Below, one piece after another: positions 1 through 64,000 of a stretch of 64,000 bases of DNA. Position 1 is the first letter of the stretch, and each line of letters starts with the position of its first letter. A model generated the notes under the pieces. It did not search any database and was not told the origin of the DNA. It saw only the letters and a program-made list of their open reading frames with translations. Source of the DNA: an archaeon (GTDB lineage Archaea > SpSt-1190 > DYHY01); the NCBI GenBank assembly GCA_043803745.1, contig JAZDJS010000048.1, forward strand, positions 1 to 64,000, read 5' to 3'. Position numbers and translations under genes: made by a program.

Positions 1-422
1 ATCCCGATGAGGATCAGGACGAACGGCCAGAGTTTCCCCCAGTTCAGGAACGCCTGGCAGCAGCCGGACTCGTAGACAAGGAAAATTACCCCGAAGGCGA
101 CAAGAAAAAGCCCGAAGATTGCGGGACCTCTGAGCCCTGACTTGTCGGAAACCTGTCTGAAGCGCGCCTGCATTTCCCGCGCATTCTCCCTTATTGCATC
201 CCGCGGCTCGGAACGGACCTTGCTTTCGGTCGGGACAATCAGCCAGAGGATGAAATAAAGTGGAATTCCTCCGCCCCCGACGAAAACGAAAAGTAGGAAA
301 ATCATTCTGACAAGCACCGGGTCGATTCCGAAATATTCCCCGATTCCCCCGCAAACCCCTGCAAGGACGCGGTTCGATTCGCTGCGGTAAAGGCGCTTGA
401 CTGGCCCGGAATTTTTCGCCAT
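1..422 (-). CDS. PspC domain membrane protein (runs off the left edge)
   Basis: Read manually from ATG at 422: MAKNSGPVKRLYRSESNRVLAGVCGGIGEYFGIDPVLVR..., the canonical PspC motif. Followed by a LiaF-like LWPFVLILIG hydrophobic tail. Not in the ORF track. Confidence 0.88.
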   Translation of the reverse strand, partial: MAKNSGPVKRLYRSESNRVLAGVCGGIGEYFGIDPVLVRMIFLLFVFVGGGGIPLYFILWLIVPTESKVRSEPRDAIRENAREMQARFRQVSDKSGLRGPAIFGLFLVAFGVIFLVYESGCCQAFLNWGKLWPFVLILIG

Positions 423-527
423 TTCGGCTTTTGACCTCAGCAGGCTCTTAAAAAGAATTCGCAGGCATCATGAAAACGGCCTCCGCCAAAGAAAGATTTA
501 TAACTCCTTACAGGTGGTCATTACTGG

Positions 528-1373
528 ATGAAGGTAGTTTTCTTCCACAGCTCCGGGAACGCGCACATTTGGAAAAGGCCTAAGAAAATGCAAAAGAGAA
601 TACAATCTGCAATCGAAAACGAGGAACCCCAAATAGCTCTTGTCCGCGAATGGGGGGGCGCTTTCTGCTCGCCTGTCGAATTAATTGAAGCTGTTGACGG
701 AATCCCTGTTCCGCAAAACGCGATTCTTGCCGTCAACGGACGGGTCCATGAGGAATATGAGCGGGAAAAGCGGATAATCGGCTGCATTTCGGTTGTCAAA
801 TACACGACTCCCGGCGGAAAACAGGAAACTGTATTTTTCCCGAAGAAGAAAAGCTATGGAACCCTTGCGGGCGCAGTCAGGGAATATTTCTATGACTGGA
901 CGCCCGAGAATCTCAGGTTCGGCGTAATTGACGGTGCAACCGGCGAATGGATTTGGAAGAAACATGATGACACAACCGAAAGAATGCACGAAATCCCAGG
1001 GATAAAAAAATTCAACCCGCCCGGATATTCCCTTGACGTTCCTGCGACGCTGCGGGTCAAACTGGCGTCCGGAGAAGCAACTGCTTGGTTTCCAATCTGC
1101 TCTGATGTTACGCCTTGCCCTCCAGAAAATTCCTGCGACCTGACAATCTATGCATCAAACGACAGGCCGCTTGCAATGCTTGAGACGAAAAGAGGCCGGC
1201 TGATGGTTGGCGCAGATAGCGGACAGTTCGGGATTTATCTTGACGGACGGAAGTTTTCATTTTTGCATCACGCGCGGATAGCAAGAACGGCTGAAAGACA
1301 ATATGGCTCGATCAAAACAACTGCGGACGTTACAAGCACTGTGACCTTCTACCAAGATCCGCTTGCCGAATGA
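528..1373 (+). CDS. hypothetical protein
   Basis: 281-aa ORF with TATA-like TTTATAA at about 497-503; no recognised motif. Confidence 0.7.
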   Translation: MKVVFFHSSGNAHIWKRPKKMQKRIQSAIENEEPQIALVREWGGAFCSPVELIEAVDGIPVPQNAILAVNGRVHEEYEREKRIIGCISVVKYTTPGGKQETVFFPKKKSYGTLAGAVREYFYDWTPENLRFGVIDGATGEWIWKKHDDTTERMHEIPGIKKFNPPGYSLDVPATLRVKLASGEATAWFPICSDVTPCPPENSCDLTIYASNDRPLAMLETKRGRLMVGADSGQFGIYLDGRKFSFLHHARIARTAERQYGSIKTTADVTSTVTFYQDPLAE

Positions 1374-1378
1374 AAACT

Positions 1379-1705
1379 CTATCCGAAAGCCCTCGGCTTT
1401 GCAGTTCCCGGCGCGTGGAATTCTCCGCCTCCAAAGTTCACGGGATGCTGGAAAACCTGCTCAAGGTGCCGGCTCCTGTGGCTTCCGAAAAGGGTGTCCG
1501 GAAGGGAATGGTATTCGCCAATTGAGACTTCCGAGCCGTTTGAGGAAACGAGTTCAACGCTCGTCCATTTGTTCCCCGCCTCAGCCTCCTCAATCTCGAC
1601 CATTTTCCCGCTTCCAAGGGCTTCTATTTGCGCGACCCGCCGGGCTTCTTCGAAATCCCTCTTAATCGTCTTAACTGAACCGCCAACAACAATCCGGTAT
1701 GTCAT
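1379..1705 (-). CDS. hypothetical protein
   Basis: 108-aa ORF with ATG start and an upstream TATA-like box; convergent with the previous gene. Confidence 0.5.
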   Translation of the reverse strand: MTYRIVVGGSVKTIKRDFEEARRVAQIEALGSGKMVEIEEAEAGNKWTSVELVSSNGSEVSIGEYHSLPDTLFGSHRSRHLEQVFQHPVNFGGGEFHAPGTAKPRAFG

Positions 1706-2075
1706 GCGCGAATATCACTGAACCTATTGTGCCCTTTTCGTATAAAGGCGAATCGGACTACTTGGGAGTGCGCTGGAAAATGGCCTGATAAACGCTGGAA
1801 AAATTCAATTATTGGGGGTTATTGGGCCCGTCAAGGGTCAGATTGCAAGTTTCCGGTAGCTTTTCAGGAGCAACAAGGGACGACGCTTGCTTAAATATTC
1901 CGGACGCGTATTTAATCCAAGGAACATCTGAAGGAAAACTGATTTTCTTATGGTTTCTGCTGTAACTCTTAAGTAGGTAAAATGTGAAGTTTTATTAGCT
2001 TGCATTGCTTCCCGCTTTTACTTTTCTCCGGAGCCAGGGGGCTTTGGGGAATTGGGGTTGGGAGGGGGGAAGAAA

Positions 2076-2600
2076 ATGGCAGGAAGAAAAATTAGCTCTG
2101 GGAAGAAGAATAAGACCGCCAGATATGTTTTGGAAACTGCTGGCGAACTTTTGAAGGACGGGGTTGCTATAGGGGTTGAAGCGGCAAGCATCCTGACGCC
2201 GGTCGTCCCAAGGGAAGCGGCGAAATGGGCTTTCGACCGGATGGAATACGACGGCTGGTTTGAGGAAACCACACCAGTTAACGGCGAACCTGTTCCGAAC
2301 GAGAAAGGCGTTGCAGCCCTAAGCGGACTTGTGGAATTAGCTGGAGGGGGTTTTTTGGTAATTAGCGGCGTTTCGATCGGAGCGGAAGGGGGTTCCTATC
2401 TTCTCGTGCCAATCGGACTTTACGCGATTTTGGAAGGCAGGGTCAGGGCGCAAGCTGCGGACACATACACAAGCACGCTCCCAGTAACCTTGCTTTCCTA
2501 CGGCGTGAAGGGAATTGCGAAAGCCGCCCGGGCGGTAAAGGAGCATGTTACCGAAAGGTATGACGAGGTTGTTGAACGGAACAAGAACACTGCAAAATAA
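2076..2600 (+). CDS. hypothetical membrane protein
   Basis: ATG at 2076 after a GGAGG-like RBS; two Gly-rich hydrophobic segments. Confidence 0.65.
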   Translation: MAGRKISSGKKNKTARYVLETAGELLKDGVAIGVEAASILTPVVPREAAKWAFDRMEYDGWFEETTPVNGEPVPNEKGVAALSGLVELAGGGFLVISGVSIGAEGGSYLLVPIGLYAILEGRVRAQAADTYTSTLPVTLLSYGVKGIAKAARAVKEHVTERYDEVVERNKNTAK

Positions 2601-2855
2601 CTCCGGCGGTCGGCCGGAAATCCGGCAAGGGCTCGCCCAGCAGAAGGGCCTCCCTTGCCGAGGACTGGTTTTCGGAGCGAATGAACGATGGGCCTTTCTC
2701 GACCGAGCCCGGAAAAGGGCCCGCCCAGGCCGCGCAATTTGTCCGGAAATCCGTCCGGAAAGTCACCTGAAAAAGTTTTAAAAAGCCAGTTCAGGTACCG
2801 AATCCGGATACAGAGATTTCCAGTTGAGAAAGAAAAGGAGAATGATGCAAGAAAA

Positions 2856-4493
2856 ATGTCGAAAACGAAGGTTCAGAACCAGCAGAATGTTATGGGCGAG
2901 GATGTCGAACGGATTCTCGGGCGCGATGCCCAGAGAATGAACATACTTGCGGGACGCGCAGTTGCGGAAATCGTCCGCAGCACGCTCGGTCCGAAGGGCA
3001 TGGACAAGATGCTTGTCGACGCCCTGGGCGACATTGTGGTTACCGGCGACGGCGTGACAATCCTGAAGGAAATGGAGATAGGCCATCCTGCCGCGAAAAT
3101 GGTTGTCGAGGTTGCAAAGGTCCAGGAGGATGAGGTTGGCGACGGCACGACGACCGCAGTGGTCCTTACGGGGGCAATGCTCCAGAAGGCGGAGGACCTC
3201 CTCAACCTGAGCATCCATCCGACCGTCATAGTGAACGGCTACCGGCTCGCATCAAACAAGGCGCTTGAGATTCTTTCAGGAATCGCAATCGATGTCAAGG
3301 CGGGCGACGATAACGTCCTGAAGAATGTCGCAAAAACCTCGATGAAGGGAAGGATTACGGAATCTGAAAGCGAAAAGCTTGCGGAAATAGTCGTCTCGGC
3401 GGCAAGGAAGGTCTCGACAATCAACGGGAAGCTTTTGAAGGTCGATGTCGACGACATCAAGGTTGAGAAGAAATCCGGCGGCTCGCTTGAGAACACCGAG
3501 CTTATTGAGGGGATTGTGATTGACAAGGAGCGCGTGCATGCGGGGATGCCGAGCAAGGTTTCCAAGGCGAAGATTGCGCTCGTAAACGCCGCCTTCGAAA
3601 TCGAGAAGACTGAAACCGAAGCGGAGATACGAATCACCTCGCCGGACCAGCTCCAGGCGTTCATGAAACAGGAGGAGAACATGCTCAAGGAAATGGTCGA
3701 CAAAGTTGCGAAAAGCGGAGCAACCGTCCTCCTCTGCCAGAAGGGAATCGACGACCTTGCCCAGCACTATCTTTCCAAGGCGGGGATTTTCGCGGTAAGG
3801 CGCGTGAAGGAAAGCGACATGACGAAGCTTGCCAAGGCAACCGGCGCGCGCGTTGCATCGACAATCTCTGACTTGAGCGACAAGGATCTTGGCTATTCCG
3901 CCGAAGTCGAGGAGCTCAAGATTGGCGGGGAAGCGATGACTTTCATCCGCGGCTGCAAGGACCCCAAGGCGGTGACAATCCTTATCCGCGGAGGAACCCA
4001 GCACATTATTGACGAAGCTGACAGGTCGCTCTCGGACACGATAAAGGTTGTCGGCGCGGCAATCGAATCGGGAAAGATTCTTGCCGGAGGCGGGAGCCCG
4101 GAGATAGAGGTTTCGATCCAGCTGAAGAAATATGCGGCATCGGTCGGCGGTCGCGAGCAATTGGCAATCGAGGCTTTTGCTGGCGCGATGGAAATAATCC
4201 CGCGCTCCCTTGCCGAGAACGGGGGACTTGACCCGATTGATTTGCTTGTCAAACTCAAGGCAAGCCATGAGAAGGGGCAGAGGACGTCCGGAATAAACGT
4301 GATGGAAGGTACCGTCTCAGACATGCTGAAAGCTGGCGTTGTCGAGCCTCTCAAGGTGAAGACCCAGGCAATCAAGTCGGCTAGCGAAGCTGCGATGATG
4401 ATACTGAAGATTGACGACGTTATTGCTGCAGGGAATCTCGGGGGCGGCGCAGGCGGGCCTCCGGGCGGAATGCCCCCTATGCCGGACATGTAA
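2856..4493 (+). CDS. ths: thermosome (group II chaperonin) subunit
   Basis: [17 protein letters not shown] and GGG(S)PE motifs, GGMPPM tail; likely start is the ATG at 2856. Confidence 0.97.
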
Positions 4494-4650
4494 TTAGGCG
4501 GCCGAGTCCTCTGCGGAGGACGAGGTCCTGAGGCGGAAAATTATTTCCAAGCTCCCGCCGAAGGAAATGCCTCCGATGCCGGACATGTAATTAGGCGGCC
4601 GAGTCCGAAGGGCGAGGTCCTGAGGAGTTTGCACCCCCGAAGGAAATGCC
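4470..4650 (+). repeat. tandem duplication of the thermosome 3' end and 3' UTR hairpin
   Basis: 31-bp exact repeat at 4479-4509 and 4576-4606; CGAGGTCCTGAGG at 4521 and 4613; CCGAAGGAAATGCC at 4558 and 4637. Confidence 0.9.
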
Positions 4651-4697
4651 CTGGGTCGAATAATCATTAAAAGGCCGGACGGACTTCCTCTGGGGAA

Positions 4698-5117
4698 ATG
4701 GCAGCGCCAAAGAAAGCAAATCCCGACGAACCCCGCTCAGGGAAGAGCATTCTCTCGGATAGGAAATACCCCGTCTATCTCGCCCTTGCGGTAACCGGGC
4801 TTTTCGCCCTGAACTTTTATTTGCTGAAGGTTTCCATCCTTTACACAATCCTGGCAGCTCTTGCGGCATTCTTCACGCCGGGATACGTTCTCTTGGACTT
4901 CTTCATGCCGAAGGACGCTCTCGAGGGCGTTGTCGAGAGGATGATGATGTCCGTGACCCTTTCACTCTGCTTCACAATACTTTACGCAAGCATCGTCAAC
5001 CTCTGGCTGAGCCAGCCGATAAACCGGGAAATCCTCGCGCTGATTCTGATTTCCTTCAACGTTTTGACGGCATCAGGAAGGCTTGTCTCGCTGAAGTTTC
5101 AGAAAAAGCCCGCCTGA
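4698..5117 (+). CDS. DUF1616-like membrane protein
   Basis: Four TM segments with an F.PGY...ER...SV.LS pattern. Confidence 0.7.
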   Translation: MAAPKKANPDEPRSGKSILSDRKYPVYLALAVTGLFALNFYLLKVSILYTILAALAAFFTPGYVLLDFFMPKDALEGVVERMMMSVTLSLCFTILYASIVNLWLSQPINREILALILISFNVLTASGRLVSLKFQKKPA

Positions 5118-6007
5118 GGGGTCTGCAGGAATTCTTCAAACTGCCGTTCCACTGCGGATTTCACACTGGGATGGATCGTCCCATATTCCGGGAATTTCTC
5201 CGGAAGCGCAAACGGAAATCGGACCGGATAAACATATTGCTCCAAAAGCGTCTCGTCCGGAAGGCGGGTTGTCTCGGCTGCAAGTTCTTCGGGACGCTTG
5301 TTCCGGCAAAGCATTTCCGCCGCAATCTGAGGAAGGTGCTCAAAGGCGTTCCCTATTCTGTGGAGTGTTATTGAATCGGACAGCGGGTCGTTAAAATAGG
5401 AATCCGAACGGAAAAGTTCTCTCGCCTCCGAGTTCAGCTGTGCGATGCCGCTCTCGGACCGGCCAACAAGATGCGAAACTGCGAGAGTGGCATAGAACTC
5501 GGTGGAACTGATAAAATAACGCGGGCAACAGACAAGCAACTTGTTCGCGAACTCGCCTATGGAACCCTTTGGAGCGTTCTTCGCGCCTGAAAAAACGAGC
5601 GTTTTCGCCAGCCCTCCGACTGCAAAATGCGCAAGCTCCTCCGCAAGGGACATTTCACGTTCCCTCTTGCTTTGAAAATCTCGGACAAATTGATAGTCCC
5701 TGACCGAGAAATATATCGCATCCGAACGCAGCGAATACATTGACGAGCTCGGGGCAGCGCAGTTTGTCTGAAGTATTATCCCGAGTTGTTCCGGAGAAGG
5801 TCTTTTTCCGCGATAGGCAACCGCAAAACTCGTTGGTTCGTCTTCATACCAAAAAACAAAGACCGGGTCGGGCAGGCTCTTGCGCGTTTTTTCACCGAGA
5901 AGCGAGGTTATCTTGGGGAGGACGACATCCGCGTATTCAACGCACTGCCTGGCGGCAGCTTCCAGGTCCTCATTCGCAAGGAAGCCCCCAAAGCGGTCGA
6001 TTTGCAT
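5099..6007 (-). CDS. hypothetical protein, zincin-like EELAH motif
   Basis: 302-aa ORF; LAEELAHF followed later by TEFYA. Confidence 0.6.
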   Translation of the reverse strand: MQIDRFGGFLANEDLEAAARQCVEYADVVLPKITSLLGEKTRKSLPDPVFVFWYEDEPTSFAVAYRGKRPSPEQLGIILQTNCAAPSSSMYSLRSDAIYFSVRDYQFVRDFQSKREREMSLAEELAHFAVGGLAKTLVFSGAKNAPKGSIGEFANKLLVCCPRYFISSTEFYATLAVSHLVGRSESGIAQLNSEARELFRSDSYFNDPLSDSITLHRIGNAFEHLPQIAAEMLCRNKRPEELAAETTRLPDETLLEQYVYPVRFPFALPEKFPEYGTIHPSVKSAVERQFEEFLQTPQAGFF

Positions 6008-6029
6008 TTCGTCCTTTAACCCTCCCGAT

Positions 6030-6077
6030 TAAAAAATAGAAAATCGGGCGGTCCCCTCTCCTGAGGAGGTCCCGCCC
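6030..6077 (-). terminator. hairpin plus T-tract terminator of the surface protein gene
   Basis: GGGCGG...CCGCCC stem followed on the minus strand by GATTTTCTATTTTTT. Confidence 0.55.
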
Positions 6078-6098
6078 TCTCCTTCTCGTCCTGCGCTA

Positions 6099-9000
6099 CT
6101 AGAACAGACCGGTCAGCCAATTCCAGAAATTCTGGAAGGCTCCGAACAGTCCAGTGAAGAATCCAGTCTGTCCGACAGGCGGCTGTTGTGGCGCTATTGT
6201 AGTGGTCGTCGGAACAGTTGTTGTAATTTCCGGCTGCTGCTCTTCTTGCCCCGGTTGTCCCTGGCTTCCTGCGCCTTTTGTGCTCTTCACGCGCGTCGAA
6301 GCAGTATAGTCGATTCCGCCAATCCTTGCTGTGAACTGAACCGTGCCGTCTGCTCCTTCAGGAACAAGCACAGTTGCAGTCAGCGTCTGTTCCTCGCCCG
6401 ATTTGAGCAGTCCAGTTGAGCCAATGTCAACGCGCCATCCTTCCGGAGCGCTTGAGGTTATGTCGGTCCCGTAGTCAGCGCAGGTTCCATTCACGCTCAG
6501 GGTCACTAGGATTTCCGCGAAATCGGTGCTTGTTTCGACGTCGGCTGGCGCGGAAAGCGCAAAGTCAGGCCTGCATGTTTCTGCGGGCGCGCCTCCGCTT
6601 CCTCCGCTGCCTCTCACCGGAGGCGCTGGCGGAGAATACGCGGCTGCCGCATAGTACGAAGCCTTGGTGGCGCGGAACGTGCAGTAGCCGTCGGCAACGA
6701 TGCAGGTTGTCGGGTCAAGTATCCCGTCCTGGGTCCGTCCCCCGCTCGGGGAAAGGGAACGGAATATTGAAAGCGTTCCCCCGTTGTGCGCAGGTCCGAC
6801 GTAAATCGAAATCTGCATTGACGGGCTGAAATATAGTCCCTGCCCGACGATTCCCCATTGGAACGCTCCGACGGAACTGTAGTTGGCGGGCAGTCCCGAA
6901 GCGCTGAAGCTGAAAATATCCGCCGTAAAATCGCGGATATCTACGGGCAAACCGTCCCCGCGGGTTATCTCGGTTCCGTCTTCCGGATATGCATAGGAAT
7001 CTCCGGAGCCTATTGCCAGGTTCGTGAAAACGGTTGTTCCCGCAACCCTGACCAGTGCAGGTCCGTCGCTTGAACCGTAGTTATAGCAGTAGAGTTTCCC
7101 TTCAGGCGAGAAAGAGAGTTCAAAACACATCCCTCCCGGATATCCGGTGTCCGGATTCGTATATGAAAGGAATGTCACGTTGCCGTTCGACGGGTCTATC
7201 TTGTAAATCGAGCCGTCAGACGAGCTGTCCATCGCGCCAATTCCAGCTCCTAACGCAACCGAGTCCGAGCTAGACCCCTCAGTGTCGCCGCTTCCATAAA
7301 GGATTCCGCTGGGCGAGAAAGCCAAACCCTGCGTGAAGAATTCCCTTCCAGTCTGGATTTCAGCATTTTCAACCTCGCCGAAAAGCTCCTGGATTATCGC
7401 TACGAAGGTCAGCTCTCCAGTTTCCTTGTTAATTGTGTAGAGCCGCGAACCGGAGTTTTGGGGGGTGCTTGACCCCTTCACCCCATAGAATGTTCCATCG
7501 GGCGCGAACGCTATCGCGTTCATTCCCCCATACCAGTATTCATCACCATAGGATATCTTGGCGATTTGCGAAACATCCCCGGTTGTCGTGTCGACAGTCG
7601 CGAGATAGTCGTTGCAAGGGGATGGTACGTGACCGTGCGCAGCCATGTAAAGAATTCCGTTCCCGTCGAAGGCGAACGCGTAAGGCCTGATTATTGAGGA
7701 GTCGTTTAGGTCGTTTAGCTGAACCTTGAAAGACTCCGCGCCAGTCAGCGGGTCGAGCGTGTAGAGATTGTCTTCATATCCCTTGTATATCGTTCCGTCA
7801 GGCGCCACCGCGAAGGCGGTGTTCTGAGCAGTCCATCCATTTATCGGATAGTTGTATCCGACAAGATGGCCTTGTCCTGCCGCGAAAGTCTCGAAAAGCC
7901 CGAACTCGTTAAGAAGGTCCAGGTTCTCAGTCGTAGTTTCAATCGGCTTGGCGAACGTCGTGCAAGTCTCGTCAAGGCACCAGAAGGAGAAGTCGACCTT
8001 TCCGCTGACATTGCCAATTATTTCCGCAAAGCTAGCTGTTCCCCACCAGTTGCGCCAGGCCTTGATTACTTCGCCCTCCGCTTCCGCTCCGAGAAGCTCG
8101 TTGTCAATTATCTTGTTCTTTTCGACAACTACTCCGGTCGAATCAGCGGAATAAATTCCAACATTGTTCGAATCTATCGTGTTGTCGTGGATTTTGACTT
8201 CGCTCATCTCGTAAAGGTCAATTCCGGAACGGTCGTCCTTCCGCACGCCGTTCGAACTTATCTCGTTCCCGTAAATCTCGAAATTCGTTCCGTCGTGGAG
8301 GTCCAGGCCCTTTGCAAAGTAGGAAATCTTCACGTTCCGGAGGACGATGTTGTCGCTTTCCGAGGAATAGATTCCACTCCCTTCAGAAGAGGTCTCTTCG
8401 AACTCCGCCGATATTGAAAAGGGCTCTATTATGTCCAGCCCCTTGAACTGGAGTATGCTAAGTCCTTCTATTGTCGCATTGCCGGAATAGATGCTTATGC
8501 CGTTTTCTCCGGGAAGCACGCTGATAATCGAATTGTCAACTCCCGCGCCAATTAATCTCAAATGCTTCTGAATCAAAACCGACTCGCGCCAGGTCCCTTC
8601 AGTCAGTTCGACTGTTCCGTGTTCGTCAACGAGAGTCGTTCCTTCGCTGATTGTCGCTTTCGGCGTCACAATGACGTAGGGCGTTGAAATCCAGTAAAAA
8701 GCGGTTTCAGGATCGTCGATTTTCACCGAGGAAATCTTCGTCATCAGGTTTTCCGAGCCTTCGCTCTCAAGGGAGCAGATTTCCGCCGTGCCGCAGACAG
8801 CCCCTCCGTCGGTTCCGTAGATTGTCCCGGGCTTGGACATGATGACTGCTTCGTCATATGTCTCGTTGTCAACGACATAGACGCTCCCCGCGGGGAACAT
8901 TGCGTCAACCCCGGCTTGGACTGCGTTGAACGCGTCATAGCCCCAGGTATGGCCGTCGTTGCCGCAGGGTCCCTGCTCTAAGACGTCGGGAGTGACTTGG

Positions 9001-9860
9001 GTGTTCGGGTCGCAGTATTCCTTGCTCACATAGACTGAGCTAGGCCTGTTGTCGTAATGGACGAAGGAACTATCGGTTGTGTTTTCCTCGGTAAATGTCG
9101 CGGAGTTTCCGGCAGTGTCAGTTACAGTGAACTCGAACGGGACAATTCCGGCAGGGTCTTCTGGATACATCTGGATGAATCCGTCGATTTCCGGGTCAAT
9201 CCGCAGGGCTCCGCCAACGCTTGCAAGGCGGCCTTCGATTGTGAATGTTCCTAGTGTGAACTCTTCAGATGAGCCGGCTGCCTTGACATAGACATATGTC
9301 CATGGGCGGGCAAAGGAGGAATTGCCTGAAAAGTCGGAATTGATTCCGACTTGCTCGAATGTCGGGGCGGTCATGTCGAAAGTGACGCTTGAACCGTCGG
9401 TCGTGGTCGTGACGGGATAAGTTTGAACTAGCAGGGAGCTGACTAGGGGAAGCGCATATGGGTATATCGAGAAAGGAACAATCCCTTCGGCATCCGATGA
9501 TTGCATCGCATATTGGGAAACGTATGAAAAGCCGATTGCGGTTCCTTGGTTGGCGATTTCCTGAACAATCGGAACGGAGTGTCCGGCGATTGTAACTTCA
9601 GTCGTCGTTTCGTTAAGGAGCTGATCGGATGAGAACCTCAAAGTGACATTGTCGCCGACTTGCGCGTAAAGGGGGTTCTGGTTGTCGGAACTTATTCCAA
9701 CTGGGAAAATGAATGGACCTGGAACCGGGGTCGCCATTGCCGGGGCAATCATCAGCGCTAAAATCGCGAAAATTGCGCAAAGCGCGGAAAGAAAACCGCC
9801 GAACCCCTTCTTGCCTGAAAAACCCGCTTCGTTGTCATAGTTCTGTTTCTTGTTTGTCAT
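6099..9860 (-). CDS. large cell-surface protein (Ig-like, right-handed beta-helix/NosD-like and beta-propeller repeats)
   Basis: Signal peptide, parallel beta-helix repeats (NxIxxNxxGI), repeated LAFxPxGxLY...LYxIxxxTG blades, Thr-rich linker, amphipathic C-terminus. Confidence 0.85.
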   Translation of the reverse strand: MTNKKQNYDNEAGFSGKKGFGGFLSALCAIFAILALMIAPAMATPVPGPFIFPVGISSDNQNPLYAQVGDNVTLRFSSDQLLNETTTEVTIAGHSVPIVQEIANQGTAIGFSYVSQYAMQSSDAEGIVPFSIYPYALPLVSSLLVQTYPVTTTTDGSSVTFDMTAPTFEQVGINSDFSGNSSFARPWTYVYVKAAGSSEEFTLGTFTIEGRLASVGGALRIDPEIDGFIQMYPEDPAGIVPFEFTVTDTAGNSATFTEENTTDSSFVHYDNRPSSVYVSKEYCDPNTQVTPDVLEQGPCGNDGHTWGYDAFNAVQAGVDAMFPAGSVYVVDNETYDEAVIMSKPGTIYGTDGGAVCGTAEICSLESEGSENLMTKISSVKIDDPETAFYWISTPYVIVTPKATISEGTTLVDEHGTVELTEGTWRESVLIQKHLRLIGAGVDNSIISVLPGENGISIYSGNATIEGLSILQFKGLDIIEPFSISAEFEETSSEGSGIYSSESDNIVLRNVKISYFAKGLDLHDGTNFEIYGNEISSNGVRKDDRSGIDLYEMSEVKIHDNTIDSNNVGIYSADSTGVVVEKNKIIDNELLGAEAEGEVIKAWRNWWGTASFAEIIGNVSGKVDFSFWCLDETCTTFAKPIETTTENLDLLNEFGLFETFAAGQGHLVGYNYPINGWTAQNTAFAVAPDGTIYKGYEDNLYTLDPLTGAESFKVQLNDLNDSSIIRPYAFAFDGNGILYMAAHGHVPSPCNDYLATVDTTTGDVSQIAKISYGDEYWYGGMNAIAFAPDGTFYGVKGSSTPQNSGSRLYTINKETGELTFVAIIQELFGEVENAEIQTGREFFTQGLAFSPSGILYGSGDTEGSSSDSVALGAGIGAMDSSSDGSIYKIDPSNGNVTFLSYTNPDTGYPGGMCFELSFSPEGKLYCYNYGSSDGPALVRVAGTTVFTNLAIGSGDSYAYPEDGTEITRGDGLPVDIRDFTADIFSFSASGLPANYSSVGAFQWGIVGQGLYFSPSMQISIYVGPAHNGGTLSIFRSLSPSGGRTQDGILDPTTCIVADGYCTFRATKASYYAAAAYSPPAPPVRGSGGSGGAPAETCRPDFALSAPADVETSTDFAEILVTLSVNGTCADYGTDITSSAPEGWRVDIGSTGLLKSGEEQTLTATVLVPEGADGTVQFTARIGGIDYTASTRVKSTKGAGSQGQPGQEEQQPEITTTVPTTTTIAPQQPPVGQTGFFTGLFGAFQNFWNWLTGLF

Positions 9861-10098
9861 TTGTTTGCCAACCCCAATCTGTTAGGGGCGGAATCTTTCT
9901 TTATATATTTAACCTTTACCCTTTCAAAATGATTAGTGGAGTTTTCCCCGCTGCAGCCGGCGAAACCCGAAAATACTGAAAAAGCGAAACTATGCAAAAT
10001 TGCACAAAATACCAAAAAACGGGCAAATTTGCATGCTCCCTTTAAAGTGGCCACAAAATAACAAAGCTTAAAAAGGTGAAGGTAACTAGGGAGGGACT
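9861..10098. promoter_or_regulatory. bidirectional promoter region between two surface-protein genes
   Basis: TATA-like boxes at about 9900 (minus) and 10068 (plus); palindromes TGCAAAATTGCA (9993-10004) and GCAAATTTGC (10023-10032). Confidence 0.55.
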
Positions 10099-13000
10099 AT
10101 GGGGAAGTTTAGCAAGATTTTAGGACTAGTTGTAGTTTTGTCTGTTTTCGCAGCGTTTGCAGTCGGAGTCGGATTTTCGGTAACGGAGCTGAAATATGAC
10201 GACGGGACAATAGGTTATAGTGGGACTTGGCTTGATTCCGATGGCCAATACGTTGTCAAGTTCGCGCCCGCGCACAAGGGGGAAATAACCTGGCTAGGGG
10301 CATATGTTTCAAAGGACGGCTCGGACGACGAATGGTGGGCTGGACTTTTGAATTCCGACTATTCAACACTTTCCCCATATGTACTGAATTACATTTCGGG
10401 CTCAAGCGCCTGGAGATATGCAAGCTTCTCAACAGTCGTTTCCTCCCCATTCTATGCGGCAGTGAAACTCCAGGGATCTGATGACGCCCGCCTAGGAAAG
10501 GACGGTTCTTCAACTTCAGGCTATAGCGAAGCCAACACAGGTTCCGGCTGGTCAGCGGTCTCAGGGAACCACATGATCCGCGCATATATCGACTATTTCC
10601 CCGAAGCTTCAAGCATTTCCTTCTCGGAAAACCCGACTTCTGCAAGTTCAGTTACCGTTTATGCGACTTGCACCGAATACGATTCCGACGACGATGTTGA
10701 CCACGCCCAAGTCCGGGTTGACGGCGGCTCCTGGGACTGGATGTCCGCTTCCGACGGGAGCTTTAATGAGAACTCCGAGAACGCATACAAAACAATTTCG
10801 ATTTCAGGTCTTTCTGATGGCGACCACACTGTCGAGGTCCGCTGCGAAGACGAGAACAGCAACTGGGGCGACCCGGTTTCGGCAACCCTGACAAAGGGGA
10901 CTTCAGACACGACCGCTCCGGTGACAACCGATGATGTTCCTTCCGGATGGAAGAACACGGATGTCACGGTGACTTTCACCTGCACAGATTCGGGCTCTGG
11001 CTGCGACAAGGTCTATTACACAACTGACGGGAGCGAACCTGATTCCGGCTCCTCCTATGTCGATTCAGCCTCAAGCTGGCAGTTCACAATGTCCTCAGAA
11101 GGGCAATACACAATCAAATACAGGGGAGTTGACGTTGCAGGGAACTGGGAAACGACGAAGACTGCAGCAAACCTCCTTAGCATTGACAAGACCGCTCCGG
11201 GAATTTCCGGGGCTGCGACAGAAGGCCCTAACGGATTGAATGGCTGGTATGTCTCGGACGTCACGGTAAGATTCGACTGCACAGACGACCTTTCCGGTCC
11301 GGTTGAATCCTTCTTTGACATTTTCATGACAACTGACGGAGCTGGCCAGTCGGCTTCCGGAACCTGCTACGACCTTGCGGGGAATTCCGCAGGAACGACT
11401 GTCTCGAACATTGACATTGACAAGACAGTTCCAAGCATTTCCGGGACAGTCAGCCCCTCGCCAAACGGGGATGGCTGGAACAAGGAGGACGCTACAGTCC
11501 ATTTCGACTGTTCCGACGCAACTTCCGGAATCTCCTCTTGCACATCAGACGTTCTCGTTACGACTGAAGGAGAAACTCTCGTTACCGGGACTGCAATTGA
11601 CAATGCGGGCAACTCCGCGACAGCCGACATAACGGTAAAACTTGACAAAACGGATCCGGTCACGGAAAGCTCATTTAACCCGGCAGCCCCAAACGGGCTT
11701 AACGGCTGGTATGTTACCGAACCGGAAATAACCCTGACTTTCACAGACGCAGACCCGTCCTCAGGGAAAAAATGGACGAAATACAAGGTCAATGGCGGAG
11801 ATGCTGAGACATATTCGGCTCCGTTCGCGCTTCCCGAAGGAATCCACGAACTGAAATTCCACTCAAAGGACAGGGCGGACAACACTGAGGGCTGGAACAC
11901 AATCTCGAACATAAAGGTCGACACGACTGCTCCCGAAGCGCCCGAATTCTCGGGAACTTCCCCATACTATGACGGAGACGGGGACTTTTACGTTTCCTGG
12001 AGCTCTTCGAGCGATGCGACATCGGGAATAAGGGGCTATGCCCTATACCGGTCGCTTAACGAAGGGTCGTTCGTCCTCATGGGAGTTTTCCTCGACACAA
12101 CCTACCACGAGCAAAGCCCCGGAATCGATTCAAGATACGGCTACAAGGTTTCCGCAATTGACAATGCGGGGAACGAAGGGGCTCAGAGCGAAGAGAAGGT
12201 TGTCGTAGTCGACAGGATGGACCCGACAGCGCCGCTTATGCACGACCTTCCGCCATATATCGGCGAAACAGAGGTTACTGCCTCCTGGGACCATGCGGCT
12301 GACACCGGCGTCTATCCTTCCGGAATATCGACATATGATGTCTATGTGAATAGCGCACTTGACGGCAGCACAACATATCCGGACAACGACTATTACAAGG
12401 ACTCGCTTGCGAACGAGCAGACCTACCTTTTCAAGACGAATGCCTGGGACAAATCAGACCCTGCAAACGAGGGTCCGATGTCAAACGAGGTCGGGACAAC
12501 TGTCGACCTGACTGACCCGGTCACAACCGCGATTTTCAACCCGGAGACTCCGAACGGGAACAACGGCTGGTATATCTCAAGACCGTCGATAACTCTTTCG
12601 GCAGTTGATTCGGGCTCGGGCGTCTACAAGACATATTATTGCTTCGACCAGATTGCTTCTGGAACCAGTTCCCTTGATGTTGAGACTGAGGAGACTGAGG
12701 AGACTGGGGACAACGAGACTGTTGAAGGCGACCGCTGGCATCCGACAACAACAACGACTGTCGCACCAACACCATGCACGCCATCCGCCGAATACACAGG
12801 ACCCTTCCAGATAGACACGGAAGGGACCAACTATGTCAGGTTCTATTCGGTTGACAACGTCGGGAATGTGGAAACGGTCAATGAAGTCTCATTCAAGCAG
12901 GACCTTAACGAGCCGACGAACCAGTGGTTTTTCCTCAATGGAGGCAATTACTATTCGGACGACTCTGACGTTGGAGCGTGGTATGATTCCGGGAAGGATA

Positions 13001-14952
13001 CAAGCAAAGGCAGCGGACTTGACTATTGCGTAATTGACTGGGGAGACGATTCCCAGACAACTGTCTCGAAATCAAGCAACCACGTGCACCACACATATGC
13101 CGACGGCGAATATACCGCAAGCTATGTCTGCTATGACAATGCGGGGCACTCGAGCGAGCCTGAAACCGACGAGATTTTCGTTGACACGGTAGACCCGGCA
13201 ACATCAGCTGCGCTCAATCCGGCGGAGCCGGACGGGGACAACGGCTGGTATGTTTCTGAGGTTGAAGTCGCTCTGACTGCAACAGACCCGGAGCCAGCAT
13301 CGGGAATATACCGGACCTATTACTGCGTTGACCAGATTCCAGATGGGAGCGGCGACGACGCAATTGAAGGAACTGAAGTTGACGGCGACTGGGGATGGCA
13401 TCCTCCAAGGCCTTGCACTCCGAACACAAGATATACGCATCCGTTCGACGTCTCTGATGACGGGACGAACTATGTGCGGTTCTATTCCGTTGACAAGGCT
13501 GGAAACGAGGAAGAAACCCAGACAATCTCTTTCAAGCAGGACGAGACAAACCCGGAAACCGACCACTCGGTTTCCCCAAGGAACCCTGACGGGGACAACG
13601 AATGGTATGTCTCGGAAGTTGACGTGACTCTTGACGCTGACGATGACACATCCGGCGTCTACCAGACACTCTACTGCGTGAAGCAAAGCCTTGCCTGCGA
13701 AGAAGAGGAAGAAGGGGATGGCGAACCGGAACCAACTTGGTGGCATCCCCCTGCGCCGGAAGAGCCTGAATGCGAACCGGACACTCTCTATGACGGGACT
13801 TTCACAGTGCTTCTAGAAGGGAAGACCTCAGTAACCTACATGTCAATTGACAATGCGGGAAACGAGGAGGAAATGCACACCTTCTCGTTCAAGCAGGACT
13901 GGACCGACCCGACAACGACAGCGACAACCGACCCGTCCGAACCGAACGGGAACAACAGCTGGTTCAACTCAACAGTTCAGTTCAACCTTACCGCTGTTGA
14001 CGGGCGTGCTGAAACGCCTTCCGAACCGGAAGGGGAAACAATCGAATCCGGCTGCTTCTGGTGGTGGTGGCAGCATCCGCCTGCGGATGGAGAAGTTCCA
14101 TGCACCTCTGGAGTCCACAGAACGTACTATTGCATTGACTATGGCGCGGAAACTGGGGTTGTCGGCTGCTCAGCCGAATCCGAGGATTGCGGGGCATGCT
14201 ACCCGAGGACAAGATACACGGAGCCTCTGAACCTGACCTATGAGGGACTGCAAACAATCCGGTTCTTCTCGGTTGACAAGGCCGGTAACCGCGAGGGAAT
14301 CCAGGAACAGGGAATCTGGATTGACACGGTTGCCCCGGAAAGCACAATAACTGCTCCGGCGAACATGTCGAACTATTCGGCAATCGGGACCCTTGTAATC
14401 AGGGGGAACAGCTCGGACGAGACAAGCGAAATCTTCGCAGTCGAAGTTGTTGTCAAGAACGCGGGAGGCTATGCGCTGATGAACTGGACCGCTTCCGAAA
14501 TTAACGCGACAGGGGACTGGAATTTCACCTGGACGCCTGGCGGATACGGGACCTACTACATAAGCTCGAGGGCAATCGATGCTGCGGGTAACTTTGAAAC
14601 GGAGCCGGAAGAGATTGTTGTCTACTTCCCGGAGCCGCCTCTCAAGGTGCAAACCTATGGCGGGTTCTACGTAAGGACCTGTGGCAACGGGGTCTGCAAC
14701 GCGAACATCGGCGAGAACGAACGGACCTGTCCGGAAGACTGCAAGGCTCCTGAAGAGGAAGAGCCTCTTGAGAACGCCGAAGAGCTAGTCAACCAAGTGA
14801 CGACAACGACGGTCCAGCCGACGACAACGACGACGGTCCAACCCCAGCAAGGGACGCTTAACCCGAGACCGGGAATGCTCCCAACAGGACGGTTCGTCCT
14901 TTTCGACCTGGCGGACCAGTTCTGGCAGTGGCTGTCTGGTTTGATGCAGTAA
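10099..14952 (+). CDS. large cell-surface protein with tandem Ig-like/Fn3/PKD repeats
   Basis: Signal peptide; many D..AP.T...PNG.NGWY...V.L.A.D..SG...YSVD.AGN.E repeats; IDWGD PKD motif; Thr-rich tail. Confidence 0.88.
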   Translation: MGKFSKILGLVVVLSVFAAFAVGVGFSVTELKYDDGTIGYSGTWLDSDGQYVVKFAPAHKGEITWLGAYVSKDGSDDEWWAGLLNSDYSTLSPYVLNYISGSSAWRYASFSTVVSSPFYAAVKLQGSDDARLGKDGSSTSGYSEANTGSGWSAVSGNHMIRAYIDYFPEASSISFSENPTSASSVTVYATCTEYDSDDDVDHAQVRVDGGSWDWMSASDGSFNENSENAYKTISISGLSDGDHTVEVRCEDENSNWGDPVSATLTKGTSDTTAPVTTDDVPSGWKNTDVTVTFTCTDSGSGCDKVYYTTDGSEPDSGSSYVDSASSWQFTMSSEGQYTIKYRGVDVAGNWETTKTAANLLSIDKTAPGISGAATEGPNGLNGWYVSDVTVRFDCTDDLSGPVESFFDIFMTTDGAGQSASGTCYDLAGNSAGTTVSNIDIDKTVPSISGTVSPSPNGDGWNKEDATVHFDCSDATSGISSCTSDVLVTTEGETLVTGTAIDNAGNSATADITVKLDKTDPVTESSFNPAAPNGLNGWYVTEPEITLTFTDADPSSGKKWTKYKVNGGDAETYSAPFALPEGIHELKFHSKDRADNTEGWNTISNIKVDTTAPEAPEFSGTSPYYDGDGDFYVSWSSSSDATSGIRGYALYRSLNEGSFVLMGVFLDTTYHEQSPGIDSRYGYKVSAIDNAGNEGAQSEEKVVVVDRMDPTAPLMHDLPPYIGETEVTASWDHAADTGVYPSGISTYDVYVNSALDGSTTYPDNDYYKDSLANEQTYLFKTNAWDKSDPANEGPMSNEVGTTVDLTDPVTTAIFNPETPNGNNGWYISRPSITLSAVDSGSGVYKTYYCFDQIASGTSSLDVETEETEETGDNETVEGDRWHPTTTTTVAPTPCTPSAEYTGPFQIDTEGTNYVRFYSVDNVGNVETVNEVSFKQDLNEPTNQWFFLNGGNYYSDDSDVGAWYDSGKDTSKGSGLDYCVIDWGDDSQTTVSKSSNHVHHTYADGEYTASYVCYDNAGHSSEPETDEIFVDTVDPATSAALNPAEPDGDNGWYVSEVEVALTATDPEPASGIYRTYYCVDQIPDGSGDDAIEGTEVDGDWGWHPPRPCTPNTRYTHPFDVSDDGTNYVRFYSVDKAGNEEETQTISFKQDETNPETDHSVSPRNPDGDNEWYVSEVDVTLDADDDTSGVYQTLYCVKQSLACEEEEEGDGEPEPTWWHPPAPEEPECEPDTLYDGTFTVLLEGKTSVTYMSIDNAGNEEEMHTFSFKQDWTDPTTTATTDPSEPNGNNSWFNSTVQFNLTAVDGRAETPSEPEGETIESGCFWWWWQHPPADGEVPCTSGVHRTYYCIDYGAETGVVGCSAESEDCGACYPRTRYTEPLNLTYEGLQTIRFFSVDKAGNREGIQEQGIWIDTVAPESTITAPANMSNYSAIGTLVIRGNSSDETSEIFAVEVVVKNAGGYALMNWTASEINATGDWNFTWTPGGYGTYYISSRAIDAAGNFETEPEEIVVYFPEPPLKVQTYGGFYVRTCGNGVCNANIGENERTCPEDCKAPEEEEPLENAEELVNQVTTTTVQPTTTTTVQPQQGTLNPRPGMLPTGRFVLFDLADQFWQWLSGLMQ

Positions 14953-14970
14953 GGTAGGCAAGGAGAAAGA

Positions 14971-15006
14971 GTCCCCAAGAGGGGACCTTTTTCTTTTTTA
15001 TTTTTT
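14971..15006 (+). terminator. hairpin plus T-tract terminator
   Basis: GTCCCC-AAGA-GGGGAC followed by a long T run. Confidence 0.65.
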
Positions 15007-15052
15007 ATCGGACCAGCCAAAGCAATAAAAGCGGGACGTTATTGTTCCAGAA

Positions 15053-15985
15053 ATGAAAGTCTATTTCCTTTCTCCGAACAGGAAGCAGCTGATTTTTCCG
15101 GAGGCGGAAGCAAGGCTTGCCGGGCTGGACGTGCATTTTGAGGAGAAGAAGAAGAAACCCCTGGAGAAAGTCAAGGGGCTCCTTTCGCCCGGGGAGAAGA
15201 TTCTCGCGCTCGACCCGGACTTTTGCTCCTGGAACTTCCCGAAACGGGAGCTGGAAAAAATCCCGGACCTGAAAGCAATCTGCCTCCAGACGACCTCGTT
15301 CTCCTGGGTTGATTGTTCCGCTGCGAAGGAACGGGGAACCCCGGTGATCAACGTCAGGAACTATTCGACCGATTCGGTTGCGGAATGGGCGGTCCTGATG
15401 GCTTTGATGGTCGGACGGAAAATCCCGCTCGTTCTCAAGGACAAACTGAAGAGGAATATTGCTCGCCACAAAGGCTTCGGGACCGATGGGAAGGTTGCGG
15501 GAATAATCGGCTTAGGTCATATTGGGAAAAGGATCGCTGAGCTCTGCCTCGGACTTGGAATGGATGTGATCTATTGGTCAAGGGCTTCGCGGGACAGCCG
15601 TTTCCGGCTCGCCGGCGGACTTGCAGAGATTTTTGAGACTGCAGATTTCATTTTCCCCGCCCTTGCCAAGAATGAGGAGAGTGCGAAACTGATAACAGAC
15701 GACTTTCTGAAAAGGATGAAAGGGACGGCGATTTTCACAAGCATTGTCCACGCGGTTTACAACGAGAAGCTGCTTTTGAGGCTTGCCGAAGCGGGAAAAA
15801 TAGGCGGCTATGCTTTCGAGTTCGAGCCGGGCGAGGAGAAGAAATTCTCAAAGCTTTCCGGGAACATACTTGCGCTCCCGGGGCTTGCCTGGGCAACAGA
15901 CAGTTCGTTCAGGCGGAACGGAGAGATTTGGGTGGAGAACATCCTGAAAGCGGCAAAAGGGGATTTTTCCGGACGGATTAACTGA
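15053..15985 (+). CDS. D-2-hydroxyacid dehydrogenase family NAD(P)-dependent oxidoreductase
   Basis: GIIGLGHIG Rossmann motif; NVRNYSTDSVAE; MKGTAIF. Confidence 0.85.
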   Translation: MKVYFLSPNRKQLIFPEAEARLAGLDVHFEEKKKKPLEKVKGLLSPGEKILALDPDFCSWNFPKRELEKIPDLKAICLQTTSFSWVDCSAAKERGTPVINVRNYSTDSVAEWAVLMALMVGRKIPLVLKDKLKRNIARHKGFGTDGKVAGIIGLGHIGKRIAELCLGLGMDVIYWSRASRDSRFRLAGGLAEIFETADFIFPALAKNEESAKLITDDFLKRMKGTAIFTSIVHAVYNEKLLLRLAEAGKIGGYAFEFEPGEEKKFSKLSGNILALPGLAWATDSSFRRNGEIWVENILKAAKGDFSGRIN

Positions 15986-17190
15986 ATTTTCTTTTTCCCC
16001 TGTCCGTGCTGCGGCACCGAGGGTCTGAGGACCAAACGGTTTTTTCCGAAGGAAAAAGGAGTTCAAGAAGTCAAGAAGTTTCAGAACGGCACTGTCGAGC
16101 CATCAGGCGAAGATAGTGCGCTTTCCCCGAGGGCTTTTGCAAAGGGCTCGAGAATGGCGCCAAGACAGTCAAGAAAAAGGGTTTCCGGAAGCGCGCAAGC
16201 GACCTGATAAAAATGGCGTTTCCCGTGAACGGACTTTTTCCAGAGGAAAAAAGGGGTTCTGGAATGGCGTAAGCCCATCATTGGCCGACATTTCCCTTTT
16301 CAGGGTTCGTCCGTTTCTTCTAGGACACCTCAGGGCCTTTTTGTGTTTGCTTGCTTGTTTGCTGCTCTTTGTTTTTTCCCGGGCCAGCGACAAATCCGGA
16401 CCGGGGTCTCGTTTGTGGAGCGACGAACCTGCCCTTATACGCCTTGGGGCGAGTCCATCTCTCGTTTCTTCGTTCTCTCTATTCTCCGAAGGTCACCGGG
16501 TCCGGATCGTGACCGGACGCTTTCCCTGTTTCGGGGAGTGTGCCCTGCAGATTTTTTCTGTGGGTTCTGTCTGTTGGACAGGGGTGAGAAAGTTGCTGAG
16601 CTAACAGCAACCTCCGTTTCTGTTCCTTCTGCGGCTACTAGAACTGGCTAGTTGTTGAGATCCAGTTCCACGCATTCTCTCTTTTTTGACAGGACTAGGA
16701 GTTGCGGAGCGATGAATGTGATTTAGGCAGGTAAGCGGTGATGAACTGCCGCGTCCCCTCAGGGCGCTATAATGGGTTTTATGGGGGTGGCTTTCTGGAA
16801 GAACAAAGCCCCCAAGGGGACGGCTGGCTGTCGGAAACCGGCTTACAGGGCTCAGACAATTCTTCCCGCAGCCGCAGCCTATGAGGGCTGCGGCCGTAAT
16901 TGGGGTTTTTGGGGTTTGGCTGGTGAGAAGTTGCATGGAAGAAAAGCCCTCGGAAACCCTTAAGGTAAGCCGGTTTGACTGGGAATTTGTCATTTGATTA
17001 TTTTTCTTTCCTTAGTTTTCTTTTCTGATTCTTTTTTGGTTGTTTGAAGAGTGGGGTGACGGAAGGGCCGGCGCCTGCCGGCCAATCCGCTCTTTTTTTT
17101 CCCGCTCTCGTGTTTCTCTTCGTTCTTTTGCTCTTGCCGCGTGTCTGGTTTGCGTTTTGCTGCGGCTTCTTCTTGTCTTTGTTCGTCTGT
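15986..17190. ncRNA. candidate structured non-coding region (unassigned)
   Basis: 1.2 kb between convergent genes with no credible ORF; at least 10 stems, including a perfect 12-bp long-range pair at 16835-16846/16965-16976. Confidence 0.3.
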
Positions 17191-18258
17191 TTAGGCAAGC
17201 ACAGGTATTCCAAGGCTGTTTGCTGTCTGCTTCGTCCTCACTGAAGTTTCCCTTGGATTCACTGCGCCGAGGATGTGAGGCGACTTTACTCCGGTAATTA
17301 TCGTCATTACGCGGATTGAGCCTTCCAGTGCCGGGTCGATTCTCGCTCCCCAGATTACTGATGCGCCCGCATCCATGTCCTTCGCTACAAGGTCTCCGAT
17401 CGTGTTGACCTCGTCCAGCGTCATGTCCGGTCCTCCGACAACATGCACCATTGCGCCGGTTGCGCCCTTGTAGTCAACATCGAGCAACGGGTTCGAAAGC
17501 GCCTTCCGGACAGCTTCCTCAGCGCGGTTCTCGCTTGTCGATTCCCCGACTCCGATTACCGCAACCCCGCCGTTTGACATTACTGCCTTGACGTCCGCAT
17601 AGTCTAGGTTGACAAGGCTTGGAACTGCAATCGTCTCGACAATCCCCTTGATCATTGTTGCAATCAATTCGTCTGCAACAGCGAATGCCTGGGCAATTGG
17701 GAGCTTTCCTGCAACCTCGACGAGCCTGTTGTTGTCAATCACGATTACGGTGTCCGTCGTCTGCCTGAGCTCATAGAGTCCCGCTTCAGCCTTGAAAATC
17801 CGCGCCTTTTCCATTTTGAAAGGCATCGTCACAACGCCGATTACAATCGAGCCCTGTTCCTTCGCAAGCTGCGCAACGACTGGCGCGCTACCGGTTCCGG
17901 TTCCTCCGCCCATTCCAGCAGTCACAAAGACCAGGTCACAGTTTCTGAGAGAATCCTTTATTTCGTTCCTCGCTTCCTCAGCTGCCGCCCTTCCGACTTC
18001 TGGATATCCGCCAGCCCCAAGGCCTTTTGTAAGGTCGCGTCCGATCAAGATCTTCTTGTCAGCTTCCCTTGCATCAAGGTGTAGCTTGTCTGTGTTGAGA
18101 GCTACAACCGTCGCGCCCTGTATCCCAAGCCTGTAAAGCCTGTCTGCAGTGTTGTTTCCGGCTCCTCCACAGCCGACTACCACTATCCTGGCTTGGCCGA
18201 CTTCAAAGTCTGCCCCAGGTCTTGCCGCGTTTGCCGCACTTTGTAGGACGTAGTCCAT
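17191..18258 (-). CDS. ftsZ: cell division protein FtsZ (FtsZ2-like)
   Basis: GCGGAGNN, GLGAGG, GMGGGTGTG and NLDYADV motifs; GGTGA RBS upstream. Confidence 0.97.
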   Translation of the reverse strand: MDYVLQSAANAARPGADFEVGQARIVVVGCGGAGNNTADRLYRLGIQGATVVALNTDKLHLDAREADKKILIGRDLTKGLGAGGYPEVGRAAAEEARNEIKDSLRNCDLVFVTAGMGGGTGTGSAPVVAQLAKEQGSIVIGVVTMPFKMEKARIFKAEAGLYELRQTTDTVIVIDNNRLVEVAGKLPIAQAFAVADELIATMIKGIVETIAVPSLVNLDYADVKAVMSNGGVAVIGVGESTSENRAEEAVRKALSNPLLDVDYKGATGAMVHVVGGPDMTLDEVNTIGDLVAKDMDAGASVIWGARIDPALEGSIRVMTIITGVKSPHILGAVNPRETSVRTKQTANSLGIPVLA

Positions 18259-18717
18259 TTTCTTTTTTCACCCCGGTCATTTCTTTCTTTGACACTTTCC
18301 CGGTCCATTTCCCGGACGTTTGCCCGAGGATTGCATCGGAGTGCCGAAATGACTATATACCTTGGATAGCGTTAGCTACCCCAAGAAGTTCGAAAACAAT
18401 TGAACCTTACCAGTTCAAGAAAATAGAATTTCAACTACCAAACTAGAAAAGACGGAAAGGACCTGTCCGAAACGCTTACCAGGCGTCCGGGCAAATGCCA
18501 AGAAACCGTTACCAGCGGCTCTTGCGCGTTGCGAATCCTACTTCTCTTTCCGCCGTTTTGATATATATCCCTAGTTGCACTCTGAATACTGCTATCAAAT
18601 CAGTGTAGCCAAGAGCAATAATTGAAGTTTGGCGTTCTAGGCGCTGAATCCCCGGAATTCTTGAATTGACCCTTTGCGGATAGTCACTTTTTTGAGTAGT
18701 ATTTATACCTGAAAGAG

Positions 18718-19539
18718 TCAGGCAATTTTCTTCAGCCGGATGTATTCCTCTCCGGCAGCAGTTTCAATTGGTTCAGCCTCGAAAGAATATCTCGGTCCCT
18801 GCCAAACTCCGTCCTTCGGATGGATTTTTTCCGGAGAAAAATTGCAGTTTTGCGTGCGGCAACGGAGTATGCGATCGTAAGTTGAGATTTTGGCGCTCAA
18901 TTTGGTTACCTCCGCAGGATTGCTCGAGTCAATTAGCAGTAACCCTCCCGGAACAAGCACTTTGTCAAATGCGGCAAGCTGCCTGTCGAGAAGCGATTCA
19001 AGTTGATATGCCGCGTGCCAGGTTGCGCCAAGCCGGTCGTACACCAAATGCGCGGAGGAAGCTTCAAGAGGAGGCTTGAGTGCATTTGCAGCAACAAGGA
19101 CCGGCTGTTTTCCGCATCCAGTAAGCTCGTGGAGACTCTTTGTTTCGAGCGGCCGTTCAAGGACTGGATAGCCCGGCGGAGGATTCCCGTCCAGACTGGA
19201 TTGGTCGTAGAAATATTGCCAGCCGAGCTTCTCGCCCGCAGCCCTCACCAGCTCGCTGACAAGGTCTCCGCCAACAACAAGGGCGGGCTTGCCCCTCTCG
19301 GAAAGCTCCCTGTGAAAAACTTCGGTTGAATGCTGCATGTTGCCCGAGGGAATCCAGCAAACTGGCGTTTCTCCGGCTGTCGAACCCAGCAGAGCAAGTT
19401 CGGCAACTGCGAATTCCGCTGCTGCGGAAAAGAGGGGCTCTGAAATCTCCCTGAGTTCCGCGTCCCAGTCTACATCCTCGCCGCCAGGCAGGTACATTTT
19501 CCTGATTCTTGAAGCAAGCGTTCTGCCGAGAAAATCCAT
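18718..19539 (-). CDS. putative class I SAM-dependent methyltransferase-like protein
   Basis: Degenerate motif I (WIPSGN), VVGGD, ANALKPPLEASSAHLV, VLVPGGLLLI. Confidence 0.5.
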   Translation of the reverse strand: MDFLGRTLASRIRKMYLPGGEDVDWDAELREISEPLFSAAAEFAVAELALLGSTAGETPVCWIPSGNMQHSTEVFHRELSERGKPALVVGGDLVSELVRAAGEKLGWQYFYDQSSLDGNPPPGYPVLERPLETKSLHELTGCGKQPVLVAANALKPPLEASSAHLVYDRLGATWHAAYQLESLLDRQLAAFDKVLVPGGLLLIDSSNPAEVTKLSAKISTYDRILRCRTQNCNFSPEKIHPKDGVWQGPRYSFEAEPIETAAGEEYIRLKKIA

Positions 19540-19626
19540 TGTTTAAACTGGCAACTGCTACTTTATAATAGTTACTCACTCGAAAGTGAAAAGAAAACCT
19601 TAAAAATTCCAGATGAGACTAATCAT

Positions 19627-20034
19627 ATGGGCGACCGTTATACAGTAGAGGATTTTGACAGGTATTTGCGAACTGCCGCAACGGAAATTGTGAATAGACA
19701 TTATCAGGCGACGGCCCAGGCGGCGGCAGATGCAATCGGGATTGCGGCAGACGTTTCTCTCAGTCCAGAAGAATCTGGAAAATATTCCGGCGTTCCCGAG
19801 GAACTCCTCGCGATTTCCAAGGCCCTTTTCGACCTCACTGCAAACAGCTCGGCTTTGCTTAAAAGGGATTCCAACCCGGCTAAACTGAAGACTCTTGCAG
19901 TAAGCAGACTTGAACGCGCTGATTTCGGGAAAATCGGAGCGGTCTTGGGTCCGGACCTAGCGGGCTGCCTTGAGGGAATCGTGGAAGAAAAAACCAACGA
20001 ATACCATCGCGCCGAGTGGATCAATGTGGACTAA
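19627..20034 (+). CDS. hypothetical protein
   Basis: 135-aa helical ORF with ATG start and CTTAAAAA box upstream. Confidence 0.6.
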   Translation: MGDRYTVEDFDRYLRTAATEIVNRHYQATAQAAADAIGIAADVSLSPEESGKYSGVPEELLAISKALFDLTANSSALLKRDSNPAKLKTLAVSRLERADFGKIGAVLGPDLAGCLEGIVEEKTNEYHRAEWINVD

Positions 20035-20080
20035 TTCATTTTGAAAAATATATAAGTCCCGAACGCACCGGAACTTCCGG

Positions 20081-22252
20081 ATGGGCTCTTTGCGGAAACG
20101 TTCGGTCTTTCTCCTTTTGCTCCTGTGTCTCCTGCTTTCGCTCGCCAACTCTGCCGAAATCTCCTCCTGCGGAACCGAGATCTCCTCTTCCGGAAGCTAT
20201 TCCCTCTCAAAGAACATCTCCGGCTCAAGCATAAACATCCAGAACGTGTACCTGGCTTGCCTGAAGGTTTCCTCATCCCACGTTTCAATTGACTGCGCGA
20301 ATTTTTCAATAACGGAGAGCTCCCCGGGAAAAACTGTCGGAATTTTCGTCCAGGGGCTTGTGAGGAACGTCACAATTCGCAACTGCAAGAGCCTTTCCGG
20401 ATTTGAAACCGGAATCTACCTTTCCGGGGCTCTTGACGGGGGGATTTCGGGCTCGAATATCACCGGGAACATCAACGGAATCAGGCTGATTTCCTCGGAA
20501 AACTTCAACCTTACCGAAAGCAATGTTTCGGGGAACGTCATCGGGCTCTACAGCTATTTCGGGGAACGGAATTTCGCGGTCGGGAACATCTTTTCCCGGA
20601 ACCGCCTCGTCGGAATAAAGGTCGAGGGACCGACTGCCCAGCGGCTTCCCGGACAGGGGAACTTCTTCTTTTGGAACAACGTTTCCGGAAGCGAGCAGGG
20701 ATTCGAAATAACTAGGGCGAACGGGAACCTGCTCATAGGCAATCAGATCTCAAACTCAAGCATGTACGGGATACGCATCGCATACTCAAGGGACAACAAC
20801 ATCTCCCTGAACGCGATTTCGGGCTCGAAGAGGGTCGGCCTCTTCCTTGACACCTCCTCGGGCAACCTGTTCAGCTGCAACAATTTCTCCGGAAACCTTG
20901 TTGACATTGACACCTACTATGCAAACGAGAACCTTGGAAACGCATCCTGCGACGGGGCCAATGTAACGATTGGAACGCCCCAAAACCAGACCAGGACAAC
21001 TGCGCAGCTAACGACGATCCCTGCTTGCGCCTGCACCCCTTGGGTTTCCCGGGGATGCAATACGGGAAGCTGCCAATACGGAAGCGAATTCTCGGAAAGG
21101 TCCTGCGCACCGGCGGGATGCGCATCGGAGAAAACGTGCATAATAAACGCATATTGCTATCGGCAGATTCCACTGGAAAACGCGCCCCAGACGAGCGTTC
21201 CCATCGAATCGTCCTGCCCTGCGAACTGCGACGATTCCAATCCTTGCACTGTCGATTCCTGCTCGGAAGAAACGGGCTTCAATTGCCGCCACGCAAGCCT
21301 ACCTGAAGGGGCTTCCTGCGGAAAAGACCTTTTCTGCAAGGCAACTAGCGAATGCGCGCAAAAAAGCGAGCCACAGCAAAGCTGCCCTGCTTGTTCCGAA
21401 CCGGGTGCTTGGTCCGGATGCTTGGATGGCGTGCATAGCCGGACAATACAGATATGCGGCCAGGAAACCGGATATTTCTGCGTTCCATACATTGAAAGGG
21501 GGGCTTGCCTGCTTCCGGCGCAGACAACCGTCCCTGCCGCAACAGCGCCCCCTTCCTCGTGCAGGGAGAACTCGGAATGCCCGGCAACGAATGTCTGCTC
21601 GGGAGGGCAGTGCGTTCCCGCAAAGCTGGTTCTTGTTTTTGTTCCGCTCAATTGGACTGGGAGCGCGCAGAGTTTCTCGGAAGAGGCCGATCGTCAGGCG
21701 AATTTCCTTCTGGCGAACCTGCCCCTTTCCGGCTGCCCGGAGAAGGTCAAGATTCTGAAGGGAACCGAACCCTGCGCTGCGCAGATATCCTGCAAATATT
21801 GCGGCGAGGCGCTTTCAATCCGGAGCTGCGCAAAAAGGGTTTCGGCAAGCGTTGACATTGCGATAGGGCTCACGAACCTGGACTCCCTCTGCAAGACGGA
21901 AATCCGCGGATTCTCCTGCGGTGCGGGGGGCGTTTTCGTCAAATCGGGCGGTTCCGAGGTTCTTGCCCACGAGGTTGGGCACGAGTTCGGTCTCCGCGAC
22001 GAATATTGCAATTACGGAACCCGCTGCGGGGAATTCGCAGCTCCAAATCCCCTCCGCGCGGAATACGGCTGCAATCCCTCGGATGCGAACTGCTGCTGGT
22101 GCTCCGGAAGCTATTCAGTCTGCTGCTATGGGAACGTTAACGAGTTCGGCGGACGCTCGATCATGAGTTATGCCGGAGCCCCCGCCCCCAGGGCTTTCGA
22201 CTATCCGGCGCTTGCGCACCTTAAAAGCCTGGAAAAACTGAGGTGTAACTGA
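20081..22252 (+). CDS. secreted beta-helix/Cys-rich protein with a C-terminal zinc metallopeptidase
   Basis: Signal peptide, NosD-like repeats, CDDSNPCTVDSC, HEVGHEFGLRDEY and SIMSY Met-turn. Confidence 0.82.
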   Translation: MGSLRKRSVFLLLLLCLLLSLANSAEISSCGTEISSSGSYSLSKNISGSSINIQNVYLACLKVSSSHVSIDCANFSITESSPGKTVGIFVQGLVRNVTIRNCKSLSGFETGIYLSGALDGGISGSNITGNINGIRLISSENFNLTESNVSGNVIGLYSYFGERNFAVGNIFSRNRLVGIKVEGPTAQRLPGQGNFFFWNNVSGSEQGFEITRANGNLLIGNQISNSSMYGIRIAYSRDNNISLNAISGSKRVGLFLDTSSGNLFSCNNFSGNLVDIDTYYANENLGNASCDGANVTIGTPQNQTRTTAQLTTIPACACTPWVSRGCNTGSCQYGSEFSERSCAPAGCASEKTCIINAYCYRQIPLENAPQTSVPIESSCPANCDDSNPCTVDSCSEETGFNCRHASLPEGASCGKDLFCKATSECAQKSEPQQSCPACSEPGAWSGCLDGVHSRTIQICGQETGYFCVPYIERGACLLPAQTTVPAATAPPSSCRENSECPATNVCSGGQCVPAKLVLVFVPLNWTGSAQSFSEEADRQANFLLANLPLSGCPEKVKILKGTEPCAAQISCKYCGEALSIRSCAKRVSASVDIAIGLTNLDSLCKTEIRGFSCGAGGVFVKSGGSEVLAHEVGHEFGLRDEYCNYGTRCGEFAAPNPLRAEYGCNPSDANCCWCSGSYSVCCYGNVNEFGGRSIMSYAGAPAPRAFDYPALAHLKSLEKLRCN

Positions 22253-22896
22253 TGAGACTGGACATTCTCCAAGCAGCCTGCATCCTGGCATCGCTTCTCC
22301 TGCTCCCGGCCTTCTCAGCCGAGTTCCTTGAACAAGTTCTTGAAATCGAGCTTTCGCTCAACCAGAACGGAAGCGCAAACCTGCTCGCATATTCGATTGT
22401 CCCGGCGGCAAGCTCGAGCGAAAGCCTGGGCAGCTACCGGATTGTCCTGAGCGCAGGGGGAACTGAAATTTCCGAAGTTAATTTTTCCGCCGAGTTCCTC
22501 CTTCTGACAGACCCGCCCGAGGAGGTTCCGGAATCCTTCGCAGTTGCAAGGCTGCCCATCGGGAACGCGTCAACCCCGGACCTCCTTGAAATCTTCTCGC
22601 CGGAGGGGAAACTTCTCCTTTCGGAAAAAATCGCTCTCTGCAATGCGGACGGCCTTTGCTCTTCCGGGGAGAACGCGCTCTCCTGTCCCTCAGACTGCCC
22701 TGCCGGCGGGCGCGACAGCCTCTGCCAGCCGGATGCTCCCGGATGCGACCCGGACTGCGAGAAAGCAGTTGACTCTAACTGCGGTGCGGCTCTGGAAAAA
22801 GTTGGCTGGGCAACTCCGGCGGCGAAAGTTTTCGGCTTTCTTGCGGTTGTCGGAATTCTCGGCGGAGCATATGTTGCTTTCAGGAGAAAACGTTAA
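22252..22896 (+). CDS. Cys-rich membrane-anchored surface protein
   Basis: Signal peptide, C..DG.C...EN..SCP.DC motif, C-terminal TM plus RRKR; start overlaps the upstream stop. Confidence 0.75.
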   Translation: MRLDILQAACILASLLLLPAFSAEFLEQVLEIELSLNQNGSANLLAYSIVPAASSSESLGSYRIVLSAGGTEISEVNFSAEFLLLTDPPEEVPESFAVARLPIGNASTPDLLEIFSPEGKLLLSEKIALCNADGLCSSGENALSCPSDCPAGGRDSLCQPDAPGCDPDCEKAVDSNCGAALEKVGWATPAAKVFGFLAVVGILGGAYVAFRRKR

Positions 22897-22925
22897 TAAC
22901 TGTGGAAGGGACAAGCCGGGAGAAG

Positions 22926-23258
22926 ATGGCTCCGGCAAGGCGTTACATAGTAAGGGACATAGAAGACGCAAACGAATTTGCAGCGGATGCGAGAACTGGC
23001 CGCGGGGAGCATTTCGGATTCTTCCACCAAGGCCCTTTGCTTTCCAATGCGGCTAGGAAGGAAGCTCTTGAAAAAGCCTGGGAACACTGGAACGCTGCAT
23101 ACAGGGGCCTTGCGCACTATGCCGGGGATTCCTTCCCGCTATTCACGCATCCGATACTTTTGTTCAGAGTCTTGGCAGCAGAAAACGCGGTTAAATATGC
23201 CGATGGATCTCTCGAATCTGAACTGAGGGCAAACTACAAGCAACCAGTCGCCGTTTGA
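22926..23258 (+). CDS. hypothetical protein
   Basis: Short ORF; ATG at 22926 after GGGAGA. Confidence 0.5.
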   Translation: MAPARRYIVRDIEDANEFAADARTGRGEHFGFFHQGPLLSNAARKEALEKAWEHWNAAYRGLAHYAGDSFPLFTHPILLFRVLAAENAVKYADGSLESELRANYKQPVAV

Positions 23259-23266
23259 GAAACTCG

Positions 23267-23303
23267 GTCAAAGACCCCGCCAGCCCTAAAGGGCGGAGGC
23301 TTT
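23267..23303. mobile_element. solo IS200/IS605-like terminal hairpin remnant
   Basis: GTCAAAGACCCC...GCCC-TAAA-GGGC-GGAGGCTTT resembles the GTCAA..ACCCC..CCCTAAAGGGCGG.GCTT ends of IS200/IS605/HEARO elements. Confidence 0.45.
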
Positions 23304-23309
23304 CGCGAT

Positions 23310-24503
23310 TCAGTAAATCTTGACCCGCTGGTGTATCTGCCTCTCCCCGTAGAGGAAAATCAGGGCAATCGGGGTTATCAGGGTTGTCAGAAGGCTCATC
23401 AGGACGATTGCGGAGAAAGCCGACTGGTTAAGCGCGCCAGCCCCGAACCCGACAAGCGCTATTATCATTGCAATTTCTCCCCGGGGAACCATCCCCATTC
23501 CGATGATTGTCGACTCTTTCAGGGGGAACTTGAAGGTGCGCGAGGTCACAAATCCGGCGATGAATTTCGTCAGCACGGCAACCAGCGTGAGGAGCAAAAC
23601 GAAGAGAATCAGGGAGGGGTTCAGCGCCTTCCGCAGGTCGACAAGGATTCCGAGCGAAACGAAGAAAAGGTTCCCGAAAATTATCTCGAAATATCTGGCG
23701 CCCTCCTTGTGAGTTCCCGATTCCAGGTGCCCGATTGAAATCCCTGCAATGAACGCGCCGATTATTGCGGAAAGCCCGGCAACCTCGGCAAGGACGCTGT
23801 ACGTGAATGCAACGAAAACCGCGAGAATGAACGGAACGTGCTCGTAATTCCTGCGGGTGAGCGCCCAGTCCCGGAGCTCCTCTATCTTCCGGGAAATGAA
23901 CCGTTTCCCGATAAACAGGCCTCCGGCAATGAAGATTGCCGCAATGAGCCCCTTCTCAAGGAGAATGAGAGGGGAAACTCTCCCGGGCCCGGCGACCTGC
24001 TCCGCAACCGCAAGGGCGAAAAGCCCGAGGACATCGTCGATGATTGCGGCGGAAAGGATTATTTTCGCCTCGGGTTTCCCCAGTTTTCCCAGCTCGGAAA
24101 GCACCTGGACCGTTATTGCAACGCTTGTTGCGGTGAGGGCTGTCCCGATGAAGAACGAGGCTTTCCCGCCATATCCGAAGAGGAGGGAAATCAGATAGCC
24201 GCCTAGCCAAGGGAAAACAATTCCCGCAAATGCGACCGCCCCTGCTTTCGGATTCCAGAGGTCCTCGAGCTTCGTGTCAAGCCCGACAGTGAAAAGGAGG
24301 AAAATCGCGCCGATTGTCGCAAGGGCAGCGACAATTTCCGAATAGGGAATTATCCCTAGAAGGCTCGGCCCAAGGATTATTCCGGCAAGAATGCTCCCGA
24401 CGACCCCGGATTGCTTGAAGCGGAAGGAAATGAAGAAACCGAACAGCGACGCGAAAAGGAGCAGGCTCATCTGGAAGGCAATTCCCGAAAGTCCGGATTC
24501 CAT
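23310..24503 (-). CDS. cation:proton antiporter (CPA2/Kef family)
   Basis: GIILGPSLLG, LLFTVGL, ATSVAI, AAIIDD and MVPRGE motifs. Confidence 0.92.
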   Translation of the reverse strand: MESGLSGIAFQMSLLLFASLFGFFISFRFKQSGVVGSILAGIILGPSLLGIIPYSEIVAALATIGAIFLLFTVGLDTKLEDLWNPKAGAVAFAGIVFPWLGGYLISLLFGYGGKASFFIGTALTATSVAITVQVLSELGKLGKPEAKIILSAAIIDDVLGLFALAVAEQVAGPGRVSPLILLEKGLIAAIFIAGGLFIGKRFISRKIEELRDWALTRRNYEHVPFILAVFVAFTYSVLAEVAGLSAIIGAFIAGISIGHLESGTHKEGARYFEIIFGNLFFVSLGILVDLRKALNPSLILFVLLLTLVAVLTKFIAGFVTSRTFKFPLKESTIIGMGMVPRGEIAMIIALVGFGAGALNQSAFSAIVLMSLLTTLITPIALIFLYGERQIHQRVKIY

Positions 24504-24530
24504 TTACGCAGGCGGAGGAAAGTCCGGGGC

Positions 24531-25901
24531 TTATTTAACGTTTCCCCATTGCGGCTCAAGGAAATCCTTTTCCGAAATCCGCTCGTTTATTTCCCCGGCA
24601 AGGTTTTCCTGCATCAGGGCGCGCACCTCTTCCGGGCTCTTTTTCTGCCCGAGAAGCCAGGCAAGCTTCACATATGCGGTTTCCGGGAGAGTGTCCTTTG
24701 CGAAAACGGCGCCGGTTTCCCCGAGAAGCCTGAGGTTCCGGTATGTGTACGGATGGACTGCTCCGTAAATCGCCTGGCTTGTCATTGCGACGACAATTCC
24801 CGCATCAACGGCGTTCTTGATTGAAGGCAGCCAGGATTTGGGACCGTTGGTTATGACGTGTCCGAGCCCGGTTCCCTCGATTACTATTCCCCTGAAGCCC
24901 TTTGAAGCGTAATGGTCGATGACTTCCGGGGAAAGGTTCGGGGCAATCTTGACAATCGCGGTCCTGTCCTCGAAATCGGGGCGCAGTTTCAACTCCGCGC
25001 AAGCTCCGGCTTTCCGGGGCTCCCCGAGAATCTCGATTCTCCCGTCCGGGAAGATTTTTGCGAACGGCGCCTTGTTAACCGACTGGAAGGCATCCCTCCG
25101 TGAAGTGTGCATTTTCCTTGCCTTCGTTCCCCAATGGGCGAGGCAGTAATCGTCGTTTGTTGTGCCGTGCATCACAAGAAAAACCCCTGCGGAAGCCTGC
25201 TTGGCAATGAAATTCGCCGCGCAGAGGAGATTTATCGAGCCGTCGAAGCTTCCCCGGTCTGGCGACCTTTGCGCTCCGACGACGCAAACCGGTTTTTCAA
25301 GGTTCTGGAGAGCAAATGAGAGCGCGGCGGAAGTGTAGTGAAGGACGTCGGTTCCGTGGGTGACAATCACCCCGGAAATTTCCTTCTTGGAGAGCATCCG
25401 CCCGACCTCCTCTGCAATCAGGGAGAAATGGGAGAAATCCATGTCCTCGGATGCTATTGTGAACGGGGAGGAAACCTCGGCAATGTCAACTATTTTCGAT
25501 ATTTCCGGGACTGTTGAGATTACCTCCTCGGGCGTGCGGCACATGTAAACGCCTCCGGTCGAATAGTCGACATGCGTTCCGATTGTTCCGCCTGTCGAAA
25601 CAAGCCCGATTTTCGGGAGCGCGCCAGCCGGCTTCTCCGCCCTTGCCGGGATTATCTTGCCTATCTTTATCCCCTCTCCAGTCTTGCGAACCGACCTTAT
25701 TTCCGATGGGGAAATTGCAAGGTTGTATCCGGTCGGAAGCTTGAGAACCAGATTTTCCCTGTTGCCCGCCGAAATTCGGGGCATGAGTATCCCCTGCTCC
25801 TTCGCACCGGAAGAAAGCTCGACTTCAATCGCATTCCCCTCGGCTATTTTTCCGGACGCAAGGAAGCGCGCCTCGATTTCTGGAGGATAACTGCCGGACA
25901 T
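24531..25901 (-). CDS. gatD: Glu-tRNA(Gln) amidotransferase subunit D
   Basis: LKL..GYN N-domain, TGGTI, THGTD, GAQRS.DR and RKMHTSRRDAF motifs. Confidence 0.95.
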   Translation of the reverse strand: MSGSYPPEIEARFLASGKIAEGNAIEVELSSGAKEQGILMPRISAGNRENLVLKLPTGYNLAISPSEIRSVRKTGEGIKIGKIIPARAEKPAGALPKIGLVSTGGTIGTHVDYSTGGVYMCRTPEEVISTVPEISKIVDIAEVSSPFTIASEDMDFSHFSLIAEEVGRMLSKKEISGVIVTHGTDVLHYTSAALSFALQNLEKPVCVVGAQRSPDRGSFDGSINLLCAANFIAKQASAGVFLVMHGTTNDDYCLAHWGTKARKMHTSRRDAFQSVNKAPFAKIFPDGRIEILGEPRKAGACAELKLRPDFEDRTAIVKIAPNLSPEVIDHYASKGFRGIVIEGTGLGHVITNGPKSWLPSIKNAVDAGIVVAMTSQAIYGAVHPYTYRNLRLLGETGAVFAKDTLPETAYVKLAWLLGQKKSPEEVRALMQENLAGEINERISEKDFLEPQWGNVK

Positions 25902-25996
25902 CCCGGAAAACTCCGGTCAAGATATAAAAGAGTGGCCCTTCCGGACCGCTTAAGGAAGAAACGTTTAAATTGCGCTCCAATCATTCACTGAAATAA

Positions 25997-27823
25997 ATGA
26001 AAATAGGCCTTGAGATTCACCAGCAGCTGAAAACGAGCAAGCTGTTCTGCCGCTGCCCCTCGGTTCTCAGGGAGGTTAAGCCTGACGTTATTGTCGAAAG
26101 GCGCCTCAGGGCCGTTGCAAGCGAAACCGGCGCCCGCGACATTACCAGCGAAACCGAGTTTGCAAAGGGCAGGAAATTCATCTACCAGGCCTATTCGGAC
26201 TCGACCTGCCTGATAGAAATTGACGAGGCCCCCCCGAAGGAAATCAACCCGGAGGCGCTCCAGATTGCCTGCACAATTGCTGGCGCCCTGAACTGCCGGG
26301 TCGTCCCGGAGCTCCACGTTATGAGGAAGGCGATAATAGACGGCTCGTGCCCCTCGAGCTTCCAAAGGACCGCGCTCCTTGCAAAGGACGGTTTTGTCGA
26401 GGCCCGTTCCGGAAAGAAAATCAGGATAGAATCGATTTGCATCGAGGAGGATGCGGGGAGGATAATTGCATCAGACAATTCAAGCGCAACTTTCAGGGTC
26501 GACCGCCTCGGGATTCCTCTCGTTGAGATAACGACCGCTCCGGAAATCGAATCGCCGGAAGAAGCGCGGGAGGTCGCGGAACGGATTGGAACGGTTCTCA
26601 GGCTTACCGGAAAGGTTGTCCGGGGACTTGGCTCGATAAGGCAGGACCTCAACGTCTCGGTTCCCGAAGGAGCGCGTGTCGAGATAAAGGGCGTCCAGCA
26701 ACTCGACCAGATTCCCGAACTTGTCCGAATGGAGGCTGAGCGGCAGAAGAGCCTTGCAGGGATTGCCAAGAAATATTCCGACAGGATAATTGCAATTGAG
26801 CGGGCAGGCGGCCCAAAATCTGCGGAAGTAACTGAGGTTTTCCTTGAAACCGGATGCAAACTGCTGGCTGGCTTGGAAATACACGCGGCAATCCTTCCAG
26901 GTCTTGCGGGGATACTTGACGAGACCCTCCACGAGGGAAAGCGTTTTGGAAAGGAGGTTGCGGAAAGGATGCGCATCCTGACAACTGCACGGGGCTTCCT
27001 GCACACTGACGAACTTCCCGCATATGGCGTCACAGCCGAAGAGGTCCGGGATTTGCGAGCCGCAACCGGCGCGGGCGAAAATGACCTGATCTGCCTCGTC
27101 GCTGGAAAGGGACCCGAAGCACACCTTCCGCTGATGCCTGTTGTTGAAAGAATACTTCTCTCGAATCTCGGGGTTCCCGGCGAGACGCGGAAGGCGAATC
27201 CCGACTGCTCGACAAGCTTCCTGAGGCCCATTTCCGGGAGCTCGCGCTTCTATCCGGAAACTGACGTTGCCCCGGCGCAAATGGGCCCCGTTAGAGCGGA
27301 TTCGGTTGAATCCCCGGAGGAACGGATGGGGAAGCTGGAAAAGCTCGGGCTCCCTGAAAAGCTTGCGAAGGGACTGCTCCTTTCGGAAAACTATCCCCTC
27401 TTTCTCCTTGCGCTTGAAAAGCGCGTGCAGCCGGTTCTTGCGGCAACAATTGTCGAGGAAACTCTTCCGTACCTGAGAAGAAAGGGGATTGAAATCGACC
27501 GGGTTCCGGACAGCGACTATTCGGTGCTGTTTGAACTTGTTTCTTCGGGAAAGCTCCCCCGAGAAGGAATTCCTGACGCAATGGAGAAACTTGCGAGACA
27601 CGAGGGGATTTCAAAACTCGCGGAAGCCGGGCGAGTTTCCGAAGCGCAGGTCGCCGGATTCGCAAGAAAGCTCATCTTTGAACGCAGGGAGTACATTCTC
27701 AAGGAGGGCGCGGAACGCGCAATATCCGGCCTGATGGGTGAACTGATGAAGGAATTTAAGGGGAAATTCTCCGGGACGCTGCTGAAGGAAATTCTTTCGA
27801 AGGAGCTTCTTGGAAATGCCTGA
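25997..27823 (+). CDS. gatE: Glu-tRNA(Gln) amidotransferase subunit E
   Basis: IGLEIHQQL..KLFC.CP, FQRTAL, DRLGIPLVEI, IRQDLNVS and R.YPETD motifs. Confidence 0.95.
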   Translation: MKIGLEIHQQLKTSKLFCRCPSVLREVKPDVIVERRLRAVASETGARDITSETEFAKGRKFIYQAYSDSTCLIEIDEAPPKEINPEALQIACTIAGALNCRVVPELHVMRKAIIDGSCPSSFQRTALLAKDGFVEARSGKKIRIESICIEEDAGRIIASDNSSATFRVDRLGIPLVEITTAPEIESPEEAREVAERIGTVLRLTGKVVRGLGSIRQDLNVSVPEGARVEIKGVQQLDQIPELVRMEAERQKSLAGIAKKYSDRIIAIERAGGPKSAEVTEVFLETGCKLLAGLEIHAAILPGLAGILDETLHEGKRFGKEVAERMRILTTARGFLHTDELPAYGVTAEEVRDLRAATGAGENDLICLVAGKGPEAHLPLMPVVERILLSNLGVPGETRKANPDCSTSFLRPISGSSRFYPETDVAPAQMGPVRADSVESPEERMGKLEKLGLPEKLAKGLLLSENYPLFLLALEKRVQPVLAATIVEETLPYLRRKGIEIDRVPDSDYSVLFELVSSGKLPREGIPDAMEKLARHEGISKLAEAGRVSEAQVAGFARKLIFERREYILKEGAERAISGLMGELMKEFKGKFSGTLLKEILSKELLGNA

Positions 27824-29303
27824 AGGCTCCCCGCCCAAGGGCTTGCCCAAGGGCTTGCCCAAGGGCTCGCCAAAGGGCTCGCCCGAAAGTTTCGGCTTTT
27901 CAATAATAGGGAGGAAATCGGGCGGCGAGGAAATCGGGCGGACTGATTTTGCGCTGATCCGGCAAGAGGGCTTGGACTTCCCGGAGTACCTTCCCTTCGG
28001 CTTGGAAACTCCGGACGGGGATGATTTGTTCCGGATTGGAAAAATCGTCAAGGCATACCAGAACATCCCGGAAATAACCGAAACTGGAGAGAAGCGGCGG
28101 GAGGAAATAGGGAAGCTTGTTTCGAAATATCTCGGGCTCCTTTCCGGGAAGAGGCTTTCGCGGGAAAAGGCCGAGCTTTATGAGCGGGTCGTTTTCTCGG
28201 CAACGGGGGAAGGGCGCGGTCCGCTTGAATTCCTTGTCGGAGACCCGCAAATCGAGGAAATAATGGTCAACGGAACGAGCCAGCCCATTTTCATCTTCCA
28301 CCGCAGGTTCGGAATGTGCGCTACGAACCTAAGGTTCGATTCGGAAGAATACCTGATTGAAAAGGCGAACCAGCTCCTTTTCCCCGGCAACAAAAGGGTC
28401 GATTCATCCAAGCCTTTCGCGCATGCAATTCTTCCGAACGGGGACCGGATCTCGGTCGAAATACCTCCGCTTGCGAAGGAACCCTGCATCGACATAAGGA
28501 AATTCTCGGAAAAGCCGATGACTCTTCCGGAACTCGTTAAACTGGGGATGCTCGACCTGCGGGCTGCCGCTTTCCTTTTCCTTGCCGTTGAGTCGGGCGT
28601 CTGCAACATCGGGGTCGTCGGCAACACGGGGGCCGGGAAGACAACGCTCCTTGGGGCGCTTCTGAGGCTGGCTCCGCCCTACCAGAGAGTTATTCTTGTC
28701 GAGGAAATACCGGAAATATCCGTTCCGCACAAGCACAACGTCCGACTTGTCCAGGTCGAGCATCTGGGAATCGGGATGGCGGAGCTTGTCCGGGAAACGC
28801 TGAGGCTCCGGCCGGACAGGGTTGTTGTCGGGGAAGTGAGGAGCCCCTCGGAAGTCCAGGCTCTCCGGGATTCCTGCCTTTCGGGCCAGGCATATTCCAC
28901 CTATTTCACATACCATTCCGAAAGCGCGCAGGCGGCGGTTGAGCGGCTTGAAAGCCAGGGAATTTCGCGGAAGGACTGCGAATATTTCGGCCTCCTCGTG
29001 GTTTGCAGGAGGTTCGAGGACCGGGACGGAAAAACGCGGAGGATTGTCTCGGAGATTTCCGAAATCGGAGCCGACGGGCGGACCCTGCCGCTTTTCAAGC
29101 ACGATTTCAAAAGGAACCGCTGGATTCGCAGGCTCCGGGGGAAAAGCAGGGTTGAAGCGCGCCTGCTGGAGACTTTCATTTCGGGAAAGGGTGGGCTCTC
29201 CCGCGAAATTGCGAAGAGGGAGAAGCTTCTGAAAAGATTCTCGGACGCGGAGGATGCGGAGTTTTTCTCGGGAATCTGGAGGGCGGCCCGGAAAGGTGGC
29301 TGA
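27816..29303 (+). CDS. type IV pilus/Tad assembly ATPase (CpaF/VirB11 family)
   Basis: DPQIEEIMVNG, IRKF, Walker A GNTGAGKTT, LRLRPDRVVVGEVR. Confidence 0.9.
   Translation: MPEGSPPKGLPKGLPKGSPKGSPESFGFSIIGRKSGGEEIGRTDFALIRQEGLDFPEYLPFGLETPDGDDLFRIGKIVKAYQNIPEITETGEKRREEIGKLVSKYLGLLSGKRLSREKAELYERVVFSATGEGRGPLEFLVGDPQIEEIMVNGTSQPIFIFHRRFGMCATNLRFDSEEYLIEKANQLLFPGNKRVDSSKPFAHAILPNGDRISVEIPPLAKEPCIDIRKFSEKPMTLPELVKLGMLDLRAAAFLFLAVESGVCNIGVVGNTGAGKTTLLGALLRLAPPYQRVILVEEIPEISVPHKHNVRLVQVEHLGIGMAELVRETLRLRPDRVVVGEVRSPSEVQALRDSCLSGQAYSTYFTYHSESAQAAVERLESQGISRKDCEYFGLLVVCRRFEDRDGKTRRIVSEISEIGADGRTLPLFKHDFKRNRWIRRLRGKSRVEARLLETFISGKGGLSREIAKREKLLKRFSDAEDAEFFSGIWRAARKGG
27833..27884 (+). repeat. 12-bp tandem repeat GCCCAAGGGCTY x4 (PKGL/PKGS)
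   Basis: Seen directly at the ATPase N-terminus. Confidence 0.9.
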
Positions 29304-30078
29304 CAAAAAAAGGGGCCTCATCCGGAGACAGTTCCGCTTGGCGGAGCTTGAACGGGAGCTTGCCGGCGTCGGGACGGACCTTCCGCTTGGCAAGCTTGCT
29401 TTTGGCGCAGCCGGGCTTGCATCCGCTCTTGCGGCCCTTTCGGCGCTCTCGGTTTTCAACGGGAATCTTCCCCTCGCGGCAATTTCCCTCGGGGGCGTTC
29501 TCCTTGCCCTGCGCATCCCCGAAATCTCCGCGAAAATCGCGTGCGCTGTCGCGCGAAAGTCCCTTGAAAGGGAACTGCCTTTCTTTCTCTCAAGATATTC
29601 CCATCTTGCGGCCCTTGGCGTGAATCCGCTGAAGGCGTTGGAGATTTCGGTGGGCTTTGGGGGTCCTGTCGGGAAGGTTGCGGGGGGTGCGCTTTTTTCC
29701 GCAAGGAAGGGGATTCCGCTTGAAAAAGCGCTTGAGAATGCTTCGGAGGAGACTTTGTCAGAGCGGGCTGAAGAGGCGTTCTCGGCGATTTCGTCGGTTC
29801 TTTCCGACGGTTATACCGGAAGCGCAAGGGAGCTTATCGACGGCATCTACAAGGGGCTTCTTGAGGAACACAAGGCGGCGCTTGAGGAATATTCGGCGAG
29901 GAGCCAGATAGTCTTCCTTTCGGTCGTTTTCTCGACTGCAATAATCCCGGCTCTTGCGGCTTTCGCCCTTGCTTTTTCCGAATCCGGAAACCCGGTCGCC
30001 GCGCCGGTCCTTTTCATCCTGGCCTTTCCGGCAATTGCCGCCGCACAGTTCCTTTACATGAGGTTCTCGTCGCCATGA
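29296..30078 (+). CDS. type II secretion system F family (TadB/TadC-like) membrane protein
   Basis: LERELPFFL...G.N...AL...G.PLEKAL pattern; GTG start overlaps the ATPase stop. Confidence 0.82.
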   Translation: MADKKRGLIRRQFRLAELERELAGVGTDLPLGKLAFGAAGLASALAALSALSVFNGNLPLAAISLGGVLLALRIPEISAKIACAVARKSLERELPFFLSRYSHLAALGVNPLKALEISVGFGGPVGKVAGGALFSARKGIPLEKALENASEETLSERAEEAFSAISSVLSDGYTGSARELIDGIYKGLLEEHKAALEEYSARSQIVFLSVVFSTAIIPALAAFALAFSESGNPVAAPVLFILAFPAIAAAQFLYMRFSSP

Positions 30079-30773
30079 TCCGGAGCCTGTTCGAAAAATC
30101 CCCCGAAGCGCGCATCGAACGGGAACTCGTCCCGTTCCTTCTCAGACTTTCGCGGATTCCGAAGGGGACTCCTGCAAGGGCCCTTGTGGGCAGGGCGGAT
30201 GGGGGCGAAATAGGAAAGCTCCTGAACTCCGCTGAACGCGAATATCTGAAGGGTTCCGGCCGAAAGAGCCTGCAGGCGTGCATACTGAAAAGCTTCGGAA
30301 GGTTCAGGGGGAGAAAAGTTAGGATTTTCGCGGAAACTCTCGTGACCGGAATCTCGAACAACTTCGACGCGGCTGAGCTTGTCAGGAAAACGGCAAGCGA
30401 AATACAGGAAATCTCCGCGATTGAGGAGAAGGGCCGGGCTGCCCGCTCAATCCAGAAATACACAATCCTCGCCTCCTCGGGATTTTTCGTCCCGTTCATC
30501 CTCGGCGCAACAAGCTCGATAATCGTCCTGGTTTCCGGGATTTCGAAGGGACTTGCCGGCTTTGGAATCCGGACAACGGGAAGCCCGGAGCTCCTTTCCG
30601 GGACCCTCCTCGCATACTCGCTGATCCTTCCAGGAATATCTGCGGGATTCCTTTCCTTCGGGATCGAATCAGAAGGCGGCGGAAGAGTCCGGCGCTTCCT
30701 AAGACTTTCCGCGCTGCTTTCGGCTTCCGCGCTTGCGGCTTTCTTAATTGGAAAGCGGCTGCTTGGCGTATGA
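30075..30773 (+). CDS. second T2SS-F family (TadC-like) membrane protein
   Basis: IERELVPFL, C-terminal TM segments, translational coupling. Confidence 0.7.
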   Translation: MIRSLFEKSPEARIERELVPFLLRLSRIPKGTPARALVGRADGGEIGKLLNSAEREYLKGSGRKSLQACILKSFGRFRGRKVRIFAETLVTGISNNFDAAELVRKTASEIQEISAIEEKGRAARSIQKYTILASSGFFVPFILGATSSIIVLVSGISKGLAGFGIRTTGSPELLSGTLLAYSLILPGISAGFLSFGIESEGGGRVRRFLRLSALLSASALAAFLIGKRLLGV

Positions 30774-30910
30774 ACGCGGTGCCTGAAGAATTGGGGAAAT
30801 CGGACAATGAGGTGAACTCCGCGGGGCGTCGCGGTCGAAGACCGCTTGTATTTGAAAGGCTGGAAGATTCGAGCGGAAAGGATTAAAAGGTTCGCCGGCT
30901 TCCAGTTGGA

Positions 30911-31084
30911 ATGAAGGGAAAAAAGGCGCTCTCAACTCTTGAATGGATTGTTCTTGCGGCAATCGCAATCCTGATGATAACCTACGTCCTCGGCTACTGG
31001 TCCGGAATCTGGGGTTCGGCGACCGGGGCTGCTGAGAAGGCAAACTCTTCCTTCGCTTCCGCGCTGTCCAAGCTGTTCAAGTGA
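30911..31084 (+). CDS. class III signal peptide pilin (57 aa)
   Basis: Read manually: MKGKKA|LSTLEWIVLAAIAILMITYVLGYW...; basic N-terminus, Ala -1, Glu +5, hydrophobic helix. Not in the ORF track. Confidence 0.8.
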   Translation: MKGKKALSTLEWIVLAAIAILMITYVLGYWSGIWGSATGAAEKANSSFASALSKLFK

Positions 31085-31088
31085 CGAA

Positions 31089-31775
31089 ATGACATCCGCC
31101 AAGACCGCTTCTTCTGCGCCCTCTCCCGCCGCACCCGGCCCGGAGGACGCCCTTCTTTCGGCAATTTCAGCCGTCTTCGGCTCGGAGCCCCGGAAGAAGA
31201 ATATCGAGATAAGGAAGCTCGAAGCGGAACTCCTTGCGGTCAAGAAATTGAAGTCGCTCGGATATTCCATCGAATCGCTTGCGAACGTTGGCGCGAACAA
31301 GACGCCCTCGCTAGTCCTGAATGGGGGCTTGAAGGTCGATGTCAAGACAAGGAACTTCGGTAGCCCGACGGGTCTTGAGGATTTTTCGATAAAGAAGAAC
31401 GGCGCGCGGATTTCTGACGTCGTGCTCTGCCACGACCCGCTTGCGGGAGCGTTCTACGTCTTCCTTCGGGGAGAGGTGAGCCAGCTCTGGCTTGACGGGG
31501 AGTTCTACTATGCTCCGGACTGCTTCTATTTTTACCCCTGGAAATCCAAGGAAGAGGCTGAATTTTACGCGGGAAAAACCCGGAAGGGCCGGGCGCGGAG
31601 CTGGGGGCGGCTTTTCTCTAACAAGGACCGGTTCCTTGACTGGTCTGACGCGGTCCTGAATGCGGGGATTGGTAACTTCAGGGAAGCCTGGGACAAGCTA
31701 AAGTCCGCCGAAGCCGCCAAGCCCGCAAAAAAGGAGAAGAAGGAGCTGGACGTTTCGGATATTCTGATGAGTTGA
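31089..31775 (+). CDS. hypothetical protein, possible PD-(D/E)XK-like fold
   Basis: AELLAVKKLKSLGYSI...PSLVL...VDVKTR. Confidence 0.6.
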   Translation: MTSAKTASSAPSPAAPGPEDALLSAISAVFGSEPRKKNIEIRKLEAELLAVKKLKSLGYSIESLANVGANKTPSLVLNGGLKVDVKTRNFGSPTGLEDFSIKKNGARISDVVLCHDPLAGAFYVFLRGEVSQLWLDGEFYYAPDCFYFYPWKSKEEAEFYAGKTRKGRARSWGRLFSNKDRFLDWSDAVLNAGIGNFREAWDKLKSAEAAKPAKKEKKELDVSDILMS

Positions 31776-31783
31776 AGTTAAAA

Positions 31784-32218
31784 ATGGGAAAAATTTTTCT
31801 GAGGGAAGTAAACACGAGGGGAGAGATTTCAAAGGAAGCCCTGATCAGATACAGGGTTTTCGTTGTCGGGCAGAAGGTCCCGGAGGAAATCGAGATTGAC
31901 GCGCACGAGGATTCCTGCACGCACTTCCTCGCATTCTTCGGAAAAATTCCGGTCGGCTGCATAAGGGTCAGGCCGGTCGGAAGGAAGCTGAAACTTGAGC
32001 GGCTTGCGGTCCTTCCCGAATTCCGGGGGCGCGGCTTTGGCAGGGAAATCGTCCGGCTTGCGGTCGGATATTGCAGAAGGAAAAAGCCGTCCGGAATCTA
32101 CATGAACGCGCAGTACTACCTTCTGGAATTCTACAAAAAGCTCGGGTTCGAGCCAAGAGGGAAGACTTTCTTCGAAGCCGGAATAAAGCACGTAAAGATG
32201 GTCCTGAAGGCAGATTGA
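31784..32218 (+). CDS. GNAT N-acetyltransferase (ElaA/YjcF-like)
   Basis: IRYRVFV..Q.VP.E.EID, RLAVLPEFRGRGFG, FYKKLGF, EAGIKH. Confidence 0.92.
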   Translation: MGKIFLREVNTRGEISKEALIRYRVFVVGQKVPEEIEIDAHEDSCTHFLAFFGKIPVGCIRVRPVGRKLKLERLAVLPEFRGRGFGREIVRLAVGYCRRKKPSGIYMNAQYYLLEFYKKLGFEPRGKTFFEAGIKHVKMVLKAD

Positions 32219-32219
32219 T

Positions 32220-33728
32220 TTGAAACCGGAGGATTTTGAGCGGGTAAAACCGGGATTCTTCGCTCCAAGGGGGGCGAAGTTCGTTGGCAAGGCGAGAGGC
32301 CTCCTGGAAACTGCCGACCTGATTCACGAGCTTAAGCTTTCCTATCCGATCCCCTCGATTTACATCCCACCGGAATTCGCCGAAGGGTTCCTTGAGAGGA
32401 ACGGCCGTTTAGGAACTGGAAATGTGGGGGAAATGGAACCTGCACGATTTTCAACCGAGGAAATCTCCCTCCTCAAATGGATTTATTCGAAATATGAACG
32501 ATTCTGGGAAACCTGCCCTCGGGAATTCTATGGGCCTCTTGCGGTAAGGGGCGCGCTTGAGGGCGAGGATTCCCTTGAGACGCGCCTTCCGGGAGTTGGA
32601 AAAACCTGCTTCTCCTGGGAAGACGGGGTTGGCGAAAACAGGCCCGTCCAGTTCCTGAAGGCCGTGAAGAAGGTCGTTCTTGCGGGAGCGGGACAGCAGG
32701 CAGAGGAACTTGAAAGGGAATATGGCACTTCAGCAAGCCCAGGTTTGCTTATCCAACCGGCAATCGGAAGGATCCCTGAAAATCTGAATCTAAATGCGCG
32801 GCCGCATCACTCTTTCAAGCCGCTCTACGCAGGGCAATTGAACACTGCAAGGAGAGATATTGCGAAGCTTTCCGTTGTAAAGGATAGCCTTGGGACTGCC
32901 GTCGTAGAAGACACTTTGAGAAATGTTCCGACCTTCGCATACGACAAGGGGGACGGACGGATAACTGGGGGTCGGGGAGAGCAGGAAGACTCCGATTCAA
33001 TTGTCCAAGGGGAAATTCAACTCCATAGGGAAGCCCTCGTGTCGAACACAATTGAATCGCACGCTTTCCCCAAGGCACTTGTCGAAAGGGTTTTCAGGGA
33101 CGGGCTTGAGCTTGAGAGGAGGGTTGGCTACGGGCCGGAGCATGGCGCGCACATAGAGTTCGCGACCGAGTTCTTCGACCCCGTAGAACCTTGGCCCCTT
33201 TGCATCCTGCAGATAGCTCCGATAAGAAAATTCAGCTCGCCGGTTGAAATCCCGGCTGAGGCTGCAGTTGTTTCCGGCGAGCTTTGCGTCGGGAGCTCTG
33301 ACAGGACATACTCTCAGGCATATGTTCTGCCGACATATCTGAACATGCATGATCCCGACCTGAAATCCGCGACGCTTCTTCTTGCGGAATATGACCGGGC
33401 TCACGAGGGCTATCTGCTGGTTGTTCCGGACAGCTTCCTCAAGACGGGGGTTGAGGAGCAGTTCCGGGAAAGATTTCCGCATGCCGGAGGAGTCCTCTGC
33501 TTTGCCGACGAGTATCATCGGAGGAGCGCAGACACGCACTGGCTCGAGGGATACCGCGACAGAAAAACCCCGTTCGCGTCGGTTGTCGCCGAATATCCGA
33601 GGATGGCCCATCTGGGAATCCCGAACGACTTGTGGACCCCGAACAAAGGGCGGGCAATTTCCCTTGAGCGCCAGGTGAGGATTGTCACAGACGAGGATGC
33701 GGAAAATGTCTGGGTTGGGTTTGCCTGA
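32220..33728 (+). CDS. divergent PEP/pyruvate-binding (PPDK_N, ATP-grasp) domain protein
   Basis: GKARGL, PLAVRG...EDS, LLIQP..G, IEFA and LQIAP match degenerate PPDK_N motifs. Confidence 0.55.
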   Translation: MKPEDFERVKPGFFAPRGAKFVGKARGLLETADLIHELKLSYPIPSIYIPPEFAEGFLERNGRLGTGNVGEMEPARFSTEEISLLKWIYSKYERFWETCPREFYGPLAVRGALEGEDSLETRLPGVGKTCFSWEDGVGENRPVQFLKAVKKVVLAGAGQQAEELEREYGTSASPGLLIQPAIGRIPENLNLNARPHHSFKPLYAGQLNTARRDIAKLSVVKDSLGTAVVEDTLRNVPTFAYDKGDGRITGGRGEQEDSDSIVQGEIQLHREALVSNTIESHAFPKALVERVFRDGLELERRVGYGPEHGAHIEFATEFFDPVEPWPLCILQIAPIRKFSSPVEIPAEAAVVSGELCVGSSDRTYSQAYVLPTYLNMHDPDLKSATLLLAEYDRAHEGYLLVVPDSFLKTGVEEQFRERFPHAGGVLCFADEYHRRSADTHWLEGYRDRKTPFASVVAEYPRMAHLGIPNDLWTPNKGRAISLERQVRIVTDEDAENVWVGFA

Positions 33729-33743
33729 CTTGAGAATCAGCTA

Positions 33744-33992
33744 CTAGCGCCGAATCCCGCTGATTTTCCTTTTTGTTTCCAATCCGCGCGCGAAACTCGA
33801 AACATCGACGGGCTTCCTGATTTCTCCGGAAGGGAACACCGTCGCAATCTCGGGCCAGTTCCCGCCCTTGTCCTCGCGCACAATCAGGATGTGGTTCAAT
33901 TGCTTCGAAGCTGTCTGAGCTTCCTTGAGGGCGGTCGCCTCGTCCGGAAAACTGAACTCCCTCTTGTCCGGAAGGACGAATTTGCAAGTCAT
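33744..33992 (-). CDS. small hypothetical protein
   Basis: 82 aa with GGAGG RBS upstream. Confidence 0.65.
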   Translation of the reverse strand: MTCKFVLPDKREFSFPDEATALKEAQTASKQLNHILIVREDKGGNWPEIATVFPSGEIRKPVDVSSFARGLETKRKISGIRR

Positions 33993-34020
33993 GTTTGTCT
34001 TTCCTCCTTTGAAAAAATAA

Positions 34021-34569
34021 CTAAAGCGCCCTGAGCTTGAGCCCGGAAAGGGCAGCCTTCACCTGGGCGAGGAATTCGATTGCGCCCTCCTTCGTGAAAG
34101 GGGTCATTTTCCCGACTGCGAACGAGTCTAGGTTCCCGGAGAACTGGAAGCCCGCCTTGATTACCCTGCTTTTCAGGTCGGAAAGAATCTTGTCCAGCTC
34201 AGCCTTCCTCTCCTCTGGCTTGATTGCAAGAGCCTTCGTCTCGAGCTTGAATGCAAGCGAGCTTGCGAAATAAATCCGGTCCTTGTAGATGACAAGCGAC
34301 CCCTGGAAATCTCCGCCCGATTTGGCGAATGCGAGATTGTCGATTCCCGACGCGCCCAAGAGGATGTCCTGCGGACCTTTCAGCTTGAAAATCAGTTTCG
34401 TCAGGTCGGATTTGGGGCTCTCGTGCCTGATCGCGACAAGGCTTGAGAAACCTTCGCCCGCTCCAAGAAACGCCTCGGCAGCGCCCCTCAAGTTCGCCAA
34501 AAGCGCGTCGTTGACTTCCTTGGCTTCCCAAATTGCCCCGGGTGTAATTGCCATGATGGGATTCGCCAT
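34021..34569 (-). CDS. hypothetical protein
   Basis: 182-aa ORF, TATA-like ATATAA upstream. Confidence 0.7.
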   Translation of the reverse strand: MANPIMAITPGAIWEAKEVNDALLANLRGAAEAFLGAGEGFSSLVAIRHESPKSDLTKLIFKLKGPQDILLGASGIDNLAFAKSGGDFQGSLVIYKDRIYFASSLAFKLETKALAIKPEERKAELDKILSDLKSRVIKAGFQFSGNLDSFAVGKMTPFTKEGAIEFLAQVKAALSGLKLRAL

Positions 34570-34684
34570 TCCGCCCGGTTATATATGTTTTTTCAAGTTC
34601 CCGCCCCCAAACGACGATGTTTCCGGGTTTTTCCGAGAAGGCATTTATACGAAACGGCCCCAATACTGCCGAGGGAAGGCAAAA

Positions 34685-34978
34685 ATGATGCTTACAGTGA
34701 GAGAGGAACCGACGAAAATGGATTTCAGCACTTTCAAGGCGCGCGTAGTGGCCCTTGTGAACGAGCTTGACCGGACGGGAAACCGCGCCCAGACCCAGTA
34801 TTGCGGGCCGGACAGCGAAGTCGACAAGCTCTCTAAGACAACGAAGCAGTTCTGGCGGGCGAAGATTGAAATAAGCGGACCGATCGCAGAACACGAGGTG
34901 AAGGCCCTCCAGGAAAAGGTAATGCGGGACGAGGCAATCCAGGCGAAGCAGGGAATCATCAGCAGAAAGAAATTTTAG
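34685..34978 (+). CDS. small hypothetical protein
   Basis: 3' part of track ORF 34289-34978; ATG at 34685 after TTTATA. Confidence 0.55.
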   Translation: MMLTVREEPTKMDFSTFKARVVALVNELDRTGNRAQTQYCGPDSEVDKLSKTTKQFWRAKIEISGPIAEHEVKALQEKVMRDEAIQAKQGIISRKKF

Positions 34979-36522
34979 CTTCGGGCAAGCTCCCTTACCG
35001 CTCCTGAAAAATCCGCGCCAGCGCCGAGATATTTCGTCCTAAGGACCCCGTCTTTCTTGCAGGCGACAAGCGCTGCGCCGGGCTCCGGGAAAAACAAATT
35101 CTCCCCGCACGTATACCCGCGGGCGTTTGCAATCCGCTCATATGCGTCAACGGCCCTTGGCGAGCCGTGCACCGGGAAAAGGACGCCCGGGGCAACCGCG
35201 TCGATTATCCGCCCATAGGCTTCCCCGCACATAGGGTGCCCGCTCAGGCTGAAAACGTCAAAGGTTCCTCCGGGAATTTTCTCCCCCTTGTATGTTCCGC
35301 GCGTAAGCATTTCATGAAGCGGGCTGTCCTCCGGGGCGTAAACCGAATTGAGGATTACGATCCCTCCCTGACCGTACTTTATGTTGCCGGTCATAACCGC
35401 GTCAAGAAGGGACTTGGACTCTCCGGCCTGGCAGAATCCGGGGGAAACGACTGCAACGTGAAGTTTCTCGTCAGGGAAAGCATAGCACCAGTCGGCTGGG
35501 TTGCTGAAATTTCCTATCAGCGTTTCAAACGAATCCGCAAAAGGGCTCCCGTCAACGGCAGTGTATTTCACCCCGAGCCCGGCCCTTACAACGCAGTCCA
35601 GCTCCTCCCGGGGAATCCCGCTGCGTTTTATTGCATCTTCAATGAGCGCAATTCCCCTGTGGAAACGCCCGAGCGCGAAGTGGGGAAGGACGAGGCAACC
35701 CTTTTCCTTGGTTGAGTTCAGGCGCAGCATCGCGGATTTGACCGCTTCGACATAGCGCTCCTCGTTCTCGCTCCGGTCGTTCAGGTCAAGGGGCTTGTAA
35801 GCGGTTGTCATTTCCCCTGCGTGGATGTCCGCGTGCAGCCTTCCGAACTGGGCGAAATGCTCTTCGTCGAATTCCTCGTTTCCGGTTATCTGGGCGTAAA
35901 TGTCGAAACCCGTCGAAAAAGAAAGGCCTCCTTGCGATATCCGGAAGGAAAGCTGCCCGGGCAAGTGCTCGTATCCTTCGGGCTGTTCATATGCCTCGAT
36001 TCTCAACGGGCCCAGCGCCGTGCCAATCTCGATAAACTCCCCATCCGCTACAATTAGCTTGTTCTCGTCGATTCTTTCAACTGCCCATCTGGCGCGGCCG
36101 GCGGAATTCTTGGCTTTGCGTAGCTTTTCCGCGTTCCTTATTGCGGAGGGGAGTATTGCGTAGGTTTCACTTGACATTACGACATTGGGGCTTTTCCCGC
36201 CAAGTGAGTAAAGGAGCCTGACCAAATTGCCATAATGGTCGAAATGCCCGTGGGAGACTAGAACGTCGTCAACATCGGTCGGGAGGACATATCCGCCGTT
36301 TCTGTTTGTGGAACCGCCGATGTCGACCAGGATTTTCCGAACGGGCTCGCCGGTTTCAGCCGAACAAATAGCAACCTCAAGGCAGGTTCCGGCTTGAATT
36401 TCAGTTCCTCCGAGGGATCTGATTACAAATGCGCCGTCTCCCGATTCGCAGTCCAAGGTATCCCCTTGCTTAAGGTTCGTTCTTAGTATATAAATATTCT
36501 CTACTTTCAGGTAGTCATTCAA
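34975..36522 (-). CDS. MBL-fold beta-CASP ribonuclease-like hydrolase
   Basis: LVDIG, SHGHFDH, HLPG, D, SGH and PVHG motifs; start uncertain. Confidence 0.8.
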   Translation of the reverse strand: MNDYLKVENIYILRTNLKQGDTLDCESGDGAFVIRSLGGTEIQAGTCLEVAICSAETGEPVRKILVDIGGSTNRNGGYVLPTDVDDVLVSHGHFDHYGNLVRLLYSLGGKSPNVVMSSETYAILPSAIRNAEKLRKAKNSAGRARWAVERIDENKLIVADGEFIEIGTALGPLRIEAYEQPEGYEHLPGQLSFRISQGGLSFSTGFDIYAQITGNEEFDEEHFAQFGRLHADIHAGEMTTAYKPLDLNDRSENEERYVEAVKSAMLRLNSTKEKGCLVLPHFALGRFHRGIALIEDAIKRSGIPREELDCVVRAGLGVKYTAVDGSPFADSFETLIGNFSNPADWCYAFPDEKLHVAVVSPGFCQAGESKSLLDAVMTGNIKYGQGGIVILNSVYAPEDSPLHEMLTRGTYKGEKIPGGTFDVFSLSGHPMCGEAYGRIIDAVAPGVLFPVHGSPRAVDAYERIANARGYTCGENLFFPEPGAALVACKKDGVLRTKYLGAGADFSGAVRELARS

Positions 36523-36524
36523 GC

Positions 36525-37166
36525 CTAACTCTGGTTCCTGAGGAGTTTCGCAAGAGAAAACGCGCGCGAACCGTCGATTGCGAAAAGCGCCTCGGAAAGC
36601 CCGAACGGGGCAAGGTATGCTTCTCGCGGAATTTTCCCTGGGCCTTCGACAATGTGGCTTGCCCCCTTGAGGAGGAGGTTCCGAAGCCTTGTCGGGTTTT
36701 TCAATTCCCTGAAATCGGACAAGGTGAGGAAAAGGAGCGCTGGAAGGTCGGCAGGTCTTGGCGGAGAGTGCGCGCGGGCAAGGTATGCGGGGCAGAAAAG
36801 CTGCCAGCTCTCGGCGCCGGAAAGATAGAGCCTGCGGTAAATCACGGCCGGTTTCAGCTCATCTGAAACTCTGACGTCCCTGACCGAATTGTCGTAATCA
36901 ACGAAAAGCGTCCTCTTCGCCGATTCAAGCTCCGGCTTCGCCCCGGATTCCTCAATGCATTCGCGCACTGCTGCAGCGGGGAATCCCTCGTCAAGCTCGA
37001 CAGCCCCCCCGATTCCTGAGAATGTTACAATTGTTCTCCCCTTTTCCGTCCGCCAACGCTTCGGCTTGTCAACCGCGAAAACGAGCTTCCCGGAATGCTT
37101 GAGGATTACCGCCGAGCCCAGCTGTGCATCCCTCGGGGCAAGTTCGGAAAGGGGTTTTTCGCCCAT
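36525..37166 (-). CDS. NUDIX hydrolase
   Basis: Nudix box GGAVELDEGFPAAAVRECIEESG; likely ATG at 37166. Confidence 0.85.
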   Translation of the reverse strand: MGEKPLSELAPRDAQLGSAVILKHSGKLVFAVDKPKRWRTEKGRTIVTFSGIGGAVELDEGFPAAAVRECIEESGAKPELESAKRTLFVDYDNSVRDVRVSDELKPAVIYRRLYLSGAESWQLFCPAYLARAHSPPRPADLPALLFLTLSDFRELKNPTRLRNLLLKGASHIVEGPGKIPREAYLAPFGLSEALFAIDGSRAFSLAKLLRNQS

Positions 37167-37220
37167 TGCGGGGAAAAGGGGGCGAAGTAATAAATGCTTT
37201 CTCCCGGTTGGGCCCGGGAA

Positions 37221-38561
37221 ATGGCGCTCAGTATTCCCGCTGGAGGGTTGAAGCTCGCCCTTGCAATCCTCCTTGCCGGATTTTTCGCCCTCCTTGCCGC
37301 GCGGGTTTCCGTACTTTCCGGGGAACCTTCCGGCTGGGACTATTTCTACCATGAGCGGGTTGTCAGCCTCTCGATTGAGCAGGGGAAACTCCTGCCGTTC
37401 GACCCGCTTTCCGCCGGAGGGAGAACCCAGACATATCTTCCGTTCTATTATTCGCTGATAATTGCGACTTCCTTTTCAACCGGGCTTTCCCCGGAAAGTC
37501 TCCTGCGCGCAGCTTCGCCGTTCCTTTTCTTCCTTGCCGCGCTCTCAATTTTCATTTTCTCCGGGCGGAAGGTTTCGTCGCTTCTCGCCCTTGCGGTTTT
37601 CGCATCATTCCCGGAAATTCTCATGTTCGCGGCAGCCTCCGGGCTTCCCTCGGTTGCGAGTTTTTTCCCCCTTGCACTCCTTCTGGCAAGCTTCTTCTCG
37701 GAGGGAAAAGGCCTTGGGTTCCCGCTCGCGCTCCTGCTTTCAATCGAAGTCGGAGAATTCCATCTCCTGTCGGCGCTGGTCCTTGCGCTTTTCTCGGCAG
37801 CCAATTTCATTTTCAGAAAGAATCAAAAGGCGCTTTTCGTTTCCATCGCAGGCCTTGCAATTCCTTTTGCCTGGAACAAATTTTCAACGAAAACAGTCCC
37901 TTTCTGGGGGCGGGCTCCGGGGCTTGCCCGCATCCTCGACCCGCCGTTCCCGCTCCATCTCCTGCTCCCGGCGGGGATAATCCTGGCCGACCTTGCGCTG
38001 AACTGGAAACGAAAGGACAAGCTTTCGGCCGCGGGATTCCTGGGCGCGCTAATACTTCTTTCATTTTTCTCGCCAATCCTCCCCTCGCGGTTCGTCACAT
38101 ATCTCCCTTTCGCGCTCGCCCTTTACGCAACAACCCTCGGGAGCTGGAAATGGCCGGTCTGCGTTTCCCTTGCGGCGCTCCTTGCCGTTTCCGGAGCGGG
38201 AACTGCCGGAAACCTCGGGCCGATAATTTCCTCCGAGGATAGTGCCGCAATTGGCTGGCTTGACGAGAACATCCTAGATTCCACCGTTGTTGCCGGGCAC
38301 ACCGACCTCACTTCAGTCTTTCTCCTCGGGCATTCGATGACGATAATAGACGGCTATTCGGAGGGGCTTGCCGATGCCTGGGCGCGCCAGGAAGCAATCC
38401 GGCAGGCATATTCCTCCGGAGACTTTTCCGGGCTTGCCGAAAAATACGGGGCGAAATTCGTTTACACGAACAAGGCCGAGCACAGGTTCTTAGGGGAAAC
38501 CCCGAAACTGCCGAAAAATGCGCTTTTCGACAACAATTACGCCAAGATTCTGGTTGTTTGA
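37221..38561 (+). CDS. GT-C-type multi-pass membrane glycosyltransferase-like protein
   Basis: WDYFYH...DPLS..G...YLP luminal loop, about 11 TMs, C-terminal WL.EN domain. Confidence 0.65.
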   Translation: MALSIPAGGLKLALAILLAGFFALLAARVSVLSGEPSGWDYFYHERVVSLSIEQGKLLPFDPLSAGGRTQTYLPFYYSLIIATSFSTGLSPESLLRAASPFLFFLAALSIFIFSGRKVSSLLALAVFASFPEILMFAAASGLPSVASFFPLALLLASFFSEGKGLGFPLALLLSIEVGEFHLLSALVLALFSAANFIFRKNQKALFVSIAGLAIPFAWNKFSTKTVPFWGRAPGLARILDPPFPLHLLLPAGIILADLALNWKRKDKLSAAGFLGALILLSFFSPILPSRFVTYLPFALALYATTLGSWKWPVCVSLAALLAVSGAGTAGNLGPIISSEDSAAIGWLDENILDSTVVAGHTDLTSVFLLGHSMTIIDGYSEGLADAWARQEAIRQAYSSGDFSGLAEKYGAKFVYTNKAEHRFLGETPKLPKNALFDNNYAKILVV

Positions 38562-38859
38562 TTCGCGCCAGTGAAATTTCCAGTGACAAAATCTTTATAA
38601 CTGAAAAAGGGGCATGATGTCCTGATTGAAATGAGTGGTCCCACGAGTGGTGGTCTAGTTCATAGCTAGGCGGAAAGTAACATTCACACTCGAAGGAATT
38701 TTCGGTTTTGTTGTTCATCGCCATCCCTAGGACTTTTCCGGGACGGGCTTAAGGGCAGTCTTTTCCGGACCTGACTGATTGGGGTTTTCAGGATTTTTTT
38801 GATTCCTGGCAAAGAAAATACAGTAATGGAGATGAAAATAAGAATGAAGAGAGAAATGA

Positions 38860-40215
38860 GTGGTGGTTCAGTTCATCGGGGAGCTGGGGCTTTCCGGAAC
38901 TGAGCGGATAGAAGATGAGGCTGGGGCAAAGGAGCTCCTGGAAAAATATTACGGAGAACTCGAGATTGGGACGGAGTCTCCGGGACGCGAGGCGGTCAAG
39001 ACAATGGCTCTCCTGCAGTGGGGAGCGACCGCTGCGCCTGAGGAGGCCCGGAAGATTGCGGATTGGACTGATCCAACGAGGACCGTCAGGACGGGGAACG
39101 TCGGAGTGCAGGGGCTCCTTAGGAAAGGGGATCTGACAACTTCTGCGTCCTTTGCAATGGCTGAATGGGGACCGGTCGACACTCCCGCTGGATATTCCCC
39201 GCTGAGGATAATTAAGGGTGAGCTGGAAGGGGAATTCCTTCCTTTGGGAATAATCGGGCCGGACGGAAAGGGGCTGGGAGAATTTCTTGCAAGGAGGGCG
39301 CGCAGTTGGTATGAAAAAAAGCTCCCCTCGGGAGGCTTGCTGACTGCAGCCTTCCTGGAGGAGGGGGCTTTCTCGGAAGATGGCCTTTCCGGGAACTTGA
39401 TGGCAGGACTTCCATATGCCTGTTCAGTTCAAGCCCAGGGCGGTTGTGTTTTCTGCCCCTTTGGGAAAGGGGAGACTGGAATACCGACAGCGGAGGATTT
39501 CGGCTTTGCAGCAGTTGAGGCGGTCGGGAGGAACGGCGGAAGGACGACAATTACAATAACCGCAGGGAACACTGGCAGGCCGGAGCGGGGACTGGAACGG
39601 TATTTGCCGGTTCTTTCGGAAATACGAGAGAGGCTAATTGAGGCGGGACTGAAACCGCCCCCAATACAGCTTGAAGTCTCTCCGCCCAATTGGGAAGTGC
39701 TTGGCTATCTGGGAGTTGAGGAGCTTTTCGGGAAGCTCATTGAGCTCGGCGTCACATCGCTTATGCTCAATCCCGAGATTCCCATAACGCCTGAAAACGC
39801 AAGGGAGCGGGAAGTTCGCCTAAAGTCAAAAGGCAGCATTCCGGAATCGGATTACCTCCGATCCTGGGAGCTTGCAAAGAAAATGGATCTTGGAACGGCA
39901 GGCGTCCTAATCTGGGGCCTCGGAGGAGAGGCTGCGGATTATCGGGATTTCTCCGCCCTTGAAGCATACAAATCGGGCGTTGATAAAATGGCATCAGTCG
40001 GAGCATATCCAGTCTCCCTCGCACTGAGGCCGCGGGGGGCGTTGATGGGAAAATACGCACCGCCTCCGTTGAAGGGGCAAGTCGAGCTTGTCATTTATTC
40101 GGCGAATGTGTGTGCTAAAGCGGGAATTTCCCCCCCTCCGGGCTGTTCAAAATGTTCGGCCTGCGGGCCTGACGGGGTTGCATACGACCTTGCCTTGAAG
40201 GGGGAATTGAAATGA
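38860..40215 (+). CDS. radical SAM protein (Cx7Cx2C; MSMEG_0568-like)
   Basis: CSVQAQGGCVFC, TITAGN, LIWGLG, LRP..G, C-terminal GCSKCSAC. Confidence 0.75.
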   Translation: MVVQFIGELGLSGTERIEDEAGAKELLEKYYGELEIGTESPGREAVKTMALLQWGATAAPEEARKIADWTDPTRTVRTGNVGVQGLLRKGDLTTSASFAMAEWGPVDTPAGYSPLRIIKGELEGEFLPLGIIGPDGKGLGEFLARRARSWYEKKLPSGGLLTAAFLEEGAFSEDGLSGNLMAGLPYACSVQAQGGCVFCPFGKGETGIPTAEDFGFAAVEAVGRNGGRTTITITAGNTGRPERGLERYLPVLSEIRERLIEAGLKPPPIQLEVSPPNWEVLGYLGVEELFGKLIELGVTSLMLNPEIPITPENAREREVRLKSKGSIPESDYLRSWELAKKMDLGTAGVLIWGLGGEAADYRDFSALEAYKSGVDKMASVGAYPVSLALRPRGALMGKYAPPPLKGQVELVIYSANVCAKAGISPPPGCSKCSACGPDGVAYDLALKGELK

Positions 40216-40595
40216 AGGGAGCCGTTCCGAAAAAGCTCGGACCGTATTCCCTGGGGGCCTCTGCCAGAGGCCTCTCTCTCTTTTTTTCCTCCGGGGAGAC
40301 CGGAACTGACCCGAAAACAGGGAAGCTTGAGAAAGGGATTGCAGCGCAGGCTAGACGGACTCTTGAGAATATCGAGGCAATTCTCTTGCAAAAAGGGCTC
40401 TCCCGCAGGAACGTCGTGAAGGCAACTGTCTACCTGACCGATCTCCGGAATTTCGCGGAATTCAACGGAGTATACCGCAGGTTCTTCGGGGAATCTCTCC
40501 CGGCGCGGACGTGTGTCGGGGTGAGCGAACTTGTCGGCGGGGCTTTCGTAGAGGTAGAAGTTGTCGCGTCAAGGAAGGTTGGAAGATGGGATTAA
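40212..40595 (+). CDS. ridA: RidA/YjgF family enamine deaminase
   Basis: GPYS, SG, Q...TLENI.AIL, VVKATVYL, F..FN.VY, PARTCV, VEVE. Confidence 0.92.
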   Translation: MKGAVPKKLGPYSLGASARGLSLFFSSGETGTDPKTGKLEKGIAAQARRTLENIEAILLQKGLSRRNVVKATVYLTDLRNFAEFNGVYRRFFGESLPARTCVGVSELVGGAFVEVEVVASRKVGRWD

Positions 40596-41602
40596 TTGAC
40601 CTGAGATATGGCACTAATCCAATTCCCCTTGACAATGCGGCAATTGCAAGTATTGCTGCAGAAGCGGTGCGGAAACTGAACGAATATCCCGACCAAAGCT
40701 GCACGAAAATCAAGCGGGCAATTGCGAAAAGCCTCGGCAGGGGTTTTTCTTCCGGCAACGTCCTGGTTGGGAATGGGTTGGACTCGGTGATAAACACTAT
40801 TGCCGAGTCGGTCCTCGGAGGTAGGAAGGGAAACGGCGCGGTAGCGGTGCCGTCGTTCTACGTTTTCTCGGCGGCAATGAGGAAGCTGGGGGCGCGGGTG
40901 CTGGAGTTCCCGCTTTCGGAGGGGACTTTCTCTTTGGATGTCCGTAAGTTCTCCGATGAGATGAAGCAGCGCGGCACAGACCTTTGCTTCCTCGCCAACC
41001 CCAACAATCCGACGGGGAACCTCCTGATACAAGACAAGAGCGGCTTGCTGAAACTGGCCGGCTCCTGCAAGCTCTTGATTGTCGACGAGTGCTATTACGG
41101 CTTCTGCAAGCAGACATTTGTCAGGGAGACGCTCGAGCTCGAAAATCTCGTCGTCCTAAGGAGCCTCTCGAAATCGTACGGCCTGGCAGGCCTGCGCCTC
41201 GGATACGCAGTCTCTCGGAAGGAGAACATAGAACGCCTTGGCAGGGTCGCCTCCGCCTGCAGGCCGTTCGACGCCGGAACAATTTCCCAGGAAATTGGCA
41301 CGTGGGCAGTGGGAAGGAAGAACCGTCTCGCGGAGTTCGCGCAACTGAAAGACGATTTCCTCCGGCTGCTCAGGGATTCCTGCGGAGCAGAGGTCAGTGG
41401 CACAGAGACCTCCTTCCTTCTTCTGAAGGTCGCAGACTCGGAGGAATTCGGTAAGAGACTGGCTTTGGAAGGGGTCCTTGTCAACACCCTCGCACCCTAC
41501 AAGATGGGCGAGAGATATGTGCGGATAGGGATACCTCCTCGCAGACTTTTCGCAAAGGTCGCAAAGGCTGTAGTACGGGCGACAAACAATAATAAAGGGT
41601 GA
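40586..41602 (+). CDS. histidinol-phosphate aminotransferase-like PLP enzyme (HisC/CobD family)
   Basis: NP...YPD, GNG.D, ANPNNPTG, VDECY, LRSLSKSYGLAGLRLGY. Confidence 0.85.
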   Translation: MGLIDLRYGTNPIPLDNAAIASIAAEAVRKLNEYPDQSCTKIKRAIAKSLGRGFSSGNVLVGNGLDSVINTIAESVLGGRKGNGAVAVPSFYVFSAAMRKLGARVLEFPLSEGTFSLDVRKFSDEMKQRGTDLCFLANPNNPTGNLLIQDKSGLLKLAGSCKLLIVDECYYGFCKQTFVRETLELENLVVLRSLSKSYGLAGLRLGYAVSRKENIERLGRVASACRPFDAGTISQEIGTWAVGRKNRLAEFAQLKDDFLRLLRDSCGAEVSGTETSFLLLKVADSEEFGKRLALEGVLVNTLAPYKMGERYVRIGIPPRRLFAKVAKAVVRATNNNKG

Positions 41603-41621
41603 GGAAAAAGTGAACAGAAAA

Positions 41622-43412
41622 ATGGCGAACGATTCATTCCAGCCCCCGAGGGGGACGCGCGACCTCCTCCCGAAGGAGCTTTCGGTGAGGAACAGGATTT
41701 GCGAAATACTTTCCGGGACTGCCGAAACGTACGGCTTTGGGCCGATAGACACCCCGGTTTTCGAGAATTTCGACTTCCTTGCGAAAAAGTCCGGGCCCGA
41801 GGTGAAGGAGCAGATATACTATTTCAAGGACAAGGCGGGGCGCGAGCTCGGGCTCAGGTTTGATTTCACCGTCCCCATTGCAAGGCTTGTCATGAACAAC
41901 CCCCAGCTGCCGAAACCTCTCCGGCTTTACGTCCTTGACAAGGCATGGAGATATGAGGAAATCTCGGCAGGCAGGTTCAGGGAGTTCTCCCAGTTGGACG
42001 TCGAGATACTCGGCTCGAAAGAGCTTATTGTCGATGCCGAGACAATCGCCGTCGGCGTCGCCCTCCTGACCGTTTTCGGGATCCCGAAAATAAAGGTGAA
42101 GATAAACAACAGGGAAATCCTTGACGGCTTTGCCAAAAGCATCGGGATTTCCGAGGGCTCTGCTCGGGACGATTTCTTCAGGACAATTGACAAAAGGGAG
42201 AAGCTTTCCGAATCGGCGTTCCGGGAGGCGCTCGGGAAGCTGGGGCTTTCCGAGGAAACCGCAGGGCAGGTTTCGGAATATTGCGGCCTTTCCGGAGAGG
42301 CCGGGGATGTGATCAAGCGGGCTGAAAAGCTGCTCAACCAGAATTCCTTGATTTCCGGCGGGATCGAGAAGCTGAAGAAACTTTTCAGCCTCCTCAAGAA
42401 TTACGGGGTTGAGAAATACTGCGAGCTTGACCTCTCGATTGCAAGGGGGCTGGATTATTACACTGGCATCATCTTCGAGGTCAAGGCGGGGAACTACGGG
42501 CTTTCGATTATCGGCGGCGGCAGATATGACAAGCTCATCGGGCTTTACTCGGGAGAGGAAATGCCTGCGACCGGCTTTGCAATGGGCATTGACCGGCTTT
42601 ACGAGCTTCTTGGGAAGGAAGGGCGGCTGCCGGCATCGGGCTCGGGAAGCAAGGCGCTCGTGGTTCCGATCGGGGAACCCGCGCTTCCAAAGGCAATCGA
42701 GCTTGTCCAGGGAATCAGGCTTGCCGGGGTCAACTCGGAAATAGACGTCATGGGGCGGAGCGTTGGGAAGAACCTCGAGTTCGCCGACAAGGCGAAGATG
42801 CCTTTTGCGGTAATCGTCGGGGAGAAGGAGCTTTCGGCGCGCAAGGCAACGGTGAAGGATCTCCGGACCGGGGAAAGCGAGGCTGTGGATTTCGCGCAAG
42901 TCCCTTTCTACATCGCCGGGAAACTGAGCAGGGATTTCGAGGTTCCGGGCAAGTCCGAAGAGAAAACTTCTGCAATCGCGGGTTCGGGGGATTTCAAGGC
43001 GCGCCTCCACACGGCAGACCACATCCTTACGGGCGTTCTTGGTCAGCTTGCAAAGGGCTTCGAGGAACGGGCGCTGGAATTTGCGGAAACCCACTGCAGG
43101 TGGGATTGCGTCTCGGATGACGACTTGAGGAAGCTGAAGGCGGAAATCGAGAAAAGCGTGAACGAGATTATTTCTCGGAATCTGCAGGTTTCGCAAAAGG
43201 AGATTCCGAGGGCCGAAGCTGAGGAAAAATTCGGTAAGCTCAGGGCCCCAAAGGAGCTTGAGGAAATAACCGTCTACGAAATAGCCGGCTTCAACGAGCT
43301 TCCTTGCGGAGGCCCCCACGTCCGAAGCACGGCGCAGGTCGGCAAGTTCAAAATCCTGAAAATTGAGAAGAAAGGGGCGAAAGCCTGGTCGATAAGGTAT
43401 ACTGTTGAATAA
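41622..43412 (+). CDS. hisS: histidine--tRNA ligase fused to a C-terminal AlaX-type editing domain
   Basis: PRGTRD, LRFDFT, WRYE..GRFREF, ARGLDYYTG, GGGRYD, anticodon domain; then HTADH...CGGPHV from about 42990. Confidence 0.93.
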   Translation: MANDSFQPPRGTRDLLPKELSVRNRICEILSGTAETYGFGPIDTPVFENFDFLAKKSGPEVKEQIYYFKDKAGRELGLRFDFTVPIARLVMNNPQLPKPLRLYVLDKAWRYEEISAGRFREFSQLDVEILGSKELIVDAETIAVGVALLTVFGIPKIKVKINNREILDGFAKSIGISEGSARDDFFRTIDKREKLSESAFREALGKLGLSEETAGQVSEYCGLSGEAGDVIKRAEKLLNQNSLISGGIEKLKKLFSLLKNYGVEKYCELDLSIARGLDYYTGIIFEVKAGNYGLSIIGGGRYDKLIGLYSGEEMPATGFAMGIDRLYELLGKEGRLPASGSGSKALVVPIGEPALPKAIELVQGIRLAGVNSEIDVMGRSVGKNLEFADKAKMPFAVIVGEKELSARKATVKDLRTGESEAVDFAQVPFYIAGKLSRDFEVPGKSEEKTSAIAGSGDFKARLHTADHILTGVLGQLAKGFEERALEFAETHCRWDCVSDDDLRKLKAEIEKSVNEIISRNLQVSQKEIPRAEAEEKFGKLRAPKELEEITVYEIAGFNELPCGGPHVRSTAQVGKFKILKIEKKGAKAWSIRYTVE

Positions 43413-43455
43413 CTGCAACAAAAAGAATAAAAGCAAGCGCCGTCTGCCCTGGGCG

Positions 43456-44235
43456 ATGGAACTTGTCAAGCTATTCCGGAACATAAAGGAGAATTTCTTT
43501 TTCTCGGCGGTTTTCCTTGCAACCCTCGTCGGGGGCATCCTTGCAATGATCTACAAGCCGCTCCTTCCCGAAGTCGAAATCCTGAAGGGCACGTTCTGGC
43601 TTTTCGGCCTTTCCCTCCAGGCAACGGTGATAATCTTGTGGATAGGGGGCTACCTGCTCTACAGATGGAACCTCGGGAAAAGAAAGAACAGCACCCAGCT
43701 TGTCTGGGGGGTTTCATTCCTGCTCTACTCAGTTGTCTTCATTGGGATGGCCCTGCAGGCCCTTGGATTTGGGTTCGCTGACGCCAAACTCCCCTGGATT
43801 TTCTTCGTTTACAGGCAGTTCATGATCTTGTGGCTTGCCGGAATTTATTGGGGGCTTGCCGGAATTGTTTTCGCAAAGGAGAACAGACTTGCCCGGATTC
43901 TGCCGACGGCGGCAATACTCCTCATTGGCTATGGGATTTTCGCAAACGGGCTCTTCATTGTCAAGGATGTGGAGTACACGATGTACAGCTTCCTTTACCT
44001 GCTGTTCGTTCCGGTGTGCTTCATCCTTTCCCGGATTTTCTGGAAATATGCCCAGCTTGCCTCGGCAACCTTCGCAAGATACCTTTCAATCGGCTTTGCG
44101 GGCATCGGCATAACATATCTTGCATGGGCGCCCTGGCACAAGACAACCTTCTATTTCGTCTGGTTTTTCCTGTATGTCCTTTCGCTGATTCCGCTTCTTG
44201 TCGGCTTCCTTGGCGCGGGGCAGAAGAGCACTTAG
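43456..44235 (+). CDS. multi-pass (7-8 TM) membrane protein
   Basis: Hydrophobic helices throughout; ATG at 43456. Confidence 0.75.
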   Translation: MELVKLFRNIKENFFFSAVFLATLVGGILAMIYKPLLPEVEILKGTFWLFGLSLQATVIILWIGGYLLYRWNLGKRKNSTQLVWGVSFLLYSVVFIGMALQALGFGFADAKLPWIFFVYRQFMILWLAGIYWGLAGIVFAKENRLARILPTAAILLIGYGIFANGLFIVKDVEYTMYSFLYLLFVPVCFILSRIFWKYAQLASATFARYLSIGFAGIGITYLAWAPWHKTTFYFVWFFLYVLSLIPLLVGFLGAGQKST

Positions 44236-44247
44236 GGGGGTTTCAGA

Positions 44248-44577
44248 GTGGGTTCCGTCGAAAATAAAATCGCTTATGAGCTGATTGAGAAAGCGAAATC
44301 GACGATAGGCGGGACTGCGCTGACAATTGCCGAATCGGAAGGCCTGAAGATATCTAAGGGTTCCGTTGAAACCGAACGGACCGGATACCTGGAAAAGCTT
44401 GTGGAAGCTTTCAAGAGGATAATAGGTCCTGTTGCGAAAAATTTTGCAATCCAGGGGGCGCAGGCAGCCCTGGCCGGATTTGAAAAGCCCGAGATTGACC
44501 GGGAACTCCCGAACCTTCCGGAGTGGGCAAGGCCGTCTGTTGCAGCCAAGCTTTCCGGGTTTTTCGGAGAGTTCTGA
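44248..44577 (+). CDS. small helical hypothetical protein
   Basis: Internal pseudo-repeat IG..A (STIGGTA / RIIGPVA). Confidence 0.65.
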   Translation: MGSVENKIAYELIEKAKSTIGGTALTIAESEGLKISKGSVETERTGYLEKLVEAFKRIIGPVAKNFAIQGAQAALAGFEKPEIDRELPNLPEWARPSVAAKLSGFFGEF

Positions 44578-44639
44578 TTCCCGACTCCTGAATCCCCCGG
44601 AAAAAGGATTAAAAAAGGGGCGCGCGAGCGCGCTTTCCA

Positions 44640-45848
44640 ATGGAAAGCAAGAAGCTGCGGGAGAAGGTTCTCGTATCCCTGAACATCTTCCTCCAGCTCT
44701 TGGGGCATTCCCTTTACGGGGTTTTCATCCCGATTTTCCTTCTGAAGGAGGGCGCAACCCTTCCGGAGGTTTTCATTTACGGGGCAATGGACGGTCTCGG
44801 AACCCTCGGGGGGGCTCTTGTCGGCCCGGCGGCAGTCAAAAAGTTCGGGGTGAAATTCCCGCTCGTTTTCAGGGCGCTCTTCCAACCGCTCTGGGTTGTC
44901 GGGCTTTTGAACCATGGAAAGCTTCCTTTCCCTCTTCCGGCATATGGGTTCGTTTTCGGGGCGTTCACTTCAGTCTACTGGCTTGCGATAAACGCATACA
45001 CGATTGAGGCAAGCAGCAAGAAGGAAAGGGGCCTCTTCTCGGGAATTTCCTCCGCAATGGTCTGGATTGCATCCATAATAGCGCCGCTGATAGGCGCGTT
45101 CATAATCGGGAAGTTCGGATATTCGGCCGTCTTCAGCCTGGCAATTGCGGTAATTCTCCTCGCGCTTGTCCCCGCCCTTCTTCTCCCGAGGCTGCGGCTT
45201 CTGGACGGGGCGCAAACCCGGACGATTCCGAAGAAGGGCGGCGGAACTGGGCGGCGGAACGAGATCCTCGGGGCATTTCTCCTTATGTATGCGATACTCG
45301 GCGTCGGCGGACTTGCGACATATTACGCATGGCCGCTTTATCTTTACTCGGTCTTCGGGGGGGAACTCCAGATAGGCCTCCTTGCATCGCTAGGTTCCTT
45401 CTTCGGCCTTGCTGGCGCGCTCTTCGGGGGCTGGTTCGCCGACAAGATGAGCAAGACCCGGCTTGTCGCAGCGTCTGGCAGCGTCCTCTTCTTCAGCTGG
45501 GTTCTCTCGGCAGCGTTCACAAGCGCGCTGGCGCTCTCGATTGTCGTTTCTTTCCGGAGATTCGCTGACGAAGTCACCGGAAACGCGCTTTTCGCCAAGT
45601 TCGGGAACCTTTTCGCGCGGGACAACCTGATCATCCGGATAGCCCAGAAACATTTCGCTCTCGGAGCGGGCCTTGCTCTTGCGGGCGCTTTGGCCTGCTT
45701 CGTCTCAATCAGGACTTTTTTCGTTCTTGTCGGAATCCTCTTCCTCGTCTATGCCGCAGCAATCTCGGGCACGGTCTTCCGGACGGGGAGAAAGCTCGCG
45801 CTCCCCAGGGGAATGCTGATTTTCCTTGAGCGATTTTACCAGAACTAG
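44640..45848 (+). CDS. MFS transporter
   Basis: 12 TMs, G...KKFG and GWFADKMSK motif A, ERG...G. Confidence 0.9.
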   Translation: MESKKLREKVLVSLNIFLQLLGHSLYGVFIPIFLLKEGATLPEVFIYGAMDGLGTLGGALVGPAAVKKFGVKFPLVFRALFQPLWVVGLLNHGKLPFPLPAYGFVFGAFTSVYWLAINAYTIEASSKKERGLFSGISSAMVWIASIIAPLIGAFIIGKFGYSAVFSLAIAVILLALVPALLLPRLRLLDGAQTRTIPKKGGGTGRRNEILGAFLLMYAILGVGGLATYYAWPLYLYSVFGGELQIGLLASLGSFFGLAGALFGGWFADKMSKTRLVAASGSVLFFSWVLSAAFTSALALSIVVSFRRFADEVTGNALFAKFGNLFARDNLIIRIAQKHFALGAGLALAGALACFVSIRTFFVLVGILFLVYAAAISGTVFRTGRKLALPRGMLIFLERFYQN

Positions 45849-46330
45849 ACTCTCAGCCGCTTTACCTTTGCAAGTTTTTCCTTGTATTTCGGCAGAGTTA
45901 CTGAAAGGACGCCTTCCTTGAGATCCGGTTTCGCGCGCTCGGGAACCACAAGATAGGGCAGGGAAACTGACTTGTAATACGCGGAATTCCGGTTCTTCGC
46001 GGAAACCGTTATTGTGTGGTCCGTCACCTCAAGGCAGATTTCGCTTTTCTTAAAGCCGGCGAGCCCGTCGAAGGAAACCTTGGTTGCGTTGGGAGAATCG
46101 TGCATTTTCATTCCCCCGGAGAAATGGGCGAGCTTCTTCTCCATCTCCGCGAAGCGCGCGGACATTTCCTTCTCGAATGATAGGAACTTTCTCTCGAAAA
46201 GGGAGGGCGTCAGGATTGCTGGAAGGCGCTTTTTCTGCTTCTGTCTCGGCTTCTGCTGCCGCTTTGCAATCTTTCCGCTTTTCCTCGTTGATTTTGATGA
46301 CTTGTGGTGGGGGTGGTGCTTCTTTGCCAT
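45845..46330 (-). CDS. Hsp20/alpha-crystallin family protein with basic N-terminus
   Basis: L.GF.K.EI...V......VSA, YYKSVSLP, L.EGVL.VTLPK, C-terminal L-R-V. Confidence 0.85.
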   Translation of the reverse strand: MAKKHHPHHKSSKSTRKSGKIAKRQQKPRQKQKKRLPAILTPSLFERKFLSFEKEMSARFAEMEKKLAHFSGGMKMHDSPNATKVSFDGLAGFKKSEICLEVTDHTITVSAKNRNSAYYKSVSLPYLVVPERAKPDLKEGVLSVTLPKYKEKLAKVKRLRV

Positions 46331-46508
46331 CCTCTTTCGAGCGGGTTGAGGGTTAAAAATGTAACTCAACAGAGGGGCTGTAAACGGGCTGATTTTAAAC
46401 TTACGACAGTTAGATTGAAAAGGCGAATAATGAGCAAGAGGCCACCGAAGGTCAGAAAAACCCGAGCCCTGGATGAACTATTTAAAAGGGGTCAATAATA
46501 CTGTCTCA

Positions 46509-47120
46509 ATGACTTTGCTTCTAGCAACGCTTGAACTCGACGGCGCCAAAGTGCGGGGAATCCTTTCCGCTGACGGGCATGAGACTTCCGAGGACGGACA
46601 TTATGTGGTTGAAAAGAATTTCGTCAAGCTTGCCCGATATGGCGATGCTGCTGTCCTGGGGGCTGCCGGGCTTGCCTCAGGCTGCAAAAAAAATGTCGCC
46701 GCTTTTGAAAAAAGGGGCTTTCCGGGCGTAATGGAGATTATTGATACGGATTTTTTGGTAATACAGCCGGCTTTGTTTAAGGAGCCGGCGTGGATGAGTG
46801 TTTGGCACAGCCATCACAAACGGGATTACGGTCAATTCCGGATTTATTTCCCGCTGAGCGTTTTCTCCTCAGCAGGATTCGAATGGGAAACGGGCGGGAT
46901 TTACGGCGTCGGCGGAACCGGCGAAGAAATGAGGAAATTGAGGGCTTGTTTCGGGGTTCGCGAGCAGGAGGTCCTTTCGGAAATTCCCCCCGTTCCCAAC
47001 GCGCTTGAACTCCATGAATATTTCTTCCGCCACCTGGTCGACTATGTGGGAATAGGCCCCGAATACATGCGCTACGAGCTTTCTGAGGCGAGCTGGAAGG
47101 GTCCGATTTTTCTTGGGTAG
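46509..47120 (+). CDS. putative Ntn-hydrolase (proteasome beta/HslV-like) protein
   Basis: M-T start, SADG.ET, K, GAAG and YGVGGTG in proteasome-like order. Confidence 0.5.
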   Translation: MTLLLATLELDGAKVRGILSADGHETSEDGHYVVEKNFVKLARYGDAAVLGAAGLASGCKKNVAAFEKRGFPGVMEIIDTDFLVIQPALFKEPAWMSVWHSHHKRDYGQFRIYFPLSVFSSAGFEWETGGIYGVGGTGEEMRKLRACFGVREQEVLSEIPPVPNALELHEYFFRHLVDYVGIGPEYMRYELSEASWKGPIFLG

Positions 47121-47168
47121 GCGGTCCCGCAAAACTTTAAAAAGCCGTTTAGCGGGCGTTTCCTAGTT

Positions 47169-47477
47169 ATGGCAACCAAAAAATCAATGACTTCGGCACG
47201 GTTTGGCGTTCGCTACGGCACAAAGGTCCGCAAGAGGATTGCGGAAATCGAGGCTCTCCAGAAGAAGAAGCACGACTGCCCGGTATGCCACTACAGCCGC
47301 GTTTCCCGCCTTTCGATGGGAATCTGGCAGTGCAAACACTGCAACGCGAAATTCGCCGGCGGCGCATGGACCCCGAAGACGGAAACCGTGATGCCAATTG
47401 CCCAAGCTGCAAAAGCCGAGAGGGGCTTCGAGACTGATGCGAGCGAGTTCGAGGAACCGCTTAAGAAGAGAAAGTGA
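47169..47477 (+). CDS. rpl37ae: 50S ribosomal protein L37Ae (eL43)
   Basis: RFGVRYG..VRK, CPVC...GIWQCKHC...FAGGAW. Confidence 0.96.
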   Translation: MATKKSMTSARFGVRYGTKVRKRIAEIEALQKKKHDCPVCHYSRVSRLSMGIWQCKHCNAKFAGGAWTPKTETVMPIAQAAKAERGFETDASEFEEPLKKRK

Positions 47478-47503
47478 AGAAGAGGAAGAGGAGATTCCCA
47501 GAA

Positions 47504-47638
47504 ATGTACAAATGCATGAAATGCGGAAAGGAAGTTGCTCTCGATTCGAATGAGAAGCGGATACGCTGCCCCTATTGCGGCTACAAGATTCTCGTGAAGC
47601 AGAGAAGCGGCGCAGTGAAAACGGTCAAATCCAGATAA
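47504..47638 (+). CDS. rpoP: DNA-directed RNA polymerase subunit P (Rpo12)
   Basis: Read manually: MYKCMKCGKEV...IRCPYCGYKILVKQR; 44 aa, conserved synteny. Confidence 0.93.
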   Translation: MYKCMKCGKEVALDSNEKRIRCPYCGYKILVKQRSGAVKTVKSR

Positions 47639-47895
47639 TGGTCGGGAAGAAGGGCGGAGAAGTTTCGGCAACTGTCAAGCTTCCTGGGGGAGCGCCCCTT
47701 GAGAAAAACCTGAAAGCCGAACTTGCGGCGGAAAGGGGGGTTTCTGTTGCGAAATCCGGCAAGGCGGTGGAAATAACAGTTTCCAAGGGAGCGGAATCCT
47801 GGGCAACGCTGAGGTCGAAGGTCAACACGACCCTCCGGATTGTTGAAACCGTGGAAAACACTATTAAGGGGATTGCGGGCAAGGAAAAGGATTGA
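47638..47895 (+). CDS. pcc1: KEOPS complex subunit Pcc1-like
   Basis: LRSKVNTTLR helix; position between rpoP and prefoldin beta. Confidence 0.7.
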   Translation: MVGKKGGEVSATVKLPGGAPLEKNLKAELAAERGVSVAKSGKAVEITVSKGAESWATLRSKVNTTLRIVETVENTIKGIAGKEKD

Positions 47896-47896
47896 A

Positions 47897-48289
47897 ATGG
47901 CGAAGAATACCACCACTCAAGGAATTGATTTTGAAAAGGAAGAGGCTCAGGCTCAGGCTCAGGGCCTAGTAATGCAAATGCAGGCATACCAGCAGCAGCA
48001 GCAGGCCCTTGCAGCCCAAAAGCAGCAGATTGAGGTCAGCCTTGCCGAGGTTGAATCGGCGATCGAGACCCTGAAGAAAACCTCCGAGGAGATGGTCTAT
48101 CGGGCAATAGGTCCCATAATGGTCAGGAAGAAGAAAGAGGATGTTGAAAAGGACCTTGCCGAGCTTGTCGAAACCGCGAAAATCCGCCTCGTTACCGTCA
48201 AGCGGCAGGAAGAGAAGGTAAGGGAAAAGATACGGGAAATCACTGAGAAAATCACCCCCCTTCTGAAGAAGGCCGGATTCGAGGAGTAG
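47897..48289 (+). CDS. pfdB: prefoldin subunit beta
   Basis: Q-rich coiled coil, VYRAIGPIMV hairpin. Confidence 0.92.
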   Translation: MAKNTTTQGIDFEKEEAQAQAQGLVMQMQAYQQQQQALAAQKQQIEVSLAEVESAIETLKKTSEEMVYRAIGPIMVRKKKEDVEKDLAELVETAKIRLVTVKRQEEKVREKIREITEKITPLLKKAGFEE

Positions 48290-48301
48290 AAGCCCGGGGA
48301 A

Positions 48302-49282
48302 ATGGCGGAACGCCCTGCGGAGAAGAACAGGAAAAAGGGGAACCCTGCGAAAATTCTTTCGGGCAGGAAGAACATACTCGTCCTCACACACAAGAACGCG
48401 GACCTCGACGCTTTCGCGTCAGCCGTAATTGTTTCCGATGCTTTCGAGGGGAGAATTGTCGCGCCGGGGGGCGCCGGGAAGCCTGCAAAGGAAGCTGCTG
48501 AGAAGCTTGGCATTGAGATTCTTTCGGAAATCCCCGAAGGCTCGTTCTCCGCAACCGTTGTCGTCGACTGTTCCTCGGAAAGCCAGATTGAGCCCCTTCT
48601 GGCAAGCGCGCTTCCGAAGCCGCTCGTTGTCTTCGACCATCACCTGCCGAAGGAGGGCGAAGGAAGCCTCCTTGAAATTGCGGAAGGCTATTTCGTTGAC
48701 GAGCAGCCCTCCTGCGTTGAGGTCGTCCTCGGTTTCTTTCCGGTCCTTTCGAAGCGCTCCCGCACCGCAGCAATTTCGGGGATTTACGCTGACACGCGCC
48801 ATCTTGCGCTTGCAAGGGTCGGGACCCTCCAGAAAATAATCGAACTTTCCCTGGGCGAGGAGGATTTGCTTTCCGAGGGGAAAAACCTCGCGTCGGGAAG
48901 GCCGGAATTCTCCCAGAGGTTTGCCGTGATAAAAAGCCTCCAGAAGCTCAGGTTCGAGCGCCTCGAGGATGAGACGATTCTCGCCACAACGGTTGCGGGA
49001 AGCTTCGAGTCGGTCGCGGCAGGAATGCTTGTTTCAGCGGGGGCGGACATCTCGCTTGTTGCGGTTGCAAAAGAGGGGGAAGTCAGGATTTCCGGGCGCA
49101 CATCGAACAAAATGAAGGACCGGCTCCATCTCGGTCAGCTTTTCCAGAAGCTCGGGGGCGGGGGGCATCCTGGCGCGGCGCTAGCCAACATCCCGGTGAA
49201 AAGCAAGAGGCCTTCCGATTCCGACGTTGAAAACGCGTTATCTTCCGCAGCAAACCTTATAAAGGATTTTTTGGGCTCTTGA
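48302..49282 (+). CDS. DHH family phosphoesterase (NrnA-like)
   Basis: HKNADLDA, VVD, FDHH, GIYADT, GGGHPGAA. Confidence 0.92.
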   Translation: MAERPAEKNRKKGNPAKILSGRKNILVLTHKNADLDAFASAVIVSDAFEGRIVAPGGAGKPAKEAAEKLGIEILSEIPEGSFSATVVVDCSSESQIEPLLASALPKPLVVFDHHLPKEGEGSLLEIAEGYFVDEQPSCVEVVLGFFPVLSKRSRTAAISGIYADTRHLALARVGTLQKIIELSLGEEDLLSEGKNLASGRPEFSQRFAVIKSLQKLRFERLEDETILATTVAGSFESVAAGMLVSAGADISLVAVAKEGEVRISGRTSNKMKDRLHLGQLFQKLGGGGHPGAALANIPVKSKRPSDSDVENALSSAANLIKDFLGS

Positions 49283-49323
49283 ACGTTCAAAGAAAAGATG
49301 ACGGAGGTCCAGACACGTTCAGA

Positions 49324-49713
49324 ATGGCAGCGCACCCTATTGAAAGCCTTAACCGCACCTCTCCGGCGGCATTGGCAAAAAGCACCCTTGCCGAATACAA
49401 CCAGGCAATTGGGATTCTTTCTGAAATAAGCAAGGATGCCCAGGTTCCAAAAGGCGTGAGGAAGCGGATTGAGGACATCGTAATCAAGCTTGGGGCGGCG
49501 GATAGGTCCCTCCAGGTGAAGATAAACTCCTGCACATACCTTCTTGACGATGTCAGCAACGACCCGAGCCTTCCGCCGCACACCCGGACGTTCATCTGGC
49601 AGGTTGCCGGCCTTTTGGAGGCTACCGGGAAGCGGATTCAGCTTGTGAAGGCGGCCGCCTCTTCGGGGACTGTGTCGGGGACTGTGTCGGGGACTGTGTC
49701 GGGGACCAAGTAA
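49324..49713 (+). CDS. UPF0147 family protein
   Basis: D..VPKGVR, LDDVSNDPSLP.HTRT.IW. Confidence 0.88.
   Translation: MAAHPIESLNRTSPAALAKSTLAEYNQAIGILSEISKDAQVPKGVRKRIEDIVIKLGAADRSLQVKINSCTYLLDDVSNDPSLPPHTRTFIWQVAGLLEATGKRIQLVKAAASSGTVSGTVSGTVSGTK
49663..49706 (+). repeat. 12-bp tandem repeat TCGGGGACTGTG x3.7 (SGTV)
   Basis: Perfect repeat at the C-terminus of the UPF0147 gene. Confidence 0.92.
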
Positions 49714-49826
49714 GAGGGGGTTCCGGGGGGGCTTGGAGCAACCATTCCGGAACCGCACAAGAGCATATGCGGAAAGTATTAAATAACCGTGTTCCCTTGG
49801 GTTAGCGAGAAGGTGTTAGCATCAAG

Positions 49827-50213
49827 ATGGTAATGAAAAGAATCAAGGAATTTTTCAGCAAGGTTTCCCACGGGGGAAAGAATCCTGACCAGCAAAAGGC
49901 GCAGCCCGAGAAAAGGGAAGCGCCCGCCCTGGTCAGAATAGACGTAAAGAACGTTGAAAAGGAACCGCTCGCACTGCAGGTCGTGAAACTCCAGAATTTC
50001 TCCGATACAGAGGGGATCCTCGACTCCCTCCGGGGCGGAAAGCGCATTCTCCTGGTGAAAATCTCAGGGCTCAAGGAAAAGGACATGACCGAGCTCAAGC
50101 GCGCGATAAACCGGTTCAAGACCCATTGCGCGGCAACTGGCGCGGATCTGGCTGCAATTGACGAAAGCTGGATAATTCTCGTTCCTCCCGTCGTTGGTCT
50201 TGAGAGAGTCTAG
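49827..50213 (+). CDS. sepF: cell division protein SepF (archaeal)
   Basis: L..FSD...ILD.LR.G..ILLV.I..L......ELKRAI..K......AD......WII..P. Confidence 0.85.
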   Translation: MVMKRIKEFFSKVSHGGKNPDQQKAQPEKREAPALVRIDVKNVEKEPLALQVVKLQNFSDTEGILDSLRGGKRILLVKISGLKEKDMTELKRAINRFKTHCAATGADLAAIDESWIILVPPVVGLERV

Positions 50214-50302
50214 ATAGATCCGGGGGGCAGGAAAAGCGTTGTCCTGGCTCGAAAGCCGGATGCTCTGAAGAGCAAACTGGGGGGCGGAGCCCTGCGGTTC
50301 CG

Positions 50303-50356
50303 GACGAAAGCTGGATAATTCTCGTTCCTCCCGTCGTCGGGCTGGAAAGGGTTTGA
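50303..50356 (+). pseudogene. synonymously recoded duplicate of the sepF 3' end
   Basis: 35 bp identical to 50160-50194, then six codons differing only at position 3 and TAG>TGA; same peptide DESWIILVPPVVGLERV*. Confidence 0.9.
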
Positions 50357-50417
50357 TATTCAAGCAGCCGCGATTTGAGCGAGATAACTATTTAAGAATG
50401 AATAATTACTCGGCTGC

Positions 50418-51080
50418 ATGGCGGAACTTCGAGTATTGGAAACGACCGACTTGGAAACCTTCCAGAGCTATCTTGAAACTTGGCGCCCGCCGGAGGCGGT
50501 GCTTGTAAGCAACGGCCCTGATGCTCCGAAAACTGCGGAGTTCATCCAGCAAATTGGCGAAGGCACCCATTTTCTTTTCGCTTACACGGCAGCGCCCGAG
50601 GAAAACCTGCTTGAAGCGCTTTCAGGCAGAGGCGTGCTGTGTGTTGAGGGAAATTTCCTTGTATACGGGGCTGACGAACGCGAGAATGTTTCCGGAACTG
50701 CACTGAAAACCCATTCAAGGTTCTTCGGAGATTCTCTTGCCATTTACCAGGTCTTCGGGCCTGTCTGCTCTGCTGAGCTTCCTGCAACTGATTGCGATGA
50801 GGTTGTTGCCGGGAACCTGAAATGGCTCGATGCGCTCAAGGTTCGCGGGATAAAAACGGCTGAAACTTTCGGCTGCGGCGGATGCTGCTCACGGGCGGTT
50901 GCGCTTGCTGATGACGTGGTTTCCTTGATTACCCAGCTTCCTCCGGAATATTCCGGGAACCCTTCCGGCTGGGCGCGCGAGGTTCTTGGCGGGGTGCAGA
51001 TTCGCCCCGGAAAATACGCGGCAAAACAGGTTCCGCAGTATTGCGAGGGCGTTCCGGTCGGCGCGCTGCTCCTGCGATAA
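50418..51080 (+). CDS. hypothetical protein (paralogue A)
   Basis: Shares PPE.VL, LAIYQ.FG and T..P..Y.G.P..W...VL with the next gene. Confidence 0.7.
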   Translation: MAELRVLETTDLETFQSYLETWRPPEAVLVSNGPDAPKTAEFIQQIGEGTHFLFAYTAAPEENLLEALSGRGVLCVEGNFLVYGADERENVSGTALKTHSRFFGDSLAIYQVFGPVCSAELPATDCDEVVAGNLKWLDALKVRGIKTAETFGCGGCCSRAVALADDVVSLITQLPPEYSGNPSGWAREVLGGVQIRPGKYAAKQVPQYCEGVPVGALLLR

Positions 51081-51141
51081 GCGCCATTTTTAAATGGTTA
51101 AAATGGGAAAGGGTTATAAGTTTGGCTTGGGCCGCACGGAT

Positions 51142-51786
51142 ATGAAGATACACCTCGTTGATGCCGGTTCAGCTGAGGGATTCAACCAGAAAGTGAGGCA
51201 ATACAAGCCGCCTGAAGTTGTTCTTGACGAAAACAGCAATTTGTATTTCGTTGCCGGGAAACCTGGAAAAAGGACGGTTTATTTCGCGCATTCAAGCGAA
51301 TCCCGCATACGGACTGCTGAAGGGACCCCGGCGCACGTTGTTTCGGGCTCCCTGAAAATAGGAAAGTTCGAAAAGGCCCACAGGGCGAACGGACGGACTG
51401 TTGTCCTTGAGGGCGGGGAAGATTTGGCAATCTATCAGTTTTTCGGCCGCCCCGAAACTCCCGAAGGAAAAATCCAGCTTGGCTCGGCTGAATGGGCGCG
51501 GGCGATTGGGGAACGCGGGCTTTGCGCGTCTGACGCAATAGCATATTCGGCTGGCGAGAAACGGATTGCGGAAATCAACGCTGATAAGAGTTGGTTCTTC
51601 CTGACCAGATTTCCGAGGGACTATCCGGGAGGGCCGAACAAATGGCTGGAGAATGTCTTGAATGTTGAAATTGTGCCTGATGCGATGGGACATGACAACA
51701 GGCATCTGAATTACCTGGAAGCGCGCGGTCCGATAGGCGTTTATGCGGAAGTTGCGAGAGGAAAAAATCGCGCACAACCTGCCTGA
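51142..51786 (+). CDS. hypothetical protein (paralogue B)
   Basis: ATG at 51142 after TTATAAG; same shared motifs. Confidence 0.7.
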   Translation: MKIHLVDAGSAEGFNQKVRQYKPPEVVLDENSNLYFVAGKPGKRTVYFAHSSESRIRTAEGTPAHVVSGSLKIGKFEKAHRANGRTVVLEGGEDLAIYQFFGRPETPEGKIQLGSAEWARAIGERGLCASDAIAYSAGEKRIAEINADKSWFFLTRFPRDYPGGPNKWLENVLNVEIVPDAMGHDNRHLNYLEARGPIGVYAEVARGKNRAQPA

Positions 51787-51845
51787 TTGGCTGGCTTTTC
51801 GCTCTGAGAAAACCTTAAATACCCAAAAAATGCCCGCTTAACCCG

Positions 51846-52061
51846 ATGGCTGTTGATTCAGACAAGCTCACACGATTCGAAAAGGCAAGGGTCCTCGGCG
51901 CCCGGGCGCTGCAGGTTTCCCTTGGCGCACCAGTCCTGATAAAAACGAATGAAATAAACCCCGTCGAGATTGCCCGGCAGGAGCTTGCGAGAAGCGCGAT
52001 AAAAATTCTCGTGATCCGGAAGAATTCGGACGGTTCCGAGGAAACCTTGGAGGCATCCTGA
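51846..52061 (+). CDS. rpoK: DNA-directed RNA polymerase subunit K (Rpo6)
   Basis: LTRFEKARVLGARALQVSLGAP. Confidence 0.96.
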   Translation: MAVDSDKLTRFEKARVLGARALQVSLGAPVLIKTNEINPVEIARQELARSAIKILVIRKNSDGSEETLEAS

Positions 52062-52063
52062 GA

Positions 52064-52435
52064 ATGGGAAAAGTCCGCATCCTTCTGATAAAGCGAATTG
52101 CGAGGAAGATGGTTGAGCAGAGCCCTGAAAAGTTTTCAAGGGATTTCGAGCAGAACAAGAAATCCCTTGCCGATCTCAAGCTCACCCTTCGGCTGCGGAA
52201 CAGGGTTGCGGGATATATCTCAGCCCTCCTTACGCCGTCAAAGCTTCCCAATGCCCTTGGTGAGGAAAAGCCGCTTAGCGAGGAGGAATTCTCCGAAGGG
52301 GCTGTTTTCGACCAGGAAGGCACGCCGGTAAACCAGGAAAAGTCTCCCCAGGAACAGGAAATTGAAGCTGAAGCTAGGGCGTCCGCCAAGGCGTCCGCCA
52401 AAGCTGCTGCTGCGGCGGGGACTGCTGCCAAGTAA
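52064..52435 (+). CDS. rps17e: 30S ribosomal protein S17e with an acidic/Ala-rich C-terminal extension
   Basis: MGKVR...IKR...F..DFE.NK...LRNRVAGYI. Confidence 0.93.
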   Translation: MGKVRILLIKRIARKMVEQSPEKFSRDFEQNKKSLADLKLTLRLRNRVAGYISALLTPSKLPNALGEEKPLSEEEFSEGAVFDQEGTPVNQEKSPQEQEIEAEARASAKASAKAAAAAGTAAK

Positions 52436-52462
52436 GACGGAGCCGCTTTCCCGCTGCAAGGA

Positions 52463-52813
52463 TTATTTCAAGCCGAGTTCGGCCCGCGCGTTTGCAACTG
52501 ATTCATTTATCGCCTGGATTGCGCTTGAATAGATTTCGTTCACCCGCGCTTCATATGAGCCGGGCCTTGCATACGGATACGGAAGGTCTGCTTCCGTGAC
52601 CGCAATAGGTTCGAAAATTTGCGTCTGCACAACGCTCCTGACCGGGTCGGAGGAAAGCGCAACAGGCCCCGAGCCTGCGGAACCCCCCGAATATTTCGTC
52701 CTTTCGGCATATGCTTTCATTGCCGCTTTCACGTCGCCCCTGCCGCGCCTAGACCCCGACAAAGAGTCAGTTTTGTCAGCGCCTTCAATTCCAAAAAGGT
52801 CTTCGCCTCCCAT
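52463..52813 (-). CDS. hypothetical protein
   Basis: 116-aa ORF with ATG start. Confidence 0.55.
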   Translation of the reverse strand: MGGEDLFGIEGADKTDSLSGSRRGRGDVKAAMKAYAERTKYSGGSAGSGPVALSSDPVRSVVQTQIFEPIAVTEADLPYPYARPGSYEARVNEIYSSAIQAINESVANARAELGLK

Positions 52814-53148
52814 TTTTCCCTTCAGTCTCCCAAGGGGACTTTTTGATATCCCCCTAAGAAAACATAACTGACCCAGGTCAATTATAGTAATTTAGTTAGA
52901 CTGTTCAGGGGTAAGACCTTAAAAGTACAACCAGGAAAAAGAAGCTGAAAATTCAGATTTCAATCTCTTATTGGGTCAATCTGATGTGTTTGCTAGACTA
53001 TGAAGTTTGTCCGTGCGTTTCGATTGTTCCAGGTCGAAAAAACTGAATTCCTTCCTCATTCCTGCCAAAGGAGGAATAACAAAAAGGAGGTTTTGGCCCA
53101 ATTTAAAAACAAACAATTATATGTTAGTTGGCCCATATTAGGTAAATT

Positions 53149-53517
53149 ATGGCAGCGACGGATGAAAATGTTTTTGCAGTTCTTGATTACCTGGGGCTTA
53201 CGACACACAAGGCCGAATATCAGAAAGTTGCCCAGGCGCTCTCATATATCAAGCGCACGTTCAAGGTCAAGGAAGAATTCAAGCTGAATCAGATAATGAG
53301 GCCCCTTGCGGTTGAGCAGAACAACAGGAAATGGCTCCGGACGCTTCTGTCGAAAATGGTTGAGCGGGGATATCTTTACAGGCCGTCATCGAAGAAATAT
53401 GCAAAGGCATACGACTCTTTCGCAAACTGGCTCTCGGTTGCGCACGGGAAAATAGACCAGATTGAGAACTCCGACCCGCAGCCTGCCGCGGCTGCGCCCC
53501 AGCAAGTTGTCCAATGA
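53149..53517 (+). CDS. putative winged-helix DNA-binding protein
   Basis: LRTLLSKMVERGYL....KKY wing pattern. Confidence 0.6.
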   Translation: MAATDENVFAVLDYLGLTTHKAEYQKVAQALSYIKRTFKVKEEFKLNQIMRPLAVEQNNRKWLRTLLSKMVERGYLYRPSSKKYAKAYDSFANWLSVAHGKIDQIENSDPQPAAAAPQQVVQ

Positions 53518-54563
53518 TCATGAAGGCGTGCTGCTTTTTCGCTTCGAACATTGACCGGGATTTCCCCCTTGAAAGAATCTTTTCCGAACTCCCCTCCTCA
53601 CTCAGGCAGCGCATCAACCCTCTTGTCAGGAACGGCGCGGGGGAGGAGATTGTTTTGGACGCGCCCCTTCCGGACTTTTCAGTTAAGGGAACCGACGGGC
53701 TTGGCGGGCAGTCGGGAAACTCCGCAAGAGCCCTCGGAACCCTTGGAGTTGAAACTTTCCTCTCAGTCGGTCGGGGACGGGCTGCGCTTCGCAGGTTCGC
53801 GGGAAAAAACGTGAGAGTGATTGGTCCGGAAGGTGTGCCGCGGATACACGCAATACTCGAGTATGGAAAGGGCTTTCTTGGCGCGCCGAATCCCAACCGG
53901 ATAATCCTGACCTATGACCCCGAGAACACGAAGGGAACTGTTCCGGAAAGCTTTGAAAAAAAAGTCCTGGCTGAAGGGGAGCTCTCCTTCGCGCTCGTCG
54001 GGGGGCTCCATCTTGCGGGGAACTGTTCGAGGGCGATTTCCCTCGCAAAGAAACTCCGCGCCCGCGGAGCATTCACGCATTTCGAATTCAATTCCAAGGA
54101 AGGCCTTGACTGGCGCACCCTGATTGGGCGCACGAAGGGGGCCTTCGATTCTTTCGGCTGCAATTCCGAGGAAGCCGAGAAAATCTGCGGGAAGGATTAT
54201 TGGAGTCTCCCTGAGATTGCCGGCGCGGAAATAGCCGTCGTCCATTCGCGTGGAAAAAGCGTCGCAGTTTTCAGGACGGGTTCGCTCAGTCCGAACGAAG
54301 TTTCTGCAGCGCTCTCGTTTGCCGCAAAGCTTGCGGCCGGGAAGGTTTTTTCCGGGAAGGATTGCTCCATCCGGATGCTGGGCTCCCTTGAAAAGGCGGG
54401 GAAAATTTCGGCTGGCGGAAGGGCGCACGTCGCTGAAAGGTCCGGAATTGTCAAAGTCGAGGTTCCCAGCTGGACTGTTTCGGCAAGCGAAAAAACCTCC
54501 CTCGGATTGGGTGATTCGTTCGCGGCAGGGTTCGTTTATTCTCTGTTCAGTTGCGTGAAATAG
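53514..54563 (+). CDS. ADP-dependent glucokinase/phosphofructokinase family protein
   Basis: NID, GGQSGNSA, IHAILEY..G, NRII, HFE, N.EE, SLGLGDSF. Confidence 0.85.
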   Translation: MIMKACCFFASNIDRDFPLERIFSELPSSLRQRINPLVRNGAGEEIVLDAPLPDFSVKGTDGLGGQSGNSARALGTLGVETFLSVGRGRAALRRFAGKNVRVIGPEGVPRIHAILEYGKGFLGAPNPNRIILTYDPENTKGTVPESFEKKVLAEGELSFALVGGLHLAGNCSRAISLAKKLRARGAFTHFEFNSKEGLDWRTLIGRTKGAFDSFGCNSEEAEKICGKDYWSLPEIAGAEIAVVHSRGKSVAVFRTGSLSPNEVSAALSFAAKLAAGKVFSGKDCSIRMLGSLEKAGKISAGGRAHVAERSGIVKVEVPSWTVSASEKTSLGLGDSFAAGFVYSLFSCVK

Positions 54564-55629
54564 GCCCGCCGACAATCTGGTGCTCCGCCCCGGAAACGGT
54601 CGTTCCCTCGGAGATTTCAGCCCCTTCCGAAACGATGCAATTCTGCAGGGCGCAGCCATCCTCTATTTTCGCGCCGGGAAAGATAAGGCAGTTCTCAAGG
54701 AGAGAATTGTCCCCGACAGTCGCCCCGCCCATCACGTGGTTGTGCTTTTCGAAAACGACGTTCTCGCCGATTTCCGCGCCAGCTTCCACAAGCGTCGGAC
54801 CCCTTGCAATGATTCCCTTGCCGAGCTTCGCACCCTTTGCGAAATATGGCTTTCCGAGGAGCCGCTTCCCGAGCATGAACTCGTTCGCAAGGAAATATCC
54901 CTGCGGCTTGCCGATGTCAATCCAGAACTCCGGGGAAACGAACCCCCCGAGGTAATGTCCGCGCCCGAGAAGATGCTCCCAAATCTGCCCGAGGTTATCC
55001 GGCTTTTCCCCGCGCGCCCGGAGGGCTGAGACGTACTCCGGCACGTGTCTTGAGAAGAAATCCGGGGAAACGAAGTACATTGCGGTTGAAATAAGGTCGG
55101 AGGGGGGTTCCTTAGGCTTTTCGTGGAACCGGACTATCTTTCCGCCCGGAAGAATTTCGGCAATCCCCATCTGGGAGAGGAGTTCCCGGTGCGGGAACTT
55201 GTAAAGACCAATCGATGCTTCGGCGCCGGTTTCCCTATGGCGCTGGAACATTCCCCGGAAATCGAAATAGGGCGAGAAATTGTCAGCCCCGACAATCAGG
55301 GTGTCCTGGTTGAAATTTGTCTGGCTTGCAATGAACTCAAGCGCTCCGACCGCGCCAAGCTTCTGGTTCTCGTTCCCGGTCTTTTCAACAACGAAGGAGA
55401 CCTCGTCAAGTCCGAACTGCTTCCCGCTCCCTATGTGGTTCCTCAGGCGCTCGTGAAAAGTGTCGTTGACTGAAAGCGTCACATCCCTGAAACCGTTCCT
55501 GGAAAGGTTCTCAAGGAGGTAATCTATCGCCGGCTTGCCCAAAATGGGAAGGAGTTCCTTCGGGGTTTTCAGGGTAAGCGGTCGAAGGCGGGTCCCGTAG
55601 CCTCCTGCGAGAACGAGGACCTGGTTCAT
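54547..55629 (-). CDS. NDP-sugar pyrophosphorylase (nucleotidyltransferase plus LbH domain)
   Basis: LAGGYGTRLRPLT...PK, F.EKP, WIDIG, hexapeptide repeats. Confidence 0.92.
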   Translation of the reverse strand: MNQVLVLAGGYGTRLRPLTLKTPKELLPILGKPAIDYLLENLSRNGFRDVTLSVNDTFHERLRNHIGSGKQFGLDEVSFVVEKTGNENQKLGAVGALEFIASQTNFNQDTLIVGADNFSPYFDFRGMFQRHRETGAEASIGLYKFPHRELLSQMGIAEILPGGKIVRFHEKPKEPPSDLISTAMYFVSPDFFSRHVPEYVSALRARGEKPDNLGQIWEHLLGRGHYLGGFVSPEFWIDIGKPQGYFLANEFMLGKRLLGKPYFAKGAKLGKGIIARGPTLVEAGAEIGENVVFEKHNHVMGGATVGDNSLLENCLIFPGAKIEDGCALQNCIVSEGAEISEGTTVSGAEHQIVGGPISRN

Positions 55630-55726
55630 CCAGTTAACGTAATACACTGTAATATAAACTTTCTTCTTGGCCCTTGAAAGGGCTTTCCAGCAGTTTCAAT
55701 TGATGGGGGATAAATAAAAGATTGAC

Positions 55727-56203
55727 GTGAGCGCTTGGATGCCCTCGGAACCGTCCTCGGAACCGTCCTCGGAACCTCAGAAAGAAGTGCTCCTAATTTA
55801 CTCGGTGAACGGGAACGAAATCGGGAAAATGCTCGCAAGCGAAGAGGGCGTTGTTGTTGATTTCGGCGGCGAGCAGAAGCTGGAATTCCCGCGCCGGGAA
55901 GTAAAGGCCGCGAACGCAATGCGCGTCGGAAGGATAGGGCTTGACAGCTACGTGATGCGGATATTCATCTCAACGGTCCTTGCAGCAAAGCTCAGGAAGG
56001 AGTTCTCGGAAATAAAACTCGTCAATCCCGAAGGGATTCCATACCCTCCGGCATTCTCCGGGACAATTACAGGGGAATACGCAGAATTCTTCATATCATC
56101 CAAGGATGTCTTCGGCGTGAATGCGCGGGGCGCCCCGGCCGCAAGAGCTTTCATGAACGTTGTCAACGGAACGAGCCCGGAAAGGCTGAGATTACCTGAA
56201 TAG
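55727..56203 (+). CDS. hypothetical protein
   Basis: 158-aa ORF; N-terminal SEPS repeat. Confidence 0.55.
   Translation: MSAWMPSEPSSEPSSEPQKEVLLIYSVNGNEIGKMLASEEGVVVDFGGEQKLEFPRREVKAANAMRVGRIGLDSYVMRIFISTVLAAKLRKEFSEIKLVNPEGIPYPPAFSGTITGEYAEFFISSKDVFGVNARGAPAARAFMNVVNGTSPERLRLPE
55743..55776 (+). repeat. 12-bp tandem repeat CCTCGGAACCGT x2.8
   Basis: Seen directly. Confidence 0.9.
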
Positions 56204-56282
56204 GCAACCGAAGTCTCTGGAGTGAAGCGGAGCAAAATCCAACGAAATCGGAAAACTTAAAATGTTGTGGTGTAGGGAAAAG

Positions 56283-58307
56283 ATGAAAGTGAAACATTTT
56301 GGCGCGCTTTTGATTGCCTGCCTTGCCTTGCTTCTTTCGGGCTGCACGATTGGACCCGACCCGGACGGGGGCGGGATTTCCTTTCTCCTGACTCTCCAGG
56401 ACCCCGTTGCAACGCTTGGAAGCGGGGAAGTCTTCACTCTCAAGGGCCTTGGCGCGAACTCCTCGAATCTTTACGCAACAATAAAATCGGACGGAGCAAC
56501 GAATTCGTATTCATTTTCATGCATGAACTCGTCCGAAACAGTTGGCCTTCTGAAGGTTTCGGTCAGGAACTGCACAAGGGTTTCCGAAACGAACGGGTAT
56601 GCAGTCGTTTCCCTTTTCAAGCTTGAAAAAACTGAATCGGCTCCCGATGAAGCAACTCCGGCCACGATAGACCCGTTCACGACCATACTGACGACGGCCC
56701 CGGGTCCGGTTCCTCCAACTCAACCCGAAGAATTTCCCGGCCAGGAAACCCCTGAAACTATAGACACCCTTCCGACATCTTCGATAGCAATGACGACGGC
56801 CCCGGGTGCGGCCCCGGGTGCGGCTCCGCCGGCCCCGGAAACTGTCAGAAGCAACTGCAATTCCGACCCGGAATTCGAAAGGATTTGCTCGAACGTTGGA
56901 ATGTCAACCGAGGGTTTCTCGGAAAACCGGACGCTTCACTGCACGGAGGGCTATTCCTGCTGGTTCAGGAAACGGGAAGTTGTCCCGGGTGTGAATGAGA
57001 CTGAAAGCGAGACGCGGGTCACTACGGTCACGATAGACACTTCTTCCTCAACGACAATAACGACGACGGCTCCCGGTGCGGTTCCCGCTGTTGTTATTCA
57101 GAATGCGCCAAGTTGCGTTTCCGATTATGAATACTACCGGGCTTGCTCGTACCGGAATTCCACCAACCGGAGCCTGATAAACCTGTCGGGGGAAATCGGT
57201 CTGCCGGCTGCATTCAACCTGTCTGCAATGGTCTTTCTAAGCAACGATTCAATCGGGTGCGAAGGCGATAACCGGGTTTGCTGGACCTACAAGCTCGGCA
57301 CGTTCAATTTGAGCATAGCGGCTAAGCGAGGAGGCCTGACAGGTGAATGCATTGAAAACATTTCTTTCAAGGTCTGGAACGAAACCTGGTCTGAAGAAGG
57401 GTTCCTGCCGGAGTCGTACGTTATTGTCGGAAAAGCGCGGGTACATGAGCTCAAGCGCATATATTTCAGAAATCTTGCCCCGGGAACTTACAGCTATTCG
57501 ATAAGGGCTCCCGGTTATCCCGAGGCCTATTCGAACATCACCAGCAAAGCTTCTCCCTACAACCGGGACCGTTCAATCGTCTGGATTATGGAACCTCTTG
57601 AGCTGAAGACCGTTCCAGTCACCTTCCACTTCACAGCGAAACAATGGTATGAATTCGGCGCGCGTTACTGGGACCTTGACAACGGCGAGATTGTCCTTGT
57701 CAACGAAACAAGGGGGCTCCGCTATTCCGAGAAAACGAACTCAACGGGATATGTCGTGCTTGAACTGATTCCCGCGAAATACGACCTCACTGCAACCTGG
57801 AGGAACGCAACAATGAACGGAAAAATTAACGATATCCCGTTGAGTTCGAACGGAACAAATCCCCGTAGTTTCCAGTTCGATCTCAGCACTGCGCTAGTCT
57901 GCGGGCCGGGACTGAATCCGGTGTTAGTAGAGGGCTGCTTCAGGGAAAACATGAGCCTGCAGGGATACCTCCCTTCGACTTTGAAATGCGCGGAGGGCTA
58001 TTCCTGTTTCTTTCGGTATAAGACCTGTGAAGAGTATTCCGACGGAATGCAGGACTTTGTGTGCTCGGGGGAAAACCTGACCGGCCAAGGATACGCACTG
58101 AAGGACAAGTGGTCTACCTACAGGGATAAAGGGGTCTGCCCGGAAGGGCAATCCTGCTGGAGAATATATCATCCCTGCGAGACATTCAACAACTCCAGAG
58201 CTGACTACCGCTGTTCCGCCGAGAACTTTACAAGCCAGGGATACCAGAACCTGAGCGCATTCCCCTGCCCGACCGGACAGATATGCTGGAGAAAGTTTTC
58301 GAGGTGA
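56283..58307 (+). CDS. Cys-repeat lipoprotein with Thr/Pro-rich linker
   Basis: LLLSGC lipobox, TID...TTAPG x3, C..G..CW x5, many N-x-S/T sequons. Confidence 0.8.
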   Translation: MKVKHFGALLIACLALLLSGCTIGPDPDGGGISFLLTLQDPVATLGSGEVFTLKGLGANSSNLYATIKSDGATNSYSFSCMNSSETVGLLKVSVRNCTRVSETNGYAVVSLFKLEKTESAPDEATPATIDPFTTILTTAPGPVPPTQPEEFPGQETPETIDTLPTSSIAMTTAPGAAPGAAPPAPETVRSNCNSDPEFERICSNVGMSTEGFSENRTLHCTEGYSCWFRKREVVPGVNETESETRVTTVTIDTSSSTTITTTAPGAVPAVVIQNAPSCVSDYEYYRACSYRNSTNRSLINLSGEIGLPAAFNLSAMVFLSNDSIGCEGDNRVCWTYKLGTFNLSIAAKRGGLTGECIENISFKVWNETWSEEGFLPESYVIVGKARVHELKRIYFRNLAPGTYSYSIRAPGYPEAYSNITSKASPYNRDRSIVWIMEPLELKTVPVTFHFTAKQWYEFGARYWDLDNGEIVLVNETRGLRYSEKTNSTGYVVLELIPAKYDLTATWRNATMNGKINDIPLSSNGTNPRSFQFDLSTALVCGPGLNPVLVEGCFRENMSLQGYLPSTLKCAEGYSCFFRYKTCEEYSDGMQDFVCSGENLTGQGYALKDKWSTYRDKGVCPEGQSCWRIYHPCETFNNSRADYRCSAENFTSQGYQNLSAFPCPTGQICWRKFSR

Positions 58308-58723
58308 GTTTTTTCTTCTTCTTCTTCTTGCCGGACGGCTTAAGTCCGCTTTCCCACACAGTCCCAGTGCCGGGCTAGTCAAATCTGGTGTCGGCACGGG
58401 TCCGGCTTTTTCCGGACAATTTTCAGGAAAAATTGGCGGCCTATTCCCTTTGGGTTTCACATTCTCGAGGTCGGGTAATTCCAGAATATTATCGCCGACC
58501 TTGATCCGGATTTTTCCGGACAAATATCCGCCATGCGTTTGGCGGACGGCCTCAGGCCCGCTTTCCCACACATTCCAATTTTCAGGAAAGCGAGCTTTTC
58601 GGCCTGTGTCCCGTCACACTAACGCTCCCCGATCCTCCTAACGTGATTAACGATACACTCTGTCCTGGGGAGTATCCCTCGTTGCGGGAGGGATTCCCGA
58701 CAGGCCGGCTTAAAAACAGTTTC

Positions 58724-58759
58724 CCCTCGGGGTTCCCTCGGGGTTCCCTCGGGGTTCCC
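58724..58759. repeat. 11-bp tandem repeat CCCTCGGGGTT x3
   Basis: Seen directly; intergenic. Confidence 0.9.
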
Positions 58760-58800
58760 CTGCCTCCTGGTTTTACCGGGCGTTATCTCAGTTTTTCCTC

Positions 58801-58982
58801 TTGAACTACCGCGGGCTAAAAAAGCCCGCGGATTTCGATGCTGCAGCATTGATCAAGTAACTCTTGACTCGGTAATAGGCGGGCTAATTCGCCCGCAATC
58901 ATAGTGTGAAATCTGGAGCGCGCGTCATCCTCAGATGATCCAGCATCGGCTGGATATTTCCGCCCTCAAAGGGCAGAGTTTT
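58801..58982. mobile_element. non-autonomous IS200/IS605-like miniature element (PATE-like)
   Basis: Left end TTGAACTA-CCGCGGGCT-A5-AGCCCGCGG-ATT; right end GCCCT-CAA-AGGGC-AGAGTTTT; no ORF. Confidence 0.45.
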
Positions 58983-59030
58983 GCGCGCGAAAGAATAAAA
59001 GTTAAATAGTGACCTTATTTCCATGGCAGA

Positions 59031-59396
59031 ATGGCAACATTACAGCAAGAACAGGTTCGCACAGGTCAAGGTGGGAACTCCGGAAGTTCCCAGGGTCCCC
59101 CCTCGGGGAACGGCACGGAAGCTCTTGAGATAAACGAATTCATGCTCAAGATGATTGAGGTCCTTAACAAAAGGTTCGGGGCGGTCAATCACCAGCTCAA
59201 CGAGATTTCCGCAAAATCCGCGGGAAAGGTTGAGCTGGCAGAAAAGCTTGCTGAGCTTAGGGCGAAACACGACAGGGAAAAGGAGGATTTGCTCGCAAGG
59301 ATTACGCTCCTTGACAACGAGCTTGTCGCGCTGAAAAACTCCCTCAAGCCCCCCGAGCCGAAAGTCAACAAGAACATCCTCAAGCACCTGGAGTGA
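59031..59396 (+). CDS. coiled-coil hypothetical protein
   Basis: Heptad pattern; TTAAATA box upstream. Confidence 0.7.
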   Translation: MATLQQEQVRTGQGGNSGSSQGPPSGNGTEALEINEFMLKMIEVLNKRFGAVNHQLNEISAKSAGKVELAEKLAELRAKHDREKEDLLARITLLDNELVALKNSLKPPEPKVNKNILKHLE

Positions 59397-59806
59397 CTCG
59401 CGTGTCCTTCTCGGAAGTTTCGGCAATCCTTGTCAAGCTTTCCGAGGTAGTATCCCGACAGAGCGAGGAAATAGAACTTATCCGCGCCGACCTCCACATC
59501 CTTGCCAACAGCAGCTCGACAAATGTCGCAAAGCTGAGGGAACGCATTGACCGGGCTGAGAAGGCGATTACTGAAGAGCATCCGAAGGTTGTTTCCGAAC
59601 GGTTCGAGAGCATCGAGGGCAAACTTGAGGAAATGTTTCACAGGTTCAACCAGACCGGTTCGCGCCTCTCGGAAATCTCAAGAAGGCTTGAGGAACTGAA
59701 GGAAAGGGAATCTTCCGAGGAAAAGTACGGAGAAGCAACGAGGAAGCTTGCCGGAGTCGGGCGGCTCATCAATCCCTCGATACTTTCCTATCTTGAACGG
59801 CCCTGA
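59393..59806 (+). CDS. coiled-coil hypothetical protein
   Basis: GTGA overlap with the upstream gene; heptads. Confidence 0.7.
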   Translation: MTRVSFSEVSAILVKLSEVVSRQSEEIELIRADLHILANSSSTNVAKLRERIDRAEKAITEEHPKVVSERFESIEGKLEEMFHRFNQTGSRLSEISRRLEELKERESSEEKYGEATRKLAGVGRLINPSILSYLERP

Positions 59807-59850
59807 CAGTGAAAAAGTTATTTAAGTAACGTAGCGGGAGTAATAATGAA

Positions 59851-61608
59851 ATGAAAGGACCTGGACCATTGGATAGTCCTGTAATATCAATTGACGATTT
59901 TCTCCGGAAGATGCAATGCGACCCTCGCCAGGACAAGGGCATTTACCTGCCGGGGGGAAAGCACCCGCACCCTGAGTTGGGAAAAGGTGGCGGAGGCGGA
60001 TATTGGGGACGCTGGGCAATGTGGAACGACGCGCCCTGGCAGCCCCATTGCTTGGTTTTCGGGGCAACGCTTCCGGAGCCGATATACTACAATATTGTCG
60101 ATTTCATGTGCGGAACTACCGGCCTCTGGTGGGATTACACGAAAATCCGGGAAGGCATTGCAGCATCCCCGACAAGCAGGCTCCAGGGGGAAATCCTCGG
60201 GCGCCAGTCCTTCCAGAGGAAGGATGCGAAGGAAATGCTTGCAACGGTCCAGACAATGAAGACGGTCATACTCAACCTCGAAAGCGATCTTGAGAAAATC
60301 CGCGAGCAGCGGGAGGCATTCACCAACAAGAACCCCGAGCAAATCAAGGGGCTTTTCGTCGATAACTTCGGCGGGCCCTCAAGGAGCTGGTCCGCCCTCG
60401 CGCACCAGGTCCCGATAGTGAAGAGCGCGCTGACCTGGTTCTACAGGATGGAGGAAAAATCTCCCGACGCCCTGAAGATGAAGAAGAAGGACAAGGAATC
60501 GGACGCGGAATTCCAGGCGCGCTGGACGAAGGAATGCCAGTCCGACATGGAAAAACAGGCGGATATTTTCGTCAAGTCCGAGGAGCTCAATCCGGCCGTC
60601 GCGAACTATCTCAAGCGGAAAATCCAGGAATACTGGACCTGGCGGAACAGCTATCAGGCTTTCATCAGCAAGACCTACAATTCGGTAATCCACAACATCC
60701 GCCAGCAGAGGGTGAACCTGCAGCTTTACATGAAATGGGCCCAGCGGAACATCCAGGAAGCCGAGAACATGCTGATTCCGTTCAACGAGGTTGACCAGAT
60801 ATACGGGATGTTCGCGGAGGAATTCCCGCAGTTCGCGCCCCTGATGTACACCGTGACGGACATGTTCTACGACCCGGAGGGAAAATGGCCTATTGTCACG
60901 GACAGGATGAGGCCCTGGCTACCCTGCATCGCAATCCAGCTCTTGATGAGCTACAATCCCGACCTTCAGGGGAACAAATTCGTCAGGGGCTTCTCAGTGA
61001 TGAGCTACGGCGTGATTAAGAAGAAGGACAAGGACGACCTTAAGAAAGAGCTTGCCAGGGAAAGCTCCAACTTCGTCGAGATAATGCGGACCGCCGGGGG
61101 GTTCAAGGAAGACGACCTCAAAAGCCTCGGACTCACCGAAACTGCCGAGGAGAAGGATATCGGGGAATACGAGAAGACAAAAGGTGAACTCGACGAACTT
61201 TCGACCCTGTCGCCCGAGGATACGGCTCAAGGATATTCCGTCGAGGGGGCGAACAAGGAAAAAATGAAGGCGCTTACGAAGAAGCTCTCGGAACTCGGGC
61301 AGAAGATAGGCGTTGAGGAAGTCGCTGACAAGGGCAAGACCCCTGAGGAAGCCGGCAAGTCGATAATGAAGGAGATGGAATCCTGGTTCAAGCCGTTGAA
61401 AACGAATGATACGCAGCTCTACAGCCAGATGTGGAACTGGCGTGAGGCGTTCTTGGCGGGCATAAAGCCGATGCTGGGGTTTTTCGGGAACGAGACCGAC
61501 AAGGTCTTCGACACGAGGAAAAGGCGCGCATCCTGGTTCGCATACAACACGTTCTTCAAGGTCTACCACGGGCTCAAGGCGAGCTACGGCTGGCTTGATT
61601 ACGTTTAA
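59851..61608 (+). CDS. large helical hypothetical protein
   Basis: 585-aa ORF with strong coding bias; EPIYY.I.DF and LY.KWA motifs recall a DPANN-conserved unknown family (from memory, unverified). Confidence 0.8.
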   Translation: MKGPGPLDSPVISIDDFLRKMQCDPRQDKGIYLPGGKHPHPELGKGGGGGYWGRWAMWNDAPWQPHCLVFGATLPEPIYYNIVDFMCGTTGLWWDYTKIREGIAASPTSRLQGEILGRQSFQRKDAKEMLATVQTMKTVILNLESDLEKIREQREAFTNKNPEQIKGLFVDNFGGPSRSWSALAHQVPIVKSALTWFYRMEEKSPDALKMKKKDKESDAEFQARWTKECQSDMEKQADIFVKSEELNPAVANYLKRKIQEYWTWRNSYQAFISKTYNSVIHNIRQQRVNLQLYMKWAQRNIQEAENMLIPFNEVDQIYGMFAEEFPQFAPLMYTVTDMFYDPEGKWPIVTDRMRPWLPCIAIQLLMSYNPDLQGNKFVRGFSVMSYGVIKKKDKDDLKKELARESSNFVEIMRTAGGFKEDDLKSLGLTETAEEKDIGEYEKTKGELDELSTLSPEDTAQGYSVEGANKEKMKALTKKLSELGQKIGVEEVADKGKTPEEAGKSIMKEMESWFKPLKTNDTQLYSQMWNWREAFLAGIKPMLGFFGNETDKVFDTRKRRASWFAYNTFFKVYHGLKASYGWLDYV

Positions 61609-61612
61609 GTTT

Positions 61613-61897
61613 TCAGCGGGGCCAGCAGGAAAAGAGCCTCTTGAGCTTTTCGGTCGGAACGTATTCTATTGAAACGGGCTTCCCTCCGGAAACCCTGCGG
61701 GACACGAGCCCCTTCTTCTCAAGCTCGGCAAGCCTCCTCGAGAGTATCGACGGATTTATTCCCTTCAAATTCCGCTTGAGGCCGTTGAACTTTGTCGTTC
61801 CCGAATGGATCTCCTTGATGATCGCAAGGGCCCACTTCTTCTCGAAAATCGAAAGGACCTCGAAGACCGGGCACTCGTGGCCATGCCTCTTCATCAT
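61613..61897 (-). CDS. HxlR family winged-helix transcriptional regulator
   Basis: CPV...L..F..KW...I, KFN.L...L.GI...ILS.RL.ELE..GLV.R, P..IEY. Confidence 0.9.
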   Translation of the reverse strand: MMKRHGHECPVFEVLSIFEKKWALAIIKEIHSGTTKFNGLKRNLKGINPSILSRRLAELEKKGLVSRRVSGGKPVSIEYVPTEKLKRLFSCWPR

Positions 61898-61988
61898 CCC
61901 GTGATAGTCCGGCAGCCCTTTAAAAATGATGCGCTGCAATAAACAATAAAAACCCGGTATAGAATAAGTACTTGATTCAAATAAGGAA

Positions 61989-62753
61989 ATGAAGGCAAAG
62001 GGGAAAAGACTCCTCGAGGTGCGGGGGTTGAGGGCTTCTGTCGGCGGCAAGGCCATTCTGAGGGGGGTTGACCTCTCCGTCGGGGAGGGGGAAATACACC
62101 TAGTGATGGGTCCGAACGGGAGCGGAAAAAGCACCCTTGCGCACGTCATCATGGGCGACCCGAAATATTCGGTTACCCGCGGGAAACTCCTCCTTGGAGG
62201 CAAGGACATCTCTTCCCTTGAGACTGATGCCCGCGCGCGGGAGGGGCTTTTCCTTGCGCTCCAGCACCCGACCGAGATTTCCGGCGTGACCCTTTTCAGC
62301 TTCCTCAGGGCGGCCGTAAACTCCCGGAGAACGAAAAAGGAGCCGGTTTCGCTTGCCGAATTCAGGGGGAAGGTTGAAACCGCCTGCCGGACCCTTGGGA
62401 TTGACGGGTCCTTCCTTGAAAGGGAGCTTAACGCGGGTTTCTCGGGCGGGGAGAAGAAGCGCGCGGAAGTCCTCCAGGCGCTGGTTCTCGAGCCGAAGCT
62501 TGCGGTTTTCGACGAGACCGATTCGGGCCTTGACCTTGACTCGCTGAAAACGGTTGCGACGACAATTGAGAAAATGCGCTCACCCAAATTCTCGGCAATA
62601 GTCATCACCCACAATCCGCGTGTCCTGAAATACATAAGGCCGGACAAGGTGCACGTTCTTTCCAGAGGCGTCGTAGTCAGGACCGGGGGGAAGGAGGTTG
62701 CGAAGCTCCTTGAGAAGGGGGGCTATTCCTTCCTCCGGGAGAAGGAAGGTTGA
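61989..62753 (+). CDS. sufC: Fe-S cluster assembly ATPase SufC
   Basis: MGPNGSGKSTL, GLFLA.Q.P.EI.GV, GFSGGEKKR.E, DETDSGLD.D, ITH. Confidence 0.96.
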   Translation: MKAKGKRLLEVRGLRASVGGKAILRGVDLSVGEGEIHLVMGPNGSGKSTLAHVIMGDPKYSVTRGKLLLGGKDISSLETDARAREGLFLALQHPTEISGVTLFSFLRAAVNSRRTKKEPVSLAEFRGKVETACRTLGIDGSFLERELNAGFSGGEKKRAEVLQALVLEPKLAVFDETDSGLDLDSLKTVATTIEKMRSPKFSAIVITHNPRVLKYIRPDKVHVLSRGVVVRTGGKEVAKLLEKGGYSFLREKEG

Positions 62754-62754
62754 A

Positions 62755-64000
62755 TTGGCGCTTCCCGGAAGAATTGCGAAAATAGGGCGGGACTACCGAG
62801 AACGGTACGGATTCCATGTGCGGGAACGCTCTGTTTTCAGGACCGACAAGGGAATTTCCGAGGGGGTTGTCAGGGAGATTTCTAGGATGAAAAACGAGCC
62901 CGACTGGATGCTTCAGCTGAGGCTTTCCGCCCTTGAAATTTTCCAGAAAAAGAGAATGCCGACCTGGGGGGCGGACCTCTCGGAAATTGATTTCGGGAGG
63001 CTCACATACTACATCAGGCCCCAGGACAAGAAAACGGGGAAATGGGCGGACCTTCCCGAGGAGATACGGACGACTTTCGACAGGCTGGGCGTCCCCGGAG
63101 CCGAGAAAAAATTCCTGGGCGGTGTCGGCGCGCAATATGAAAGCGAGGTCGTCTACCACAGCCTCCGGCGCGAACTTTCCCGCAAGGGGATAATTTTCCT
63201 TGACATGGATTCGGGCCTGAGGGAACATCCGGAGCTCGTCAGGAAATATTTCGGGAAGATTGTCCCGGCGGCTGACAACAAGTTCTCCGCGCTGAACACT
63301 GCGGCATGGTCCGGAGGGACTTTCCTTTATGTCCCGAAGGGCGTCAAGGTGAAAATCCCCCTCCAGGCATATTTCAGGATGAACGCGAAGAACATCGGCC
63401 AGTTCGAACGCACCCTGATTGTCGCTGACGAGGGCGCGGAGGTCCACTACGTGGAAGGCTGCACGGCGCCAATCTACTCTACCGATTCCCTGCACGCGGC
63501 GGTCGTCGAGCTCGTCGCAATGAAGGGCTCCAAGATTCGTTACACGACAATCCAGAACTGGTCGAACAACGTTTACAACCTGGTCACCAAGCGCGCTCAT
63601 GCACACGAGGGCGCAAAAGTCGAATGGGTTGACGGGAACATCGGAAGCAAGATTACGATGAAATATCCTTCGGTCTTCCTCCTCGGGCCGCGCGCGCGCG
63701 CGGACATACTCTCAATAGCGTTCGCAGGAAGGGGCCAGCACCAGGATGCCGGGGGGAAGGTTCTCCATCTTGCCCCGGACACGGCTTCGACAATAGTTTC
63801 CAAGTCGATTTCCCATTCGGGGGGGCGCACATCATATCGGGGAAAGCTCTTTGTCCAGAAGGGCTCGACCGGCGTCAAGAGTTCAATGCGCTGTGACGCG
63901 CTGATAATCGACGGCAGGAGCAGGAGCGACACGTACCCGGACATTGTCGTAAAAGAGCGGGACGCGACAATCGGGCACGAGGCAACTGTCGGCAAAATCG
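62755..64000 (+). CDS. sufB: Fe-S cluster assembly protein SufB (runs off the right edge)
   Basis: Read manually from TTG 62755: YGF...KGISE.VV.EIS..KNEPDWM, GVGAQYESE, GQFERTLI, YVEGCTAP, IQNWS.NVYN, HEATV. Confidence 0.95.
   Translation, partial: MALPGRIAKIGRDYRERYGFHVRERSVFRTDKGISEGVVREISRMKNEPDWMLQLRLSALEIFQKKRMPTWGADLSEIDFGRLTYYIRPQDKKTGKWADLPEEIRTTFDRLGVPGAEKKFLGGVGAQYESEVVYHSLRRELSRKGIIFLDMDSGLREHPELVRKYFGKIVPAADNKFSALNTAAWSGGTFLYVPKGVKVKIPLQAYFRMNAKNIGQFERTLIVADEGAEVHYVEGCTAPIYSTDSLHAAVVELVAMKGSKIRYTTIQNWSNNVYNLVTKRAHAHEGAKVEWVDGNIGSKITMKYPSVFLLGPRARADILSIAFAGRGQHQDAGGKVLHLAPDTASTIVSKSISHSGGRTSYRGKLFVQKGSTGVKSSMRCDALIIDGRSRSDTYPDIVVKERDATIGHEATVGKI

What the first reader, a model, noticed from the sequence alone, without database searches (positions are those of the whole stretch)
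42990..43412. Histidyl-tRNA synthetase carrying an intact AlaX-type editing domain
Seen: after the anticodon domain and a linker of about 20 aa, an in-frame domain of about 140 aa with HTADH and CGGPH, the full HxxxH/CxxxH Zn site. Established: this fold edits in AlaRS, ThrRS and free AlaX, and HisRS is regarded as non-editing. I know of no described HisRS-AlaX fusion. Inference: either cis-editing of tRNA-His or a tethered trans-editor of Ser/Gly-tRNA-Ala.
Basis: partly seen in the sequence, partly recalled or inferred. Interest (0 to 1): 0.8.

Follow-up and report, generated by a model that had tools for sequence, protein, structure and literature searches.

The report
HisRS fused to AlaX-type proofreading domain
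The only histidine tRNA-charging enzyme of this small archaeon carries an intact-looking tRNA-proofreading module on its tail, from a module family that has joined or sat beside this enzyme many separate times in ultra-small microbes, although the enzyme is thought to need no proofreading.

Summary
Window 41610-43412 (+) is one 600-aa frame: HisRS core, anticodon-binding domain, a linker of about 25 aa with no internal start codon, then a 140-aa AlaX-S-type domain with HTADH and CGGPH. Its model (pLDDT 97.5) superposes on AlaX-S and AlaRS editing domains.

It is the only hisS in a 1.23-Mb, 90%-complete genome, whose AlaRS and ThrRS keep their own editing domains.

The domain is not a copy of a resident gene. 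It belongs to a clade of free 138-157-aa "mini-AlaX" proteins of DPANN archaea and CPR bacteria.

Within that clade I found six more HisRS fusions, all N-terminal. I also found a hisS whose stop overlaps the mini-alaX start, and a hisIE-alaX-hisD-hisS operon. The fused domains are not one clade (AU p 1.7e-5).

The fusion is rare: 1 of 17 genomes in this phylum, 1 of 401 in another, and absent from the same-genus relative.

My searches found no description of it in print. This scan noted the N-terminal form twice before on other DNA; the C-terminal form is the only one seen here.

Most likely it is a deacylase working with HisRS. The substrate is unknown.

The parts
41610..43412 (+). Whole fused gene: hisS plus AlaX-S-like domain, 600 aa plus stop. 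The database form starts at Met5 (596 aa).
41652..42599 (+). HisRS class II catalytic core (residues 15-330). It carries the RGLDYYTG and GGGRYD stretches that are conserved across 46 aligned HisRS.
   Evidence: Pfam PF13393 187.7 bits; TIGR00442 above cut-off; invariant columns in A4
42651..42914 (+). HGTP anticodon-binding domain (residues 348-435).
   Evidence: Pfam PF03129 55 bits
42915..42989 (+). Linker (residues 436-460). It corresponds to the short C-terminal tail of the unfused same-genus HisRS. There is no in-frame ATG, GTG or TTG here or up to the HTADH motif, so the domain is made only as part of the fusion.
   Evidence: DNA read; G001 tail
42990..43409 (+). AlaX-S-type (tRNA_SAD fold) deacylase domain, residues 461-600, a member of the mini-AlaX clade.
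43008..43022 (+). HTADH (H467...H471), the HxxxH motif.
43275..43277 (+). Tyr556 in ITVYEIAG. It aligns with the Tyr of the genome's own ThrRS editing domain (ITFYEIGD) and with a Val of P. horikoshii AlaX-S.
   Evidence: meaning of the position from PMC12003907 section 10
43305..43319 (+). CGGPH (C566...H570), the CxGxH motif. Cys and His are invariant in 19 of 19 clade sequences aligned.
43405..44577 (+). Two ORFs absent from the same-genus relative at this spot: a 276-aa multi-pass membrane protein (probably starting at Met18, window 43456) and a 109-aa ORF. Neither has a Pfam family. With the AlaX domain they form about 1.7 kb of extra DNA between hisS and the MFS gene (44640-45848).
40511..41602 (+). 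Upstream neighbour: class I/II aminotransferase. Its best matches are hisC (175.7 bits, cut-off 276.55) and CobD (162.2 bits, cut-off 290.55), both under cut-off.

Best explanation
The gene is a real, evolutionarily recent fusion of the organism's only histidyl-tRNA synthetase with a small AlaX-S-type aminoacyl-tRNA deacylase.

Origin (inferred): a free-standing mini-alaX gene arrived downstream of hisS. It merged into the hisS frame by loss of the stop/start junction. A metagenome contig shows that unfused state, with the hisS stop overlapping the mini-alaX start.

Function (inferred): the domain keeps the fold and motif residues of active editing domains. It most likely still hydrolyses an aminoacyl ester on tRNA. 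This clade has been fused to HisRS at least five separate times, at either end, and also sits beside hisS and inside a histidine operon. I therefore read it as a proofreading partner of HisRS. Held on a flexible tether next to the synthetic site, it would clear tRNA(His) carrying a wrong amino acid. By analogy with AlaX-S and ThrRS editing, that amino acid is most plausibly serine or another small hydroxy or non-canonical amino acid.

Shown: architecture, fold, motifs, sole-copy status, recurrence, genomic linkage.
Inferred: catalytic activity, substrate, and action on tRNA(His).
For: Architecture and fold.

Sole hisS, and no free mini-AlaX elsewhere in the genome: the fused domain scores 161 bits against the clade profile, resident paralogues 76 or less.

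The nearest relatives are free 138-145-aa proteins:
- top hits at 36-44% identity, E 1e-26 to 2e-18.
- a Micrarchaeota protein at 49% and a Peregrinibacteria protein at 45%.

Six further fusions to HisRS, all N-terminal:
- P0021.
- P0142.
- P0155, partial.
- L033 and L043.
- L047.

The fused domains are polyphyletic:
- Each of P0142, P0155 and L043 is sister to a non-fused protein with 99-100% bootstrap.
- The AU test rejects one clade of the six fused rows tested (delta lnL 189, p 1.7e-5).
- On the HisRS tree the window's enzyme is sister to unfused P0019 (SH-aLRT 100).
- P0021's HisRS part is 83% identical to unfused P0044.

Genomic linkage without fusion:
- L034: the stop of a class IIa synthetase 3' end with a GGRYD motif overlaps the mini-alaX ATG.
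- L035: the gene order is hisF-fragment/hisIE, mini-alaX, hisD, hisS.

Fusions of related mini-domains to other enzymes (ADH, alpha-amylase, GNAT, deaminase, sulfatase-like) fall in a different clade (SH-aLRT 99).

Selection on the active-site motif: Cys and His of CxxxH are present in 19 of 19 sequences, and the second His of HxxxH in 17 of 19.

Literature:
- AlaX-S lacks tRNA specificity of its own, so a synthetase partner could supply it.
- AlaX-family genes co-locate with histidine biosynthesis genes in 65 cases (PMC13149037, passage).
Against: - No biochemical need is known. HisRS is not known to mischarge (my recollection), and I could not name a substrate.
- tRNA(His) here is canonical: encoded G-1, C73, no G3:U70.
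- The genome already has six other editing-fold proteins, so a generic role would be redundant.
- Most free clade members with known context are not near hisS: 0 of 7 genome-contig loci, 0 of 3 free copies, and in G041 the two genes lie about 7 kb apart on opposite strands.
- The same-genus relative does without the domain, so it is dispensable on short time scales.
- In other clade members the first His is Q, E or N (9 of 19) and the central Gly of CxGxH is replaced (8 of 19). The chemistry may therefore differ from canonical AlaX.
- One assembly only; reads could not be inspected.
- P0021 was found through its HisRS part, an ascertainment bias. The other fusions came from domain-based searches.
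- The group for the AU test was named after an earlier tree had been seen.
Confidence: 0.45

Rival explanations
1. Generic tethered trans-editor. The domain does what free AlaX-S does: it removes serine from mischarged tRNAs such as tRNA(Ala) or tRNA(Thr), without tRNA specificity. HisRS is only a carrier that ensures co-expression, dimerisation or dosage in a small genome.
For: - The fold and motifs are those of AlaX-S.
- AlaXp-S hydrolyses Ser-tRNA(Ala) and lacks tRNA specificity (review passage).
- A related clade of mini-domains is fused to unrelated enzymes such as ADH, amylase and GNAT, which shows that such fusions can be promiscuous.
- Most free members are not next to hisS.
Against: - Within this clade, every fusion partner found is HisRS: 7 of 7, at both termini, from separate events.
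- Two unfused members sit in hisS or his-operon contexts.
- A carrier chosen by chance would not be the same one gene in about a thousand each time.
- The genome already has AlaRS and ThrRS editing domains plus four AlaX paralogues.
Confidence: 0.25
2. Non-editing helper. The domain serves as an extra tRNA-binding or stabilising module that improves tRNA(His) binding or aminoacylation, as proposed for the AlaX-like N-terminal domain of Plasmodium TrpRS.
For: - Precedent: the Pf-WRS AlaX-like domain is needed for tRNA binding and aminoacylation (PMC3680381, abstract and passages).
- Several clade members have lost the first His (9 of 19), and one each lacks the second His (P0138, N; P0143, R).
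- No HisRS error is known.
Against: - In Pf-WRS all four motif residues are replaced. Here all four are kept, and Cys and His of CxxxH are invariant in 19 of 19, which points to retained chemistry.
- The closely related unfused HisRS of the sister species has the same core and works without the domain.
Confidence: 0.13
3. Cognate-directed or regulatory deacylase. The clade hydrolyses His-tRNA(His), or His placed on a wrong tRNA, to tune charged-tRNA(His) levels. That would explain its place inside a histidine biosynthesis operon.
For: One member lies within a hisIE-alaX-hisD-hisS operon. AlaX genes lie near His biosynthesis genes in 65 cases.
Against: - This genome has no detectable hisD, hisA/F or hisG (90% complete), so nothing is there to regulate.
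- Futile hydrolysis of the enzyme's own product is costly.
- The AlaX pocket is described for Ser and Gly. I did not test whether the pocket is enlarged.
Confidence: 0.07
4. Artefact. There are really two genes (hisS and mini-alaX, overlapping as in L034), joined by an assembly or base-calling error at the junction.
For: There is a single assembly. The database holds the protein from one contig only. No run was listed to check reads. An overlapping two-gene arrangement exists elsewhere.
Against: - There is a 25-aa in-frame linker with no start codon for the domain. A single indel would not produce that from an ATGA overlap.
- Both flanks are syntenic with relatives.
- GC3 of the domain (0.66) is like that of its neighbours (0.65-0.73).
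- Six independent fused genes in other assemblies show the architecture is viable.
Confidence: 0.05

Closest known systems
AlaX-S (type I AlaXp), for example Pyrococcus horikoshii PH0574 (PDB 1V4P, 1WXO, 1V7O, 1WNU)
   Same: - The same minimal editing fold of about 140-155 aa: Foldseek TMq 0.84, TMt 0.78, rmsd 2.5 A.
- HxxxH and CxxxH at the same places.
- No N-terminal barrel and no C-terminal DHHA1/C-Ala part.
   Different: - Only 23-25% identical.
- Fused to HisRS instead of free.
- Tyr instead of Val at the shell position before the Cys loop.
- It belongs to a separate clade found in DPANN and CPR organisms. In the 68-row tree the Thermococcales-type AlaX-S (G022) lies outside that clade, on a long branch.
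- Activity is untested.
AlaX-like domain (AXD) at the N-terminus of apicomplexan cytosolic TrpRS (Plasmodium falciparum, PMC3680381)
   Same: An AlaX-S-like module appended by a linker to a synthetase that is neither AlaRS nor ThrRS and is not known to mischarge.
   Different: - In Pf-WRS the four motif residues are replaced (Asp, Ser, Asn, Val) and the domain is read as a tRNA-binding aid. Here all four are intact.
- The partner is a class I enzyme there and a class II HisRS here.
- That case is eukaryotic; this one is from archaea and CPR bacteria.
Cis-editing domains of AlaRS (C-terminal to the catalytic part) and ThrRS (N2 domain)
   Same: Homologous fold and motifs. A synthetase with a tethered hydrolytic site for Ser-tRNA. 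The window domain shares the Tyr and the EITxYEI...CxGPHVxST stretch with this genome's own ThrRS N2 domain (38% identity over 90 residues).
   Different: In AlaRS and ThrRS the domain is ancient, universal and matched to a known misactivation (Ser, Gly). Here it is a recent, lineage-restricted addition to an enzyme with no known misactivation.
N-terminal mini-AlaX-HisRS fusions noted earlier in this scan (e1-4959900, marine DPANN; e1-2117531, Dojkabacteria) and found again here (P0021, P0142, P0155, L033, L043, L047)
   Same: The same two partners and the same mini-AlaX clade.
   Different: The order is opposite. The window's domain is C-terminal, the only such case among the seven fusions I examined. 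It arose separately from its nearest fused relative L033, which has the domain at the other end.

Membership tests
Histidyl-tRNA synthetase (hisS, TIGR00442) | Whole-protein score above the curated equivalog cut-off | tested here: met
   383.7 bits against a cut-off of 286.75
Histidyl-tRNA synthetase (hisS, TIGR00442) | Class II core plus HGTP anticodon-binding domain, with the HisRS-conserved RGLDYYT and GGRYD stretches | tested here: met
   Pfam PF13393 and PF03129. R279, G280, Y283, Y284, T285, G304 and R305 are invariant in the 46-sequence alignment and present in the window protein.
Histidyl-tRNA synthetase (hisS, TIGR00442) | Acts as the cell's HisRS (sole copy) with a cognate tRNA(His) | tested here: met
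   One HisRS core in the 1.23-Mb, 90%-complete genome. One tRNA-His(GUG) with encoded G-1 and C73. Aminoacylation itself was not assayed.
HisZ (regulatory HisRS paralogue, TIGR00443) | Score above cut-off, no working anticodon-binding domain, partner HisG present | tested here: not met
   236.5 bits against a cut-off of 271.65. The anticodon domain is present. No HisG was found in the genome.
AlaX / AlaRS-ThrRS editing fold (Pfam tRNA_SAD PF07973; InterPro IPR018163, as named in PMC13149037) | The fold | tested here: met
   AF2 pLDDT 97.5. Foldseek E 4e-12 to 3e-11 to AlaRS editing domains and AlaX-S. PF07973 scores 41.2 bits against a cut-off of 24.
AlaX / AlaRS-ThrRS editing fold | HxxxH and CxGxH motifs | tested here: met
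   H467-T-A-D-H471 and C566-G-G-P-H570, aligned to the motifs of 2zze. The motif definition is from PMC12003907 section 6.
AlaX / AlaRS-ThrRS editing fold | Hydrolysis of mischarged Ser-tRNA (or Gly-tRNA) | not testable with these tools
   Needs deacylation assays.
AlaX-S (type I AlaXp) | Minimal size: editing core only, with no N-terminal barrel (as in AlaX-M/L) and no DHHA1/C-Ala part | tested here: met
   The 140-aa domain matches only positions 96-233 of the 234-position AlaXM model. TMt is 0.78 on AlaX-S against 0.50-0.52 on AlaX-M.
AlaX-S (type I AlaXp) | Free-standing protein | tested here: not met
   In frame with HisRS, with no start codon in the linker.
AlaRS-type (Zn-holding) as against ThrRS-type editing site | Aliphatic V/I/L/T at the shell position equivalent to E. 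coli ThrRS Tyr173 (PMC12003907 section 10) | tested here: not met
   Tyr556 aligns with the Tyr of the genome's ThrRS and with Val of AlaX-S. Tyr is present in 8 of 8 members of the window's subclade and Val in the other clade members. This is a sequence alignment only, with no structural superposition of residues.
Mini-AlaX clade linked to HisRS (defined here) | Groups with the free 138-157-aa proteins of DPANN and CPR organisms rather than with resident AlaRS, AlaX-M/L or ThrRS domains | tested here: met
   Ten-row subclade 99/96, and the 25 ingroup rows are split from the 7 outgroup rows at 99/98. In the 68-row tree the clade has SH-aLRT 89, and P0186 and P0218 are unresolved outside it.

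The most novel reading that the evidence does not exclude
A clade of minimal AlaX-type deacylases is a dedicated proofreading partner of HisRS in ultra-small archaea and bacteria. On this reading HisRS, textbook-classed as non-editing, does make a recurrent error in these cells: a small hydroxy or non-canonical amino acid on tRNA(His), or an error tied to histidine metabolism. Evolution has repeatedly solved it by bolting an editor onto either end of the enzyme. The Tyr-type, ThrRS-like active-site shell in the window's subclade could further make that proofreading redox-tunable.
Probability: 0.3. Interest if true: 0.85.

Novelty: new variant of a known kind. Interest (0 to 1): 0.68.

Why it matters
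The set of synthetases that proofread has long been considered settled, and HisRS is not among them.

A catalytically intact editing module recruited to HisRS several independent times, in both gene orders, and also found in hisS and his-operon neighbourhoods, is a comparative-genomic signal. It suggests that tRNA(His) charging has a fidelity problem, or some other need for a deacylase, at least in DPANN archaea and CPR bacteria.

It gives a directly testable system. One polypeptide carries both activities, a natural unfused sister enzyme (P0019 / G001) serves as control, and the point mutants are obvious.

If instead the domain proves generic or non-catalytic, the case still documents how free trans-editors are captured by synthetases. 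The intermediate with overlapping genes is in hand.

Tried and rejected
- Reads across the junction: the look-up of sequencing runs listed no run.
- Complex prediction (HisRS residues 9-436 in two copies, plus the domain): no verdict, score 0.00 against a mark of 0.32. It is evidence neither way.
- Long open frames around hisS in G016 (587 aa), G005 (510 aa) and G020 (496 aa) looked like possible fusions. They are ordinary hisS genes with open upstream frames.
- The idea that the domain makes up for missing AlaRS or ThrRS editing is rejected. Both have HxxxH and CxGxH domains.
- The idea that the domain is a duplicate of a resident AlaX gene is rejected.
- The idea that tRNA(His) has odd identity elements is rejected. 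It has no G3:U70 and does not lack G-1. tRNA-Ala has G3:U70 as usual.
- A link to histidine biosynthesis in this genome: hisD, hisA/F and hisG were not found (90% complete). The upstream aminotransferase is under the hisC and CobD cut-offs.
- HisZ reading: rejected.
- Mobile-element signature around the extra 1.7 kb: no flanking direct repeats bracket it, and its composition is like the neighbours'.
- The profile search for longer proteins did not return P0021 or P0142 although both carry the domain. Its candidate limit makes it unfit for counting fusions. I used loci and genome searches instead.
- The search for related loci with the 19-sequence alignment failed for lack of a conserved stretch. 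Smaller alignments worked.
- The phylum of G020 held one genome only.
- The '1 TAA' inside hisS of G041 is just its terminal stop.
- The equivalent of AlaX-S Thr30 (a role recalled from memory, not from a call) could not be placed. That stretch is variable and the alignment ambiguous.
Full report
**What is there**

Window 41610-43412 (+) is a single open frame of 600 codons starting at GTG. The database copy starts at Met5 (596 aa).

Pfam finds three domains:
- a HisRS core, residues 15-330, 187.7 bits;
- the HGTP anticodon-binding domain, residues 348-435, 55 bits;
- tRNA_SAD, residues 553-590, 41.2 bits against a cut-off of 24.

NCBIfam places the whole protein above the hisS equivalog cut-off (383.7 against 286.75) and below the HisZ cut-off. 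Residues 465-599 match the C-terminal half (positions 96-233 of 234) of the AlaX-M model.

HTADH (H467-H471) and CGGPH (C566-H570) align with the HxxxH and CGGTH of the Pyrococcus AlaRS editing domain.

An AlphaFold2 model of residues 461-600, built with a 35-row alignment, has mean pLDDT 97.5. It superposes on AlaRS editing domains (2zze, TMq 0.86) and on free AlaX-S (1wnu/1v4p, TMq 0.84, TMt 0.78). ThrRS N2 domains come next.

The 25-residue linker and the first residues of the domain hold no in-frame ATG, GTG or TTG. The domain can therefore only be made as part of HisRS.

**Genomic setting**

The window is contig C48 of a 1.23-Mb, 51-contig, 90%-complete genome. Earlier notes of this scan call it Micrarchaeota-like. 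I did not verify a name.

The genome has one HisRS core only and one canonical tRNA-His with encoded G-1, C73 and CCA.

Seven open frames in the genome carry the editing fold:
- a bacterial-type ThrRS (648 aa; HSTSH, CRGPH);
- a short AlaRS without C-Ala (HTATH, CSGPH);
- a 401-aa AlaX-L-like protein;
- three AlaX-M-like proteins of 231-244 aa;
- the HisRS fusion.

So the fusion does not make up for a missing editor.

Against a profile of the domain's clade, the fused domain scores 161 bits and the resident paralogues 76 or less. It is not a local duplicate.

hisD, hisA/F and hisG were not found. The upstream aminotransferase is hisC/CobD-like but under both cut-offs.

**How recent**

In all 17 species genomes held for this phylum, HisRS is present, but only G000 covers residues 1-600.

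The same-genus genome G001 has a 456-aa hisS (69% identity) that ends about 17 residues after the shared GKL. The MFS transporter gene follows it directly.

The window has about 1.7 kb more at that point: the AlaX domain, a 276-aa membrane ORF and a 109-aa ORF. The orthologous MFS gene comes after these.

No repeats bracket the extra DNA. Its GC3 (0.55-0.68) is near that of the neighbours.

**Where the domain comes from**

A full scan of 1.84 billion representative proteins gave 1,209 hits at E of 1e-3 or better. After the window's own protein, four of the next five hits are free proteins of 138-145 aa (36-44% identity); the fifth, P0142, turned out to be fused to HisRS (see below).

Genome and metagenome scans added free copies from a Micrarchaeota (49%), a Peregrinibacteria (45%), a Magasanikiibacteriota and a Bathyarchaeia assembly.

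*Quick tree.* The 68 rows were chosen from 307 profile hits. I kept rows with at least 115 model positions and at least 100 bits. I added the genome's own paralogues, the loci, the fusions to other enzymes and a few AlaRS.
- The mini-proteins and all HisRS-fused domains form one clade (SH-aLRT 89).
- Related mini-domains fused to alcohol dehydrogenase, alpha-amylase, GNAT, deaminase and sulfatase-like enzymes form a different clade (SH-aLRT 99).

*Careful tree.* It has 32 rows: 25 ingroup and 7 outgroup. I left out duplicates (P0409, L032, L036-L040, L044), fragments, L042, and L047-L050, which were fetched later.
- The ingroup/outgroup split is supported at 99/98.
- A ten-row subclade (99/96) holds the window's domain.

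**Recurrent link with HisRS**

Besides the window I found six fusions, all with the mini-AlaX at the N-terminus:
- P0021 (587 aa);
- P0142 (608 aa);
- P0155 (a 227-aa contig-end fragment from a Woesearchaeota record);
- L033 (586 aa) and L043 (572 aa);
- L047 (598-aa frame).

P0142, P0155 and L043 are each sister to a non-fused protein (bootstrap 99-100). Holding the six fused rows then in hand together costs 189 log-likelihood units (AU p 1.7e-5). The caveat is that I named this group after seeing the quick tree.

On a HisRS tree, the window's enzyme is sister to unfused P0019 (SH-aLRT 100). P0021's HisRS part is 83% identical to unfused P0044. L033's HisRS is sister to that of L035.

Two unfused clade members are also linked to hisS:
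- In L034 the stop of a synthetase 3' end overlaps the mini-alaX ATG by four bases. That 3' end has a GGRYD motif and an HGTP anticodon domain, and matches the window's HisRS residues 299-417 by tblastn. The gene order is the same as in the window.
- In L035 the order is hisF-fragment/hisIE, mini-alaX (P0138), hisD (531 bits), hisS.

Against this, many free copies have no hisS nearby:
- none of the 7 genome-contig loci has hisS within about 4 kb;
- none of 3 free copies in another phylum has it within 1.5 kb;
- in G041 the two genes are about 7 kb apart on opposite strands.

Of the 14 metagenome loci, 4 have hisS fused or nearby. L045 is a ThrRS, and several loci are duplicates of one gene, which leaves about 10 distinct genes.

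**Prevalence is low**
- 1 of 17 genomes in the window's phylum.
- In a sample of 401 genomes of the phylum of G043, the genome that holds L030 (labelled Nanoarchaeota), 4 carry a clade-level copy (164-175 bits). One of those is fused. The other 136 genomes with a match are mostly AlaX-M-sized frames, with some frames of about 575-840 aa that I did not inspect, at 133 bits or less.
- Among the 120 best HisRS homologues listed, only the window's own protein and P0021 carry PF07973.

**Active-site state (19-sequence clade alignment)**
- Cys and His of CxxxH are invariant.
- The second His of HxxxH is kept in 17 of 19 sequences.
- The first His is H in 10 sequences, Q in 6, E in 2 and N in 1.
- The central Gly of CxGxH is kept in 11 of 19.

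The window has all of these.

Its subclade (8 of 8) has Tyr in ITxYEI. That Tyr aligns with the Tyr of this genome's ThrRS N2 domain and with Val of AlaX-S.

Gogoi et al. 2025 (PMC12003907; I read sections 6 and 10) report two relevant points:
- Zn is dispensable for AlaRS-type editing.
- An invariant Tyr at this shell position keeps ThrRS editing domains from holding Zn and leaves them sensitive to oxidants, whereas AlaRS-type domains have V/I/L/T.

The correspondence of positions rests on sequence alignment only.

**Literature**

Four searches returned no paper whose listing or inspected passages describe a HisRS-AlaX fusion. What I inspected:
- AARS Online (PMC11580382, passages) lists the AlaRS/ThrRS-type editing domain for AlaRS and ThrRS only.
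- The nearest precedent is the AlaX-like domain of apicomplexan TrpRS. It has lost all four motif residues and is read as a tRNA-binding aid (PMC3680381, abstract and passages).
- A review (PMC11295145, passage) states that AlaXp-S hydrolyses only Ser-tRNA(Ala) and lacks tRNA specificity, citing Novoa et al. 2015. I did not read that paper.
- A 2026 study (PMC13149037, passages) reports AlaX-family genes co-located with cysteine (1,562), histidine (65) and threonine (42) biosynthesis genes. Its supplements, which might show whether the histidine-linked ones are this clade, were not available to me.

This scan noted N-terminal HisRS-AlaX fusions twice before, in other genomes. My results agree and add:
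- the C-terminal form;
- the state with overlapping genes;
- the his-operon context;
- the prevalence figures.

**Reading**

Firmly shown:
- a real architecture (one assembly, reads unseen);
- an AlaX-S-type fold with intact motifs;
- sole-copy HisRS;
- recent origin;
- a clade-specific, repeated association with hisS.

Inferred:
- the domain is an active deacylase;
- it serves HisRS.

I put 0.45 on a HisRS-coupled proofreading role and 0.25 on a generic tethered Ser-tRNA editor. I put 0.13 on a non-catalytic tRNA-binding helper, 0.07 on a cognate or regulatory deacylase, and 0.05 on an assembly artefact. The substrate is unknown.

The structure-based docking test gave no verdict.

Noticed in passing
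G000 contigs C44, C21, C19 (two), C43, C1 and window 42990-43409 (loci L001-L007): A 1.23-Mb genome carries seven frames with the AlaRS/ThrRS editing fold. They include three AlaX-M-like paralogues (231, 232 and 244 aa) and an AlaX-L-like protein. That is an unusually large editing inventory for so small a genome. The C1 paralogue reads DGGCH where the others have CGGTH.
   Followed up: partly
L035:3053-3055 (metagenome contig): The hisS at the end of the hisIE-alaX-hisD-hisS operon has one in-frame TAA. It lies exactly at the Gln of REFWQCD, a Gln that is invariant in 46 aligned HisRS. This could be a CAA-to-TAA change, a sequencing error or a recoded stop. The neighbouring genes have no internal stops.
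   Followed up: partly
Proteins P0287-P0290, P0298, P0305-P0308, P0317, P0319, P0322, P0327: A sister clade of mini-AlaX domains is fused to alcohol dehydrogenase, alpha-amylase (clusters of 502, 620 and 1,591 member sequences), a GNAT acetyltransferase, a cytidine-deaminase-like protein and a sulfatase/metalloenzyme-like protein. None of these partners has an obvious tie to tRNA.
   Followed up: partly
G003:C21:1599-2908 (L010): The same-family relative's hisS appears split. Residues 5-347 and 337-440 match in two separate frames, which suggests a frameshift or assembly error.
   Followed up: no
window 40212-41602: A RidA/L-PSP family gene (100.7 bits) and a hisC/CobD-like aminotransferase sit just upstream of hisS, although hisD, hisA/F and hisG were not found in the genome.
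   Followed up: partly
P0138 / L035:833-1273: This free mini-AlaX has a run of about nine isoleucines (codons not inspected) inserted in the strand after the CGGPH motif. The insertion is absent from all relatives.
   Followed up: no
window 43405-44235: A 276-aa multi-pass membrane protein with no Pfam family. The Atlas holds it from Met18, and its model resembles 7-TM sensor modules (TM 0.6-0.68). Look-alike clusters are archaeal hypothetical proteins. It is absent at this locus in the same-genus genome.
   Followed up: partly
L003 (G000:C19:52653-55796): The genome's AlaRS is of the short form (open frame 635 aa). It ends right after the editing domain and has no C-Ala domain, like the roughly 580-600-aa AlaRS of CPR bacteria that dominate the domain searches.
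   Followed up: no
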